The notes below the pieces were generated by a model. It searched no databases and was not told where the DNA came from. It saw only the letters and a list, made by a program, of their open reading frames with translations. A stretch of DNA of 64,000 nucleotides, taken from Dendrobates tinctorius (lineage: Eukaryota). The position numbers and the translations under genes are program-made. The stretch is taken from the NCBI RefSeq assembly GCF_039654945.1, contig NW_027361724.1, forward strand, positions 6,138,001-6,202,000, given 5' to 3'. How positions within the stretch are numbered: the stretch's first letter is position 1; every line of letters begins with the position of its first letter. This document shows positions 1-64,000 of this stretch, in pieces.

Positions 1-11600: not shown

Positions 11601-14600
11601 TTCTATAATAGAAGAAGCAGAAATGAGGTTAAGATCTAGAAGCTGCTGGAGAAAAGCTCCAGATGCAGAAACGTCTCATACTACATCATGTCTCAGCTGA
11701 TTTGCACTGATCCGATGTAGGTGTAGGAGTGGTGGGGCTGATGGATTTTTCTCTGACACTCCAAGGGTTAAATGTATTTGTTGTTCATGTGTGTGATAAA
11801 TGGATGATACCCACTGGGACTACAGCTAGCTGAGACAGGGTTAACTGTAGTGGCCGATCCAGATTGGGAGGGGGAACTGAGAGCTAGTGGCAAGTCCATG
11901 AAGTGACAGTCAGTTAGTGTGTGAACCGCAGTGAACGAAGAAGCAGGTCTAGGACGAGAGGCTGCTAAGGATAGCGTGGGACTAATACTCTAGGCAGTGA
12001 ATTGCCGAAAATACCTTTCCATGTGATTCGTCTACGAGTGTGGGTGGGATTTTACATAGGAAGTTGCCAATCACTGGTGAGGGTGGGATTATACACAGGA
12101 AGCAGCCAATAAATGGTGTGGGTGGGATAATACAAAGAAAGCTGCCAATCACTGGTGAGAGTGGGGTTAGACACAGGACGCAGCCAATCACTGGTGTGGG
12201 CGGGGTTATACACACTGGTGTGGGTGGGATTATACAGGGCTCAGCGTTCAGAGCACTGCCAGATTTGTAGCAGAGAATATAGTGTAAGGTAATGGACACA
12301 TGGCTGGACTCAGGGTCTCTGCCTCTACATCATGCTGCTCTCAGATGTGGAGTAAATACCTGCTGACAGATTCCCTATAATATAACTGCTATTATCTCAC
12401 CCAGAATCGAGATGGCCACTGGTTACATGGGGATAATCCTGGACGGGTCATTCACCCCCATGATCAGTGACGCACAGACATCTCTCTCTATGATACTTAC
12501 AGTGGCAGGCTTGTGGATCTCCGGGATCTCACAGATCACACTCTCAGGATCCGGCAGCTCAGGAGTTTCTACAATAGAGATAAAATGTATCAGACATAAT
12601 CCAGCGACATCAGGGAGGAATGACGAGACGTCTGTAGGTGGGATTAATCCTGGTTATATGGGGGGCTCTGAGTATGGGGACGGGCCGCGCAGCCATAGAG
12701 AAATGTGCTGTCAGTGATGGAGGACCCCGATCACTACATGAGCTGCCCCCCACCCTTGCTGCACATGTGAGTGATGGGAAGAGAGCTGGAGCAGAGTTAG
12801 AATATGCAAATTAGCCTGGAAGTGCACTGGGGCGTGTCCCTGCACTCAGACTCTTATGCCATGCCCTGAGGGCACTTCTATCCTGCTTTGCATATGACTT
12901 CTACCTCCCATTTCTCCCGTCCGCTCCAGTCCTCCCACTGTTCCACATGTGACATGGCCGCCCGGTTCCCATCACACAGAGGGGAAAGAGTAAATGTGAC
13001 ATTCTCCCTGTCCTGTAGAATATCCGGATATTTACGGTAGATGGTCGTGTTATCGGCTCACCTGTGGTCAGATCGCTGTTCGGCCCCGACTGACTCGTAT
13101 TAGCGTCCGGGGATTCTGGGGGGACATTTTCCCCATCTTTGTCGTCGCCTTCTGGTGTCTCCTGATAGATAGAAGATATAGAATAAGATGTGGAACCTTT
13201 CACTGATCCCAGAATCCATAAATCAGAAGGACTGACCCTGCACCTACAGACGCCTGAGTGTCAACGGACAACCAGGCGCCATCATGGGAACAACGACTTT
13301 TTGTGATCACTACAATCAGTCTTTTATCAGCAGGTGATTATCAGTACAGGACTATCTGTCTTGTGCCCTGTAGTCCTGCTGCTCTGAGTAACTGCGCCCC
13401 CACCAATGACTGGCAGCTTTCTGCTATAAATAGTGTACATAGGAAGCTGCCAATCACTGGTGTGGGTGGGGTTCTATACTGGAAGCTGCCAATAACTGGT
13501 GTGGGTGGGGTTATACACACTGGTGTGGGCGGGATTATACAGGGCTCAGCATTCAGAACACTGCCAGATCTGCAGCAGAGAATATAGTGTAAGGTAATGG
13601 ACACATTGCTGGAATCAGGGTCTCTGCCTCTACATCATGCTGCTCTCAGATGTGGAGTAAATACCTGCTGACAGATTCCCTATAATATAACTGCTATTAC
13701 CTCCCTCAGAATAGAGACGGCCACTGGTTACATGGGGATAATCCTGGGCGGGTCATTCACCCCCAGGATCAGTGACGCATAGATATCTCCCTCTATTATA
13801 CTTACAGTGGAAGGCTCCTGGATCTCTGGTATCTCACAGATCACACTCTCAGGATCCGGCAGCTCAGGGGTTTCTACAATAGACATAAAATGTATCAGAC
13901 ACCATTAATCCCACAGACATAATCCAGTTACATCAGGGAGGAATGACGAGACGTCTGTAGGTGGGATTAATCCTGGTTATATGGGGGCTCTGAGTATGGG
14001 GTCAGGCAGCGCAGCCATAGAGAAATTTGCTGTCAGTGATGGAGGACCTCGATCACTAGATGAGCAGCCCCCCACCCTCACTGCACATGTGAGTGATGGG
14101 AAGAGAGCTGGAGCAGAGCCGGAATATGCATATTAGCCTGGAAGTGCACTGGGGCGTGTCCCTGCACTCGTACTCCTGCCACGACCCCCAGGACAGTTTC
14201 ATCCTGCTTTGCATATGACTTCTACCTCCCATTTTTCCCGATCGCTCCAGTCCTCCCACTGCTCCACATGTGAGCTGGCCGCCAGGTTCCCTTCACAGAG
14301 AGGGGAAAGAGTAAATGTGACGTTCTCCCTGTCCTGTATAATATACAGATATTTCCGGTAGATGGTCGTGTGATCGGCTCACCTGTGGTCAGATTGCTGC
14401 TCGGCCCCGGCTGACTCGTATTAGTCTCCGGGGATTCCAGGGGGACATTTTCCCCATCTTTGTTGTCGCCTTGTGGTGTCTCCTGATAGATAGAAGATAT
14501 AGAATAAGATATGGAACCTTCCACTGATCCCTGAATCCATAAATCAGAAGGACTGACCCTGCACCTACAGACGCCCGAGTGTCACCGGACAATCAGGTGC

Positions 14601-17600
14601 CATCATGGGAACAATGGCTGCTTGTGATCACTACAATCAGAGTTTTATCAGTAGGAGATTATCAGTACAGGGATATCTCTCTCTTGCCCTGTAGTCCTGT
14701 TTCTTTGAGTAACCCCACCGCCACCAATGATTGGCAGCTTTCTGCCTATAAACGGTGTACATAAGAAGCTGCAATCACTGGTGTGGGCGGGGTTATATAT
14801 AGGAAGCTGCCAATCACTGGTGTGGGGGGGTAACACACAGGAAGCACCCAATCACTGGTGTGGGCGGGATTATACACAGGACGCAGCCAATCACTGGTGT
14901 GGGCGGAATTATACACAGGAAGCACCCAATCACTGGTGTGGGTGGGGTTATACACACTGGTGTGGGTAGGGTTATACAGGACTCGGCGTTCAGAGCACTG
15001 CCAGATTTGCAGCAGAGAATATAGTGTAACGTAATGGACACATGGCTGGTCTCAGGGTCTCTGCCTCTACATCATGCTGCTCTCAGAGGTGGAGTAAGTA
15101 CCTTCTGACAGATTCCCTATAATATAACTGCTATTTTCTCGCCCAGAATAGAGACGTCCCCTGGTTACATGGGGATAATCCTGAACGGGTCATTCACCCC
15201 CATGATCAGTGACGCACAGACCTCTCTCTATGATACTTACAGTGGCAGGCTTGTGGATCTCCGGGATCTCACAGATCACACTTTCAGGATCCGGCAGCTC
15301 AGGGGTTTCTACAATAGAGATAAAATGTATCAGACACCATTAATCCCACAGACATAATCCAGCGACATCAGGGAGGAATGACGAGACGTCTGTATGTGGG
15401 ATTAATTCTGGTTATATGGGGGCTCTGAGTATGGGGACGGGACGCGCAGCCATAGAGAAATGTGCTGTCAGTGATGGAGGACCCCGATCACTACATGAGG
15501 AGCCCCCCCACCCTCGCTGCACATGGGTGATGAGTGATGGGGATCGAGGTGGAGCAGAGCCGGAATATGCATATTAGCCTGGAAGTGCAGTGGGGCATGT
15601 CCCTGCACTAGGACTCTTCTGCCACGCCCCCAGTGCACTTCCACACTGCTTTTCATATGACTTCTACCTCCCATTTCTCCTGACCAATACATTGGAGGAC
15701 CTAAACCGTCAGCTCCAGTCCTCGCACTGCTCCACATGTGACATGGCCGCCCGGTTCCCATCACACAGAGGGGAAAGAGTAAATGTGACGTTCTCCCTGT
15801 CCTGTAGAATATCCGGATATTTCCAGTAGACGGTCGTGTGATCGGCTCACCTGTGGTCAGATCGCTGCTCGGCTCCGGCTGACACGTATTTGGGTCCGGG
15901 GGGACATTTTCCCCATGTTTGTCGCCACCTTCTGGTGTCTCCTGATAGATAGAAGATATAGAATAAGATGTGGAACCTTTCACTGATCCTTGAATCCATA
16001 AATCAGAAGGACTGACCCTGCATCTACAGACACCCGAGTGTTACCGGACAATCAGGCACCATCATGGGAACAAAGTCTGCTTGTGATCACTGCTATCATT
16101 GTGTTATCAGCAGGAGATTATCAGTACAGGACTTTCTCTCTCGTGCCCTGTAGTCCTGCTTCTCTGAGTAACCCCGCCCCCTCCAATGATTGGCAGGTTT
16201 CTGCATATAAACAGTGTACATAGGAAGCTGCCAGTCTCTGCTGTGGTCGGGGTTATATGTAGGATACTGCCAATCACTGGTGTGGGCGGGGTTATTCACA
16301 GAAAGCTGCCAATCATTGGCGTGGGCAGGGTTATACACAAGAAGCAGCTAATCAGTGGTGTGGGCGGGATTATACAGGGCTCAGCGTTCAGAGCACTGCC
16401 AGATCTGCAGCAGACAATATAGTGTAAGGTAATGGACACATGGCTGGACTCAGGGTCTCTGCCTCTACATCGTGCTGCTCTCAGAGGTGGAGTAAATACC
16501 TTCTGACAGATTCCCTATAATATAACTGCTATTATCTCGCCCAGAATAGAGATGTCCCCTGGTTACATGGGCATAATCCTGAACGGGTCATTCACCCCCA
16601 GGATCAGTGACGCACAGACATGTCCCTCTATGATACTTACAGTGGCAGGCTCGTGGATCTCCGGGATCTCACAGATCACACTCTCAGGATCCGGCAGCTC
16701 AGGGGTTTCTACAATAGAGATAAAATGTATCAGACACCATTAATCCCACAGACATAATCCAGCGACATCAGGGAGGAATGACGAGACGTCTGTAGGTGGA
16801 ATTAATTCTGGTTATATGGGGGCTCTGAGTATGGGGACGGGACGCGCAGCCATAGAGAAATGTGCTGTCAGTGATGGAGGACCCCGATCACTACATGAGG
16901 AGCCCCCCACCCTCGCTGCACATGTGAGTGATGGGAATTGAGGTGGAGTAGAGCCGGAATATGCATATTAGCCTGGAAGTGCAGTGGGGCATGTCCCTGC
17001 ACTCGGACTCTTCTGCCACGCCCCCAGTGCACTTCCACACTGCTTTTCATGACTTCTACCTCCCATTTCTCCTGACCGGTACATTGGAGGCCCTAAACCA
17101 TCCGCTCCAGTCCTCCCACCGCTCCATAAGTGACATGGCCGCCCGGTTCCCATCACACAGAGGGGAAAGAGTAAATGTGATGTTCTCCCTGTCCTGTAGA
17201 ATATCTGGATATTTCCGGTAGACGGTCGTGTGATTGGCTCACCTGTGGTCAGATCGCTGCTCGGCCCCGGCTGACTCGTATTTGGGTCCGGGGATTCCGG
17301 GGGGACATTTTCCCCATCTTTGTCGCCGCCTTCTGGTGTCTCCTGATAGATAGAAGATATAGAATAAGATGTGGAACCTTTCACTGATCCTTGAATCCAT
17401 AAATCAGAAGGACTGACCCTGCATCTACAGATGCCCGAGTGTCACCAGACAATCAGGCACCATCATGGGAACAAAATCTGCTTGTGATCACTGCTATCAT
17501 TGTGTTATCAGCAGGAGATTATCAGTACAGGACTTTCTCTCTCGTGCCCTGTAGTCCTGCTTCTCTGAGTAACCCCGCCCCCTCCAATGATTGGCATGTT

Positions 17601-20600
17601 TCTGCATATAAACAGTGTACATAGGAAGCTGCCAGTCTCTGTTGTGGTCGGGGTTATATGTAGGATACTGCCAAATACTGTTGTGGGCGGGGTTATTCAC
17701 AGAAAGCTGCCAATCATTGGCGTGGGCACGGTTAAACACAAGAAGCAGCTAATCATTGGTGTGGGCGGGATTATACAGGTCTCAGCGTTCAGAGCACTGA
17801 CAGATCTGCAGCAGACAATATAGTGTAAGGTAATGGACACATGGCTGGAATCAGGGTCTCTGCCTCTACATCGTGCTGCTCTCAGAGGTGGAGTAAATAC
17901 CTTCTGACAGATTCCCTATAATATAACTGCTATTATCTCGCCCAGAATAGAGATGTCCCCTGGTTACATGGGGATAATCCTGAACGGGTCATTCACCCCC
18001 AGGATCAGTGAGGCACAGACATCTCTCTCTATGATACTTACAGTGGCAGGCTCGTGGATCTCCGGGATCTCACAGATCACACTCTCAGGATCCGGCAGCT
18101 CAGTGGTTTCTACAATAGAGATAAAATGTATCAGACACCATTAATCCCACAGACATAATCCAGCGACATCAGGGAGGAATGACGAGACGTCTGTAGGTGG
18201 GATTAATCCTGGTTATATGGGGGCTCTGAGTATGGGGACGGGCCGCGCAGCCATAGAGAAATGTGCTGTCTGTGATGGAGGACCCCGATTACTACATGAG
18301 GAGCCCCCCACCCTCGCTGCACATGTGAGTGATGGGAAGAGAGCTGGAGCAGAGCCGGAAAATGCAAATTAGCCTGGAAGTGCACTGGGGCGTGACCTTG
18401 CACTCGGACTCCTCTGTCCCACGCCCCTAGGGCACTTCCATCTTACTTTACATATGACTTCTACCTCCCATTTCTCCTGAGCGGCACATTGGAGGCCATA
18501 AACCGTCCGCTCCAGTCCTCCCACTGCTCCACATGTGACAAGGCCACCCAGTTCCCATCACACAGAAGGGAAAGAGTAAATGTGACATTCTCCCTGTCCT
18601 GTAGAATATCCGGATATTTCTTATAGACGGTCGTGTGATCGGCTCACCTGTGGTCAGATCGCTGCTCGGCCCCGGCTGACTCGTATTAGTGTCCGGGGAT
18701 TCCGGGGGGACATTTTCCCCATCTTTGTCGCTGCCTTCTGATGTCTCCTGATAGATAGAAGATATAGAATAAGATGTGGAACCTTCCACTGATCCCTGAA
18801 TCCATAAATCAGAAAGACTGACCCTGCACCTACAGACGCCCGAGTGTCACCGGACAATCAGGCGCCATCATGGGAACAACGTCTGCTTGTGATCACTACA
18901 ATCAGTGTTTTATTAGCCTGAGATTATCAGTACAGGACTTTCTCTCTCGTGCCCTGTAGTCCTGCTGCTCTGAGTAACCCCGTCCCCACCAATGATTGGC
19001 AGCTTTCTGCCTATAAACAGAGTACATAGGAAGCTGCCAATCACTGTTTTGGGTGGGGTTATATATAGGATACTGCCAATCACTGGTGTGGGCGGGGTTA
19101 TACACAAGACGCAGCCAATCACTGGTGTGGGCGGGATTATACAGGGCTCAGTGTTCAGAGCACTGCCAGATCTGCAGCAAAGAATATAGTGTAAGGTAAT
19201 GGACACATCGCTGGAATCAGGGTCTCTGCCTCTACATTGTGCTGCTCTCTGATGTGGAGTAAATACCTTCTGACAGATTCCCTATAATATAACTGCTATT
19301 ATCTTGCCCAGAATAGAGACAGCCCTTGGTTACATGGGGATAATCCTGGATGGGTCATTAACCCCCAGGATCAGTGACGCACAGACATCTCCCTCTATGA
19401 TACTTACAGTGGCAGGCTCGTGGATCTCCGGGATCTCACAGATCACACTCTCAGGGTCCGGCAGCTCCGGGGTTTCTACAACAGAGATAAAATGTATCAG
19501 ACGCCATTAATCCCACAGACATAATCCGGCGACATCAGGGAGGAATGACGAGACGTCTGTAGGTGGGATTTATCTTGGTTATATGGGGAGCTCTGAGTAT
19601 GGGGACGGGCCGCGCAGCCATAGAGAAATGTGCACTGGGGCATGTCTCTGCACTCGGACTCCTCTGTCCCATTTCTCCTGTCCGGCACATTGGAGGCCAT
19701 AAACTGTCCATTCCAGTCCTCCCACTGCTCCACATGTGACATTTCCGCCCAGTTCCCATCACACAGAGGGGAAAGTGTTATGAATGAGTCATCGGAGGAG
19801 GAAAAAACAAAAATACAAGCTAAGTCCAGAAAACCGGAGAGGTTGGTAGCTAGCGGATTGCAAACACCTGATCCTATTCACAACAACTAACAGTAGCCGT
19901 GGAGCGTTCCTACGGTGGTCCTAGACAACTCGTTCACAGCCAGAGAACTAAATAAACCTAAAGAAAGAAAGGGGAAATCTAAACTGCCCCAGAGCAGACC
20001 CCAAAGCAATAGACAGCCCCCAACATGTATTGACGGTGAAAACAGATGAAAACACAAACACAGACAGAAAGACAGGCTGAGCAAATGATGGGGTCCTCAC
20101 TAACTAGATAGGACAGGAAAGAAAAGCAACTGTCTGCAATCACGCAAAAACCCTGCCAAAAATACTGTCCAACACGTCTGATAGAAAAGGCCCTGAAGTC
20201 ACTAGACTTCAAAATCACTGTATCAGCACTCAGGTATATTCTGAAAACGGAGCAAAGAGATCAACTGATCAGAGACAAAAATGGAGTTCAGCCAGTCCCA
20301 ACCAGGGCTGGCTGAACACAAACACTAAGTAAACCAGACAAAATCTCATGGAACAATAGCAGAGCAAAAACTTAGCTTTAGTAGACAGGACTAAACTGGA
20401 GGCCAGAGCTCAGAGCAGAGAGGATCACCAGCAACCCAGCAGGGCGTCGGCGGCCTTATATCCACTCAGAGATTCCGGATGTCCAATCACACTCCATCTG
20501 TTCAGATGACAGGTTTTTCCCATCCAAATCAATTTCACTACCTCCTTTCACCAGCAGAGGGAGCTCATCGGACATCAAAAGTGAAGGAGAAAATGAGCTC

Positions 20601-23556
20601 ATAACAGGAAAGAGTAAATGTGACGTTCTCCTTATCTTGTAGAATATCCGGATATTTCCGGTAGATGGTCGTGTGATCGGCTCACCTGTGGTCAGATCGC
20701 TGCTCAGCCCCGGCTGACTCGTATTAGTGTCCAGGGATTCCGGGGGGACATTTTCCCCGTCTTTGTCATCGCCTTGTGGTGTCTCCTGATAGATAGAAGA
20801 TATAGAATAAGATGTGGAACCTTCCACTGATTCCTGAATCCATAAATCAGAAGGACTGACCCTGCACCTACAGACGCCCGAGTGTCACTGGACAACCAGG
20901 CGTCTTCATGGGAACGTTCTCATCCCCAGTGGAGTAAGAGACGGGTTCAGTATTGATCCTTACCGGGCGTTCCGGGGAGCGGTCCGGACCTTCCAGCACA
21001 TACAGGACTTTTTCGGCCGGTTCTTTAACAAAAGCCAAATCTCCATCTTGAGATCTTTCTTCAGCCTATAAGGAAGGAAGGAAACAAAAGGGAAATCGTG
21101 AGATGAGAGTGGTGAGATTGGAGGCGGCCATAGTGTAATGACTGCTGAGCGGTGCGAATGGAGGCTGCCATAGTGTAATGACTGCGGAGCGGTGCGAATG
21201 GAGGCTGCCATAGTGTAATGACTGCGGAGCGGTGAGAATGGAGGCGGCCATAGTGTAATGACTGCGGAGCGGTGAGAATGGAGGCGGCCATAGTGTAATG
21301 ACTGCGGAGCGGTGAGAATGGAGGCGGCCATAGTGTAATGACTGCGGAGCGGTGAGAATGGAGGCGGCCATAGTGTAATGACTGCTGAGCGGTGAGAATG
21401 GAGGCGGCCATAGTGTAATGACTGCGGAGCGGTGAGAATGGAGGCGGCCATAGTGTAATGACTGCTGAGCGGTGAGAATGGAGGCGGCCATAGTGTAATG
21501 ACTGCTGAGCGGTGAGAATGGAGGCGGCCATAGTGTAATGACTGCTGAGCGGTGAGAATGGAGGCGGACATAGTGTAATGACTGCGGAGCGGTGAGAATG
21601 GAGGCGGCCATAGAGTAATGACTGCGGAGCGGTGAGAATGGAGGCGGCCATAGTGTAATGACTGCGGAGCGGTGAGAATGGAGGCGGCCATAGTGTAATG
21701 ACTGCTGAGCGGTGAGAATGGAGGCGGCCATAGTGTAATGACTGCGGAGCGGTGAGAATGGAGGCGGCCATAGTGTAATGACTGCGGAGCGGTGAGAATG
21801 GAGGCGGCCATAGTGTAATGACTGCGGAGCGGTGAGAATGGAGGCGGCCATAGTGTAATGACTGCTGAGCGGTGAGAATGGAGGCGGCCATAGTGTAATG
21901 ACTGCGGAGCGGTGAGAATGGAGGCGGCCATAGTGTAATGACTGCTGAGCGGTGAGAATGGAGGCGGCCATAGTGTAATGACTGCTGAGCGGTGAGAATG
22001 GAGGCGGCCATAGTGTAATGACTGCTGAGCGGTGAGAATGGAGGCGGCCATAGTGTAATGACTGCGGAGCGGTGAGAATGGAGGCGGCTATAGAGTAATG
22101 ACTGCGGAGCGGTGAGAATGGAGGCGGCCATAGTGTAATGACTGCGGAGCGGTGAGAATGGAGGCGGCCATAGTGTAATGACTGCTGAGCGGTGAGAATG
22201 GAGGCGGCCATAGTGTAATGACTGCGGAGCGGTGAGAATGGAGGCTGCCATAGTGTAATGACTGCAGAGCGGTGAGAATGGAGGCTGCCATAGTGTAATG
22301 ACTGCGGAGCGGTGAGAATGGAGGCGGCCATAGTGTAATGACTGCGGAGCGGTGAGAATGGAGGCGGCCATAGTGTAATGACTGCGGAGCGGTGAGAATG
22401 GAGGCGTCCATAGTGTAATGACTGCGGAGCGGTGAGAATGGAGGCTGCCATAGTGTAATGACTGCGGAGCGGTGAGAATGGAGGCGGCCATAGTGTAATG
22501 ACTGTGGAGCGGTGAGAATGGAGGCTGCCATAGTGTAATGACTGCGGAGCGGTGAGAATAGAGGTGGCCATAGTATAATGACCGCAGAGCGGAGAGAATG
22601 GAGGCGGCCATAGTGTAATGACCATGGAGCGGTGAGAATGGAGGGGGCCATAGTGTAATGACCATGGAGCGGTGAGAATTGTGGCGGCCATTGTGTAATG
22701 ACCATGGAGCGGTGAGAATGGAGGCGGCCATAGTATAATGACCGCAGAGCGGTGAGAATGGAGGCGTCCATAGTGTAATGACCATGGAGCGGTGAGAATG
22801 AAGGCGGCCATAGTATAATGACCGCAGAGCGGTGAGAATGGAGGCGGCCATAGTGTAATGACCATGGAGCGGTGAGAATGGAGGCGGCCATAGTGTAATG
22901 ACCATGGAGCGGTGAGAATGGAGGTGGCCATAGTATAATGACCGCAGAGCGGTGAGAATGGAGGAGGCCATAGTGTAATGACTGCGGAGCGGTGAGAATG
23001 GAGGAGACCATAGTGTAATGACTGCGGAGTGGTGAGAATGGAGGCGGCCGTAGTGTAATCACTGCGGAGCGGTGAGAATGGAGGCAGCCATAGTGTAATG
23101 ACTGCGGAGTGGTGAGAATGGAGGCGGCCATAGTGTAATGACTGCGGAGTGGTGAGAATGGAGGCGGCCATAGTGTAATGACTGCGGAGCGGTGAGAATG
23201 GAGGCGGCCATAGTGTAATGATCGTGGGTCTGGGCCTCGTCCTGTGTAATATTAGGGGACACCAGAAGCTTCTGTCCACCATTATGACCCATCATTGTGG
23301 AGAAGGTATGTGCAGAGCGTCCACCACTTACCTGCTGTAGTAATGTCCTGATGTTTCGGGTTAAATCCGTCAGATACTTTGAGGTAAGACGGTCTTGTTG
23401 GTATTTGGTCAGGCAGTCCTGCACTAGCTCCACCACCAGCCGGTGAGTGAAGCCGAGGATGCCATCGGGTGGTAGAAGCTTAATGTCAGAGCAATGGGTG
23501 TAAAGAATCTCCGATAATGCTTCTACCTGAAGCTTGTCTAGAAGAAATTCAGCCAT
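8639..23556 (-). CDS. Divergent MAST (microtubule-associated Ser/Thr kinase)-like protein, ~881 aa, probable pseudokinase, spliced (24 coding exons)
   Basis: Exons 5'->3' on the - strand: 23556-23332, 21065-20964, cassettes [20785-20686+19475-19408], [18747-18648+18109-18042], [17342-17243+16708-16641], [15941-15851+15308-15241], [14482-14383+13873-13806], [13161-13062+12568-12501], then 11602-11517, 11328-11120, 10743-10605, 10516-10384, 10192-10027, 9910-9812, 9578-9456, 9316-9207, 9113-8957, 8736-8639. All are GT-AG and phase-compatible, 2646 nt in total. The N-terminus ([32 protein letters not shown]) resembles the MAST pre-kinase DUF1908 region. Kinase motifs: [102 protein letters not shown]. 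Minus-strand AATAAA at 8331-8336. Confidence 0.85.
9207..11602 (-). CDS. Kinase domain and AGC C-terminal exons of the MAST-like gene (8 exons)
   Basis: Exons of 86, 209, 139, 133, 166, 99, 123 and 110 nt translate continuously into AGC kinase subdomains I-XI and a tail ending [13 protein letters not shown] (MAST-type hydrophobic motif region). Confidence 0.9.
12040..20910 (-). repeat. Six tandem ~1.3-1.4-kb intragenic duplications, each carrying a 100-nt + 68-nt exon pair
   Basis: Spacings between 68-nt exons are 1305, 1435, 1400, 1401 and 1366 bp. Each unit also has a variable-copy 39-bp repeat (GCTGCCAATCACTGGTGTGGGCGGGATTATACACAGGAA). Confidence 0.92.
19776..20606 (-). mobile_element. 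Solo LTR (831 bp)
   Basis: TGTTATGA...TCATAACA termini and a GGAAAG target-site duplication (19770-19775 / 20607-20612). The site is empty in the sibling repeat units. Minus-strand TATAAGG near 20454-20460. Confidence 0.8.
21105..23220. repeat. 40-bp minisatellite (GAGGCGGCCATAGTGTAATGACTGCGGAGCGGTGAGAATG)n, ~53 copies, intron 1 of the MAST-like gene
   Basis: Exact 40-bp period; it accounts for the 347-738 aa repetitive ORFs. Confidence 0.96.
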
Positions 23557-23589
23557 AGCGAAAAATTGCAAATGCACTCAGTCACTAGG

Positions 23590-23755
23590 GAGCCAAAATG
23601 GCAGCCGGAACCCTGTGTGCACAGCATAAGTAACTGCGAGTGGTGATGTCATAATGGAGGACCATCTGTGATGTCATAATGGAGGACCATCTGTGATGTC
23701 ATAATGGAGGACCATCTGTGATGTCATAATAACCAACCATCTGTGATGTCATCAT
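23590..23755 (-). promoter_or_regulatory. Putative MAST-like promoter: five 25-bp-spaced TGATGTCA (CRE/ATF-variant) motifs plus a YY1-like CAAAATGGC
   Basis: TGATGTCA at 23644, 23669, 23694, 23719 and 23744, about 90-195 bp upstream of the ATG at 23556. Confidence 0.45.
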
Positions 23756-49900: not shown

Positions 49901-52568
49901 CTGCTTCCTACCCTCATACTTAAAAAGGGGAAGGTTTCCTCGTATTAGGACTTCTTGAGTACAGTGTACTTATCTTTGCCGAGGAGCAGTTGAAAGCGGC
50001 TTCTAAAACGGCATAAACTCTGCATTGAAACATCACAGCAGTATGGTGTTTTTGAAGGATGGGAGCAAATAGGTCCGTATAATGCAAAACTCACAAGAAT
50101 GTATTTTACTTTAAACGCTCCCTATAATCACAACTTGATCACCCATATACTCACCTCGCAGACTGGCCCTGCTCCTGCACACTCCGTACTGTAGAGTTTT
50201 CAGTCTGATCTGGTCTCATGATGGCAGGAGGGGGGCATCATGAGACATCTGCAATCTTCATTTTTCGTTCAAATGGAGATTCTTCTCCCTGTCTGGATGA
50301 GATTTGAAGGTGGCAATCTGATCGGTGGCCCCGTAACACGCTGCACTGGATGTTGATGCGTGGAGTCCGGCAGGGGACATACGGTAATACTGAGTGCAGG
50401 GGAGCGGCGCCGCTCTGGAAAGTGACTGCAGATTATTATGTGTAGGAAATACATACGATTCATAGAGAGTTTGCTTCATCTAACCACATTGTGGGTATGT
50501 CAAAAAATCAGAAACAAAAAGATAAAAATAATATTTCTCTTTATTCATACAATATTACAAAACACCAATTTTATAAAATAACATCCATACTGGATATAAA
50601 ATCCATATGGAGACAAACAGGCGGACAGCAAGTATGACTATGGAAACGATGGAGGGTATACATAAAACATCCTCATATACAGAGAATCCTCCATGTTGGC
50701 ACAAAAGAGCACACTAATGTATCAACCATCTAAAGTGCATAGTGCATAAAGTGTGCTACCTCAGTATAAACAGAGGAGTCCTGTCCAAAAAAGAGAGGAG
50801 AGATGAGAGGTAATCATCAGATGTAAACAAAATACATGCCAGAAATATGTAAACACATTGACAAGAGTAACAGGACTAACCAGCAATGTATAGTACATAA
50901 TAATATAAGATCCGTTACCCATATTAATGCCCAACCAGCGTACGCTGGGTAAGGGATCTTATCTTATGTACTATTCATTGCTGGTTAATTAATGAATTAT
51001 ACTAGATACTGTGGTTAGTCCTGTTACTCTTGTCAATGTGTTTACATATTTCTGACATGTACACTGCTCAAAAAAATAAAGGGAACACTTAAACAACAGA
51101 ATATAACTCCAAGTAAATCAAACCTCTGTGAAATCAAACTGTTCACTTAGGAAGCAACACTGATTGACAATCAATTTCACATGCTGTTGTGCAAATGGAA
51201 TAGACAACAGATGGAAATTATTGGCAATTATCAAGACACCCTCAATAAAGGAGTGGTTCTGCAGGTGGGGACCACAGACCACATCTCAGTACCATCTCAG
51301 TACCAAAGCTTTCTGGCTGATGTTTTGGTCACTTTTGAATGTTGGTTGTGCTTTCACACTCGTGGTTTGCTGTGTCTGTCAGCGTAGTGTCCAGAGGCTG
51401 GAGTTGCTATCAGGAGACAGGCCAGTACACCTGGAGATGTGGAGGGGGCCGTAGGAGGGCAACAACCCAGCAGCAGGACCGCTACCTCAGCCTTTGTGCA
51501 AGGAGGAACAGGAGGAGCACCATCATAGCCCTGCAAAATGACCTCCAGCAGACCACAAATGTGCATGTGTCTGCACAAATGGTTAGAAACAGACTCCGTG
51601 AGGATGGTCTGAGGGCCCAACATTCACAGATGGGGGTTGTGCTCATTCCCTGAGAGTTATCCGGCTCTGCTCCAATTGCACTACAACCTTACACACCTGC
51701 TGAGACGACCATCGGTTCTGCAGGTGGCGTGTGCATGTAATGATCCTTTAAAAGGGTTATTCGGGATATTTTTTTTTATTTGCAATGGGGTCAAGAAGTT
51801 ACCAGCATGTACTTGCGAACTACTCGCCTATTCTGCCCTGCAACCTTTCTTGGTGATTCTCTGGCTTCATGTGACCTCACGTGAATAGAGCAGCTCTCTC
51901 TTTCCTGTTCTCCTCTGTCAAGGCAATGGGGAGCCGGTTGTCAAATCAGCATGACATCGGTAGTGCCGCCCCATTGATAGCAGAGCGGAAGAGAAGGCAT
52001 TGCTCTGTCAACATGACCTCTCCGCTTGCGGAAGAATCGCCAGCAGGAATGGTCCGTGACTGCTCTGATCTGGAGTGCATCATCACACTGCAGAACAGGC
52101 TTCAGTTTGCAACTACCTGCTGGTAAATTCTTCGCCCCATTGCAAAAAAAAAAATAAAATAAATCCAAGTTAACCCCTCATAGAAAAAAGGGCACATTCT
52201 CACATGTGGACTGGTGCGTGGAGTTGTAACGTCATCGCCATTGCTCACCTCCAATCCACAAGTGAGCGTCGCCGGATCAACCCTTTAACAAAAGTTTTGT
52301 TGAATAACTGCAACCGGAGATCTTGAACGCTGTGCGGCATTGATCCAGAAGGTGTTAGAAAACAGTACATCCTTTTTTTTTTTTTTTTTTTTTTTTTTCG
52401 TATGAAAGCTTCCTCGTCATAACCAATGTGTAAATGACTGCAGGGCCTGCGCACTGCCCACGTGTTGGAATGAACGGTGGATTTCCCCCAGCAAGCGGTG
52501 CGGAAGACACCAAACTGAAGTCAAAGGATCCTTCCGAAGCCGACTCTCCCGCCTCGGTCTGTTCCTGA
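29873..52568 (+). CDS. PLEKHA3: Pleckstrin homology domain-containing family A member 3 (FAPP1), 299 aa, 8 coding exons
   Basis: Exons 29873-29912, 43611-43727, 44662-44817, 46406-46542, 46624-46788, 48268-48311, 49247-49362 and 52444-52568 sum to 900 nt, all GT-AG and in phase. Translation [95 protein letters not shown]...[19 protein letters not shown]... matches vertebrate FAPP1. There is no GLTP domain, so it is not PLEKHA8/FAPP2. Confidence 0.97.
29943..31143. repeat. ~25-31-bp minisatellite (GTATGGGGGGAGCAGTATTATATGT[GT]n), left part
   Basis: Tandem array starting ~30 bp into PLEKHA3 intron 1; it continues after the retrotransposon. Confidence 0.95.
32024..32619 (-). CDS. SGNH/GDSL-type hydrolase ORF of the Ngaro element
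   Basis: VWVLGHSF (block I Ser), RGIRG (II), LHAGGNDL (III), DGVH (V). Open frame of ~198 codons without a 5' ATG, preceded by acceptor TCTTGTTTCTTACAG. Confidence 0.85.
32639..33607 (-). pseudogene. Tyrosine recombinase ORF with a premature stop
   Basis: [15 protein letters not shown] and HSFRI*AATEAA...[14 protein letters not shown]. The TGA at 32747-32749 (expected GGA) removes the catalytic W/Y segment. Confidence 0.88.
33517..35226 (-). pseudogene. Reverse transcriptase / RNase H of the Ngaro element, interrupted
   Basis: [41 protein letters not shown] and FLGIEIDT, then a stop at 34294 and resumption at [11 protein letters not shown]...DLSVW (RNase H-like). Confidence 0.9.
35054..36848 (-). 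pseudogene. Gag-like ORF1 of the Ngaro element (stop/frameshift in the 5' part)
   Basis: [32 protein letters not shown] and a Cys/His finger [28 protein letters not shown]. The Ser/Arg-rich 5' segment 36873-36565 ends in a stop. It overlaps the RT ORF. Confidence 0.75.
36092..36472. repeat. 51-bp tandem repeat inside the gag-like ORF
   Basis: GATGGTGGAGCATGTGGCAGCCGATGACTGCTGTCTGCCCGTGGTGGATAT, ~7 copies, with two shortened units. Confidence 0.9.
38007..38144. other. Assembly gap (138 N)
   Basis: Run of N. Confidence 1.
38145..39363 (+). mobile_element. Intact Tc1-family transposon, DD36E (Incomer-type), ~1.22 kb
   Basis: TIRs CTCACTGGCCACTTTATTAGGTACACC (38145, tip lost in the gap) and GGTGTACCTAATAAAGTGGCCAGTGAGTG-TA (39335-39363). 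Confidence 0.93.
38291..39331 (+). CDS. Tc1-family transposase, 346 aa, DD36E catalytic spacing
   Basis: Paired-like HTH N-terminus, [21 protein letters not shown] and [15 protein letters not shown]. 36 residues lie between the second D and the E. Uninterrupted ORF. Confidence 0.95.
39930..40860. repeat. Same minisatellite, right part
   Basis: Identical unit resumes immediately after the element end at 39929. Confidence 0.95.
43611..43727 (+). CDS. PLEKHA3: PLEKHA3 coding exon 2 (PH domain)
   Basis: TTGCAG|[47 protein letters not shown]|GTATGT. Confidence 0.96.
44662..44817 (+). CDS. PLEKHA3: PLEKHA3 coding exon 3 (PH domain)
   Basis: CTCAG|..[51 protein letters not shown]..|GTGGGT. Confidence 0.96.
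45720..46018 (+). mobile_element. Probable L2-type LINE 3' tail
   Basis: AGACTGTAAGCTTGCGAGCAGGGCCCTC...TGTAAAGTGCTACGGAATATGTCGGCGCTATAAAAATAAA followed by a (TTA/TAA)n tail. Confidence 0.6.
46146..46184 (-). ncRNA. Degenerate minimal type I hammerhead ribozyme motif (Penelope-like element remnant)
   Basis: The minus strand reads GATC-CTGACGA-AGGAGTTACA-GAAAC-GCGC-GTC-GGGGTG. Core boxes and cleavage triplet are present; stems I and II are weak. Confidence 0.4.
46406..46542 (+). CDS. PLEKHA3: PLEKHA3 coding exon 4
   Basis: [45 protein letters not shown] with AG/GT flanks. Confidence 0.95.
46624..46788 (+). CDS. PLEKHA3: PLEKHA3 coding exon 5
   Basis: [55 protein letters not shown] with AG/GT flanks. 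Confidence 0.95.
47519..48007. mobile_element. TTAA-flanked palindromic MITE (Kolobok/T2-like)
   Basis: TTAA-AGGGG...CCCT-TTAA with long internal inverted arms (AAACAGGCAGGTGGTTGCTACTT / AAGTAGCAACCACCTGCCTGTTT; CACAGAGCGGTCACAGAC / GTCTGTGACCGCTCTGTG). Confidence 0.75.
48268..48311 (+). CDS. PLEKHA3: PLEKHA3 coding exon 6
   Basis: TTTAG|[15 protein letters not shown]|GTGAAT, 44 nt. Confidence 0.92.
48462..49177. mobile_element. Palindromic MITE (TAGTRATGAGCGA-type ends) hosting a nested MITE
   Basis: The two halves are imperfect inverted repeats. Related copies occur at ~54060-54200 and ~56640-56892. Confidence 0.6.
48590..49020. mobile_element. PIF/Harbinger-like MITE
   Basis: TIR GGCTAGTTTCACACTAGCGTTTATTCCAC and its reverse complement; near-complete fold-back; flanks TAA/TCA. 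Confidence 0.8.
49247..49362 (+). CDS. PLEKHA3: PLEKHA3 coding exon 7
   Basis: [38 protein letters not shown], donor A|GTAAGT. Confidence 0.92.
51062..51647 (+). mobile_element. 5' fragment of a Tc1-like transposon
   Basis: TA-CACTGCTCAAAAAAATAAAGGGAACACTT end and a transposase remnant [56 protein letters not shown]. Confidence 0.8.
52444..52568 (+). CDS. PLEKHA3: PLEKHA3 terminal coding exon 8
   Basis: TGCAG|[42 protein letters not shown], in phase with exon 7 and similar to the vertebrate RPVHC..LNG tail. Confidence 0.85.
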
Positions 52569-53004
52569 AGCTTGAGAGAGAGGAACCGTAGGCGTTTGAT
52601 GTACTTTGTATCCGTCCTGCTATGCAAAGGCAGCTGGTGTCAGACTCTCGCTGCACAGAAGCGTCGTTTGTTGGACCCTTTCGATGGATTTCGCTGCACT
52701 TTATATAATGCTGTAAGAGCAAACTTTGAAGTGAGTTTTATCTTTGTACAGTTTTATTTGCAAAAGTATTTTCCTACTAACCCTTCACGGTCTGAGTAGT
52801 GTGCATTCTCAATCGAGCCGCTGTATAACACACCTAGAATATGCAATTATTTTTCTTGATTTTTTTTTTTTTCTTTTAACATTCAACAAACTGATACGGA
52901 CTTAGTAGAAGTGGTGGTGGGGGTATATATACACAATTCACACAGGGTCACTCCGCGTTGCTGCCCTCAGATGAAAAAGATATACAGATAAAATCAGTTT
53001 GACA

Positions 53005-53043
<39 letters not shown>

Positions 53044-56000
53044 TCCCGATGGATGCAGCCCCTAAGCAAAAAAAAAAAATCGTGACACCATCACAGGATG
53101 TTCACCGAGAAACTGCCTACATTACTAAATAGACCTCTGACGGCATCTCTCACTCTGTAGCTGGATATAATATTCTTATTTTTAATATTTGGATTATACC
53201 GACATTCTAATATGGAATTTGTTTTCAACGTAAGTACACCAGCCTCATTAGGTTTAAGGCTTATTTATTAATGTGCGCACGTTTGCTATGTGAAATCTGG
53301 TGACAGTGGATTTGTGAATCATAACCTGAAACCAATGAAAGTACATTTATTTTAATGGCGTATTGTTTTCAAAATCAAAAAGAGGAGAAATTATGGAATT
53401 TGTAAAATTAAAAGAAAAGTTACTTTGCTGCTGATCTGCAGCTTTAACTCTTATAGGCCTGGACTTACTGATAATGATATTTGTAGAATAAACTGGTCCC
53501 ATCTTTCTCGACGAGCAGGTGAAGGATTGACTTTTAGGATGTGGAGACTTATTTACCAATTTTTTTTTTTTTTATTTCAGCCATATTTTTTTTTAACCAG
53601 ATTGAGATCCAGAGTTGATATTGATTTTCCTGAACAAAAGCTGTTACGGGTATGATGTGTTTTAGCTGTGGATTTTCTTTGCCGCTATCCTTGCGGAAAA
53701 TCGGTAGAGTAAAAGCGTACCAACTAAGTACAGAGATTTCCACAAATGTCATCTAGAAGTTGCCGGAAGTCCCGAGTATGTCAGGTCTTTGAGTGGAGGT
53801 CATAGCAGATTTCTCTCTTTGCAAGGGGGAAAATCTACAGCAAAATCCACATTTAATACATAGAGCAAATCTCCATGTGGACTTCACCTTTTATTCTTTA
53901 AGCCTTGTTCACACACTGCATTTTTCAGCACGTTTCTGTCGCAGGAAAAAAAAACTGTTTTACAGTAGTAGCAACTCGAATGAGAGATCTGCTTATTTTT
54001 TCCTTGCTGATTTGAACCATCAAAGCGTTTTTGTTTTTTTTTAACGTCTGTGTATAATCGCATGTTTTGTGGCTGTCTTAACAGCTGTGAAACATGTGGC
54101 CATGTGGACTCTAACCTGTCACTCGAGCACCCACGATCTTCTGCTCATACCCCGAGCACCATAGGGAAAGTCGAGTAGTGAGGGTTTGCGCTCATCACTA
54201 ATGATCATGTAGGTATGGCGATCTATGATCAGCACCCAATACACAAGATTCCGGTAGACTTTCATTCATAATTTTGGGAGCTAAGTGTATTTTTCATGCA
54301 TTCAACGTTCTTACAAGGTCCAAATCCACCATGGAGGAAAAAAAAAACACCCCAAAAAAACATTTTCTGACCTGTTTGGTCTTCACTGTGTTCTGCGTGT
54401 GGCCTCTGAGCAGCTCAGTGACCTTTATGCAATGTCAAAAGACATTCTAGATGATGATTGGATGATCAATGACGTCCAGGTCAAATTATACTTCTGCCAA
54501 AAATGTTTTGGGTTGAAGAAAGCGAGACTTGCGACCTCCACGGGTTTTTGAAGCCTCACGGACAATCTGGGCAGCCGGTGGTTCTGTAGCTGTTGTGAGA
54601 CTACAACTCCCGGCATAAGAGCGGTGGTCTCTCGATGACTACAGAAGAAAATTGCAGTTTGTTTACTTTCGATGTAAATACTTTTATGCCCAAAAAAGAC
54701 ACAAGTATTCTAAGAGTGATACCTTTTATTAGCTAACATTAAAAATTATATTTGCATATTTCTTGCATGTATCGCTCCTAAAATACTTTTGGCTTTCTTG
54801 GGCTTAAAGGTATTTACATTGAAATCGAGTACTAAGCCTGTGATAGTTACATAATGGGTAAAATTCTCTGTCCTTCATGGTTGGCTCTTTCCAGTGATTC
54901 AAGCTTTTAGGAAAGTTGGAAGAACTTTTCGGTAAACTGCAACCTTTGTGCTGACGAATGAATTTTCCATATTTCTCCCGTGAAATGTGTTTGTCTTATG
55001 AGGCCATCTCCTCTTCTAATCCGGCACTTTCACATTTGCTGAATAGAATGGTCTTTGCTAATTAACATGGCCAATAAAGATGCGGTGAATCTCTGCTGTG
55101 CGCACTTGCGAGGGGCCGGTGGTCGCCTAATTGTGCAGACATTGGCTGCTGCGGGTTGGTGGCGTCTCAAACATTGAGCCAACTGCGTCACCTCCTCCTT
55201 AGGGCACATTCAGATGTCTGTAAAAGTCGGTCTGCGATCAGCTGCAGTGTACAGACTGAACGCCGGTCTCCCTACCTGATCGGGACAGCTTCATATATTC
55301 CTATGAGGCTGTCACGTTCGGCTTGGGAGACTCTTCGCCAGTCTGTGCATTGCGGGACGATATAAACTGACATCTAAATGCGCCTCTGAGTTGTCTTTGA
55401 AGTTTTTGGAGCGGGGACTCAGTGGAAACCTTCGAAATCAAACTCAAAACGCCTCAACATCCTGGAATTTCTGCTGAAATACAAATCTCGGCAAAAAGAC
55501 TCCTACCCCAGGCTTTGAGCTGTGTCCCCTAAAGTCAGTTTATGGTTAAAAAAAAAAACGTGTGCGGAGAAAGTACCCATCATCATCATAGCGTCAACCA
55601 GCAGATCACTGTGGGACAACTGAAGCGTCTGGGGATAACTGCTGCATGCAGCCAAATTTCCACAGCAGGGAATTGATCACACACACTCCTTTTCCACAAG
55701 ACTGGCATCTTGTGGTGTGGCTGCCGCAAACGTCTAGTCACTATGCCCACCCATGGGCACCAGCGCGTGCATACGCTTCTGGTAACGCTGAGACGTTGCC
55801 TGCAAACTCGTGGGCTGTTTTGCAGATGCAGGTGGGCACAACTGTGTGAACGTGGCCTAAGAGGGCTTCAATAATCCCCACTATAGAATGTGGAAGATAT
55901 TAAAGCTTATAAAATATCATTATTTTCTATTTTACATGTATTTGTTGTCTTTAGGATGGAAAAAAGAATGACAGCGCCTCTTTAATTGGTTGTTGGTTTG

Positions 56001-57211
56001 TTCGTCAACAGTCATGAACACACGTTCACCCCGCAGGTATAACAAACCATTGCATGTGCTAGAGTTTGGAATCTGTAGGTAGAACCTGTGTGCTAGGCCA
56101 TAACGAATAAGGGAAAACCATCTCCAATCTCGGACTCCCCAACTGTGGTATAACTACAGCTCTCCGCCTCGCCGGGCTTCCTGCCCTTCTCTCGTGAATG
56201 CTAGGAATTAGTTCTGCAACAGCTGGATTATCACAGGCTGCGACCCCTCAGTAGGAAAAAAGGCTCCACATGCTTGGTGCATCAGTAATTACTGCAGCCG
56301 TATTTGAATTTCTAAAGTTCAAGTATTTAACTGCGCTCACACCTGACAGTCTAAGGGGTAACTACTTTTTAAGTAACTTTTCAGAAGAAGCCGTCCTTTG
56401 TATGTGTATATGAGGAATACCATATTTCTGGCCATTATATGACCAGTATGCTGCATTCTTACTAGTTCTCCCCTTTGCGGGCTTTATATCTTAAATAGCA
56501 ATTGAGCTGGTGGGTGAAAATCAACATCTATGATGTCTCCCATACACCTCGGAGCACACAGGGATGGATTCCTGCTCTTAATCCTTTTTGTTAGTACAGA
56601 GGCAGCAGTATGGCGGAAAATTATACAGCAGTTCCGGGTAGTGAGCAAGCGTGCCAAGATAAGGTGTTATCCTCGGCATGTTTGAGTAGTATGTTTGAGT
56701 CCCAGCGGCTGCATGTCTCGCGGCTGTTCGGCAGCTGCAACACATGCAGGGATGACCTAACAAACAGGTAATCCCTACATGTGTCACGGCTGTCGAAAAG
56801 CCGCGAAGCATGCAGCTACAGCGGACTCAATTATAGTATTAGATTACGCCAAAGATCCTCTATTAGCACTCGAGCATGCTTGCTTATCACTAGTTCTGAG
56901 CTGTGTAGATGTGAATCCATCACGGAGACTTGTTAGAAAGCTCAACATAATCTATTTTGCAGGTTTTTTTTTTTTTTTAAACTCTGTTCTTCTCTCATCC
57001 TCCCGCTCCCCTTTACATAGAATATAATAGGAGGAAAAGGTGTAACGTGATGCCACAGAGAGCTAGCGAGACGAATTTGAGCTGAATTTCAGAGTAGATG
57101 TTGAGCTCAGAAGGCAGGTTGCGAAATGTGTCATAAGTGGAGAAAGGATAAAATTTTATCGGCGACGATATTTTCTAAAGTTTATTTGTACTTTTGATTT
57201 ATGCAGAGTTA

Positions 57212-57444
57212 GGCTAGTTTCACACTAGCGTTTTGGAGCAGGTTGCGTTTGGCGCAGGTCGGCGCACCGTCAAAAGGACGCATGCGCCGCCAAACGCATA
57301 CTGCGCACGGCCTGCGCCCCCTGTGATAAAGATAGGGGATGCAGCGTCATGCGTCGGTGGGCGGAGCTACCGGCAGGGGCGGGGCTTAGCGGCGGCCATG
57401 CGCAGGCCGTCGCTGCGCTCCAAAACGCTAGTGTGAAACTAGCC
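57212..57444. mobile_element. PIF/Harbinger-like MITE, same TIR family as 48590-49020
   Basis: TTA-GGCTAGTTTCACACTAGCGTTTTGGAGC...GCTCCAAAACGCTAGTGTGAAACTAGCC-TTA (TTA duplication). Confidence 0.85.
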
Positions 57445-58618
57445 TTAGTTGAAAGTACAGTGACCATTTGCGCCATCTCCTAAGCTCTACTGACTGAGGT
57501 CCGGGATGCTGTTGCCTTTGTTAGCTAATATAGCATGTTTACCCGTCCTGCAGAGACACTTGTACATCAGTACCCTGGTTTCATTCGGCTGTAATGCGCC
57601 CTACTATAGATGTTACTTCAGGACCTTCCACTTTTCTACTGAAAGGAACTTGGGTCACCACAGAACCCTTCAGAAATCTCCAGTCCAGTTTATTAGAACT
57701 GCGGAAAGTTAGATTTGATAGTCTGAACTGCAATGTCTGAGCCACCAAATGGTCTACTGACCTGACCTCGATAGCCTCATGGGCATTTGAGGGCACAACT
57801 CTGAATTCAGACTGTGAATGTTGGATTCTTGAAGTTTAAGATCTGTCCGTAACTTTCTCTGACCCAAAAGGTTAAGGGATAAGCTCTGTTAAACCTGGCC
57901 CATTATTAGATCACAGTACGATGGAGTGAAACTCCCTGAGCTTAATAATAGCTGCACGACTTCCATTAAATTTGCCGCGTTCTTCCCTTCAGGCAGAAAA
58001 CAAAGCCTATCGAAACCTTTCCAGCCAGGCCTTCAAGAAAAGTCACAAATTTTGTAGCTCCGTTATGGCACGTACTGTAACTTGTGACTTATCTACCACA
58101 AAATACCAGCGTAAATTAATTGATAAATTCCATCTCCTTTGTTTTATTTCTCTTCTGTGACGGCTGCCCATCCCATACACAAGTCACCGATGAGTCTACG
58201 CGAGAACCCGTGCACTGCCGTCTCCCAAGCCGTGAAATCCGTTTACACTTTATTTTATACTTTTTATTTCAGGAAAGTGAACCTTCGTTACTACAACACG
58301 CACTGTAACCAATTTTTGTGAACTATCTTGAATAAGTTTGTCGTCTGCTAAAAAAGTTGAGCTGCTTCACCTAAAAAAAAAAAAAATTTTTTTGTAAGCG
58401 ATGAAATTGTTAAAAAAAAAAAAAAAAAATCTGTACTTCAGATTTCTAAAAAAATAAGTGTAGTTTTCATTGATTTCTTTGACCACGTGACTGCCATAAT
58501 ATGCAAACATCTGTGTATAGAAGGGAATAAGGAGCAGGCGATATAAAACGCCAGTAACTGCAGCTCAGCTAGCCACATGGGCTAATGAGGTGGGCCACTA
58601 TATTTTTGGACAGAAGTA

Positions 58619-59818
58619 CACGGAGAGCCATTTATATGGATACACCTAAATAAAATGGGAATGGTTGGTGATATCAACTTCCTGTTTGTGGCACATTAGT
58701 ATATGGGAGGGGGAAAACTTTTCAAGATGGGTGGTGACCATGGCGGACGTTTTGAAGTCGGCCATTTTGGATCCAACCTCGTTCCAGTGGGAAGAGGGTC
58801 ATGTGACACATCAAACTTATTGAGAATTTCACAAGAAAAACAATGGTGTGCTTGGTTTTAACATAACTTTATTCTTTCATGAGTTATTTACAAGTTTATG
58901 ACCACTTATAAAATGTGTTCAAAGTGCTGCCCATTGTGTTGGATTGTCAATGCAACCCTCTTCTCCCACTCTTGACACACTGATAGCAACACCGCAGAAG
59001 AAATGCTAGCACAGGCTTCCAGTATCCGTTGTTTTAGATGCTGCACCTCTCGTATCTCGTATCTTCACAGCATAGACAATTGCCTTCAGATGACTCCAAA
59101 GATAGAAGTCTAAGGGGGTCAGATCGGGAGACCTTGGTGGCCATTCAGCTGGCCCACAACGACCAATCCATTTTCCAGGAAACTGTTCATGTAGGAATGG
59201 ACCTGACTCCATATGCTGTGGTATATGGGGTACAAAGATAGTGGGGCCATTCTTCATCAATGGAAACCTCAATGCCATTGGAGATCTGAAATTGCTACAT
59301 GATGATGTGTTGCCCTGTTTATGCACTGAAGATGGCTCGTTCCCTGTGTTTTTCCAGCAAGTTGGTGCATCACCGCATTATGGGTGACAGGTCCAAGCAT
59401 TCCTACAAGGAATCTGAACCCCTTAGACTAGCATTTATTCTGTGGTGTTGCTATCAGTGTGTCAAGAGTGGGAGAAGAGGGTTGCATTGACAATCCAACA
59501 CAATGGGCAGCACTTAAGTTTGAACACATTTTATAAGGGGTCATAAACTTGTAAATATCTCATGAAAGAATAAAGTTGCGTTAAAACCAAGCACACCATT
59601 GCTTTTCTTGTGAAATTCTCAATAAGTTTGTGTCACATGACCCTCTTCTCATTGGAAAAAATAAAGCTGGATCCAAAATGGCCGACTTCAGAATCATGGC
59701 CACCACCCATCTTGAAAAGTTTCCCCCCTCCCATATACTAATGTGCCACAAACAGGAAGTTGATATCACCAACCATTCCCATTTTATTTAGGTGTATCAA
59801 AATAAATGGCCCACCCTG
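58619..59818 (-). mobile_element. Internally deleted Tc1/mariner-superfamily element with ~380-bp TIRs (rosa/maT-like DDD transposase remnant)
   Basis: TA flanks and long inverted arms (~58619-58975 vs ~59465-59818). Remnant peptide FPGKWIGRCGPAEWPPRSPDLTPLDFYLWSHLKAIVY. Confidence 0.82.
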
Positions 59819-61107
59819 TAGATGATTTATCTTGGTGGTGAATGGATATTCAAAGATGTCCGGCCGTACAACCTAAATTCTGTATGACGCAAGTGACTGT
59901 ACATCTGTAATAGTTCCTAAAAATCGAAATCTGCGCTGTATACTTACTGAAGGTTATGCATACTTGTGTCACGTGTAACTTGGAACTATAGCTGCAAAAA
60001 AACATGCATTATTAAAGGAATTTTCTTGGTTTTATGACAAAGTTGCCAAGAGCATAGAGCTATTCGCCTGATCGGCTCCATTAAAGGCTCCCCGGTGGTC
60101 CCCACTGGTCTCTGCATTTATCCAGTGGTGATCACAGGCCAACCAAATGGCTTCAGAGGAGGTGATTAATGACAGATGGGAGCAGACTGGTGGGGACCAC
60201 TGGAACATAGAAGATTTTATTTATATTATCGCCTTCAACCATGAACGTGGCATCTATTAACCAATGAGGAACCGGTCTGATGCCAGGAGATCTCTTCCCA
60301 CACCATACTGCTTACAGTTCAATCAAATTAAACCTATTATTTGAAGATACCTACCTGTTGTAGATCAGGATGATGCCCAGAAAAATGATCTCAAGTGGTT
60401 GCAGGCGCGTGGCAAAAGGAGGACGATCACTGGGGAATATTCCTTCCCCTGGTTTATTCCCACAACTAAATCTACTTGGCTAAAATCAAGCCAAATTTTT
60501 AATATATATATTTTGTGTGTGAATGTATTTCTATATTGTCAGGGATTGTAGTGATCAATGCTTTCATATTGGTAGACCTATAGGATGGAGCCGAGGGGTT
60601 TGCCTGGCAGTCACTTATTTCCATTGTCCTAATGCTAATGATGCAATTCTATTCTTGTTTCTTTTTGTGAATTTATTTAATTGCCAATGAAGATGCCAAA
60701 AAGTAAATCTATTGTATTTGGAGAACTAAAAAAAAAACCAAAAAAAAACACCACATTTGATTGTTTTACGAATTGTAATATTTTATAAACCTTGTAAATC
60801 TGAGCCATTGGAACGTGTCATATTTTGTTTTTTATTTTATGATGCAGTTTACATAATAAACCAAATAAATGGCAAAATGTTTTTGTGTTATTCTATTCCA
60901 TTTTCCTATCAAACAAAATTAGCCTATACCCTGTAGTAAGTAAATGGTAATATTACATGGAAATAACACCGGGTACTTCACACTATTTTGGTCAAAAAAG
61001 CATAAAAGCCATCACACCTTATCACGACGTGAAACCAACTGGGGTGGTTCCATCCAGTCTCTGATATTAGAACCTCACCTGTGTCAACCAACCTCAAAAT
61101 CAAAATG

Positions 61108-61545
61108 CAATGGCTTGCGAAAGTTTTCACCCATTTGGCTTTTTTATCTATTTTGTTACATTAGTACCAGTGTTTTTAAATATTTTTGTAATCTGATTAG
61201 TGTGTGATACATGAGCACTAAATAGTCTAAGTTCAGTGAGAAAAATATATGCATACATTTTAAATGTATAAAAATTGTCATGTATATGTATTCATACCTT
61301 TTGCTATGAAGCCCCTAAAAATTTCTGGTGCAAATAATTACCTTCATAAGACTCATGGTCAGTGACAGGATGTCCACCTGTGTGCCATGTAAGAGTCACA
61401 TGTATGTCACTCTTTACCTTTTCTGAAAGGCCACAGAGGCTTCAACACCATTAACAAGAGGCATCACTAACCAAACACCATGAAGACCGAGGAGATCTCC
61501 AAACAAGTCCGGGACAAAGATGCTCAGAAGTAAAAGTCAGGGTTG

Positions 61546-61585
<40 letters not shown>

Positions 61586-62468
61586 ATTGTACCACAACCA
61601 TACAACCACAATAACCTGTACACTCCATTGAGGTGGCCTTTATGGAAGAGTAGACAAAAAAAAGACTTTACTAACACACACAAATTGTAAGGCTCGTTTT
61701 GAGATTGCCAAAAATGTTTGAAGGAAGGTGCTGTGGTCAGATGAGACCAAAATGGAACTTTTAGGCCACCAAAGTGTAATCACTATGTCTGGCACCAAAC
61801 CAACACAGCTCATCACCCCAAGAACACCATTCCCACAGTGAAACATGGTGGCAACATCATGCTGTAGGTATGTTTTTCGTCAGCAGAGACAGGGAAAATG
61901 GTCTGAGTAGAGGGGAAGATGGATGGTGCAAAATACAGTGGTATGCTTGAGCAAAACCTGTTTGTCGATTACTGATTTGATACTAGGATGGAGGTTCATC
62001 TTCCAACAAGACAGTGACCCAAAGCATACTGCTAAAGCAACACTCAAGTGGTTTAAGGGGAAACATGTAAACATTTTGGAGTGGCTTAGTCAAAGCCCAG
62101 ACCTTATTCCAATTGAGAATCTGCGGTCAGACTTGAACATTGCTGTTCAGCAGTGGAAGCCATCTAACTTTGAAGGTGCTGTAGCAGTTTTGTCTTGAGG
62201 AATGGCCAAAAATCCCAGTGGAAAGCTAATGGAGACATATGCAAAGTGACTTTCAGATGTAATTGCTGCAAAAGGAGGCTCTACAAAGTACTGACTTTAG
62301 GGGTGAATAGTTTTGAACACTGAAGTTTTCAGTAATTTTGTGATATTTGTTGTTTGCTTCACTATAAAAAGAAAACAAAATGTTCACAATTGTAGGCATG
62401 TTCGTTACACGAACTGTTACAAATCCTCAAAACAGTAATAATAAAAAAATAACTTTCGCAAGCCACTG
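61108..62468 (+). mobile_element. Decayed DD34E Tc1 transposon
   Basis: Ends CAATGGCTTGCGAAAGT and ACTTTCGCAAGCCACTG-TA. Remnants [15 protein letters not shown] and FIFQQDSDPKH..WLSQSPDLIPIENL (34 spacing), with several stops and frameshifts. Confidence 0.85.
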
Positions 62469-63532
62469 TAGATGGGAGCAGAGAAGCACCCAGACAGGAC
62501 TCAAGAAGGGGGGCCACACCTCTGTATGTACAAAGTACAAGAAACTACAGCAAAACTTAAAGAAATTAGCATTTTTCTTGGGTGTTGTCTGTGAAATGGC
62601 TACAGTGTGCTCATACACATTGCATGTATACCGTCTTATGCTCTGGCTCACTTCTGTGGTTAACCTATCTAACAGTGATCTATGTGCAAGTCTTTAGTGG
62701 CGCCTTGCTATATGTTATACATCCGTGAACCTCAACGTGAAGCTTTTTGGATCTTGTGACATTGCAACTCTACAGCCTGCAGTTCTCATGGTTTGGCAAC
62801 AGTGCTATACATTAACAGGATCTCTGGAATTGTCTGATTATATCCTTGTGCCTGACAGATGTTATTAGCGTTTCCTTAATTTTCTGAATAAAAAAGCCCC
62901 TGAGGACAATCACAATTTTTATGTTCTGTAAGGATGTGGACATTATAGAAGTTTCCCCTTGATCTGTAATCCAGAACGGAGAGCAACCAACATACAGCAA
63001 TGAGTCTTATTATGATGGATTTGGGCTCTTAAATGGATTGTCGAGTAATAGAAAAGAAGAAATAAAGGAATTGTAAAAAAAACTACGTTGGTAAAATACC
63101 TGTAATTAGCAAATCAAAGTCATTTAGCCTTATTTATATGGGTAGGTGGGATCCTGCTGTAATTAAGATCGCCACGGGCTGGTGGGTGGAGTGCTGAGTC
63201 AGAGGGCTGATGTATACCGTAATTACAAGCCCAGACGTAACTTCCAAAACAGAACACTAGCCTGAACAGCTGCATACTAAGAGTAGTATGAATACACATT
63301 AGGATAGGTTCCCAGCATAAGAAGATCGCCTTGACGTTGGCTGCTGGGCATGCATGAATTGGCCAAATTATGTGCTAAAAATCTTGTTTTTCCTATTTTC
63401 TAGAGCCGTGATGCAATTCATATTTTGCATATTTCATGTTAACATCCTTTAGCTTAAAAAGAAAAAAATAGTGTAACTTTTATATATGGAGATGGCTACC
63501 CTTAGTATAGTTATCTAGGATGAAAAAAGACC

Positions 63533-64000
63533 TACCGTATTTTTCGGCCTATAAGAAGCACTTTTTCCTCCAAAAATGTGGAGGAAAATGGAGGGTGCAT
63601 CTTATAGTCCGGATGTACTGGCTATGGTGGGGAGGTAGGGGAGAGGTTTCGATGGAGCAGTGGGTCACAGAGGCTGGAGCCAGCTGCTGCGGGTAATGCC
63701 TGTGCCAGCTGCTAAAAAGAAATGAATATTCACTGCATTCCACACGTGGAGGGCAATGAATATTCATTTCCTTTCAATGTCATCCGGTATGATTGTCCGC
63801 CATCCTTTTCTTATCCTGGTATGCATGGCCCCATCAGAAAACATTAAAAAAACAAACCATTACACTTACCTTCCCTGCATGCCATCGCAGCGTCCTGCTC
63901 CAGTGCCAGCAGCTGCTTAATGCTTGTAAGCAGCGCATAGCAGGGACATCATGTGCTGCTTGCAAATCGAAGGGCAGTTGCCGGAATACTCAATGTTCAG
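63533..64000 (+). mobile_element. 5' part of a TA-CCGTATTTTTTCG non-autonomous DNA transposon
   Basis: The terminal motif matches the end at 3628-3675 in the opposite orientation; it runs toward the window edge. Confidence 0.5.

What the first reader, a model, noticed from the sequence alone, without database searches (positions are those of the whole stretch)
12501..20785. Six-copy, frame-preserving two-exon cassette: an expandable and possibly combinatorially spliced linker
Seen: each ~1.4-kb unit holds exon A (100 nt, phase 0->1, [33 protein letters not shown]) and exon B (68 nt, phase 1->0, [23 protein letters not shown]). All 12 exons keep AG/GT sites. The only exonic length change is an in-frame 9-nt deletion (15851-15941), while the introns carry many indels, which hints at selection on frame. 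Any A can join any downstream B, and any B any downstream A, without a frameshift. Inference: isoforms or alleles with up to 6 repeats of a 56-aa acidic PEST-like unit bearing TP/SP sites would tune the spacing, phosphorylation or turnover of the kinase-like domain.
Basis: partly seen in the sequence, partly recalled or inferred. Interest (0 to 1): 0.78.

Follow-up and report, generated by a model that had tools for sequence, protein, structure and literature searches.

The report
Six-fold duplicated exon pair, frog kinase
A poison-frog kinase gene has copied the same two small coding exons six times in a row, which gives the protein a long, floppy, acidic spacer; this is a real but familiar kind of gene change, and there is no evidence yet that the copies are mixed and matched by splicing.

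Summary
On the minus strand, 20785-12501, six tandem units each carry exon A (100 nt, 91 in unit 4, phase 0>1) and exon B (68 nt, phase 1>0). All 24 splice sites are intact and there are no stop codons.

The window is Dendrobates tinctorius. The gene is a PDZ-less MAST-like kinase whose RefSeq model XP_073433713.1 uses only B5-A6-B6. A and B correspond in position to two single-copy exons that join DUF1908 to the kinase domain in canonical MAST. Most frog paralogues have one pair.

Copy number varies:
- Three D. tinctorius paralogues have 6 units.
- A Ranitomeya variabilis relative has 3 units with the same duplication junction.
- Two other paralogue subfamilies have arrays of 6 and 2 units. 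The 6-unit one has different breakpoints; the 2-unit one has different spacing.

RNA-like contigs show A>B, B>A and B>next-exon junctions, so units are spliced in series.

The array encodes 333 aa with net charge about -77, and AlphaFold2 predicts no structure. Exon A evolves neutrally (pN/pS about 1) and exon B is constrained (about 0.23).

"Expandable linker" is supported over evolutionary time. Combinatorial splicing and phosphorylation or turnover tuning are untested. The scan had already noted a similar exon array in this family on other DNA.

Verdict: new member of a known kind, moderate interest.

The parts
23332..23556 (-). Exon E1, 75 codons from the ATG ([10 protein letters not shown]...LLQQ), donor gtaagt. 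It encodes a DUF1908-like helical N-terminal part.
   Evidence: Reading; tblastn of P0032; Pfam DUF1908 E=6.5e-10. It is not in the RefSeq model of this gene.
21107..23221 (.). 40-bp minisatellite of about 53 copies that fills most of intron 1.
   Evidence: TRF. The paralogue L004 has 37 copies at the same place.
20964..21065 (-). Exon E2, 102 nt, phase 0>0 ([34 protein letters not shown]).
   Evidence: It matches exon 2 of P0135 and P0032.
20686..20785 (-). Exon A1 (100 nt, phase 0>1).
19408..19475 (-). Exon B1 (68 nt, phase 1>0).
18648..18747 (-). Exon A2.
18042..18109 (-). Exon B2.
17243..17342 (-). Exon A3.
16641..16708 (-). Exon B3.
   Evidence: An X2 contig matches it exactly and stops two bases past its 5' edge, as an A>B junction would. 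An X5 contig joins a B exon that maps here to exon X.
15851..15941 (-). Exon A4 (91 nt, with the 9-nt in-frame deletion).
   Evidence: The same deletion is in unit 4 of the paralogue L001.
15241..15308 (-). Exon B4.
14383..14482 (-). Exon A5.
   Evidence: X1 and X2 contigs end at its edges.
13806..13873 (-). Exon B5. It is the first cassette exon used by RefSeq XP_073433713.1, which starts at an ATG in the intron just upstream (13886).
13062..13161 (-). Exon A6.
   Evidence: The X5 loose end at 13161 equals the 3' end of a B exon.
12501..12568 (-). Exon B6.
11517..11602 (-). Exon X (86 nt, phase 0>2; [29 protein letters not shown]). It carries the Gly-rich loop and follows the last B exon.
   Evidence: The spliced joint 11327|11516 is seen in X1 and X5 but not in the DNA-like run X6.
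8642..11328 (-). Remaining kinase and tail exons, roughly 11118-11328, 10607-10741, 10384-10515, 10028-10192, 9810-9911, 9457-9576, 9207-9314, 8955-9113 and 8642-8734. The catalytic motif reads HRN, not HRD.
   Evidence: Exact peptide chain of P0130 on the window; Pkinase hits.
12053..20915 (-). Full extent of unit-to-unit homology. It starts about 130 nt upstream of A1 and ends about 450 nt downstream of B6.
   Evidence: blastn of unit 3 against the region and the alignment.
13400..13651 (.). Piece of a high-copy dispersed repeat with a 39-bp minisatellite, present in every B>A intron (also at 12038-12236, 14758-14978, 16221-16376, 17639-17777 and 19023-19143). It lies next to the duplication junction.
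   Evidence: TRF. Contig depth reaches about 29,000 and many contigs diverge at 13651.

Best explanation
The region is a real six-fold tandem amplification of a two-exon coding cassette. It sits inside a Dendrobates tinctorius gene of the frog-specific, PDZ-less MAST-like kinase family.

Shown:
- A and B are the frog versions of two single-copy exons. In canonical MAST kinases these encode the end of DUF1908 and the link to the kinase domain.
- The 1.4-kb unit spans from about 130 nt upstream of A to about 430-570 nt downstream of B.
- The duplication junction is shared with Ranitomeya variabilis, so the first duplication is older than the split of the two genera.
- Copy number has since drifted to 3 in R. 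variabilis and 6 in three D. tinctorius paralogues. The edge units are stable and the inner units have turned over.
- One other paralogue subfamily built its own six-unit array with different breakpoints. A third subfamily has a two-unit array with different spacing.
- A>B, B>A and B>X junctions are seen in RNA-like contigs.

Inferred:
- The unit was copied by unequal exchange next to a dispersed repeat and minisatellite.
- The units are spliced one after another.
- The resulting protein is about 880 aa. It has a 333-aa, strongly acidic, Pro/Glu/Thr/Ser-rich disordered spacer carrying six copies of the conserved B motif ([13 protein letters not shown]). The spacer lies between the helical N-terminal part and the kinase-like domain.
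- The array acts as a length-variable, multivalent linker. Selection acts on intactness and on the B motif, not on the sequence of A.
For: Anatomy, phases and the open 999-nt reading.

Identity of the gene:
- XP_073433713.1 is encoded exactly by the window's exons.
- The locus is JAYMGB010000066.1:6146639-6151886.
- DUF1908 and Pkinase hits.

Homology to canonical MAST linker exons.

Copy number in relatives:
- One unit in most members.
- Three units in R. variabilis, in both genome and model.
- Six units in L001 and L004.
- A separate six-unit array in L003.
- A two-unit array in L006.

Unit trees show 1:1 pairing with the neighbouring paralogue and turnover of the inner units. The junction shared with R. 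variabilis is.

RNA-like contigs:
- The GT..AG joint 11327|11516 is seen in X1 and X5 but is absent from the DNA-like run X6.
- X5 joins a B exon directly to exon X.
- The loose ends at 13161 and 16710 equal the ends of B and A exons.

Constraint: pN/pS is 0.23 for B and 1.02 for A. A 38-nt core of B is identical in all 15 copies compared. Intactness tests gave P = 0.17 and 0.087.

Disorder: composition. AlphaFold2 of the three-unit relative gives pLDDT of about 30 and no secondary structure over residues 103-288.
Against: - No full-length transcript of this gene was seen. The contigs are short and cannot be told apart from near-identical paralogues (about 1% divergence).
- The RefSeq model of this gene uses only 1.5 units. 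Models of paralogues use 1 to 5 A exons in inconsistent ways.
- Exon A shows no protein-level constraint, and exon divergence equals intron divergence. The upstream units could therefore be drifting.
- Intronic contigs in the same runs show that unspliced RNA or DNA is also present.
- The kinase has HRN in place of HRD, so the protein may be catalytically dead and the gene's function is uncertain.
- The AlphaFold2 model rests on only 36 sequences.
Confidence: 0.8

Rival explanations
1. Combinatorial splicing: one gene regularly makes isoforms with different subsets of one to six units. This would tune linker length, phosphorylation or turnover.
For: - Phases allow every A>B, B>A, E2>A and B>X jump.
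- RefSeq models of near-identical paralogues differ in the units they include. One model (P0135) joins A1 to B2.
- An X5 contig joins exon X to a B exon that maps best to unit 3.
Against: - The RefSeq models are automatic. They start at ATGs inside introns and rest on reads that map to many near-identical exons.
- The X5 join is explained by mapping a paralogue's last B exon to the most similar copy.
- All splice sites are equally strong and identical from unit to unit, which favours serial inclusion.
- No two contigs show competing junctions from the same exon.
Confidence: 0.25
2. Mostly relic array: only the last one to three units are used, as in the RefSeq models. Transcription starts inside the array, and the upstream units with E1 and E2 are decaying leftovers.
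For: - XP_073433713.1 starts just upstream of B5, and XP_073433712.1 starts before A4.
- Exon A has pN/pS of about 1, and exons diverge as fast as introns.
Against: - All 24 splice sites, all frames, and E1 and E2 are intact here and in two further six-unit paralogues. The chance of this is about 0.015 for this array alone if the two tests are independent.
- An exact B3 contig and A5-type contigs end at exon edges. One X1 contig fits an E2>A junction.
- The R. variabilis model runs E1-E2-three units-X.
- The model start codons (MSIV, MVPDCP) lie in intron sequence and look like fill-ins by the annotation software.
Confidence: 0.15
3. Assembly artefact, or a transposable-element repeat with chance open frames.
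For: - The units are 90-95% alike.
- A dispersed high-copy repeat lies in every B>A intron.
Against: - The unit-specific variants recur unit for unit in a paralogue 40 kb away.
- Six units are also found in a third locus, and three in another species.
- The exons align with canonical MAST coding sequence and occur in spliced contigs.
- No Pfam or Rfam feature was found on either strand of the introns.
Confidence: 0.02

Closest known systems
Canonical MAST1-4 kinases (DUF1908 - linker - AGC kinase - PDZ)
   Same: The N-terminal helical part matches DUF1908 profile positions 140-237. The kinase domain is of the AGC type. Exons A, B and X align in order with the canonical stretch [12 protein letters not shown]...DPLEE / IAQL.NYDSGTAETPETDES / ..RKP.ESDFETIKLISNGAYG.
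   Different: - There is no PDZ domain.
- The first half of DUF1908 is missing.
- The catalytic motif reads HRN instead of HRD in this D. tinctorius cluster.
- The linker exon pair is repeated six times instead of once.
- The gene belongs to a very large frog-specific expansion.
Tandem exon duplication in general, for example the short repeated PEVK exons of titin (from my own knowledge of the field)
   Same: Short neighbouring exons with compatible phases arise by intragenic unequal exchange. They encode a Pro/Glu-rich disordered segment whose length depends on how many modules are included.
   Different: The module here is a pair of exons that is symmetric only as a pair (0>1, 1>0), so single exons cannot be skipped. 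Differential inclusion is documented for titin but not shown here.
CaMKII variable linker, with alternatively spliced linker exons between the kinase and hub domains (bioRxiv 10.1101/721589, listed; details from my own knowledge)
   Same: A disordered linker next to a kinase domain, built from several small exons that could in principle be combined.
   Different: The CaMKII exons are not recent copies of each other, and their splicing and its effect on activation have been measured. Here the modules are young duplicates and the splicing pattern is unknown.
Clusters of mutually exclusive duplicated exons (Dscam type; from my own knowledge)
   Same: Origin by tandem duplication of exons.
   Different: In this array, copies are joined in series. 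B>A junctions occur in contigs, and annotated proteins carry 2-5 units. Copies are added, not swapped.
Array of ten 78-81-nt exons in the acidic tail of another MAST-like kinase of this genome (earlier scan note s1-389100)
   Same: Same gene family and genome, with tandemly duplicated small coding exons giving an acidic disordered repeat.
   Different: It lies in a different part of the protein (the C-terminal tail), uses single symmetric exons, and is at a different locus. I did not test it here.

Membership tests
MAST-family AGC kinase gene | N-terminal DUF1908 domain | tested here: met
   The E1 open frame hits PF08926 at E=6.5e-10, profile positions 140-215. The match is partial: only the second half of the domain is present.
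MAST-family AGC kinase gene | AGC-type protein kinase domain following the linker | tested here: met
   Pkinase hits on the exon frames. The best solved relatives are ROCK, PKC and PKA. The full product P0130 carries Pkinase.
MAST-family AGC kinase gene | C-terminal PDZ domain | tested here: not met
   No PDZ is on record for P0130 or found in P0032, P0135 or P0005. Canonical P0118 has one.
MAST-family AGC kinase gene | Catalytic HRD aspartate | tested here: not met
   The window encodes VHRNLKPQ, and so do all listed members of the D. tinctorius cluster that include this stretch. R. variabilis P0032 keeps HRD.
Tandemly duplicated coding exons (intragenic amplification) | Adjacent homologous exons with kept splice sites and compatible phases | tested here: met
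   Six A and six B exons, all with AG/GT sites, phases 0>1 and 1>0, and an open 999-nt reading.
Tandemly duplicated coding exons (intragenic amplification) | Descent from a single-copy exon (pair) of the parent gene | tested here: met
   Most family members and canonical MAST have one copy at the same position.
Tandemly duplicated coding exons (intragenic amplification) | Copies are included in mature RNA | tested here: inconclusive
   A>B, B>A and B>X junctions, and contigs ending at the edges of exons of unit 3 and unit 5 type, are seen. The contigs are short and cannot be assigned to this gene as against paralogues. Not all six units were seen.
Combinatorially spliced modular linker (titin PEVK or CaMKII-linker type) | Modules can be joined in any order-preserving subset without a frameshift | tested here: met
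   Phase arithmetic. E2 ends in phase 0 and exon X starts in phase 0.
Combinatorially spliced modular linker (titin PEVK or CaMKII-linker type) | One gene yields transcripts with different subsets of modules | not testable with these tools
   Only short contigs were available and the single read-laying run was used. The RefSeq models differ, but they are automatic and come from different paralogues.
Mutually exclusive exon cluster | Only one copy of the duplicated exon is included per transcript | tested here: not met
   A B>A junction is present in contigs. Annotated proteins contain 2-5 units in series.
PEST-like degradation or phosphorylation region | Enrichment in Pro, Glu/Asp, Ser and Thr with few basic residues | tested here: met
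   P 18%, E 17%, T 12%, S 9%, D 9%; 8 K+R against 86 D+E; 14 [ST]P sites. This is composition only.
PEST-like degradation or phosphorylation region | Shown effect on turnover or phosphorylation | not testable with these tools
   Needs experiments.

The most novel reading that the evidence does not exclude
The same exon pair has been amplified independently in at least two paralogue subfamilies of a fast-expanding, partly catalytically altered kinase family. The type 1 array reached six or three units and the type 2 array reached six units with different breakpoints; a third subfamily has a two-unit array of different spacing. In this reading, selection repeatedly favours more copies of the conserved B motif in an acidic spacer. 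The number of units, set by unequal exchange and perhaps by splicing, would be an evolvable dial for binding strength or reach of the kinase-like domain.
Probability: 0.2. Interest if true: 0.6.

Novelty: new member of a known kind. Interest (0 to 1): 0.36.

Why it matters
- It corrects the annotation of this gene. The RefSeq model misses E1, E2 and 4.5 of the six units, about 360 codons.
- It documents a clean, datable case of intragenic exon-pair amplification with known breakpoints. The junction is shared across genera, the inner units have turned over, and the same event recurred independently in sister paralogues.
- It draws attention to a very large expansion of PDZ-less MAST-like kinases in poison frogs and other hyloid frogs. 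I found no paper on this expansion in the library searched.
- If unit number proves to vary between transcripts or individuals, the locus would be a handy natural series for asking how linker length and motif number affect a kinase scaffold.
- As it stands, the mechanism (tandem exon duplication giving a repetitive disordered segment) is well known.

Tried and rejected
- Searches with an open frame around exon A, and with three units of P0137, found only two short RefSeq proteins and no proteins from transcript contigs. Transcript-level unit order could therefore not be read from the protein collections.
- The profile search with the six A exons gave only four representatives. That was enough to identify the family, but not to count arrays genome-wide.
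- The run search found no run recorded as RNA. The four runs laid are contigs, so depth, transcript starts and long-range exon order are not available.
- I tried to assign the 338-nt X1 contig to A1. A1, A2 and A3 are all 8 mismatches from A5, so only the extra matching base at 14483 points to an E2>A junction. I treat this as tentative.
- The exon-versus-intron divergence contrast came out flat. The 15.8% A-B intron value is inflated by the unit-1 insertion and was not used.
- The locus of Anomaloglossus P0034 could not be fetched.
- Rfam, and Pfam on plus-strand and intron frames, gave nothing.
- Paper searches found nothing on MAST-like kinases in poison frogs.
- A transposable-element origin of the exons and an assembly artefact were considered and rejected (see rival explanations).
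Full report
**Observation.** The feature is on the minus strand.
- Translating all frames finds six copies each of the two peptides.
- Reading the borders shows that every exon A (100 nt; 91 nt in unit 4) is preceded by a pyrimidine tract and ..tatcag, and is followed by gtgagc. Every exon B (68 nt) is preceded by ttgtag and followed by gtaagt.
- A runs from phase 0 to phase 1, and B from phase 1 to phase 0.
- The twelve exons joined in order give 999 nt with no stop.
- Units start 2038, 1405, 1401, 1459 and 1321 nt apart. Unit 1 is longer because its A-B intron holds an extra insertion.
- Homology between units begins about 130 nt upstream of A1 (20915) and ends about 450 nt downstream of B6 (near 12053).

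**The gene.**
- Downstream of the array on the same strand lie exons of an AGC kinase.
- Upstream lie a first exon with an ATG that matches the second half of DUF1908 and a 102-nt second exon.
- A search with an open frame around exon A found a Phyllobates terribilis 'MAST3-like' protein with one A-B pair in front of its kinase domain.
- A profile of the six A exons, run against 1.84 billion representatives, found only four proteins, all from dendrobatid frogs.
- A search with one of these listed its best 120 relatives. Most are PDZ-less 'MAST-like' proteins from Ranitomeya, Phyllobates, Dendrobates, Anomaloglossus, Engystomops and Rhinoderma, a large frog-specific expansion. A few canonical PDZ-bearing MAST proteins of birds and a lizard came at the bottom of the list.
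- One D. tinctorius cluster of 14 near-identical proteins lies on one 23-Mb scaffold.
- Its member XP_073433713.1 is encoded residue for residue by this window, at JAYMGB010000066.1:6146639-6151886. The window is therefore Dendrobates tinctorius.
- That RefSeq model starts at an ATG inside the intron before B5 and uses only B5, A6 and B6. E1, E2 and the other nine cassette exons are unannotated although intact.
- With them the reading frame is open from E1 to the last exon, about 880 codons.

**Are A and B real exons?**
- An alignment running from the second exon to the Gly-rich loop puts the frog linker in register with canonical MAST proteins of birds and a lizard.
  - A corresponds to [35 protein letters not shown].
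  - B corresponds to IAQL.NYDSGTAETPETDESVSS.
  - Exon X corresponds to the stretch ending in DFETIKLISNGAYG.
  - Rhinoderma and Engystomops proteins are intermediate.
- Most frog paralogues have exactly one A-B pair.
- Contigs of four public runs were laid on 11001-17000.
  - Runs X1 and X5 contain a clean GT..AG joint, 11327|11516. The DNA-like run X6 lacks it and instead has a contig running through that exon border.
  - An X5 contig joins exon X directly to a B exon.
  - Loose ends at 13161 and 16710 equal the 3' ends of a B and an A exon, which means B>A and A>B junctions.
  - X1 and X2 contigs stop at the edges of exons of B3 and A5 type.
  - One 338-nt X1 contig fits an E2>A junction, but this is tentative.
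- The same runs also hold intronic contigs. The contigs cannot be assigned to this gene as against its paralogues, which differ by about 1%.
- So the exons are coding and are spliced in series in this gene cluster. Inclusion of all six units in this gene is not shown.

**Copy number and history.**
- The neighbouring paralogue 40 kb away (L001) and a third one 0.75 Mb away (L004) also have E2, six A-B pairs and X.
- In unit trees, each window unit pairs with the same-numbered unit of L001 at about 1% divergence. The array is therefore older than that gene duplication.
- L004 shares units 1, 5 and 6 one to one, but its inner units group with each other, as do window units 3 and 4. The inner units have therefore turned over.
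- The closest R. variabilis relative has three units in the genome, all used in its RefSeq protein. Its B>A introns carry the same junction segment as the window's, which is absent upstream of the first A and downstream of the last B in both species. The first duplication is therefore older than the split of the two genera.
- A different D. tinctorius subfamily (L003) has its own six-unit array with A of 103 nt and units of about 990 nt. Its breakpoints are 251 nt after B and 30 nt before A, so it is an independent event.
- A third subfamily in R. variabilis has two units with different spacing; I did not map its breakpoints.
- Every array keeps its frames. All splice sites are intact in the three six-unit arrays where I read them (the window, L004 and L003).

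**Selection.**
- Among the six window units, divergence is 8.2% in A, 5.2% in B, 7.6-8.0% in the A-B intron and 5.7-6.8% in the flanks.
- pN/pS is 1.02 for A and 0.23 for B. The counts are small and the pairs are not independent.
- A 38-nt core of B ([13 protein letters not shown]) is identical in all 15 copies compared, across two species.
- At the intron indel rate, 1.8 frame-breaking indels are expected in the exons and none is seen (P = 0.17). Over four arrays the expected total is 4.25, although two of those arrays share ancestry.
- If the observed substitutions are placed at random, all splice sites stay intact with no stop in 8.7% of trials.
- Intactness is therefore probably maintained. 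The sequence of A is not constrained, while B is.

**What the array encodes.**
- The 333 residues have pI 4.05 and net charge about -77. They are 18% Pro, 17% Glu, 12% Thr, 9% Ser and 9% Asp, with 14 [ST]P sites.
- AlphaFold2 on the three-unit R. variabilis relative, with a 36-sequence alignment, gives a helical N-terminal part and a recognisable kinase fold. Residues 103-288, which are the end of E2 and all the units, have pLDDT of about 30 and no secondary structure.
- The best reading is a disordered acidic spacer that repeats the B motif.
- The catalytic motif is HRN in this D. tinctorius cluster and HRD in R. variabilis. The domain behind the linker may therefore be inactive.

**Mechanism.**
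- Shown: the unit borders, the shared junction, the differences in copy number and the serial junctions.
- Inferred: unequal exchange between misaligned copies, probably helped by the dispersed repeat with a 39-bp minisatellite that sits beside the junction in every B>A intron.
- Inferred: default inclusion of all units, because their splice sites are identical and strong.
- Inferred: a role as a length-variable, multivalent linker.
- Combinatorial splicing is possible by phase but has no direct support. The varied RefSeq models of paralogues are automatic, begin at ATGs in intron sequence about 100 nt upstream of an A exon, and rest on reads that map to many copies.

**Comparison and novelty.**
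- This is tandem exon duplication, a well-known route to repetitive disordered segments (titin PEVK is the classic case).
- The idea of a spliced variable linker beside a kinase has a known parallel in CaMKII.
- It is not a mutually exclusive exon cluster.
- RefSeq proteins of relatives already show two to five units.
- I found no paper on the family or on these arrays in the library searched.
- I rate it a new member of a known kind. It has some added interest from the recurrent independent amplification and from the annotation gap.

**Limits.**

Noticed in passing
window 21107-23221: A 40-bp minisatellite of about 53 copies (95% matches) fills intron 1 of the gene and is open in all three minus-strand frames. 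The paralogue L004 has 37 copies at the same place, so its length differs between gene copies.
   Followed up: partly
window 10607-10741 (minus): The catalytic loop reads HRNLKPQ instead of HRDLKP. The same change is in all listed D. tinctorius cluster members that include this stretch, while the R. variabilis relative P0032 keeps HRD. The VAIK lysine, DFG and APE motifs are present.
   Followed up: partly
window 12501-23556 (minus) against RefSeq XP_073433713.1: The RefSeq model of this gene starts at an ATG in the intron upstream of B5 (13886). It omits E1, E2, A1-A5 and B1-B4, all of which are intact. Models of the paralogues start at similar intronic ATGs (MAPDCP, MVPDCP) about 100 nt upstream of an A exon.
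   Followed up: yes
window 12038-12236, 13400-13651, 14758-14978, 16221-16376, 17639-17777, 19023-19143: Each B>A intron holds a piece of a very high-copy dispersed repeat with a 39-bp minisatellite. Contig depth reaches about 29,000 and hundreds of contigs diverge at 13651. In R. variabilis the minisatellite has grown to about 2.5 kb in one intron.
   Followed up: partly
window 19778-20607 (intron A1-B1): Unit 1 has an extra insertion of about 700-800 nt in its A-B intron. It is shared with the paralogue L001 but absent from L004. The first unit of the independent array in L003 also has an enlarged A-B intron (1650 nt).
   Followed up: no
L004, and proteins P0052, P0131, P0132, P0135: RefSeq models of paralogues use a 22-codon piece of the A-B intron ([22 protein letters not shown]) in place of a B exon. 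The same DNA is present in the window's introns but read in another frame. It may be a cryptic exon or an annotation artefact.
   Followed up: no
proteins P0003, P0006, P0007 (R. variabilis): Three separate 173-174-aa RefSeq proteins consist of E1, E2 and one A exon joined directly to the last (Cys-rich) exon, which is phase-compatible. They are kinase-less short members of the family.
   Followed up: no
window 43382-43735 (+): An open frame reads like the PH domain of an oxysterol-binding protein (..[21 protein letters not shown]..). It is probably an exon of a neighbouring gene on the plus strand.
   Followed up: no
window 38240-39328 (+): A 363-codon open frame resembles a Tc1/mariner-type transposase, just after the N run at 38007-38144. 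Earlier notes place an Ngaro retrotransposon at 31144-39929.
   Followed up: no
window 2400-3600, 25860-26680, 29800-31100, 39700-41000: Several long low-complexity or short-period repeat blocks are open in many frames.
   Followed up: no
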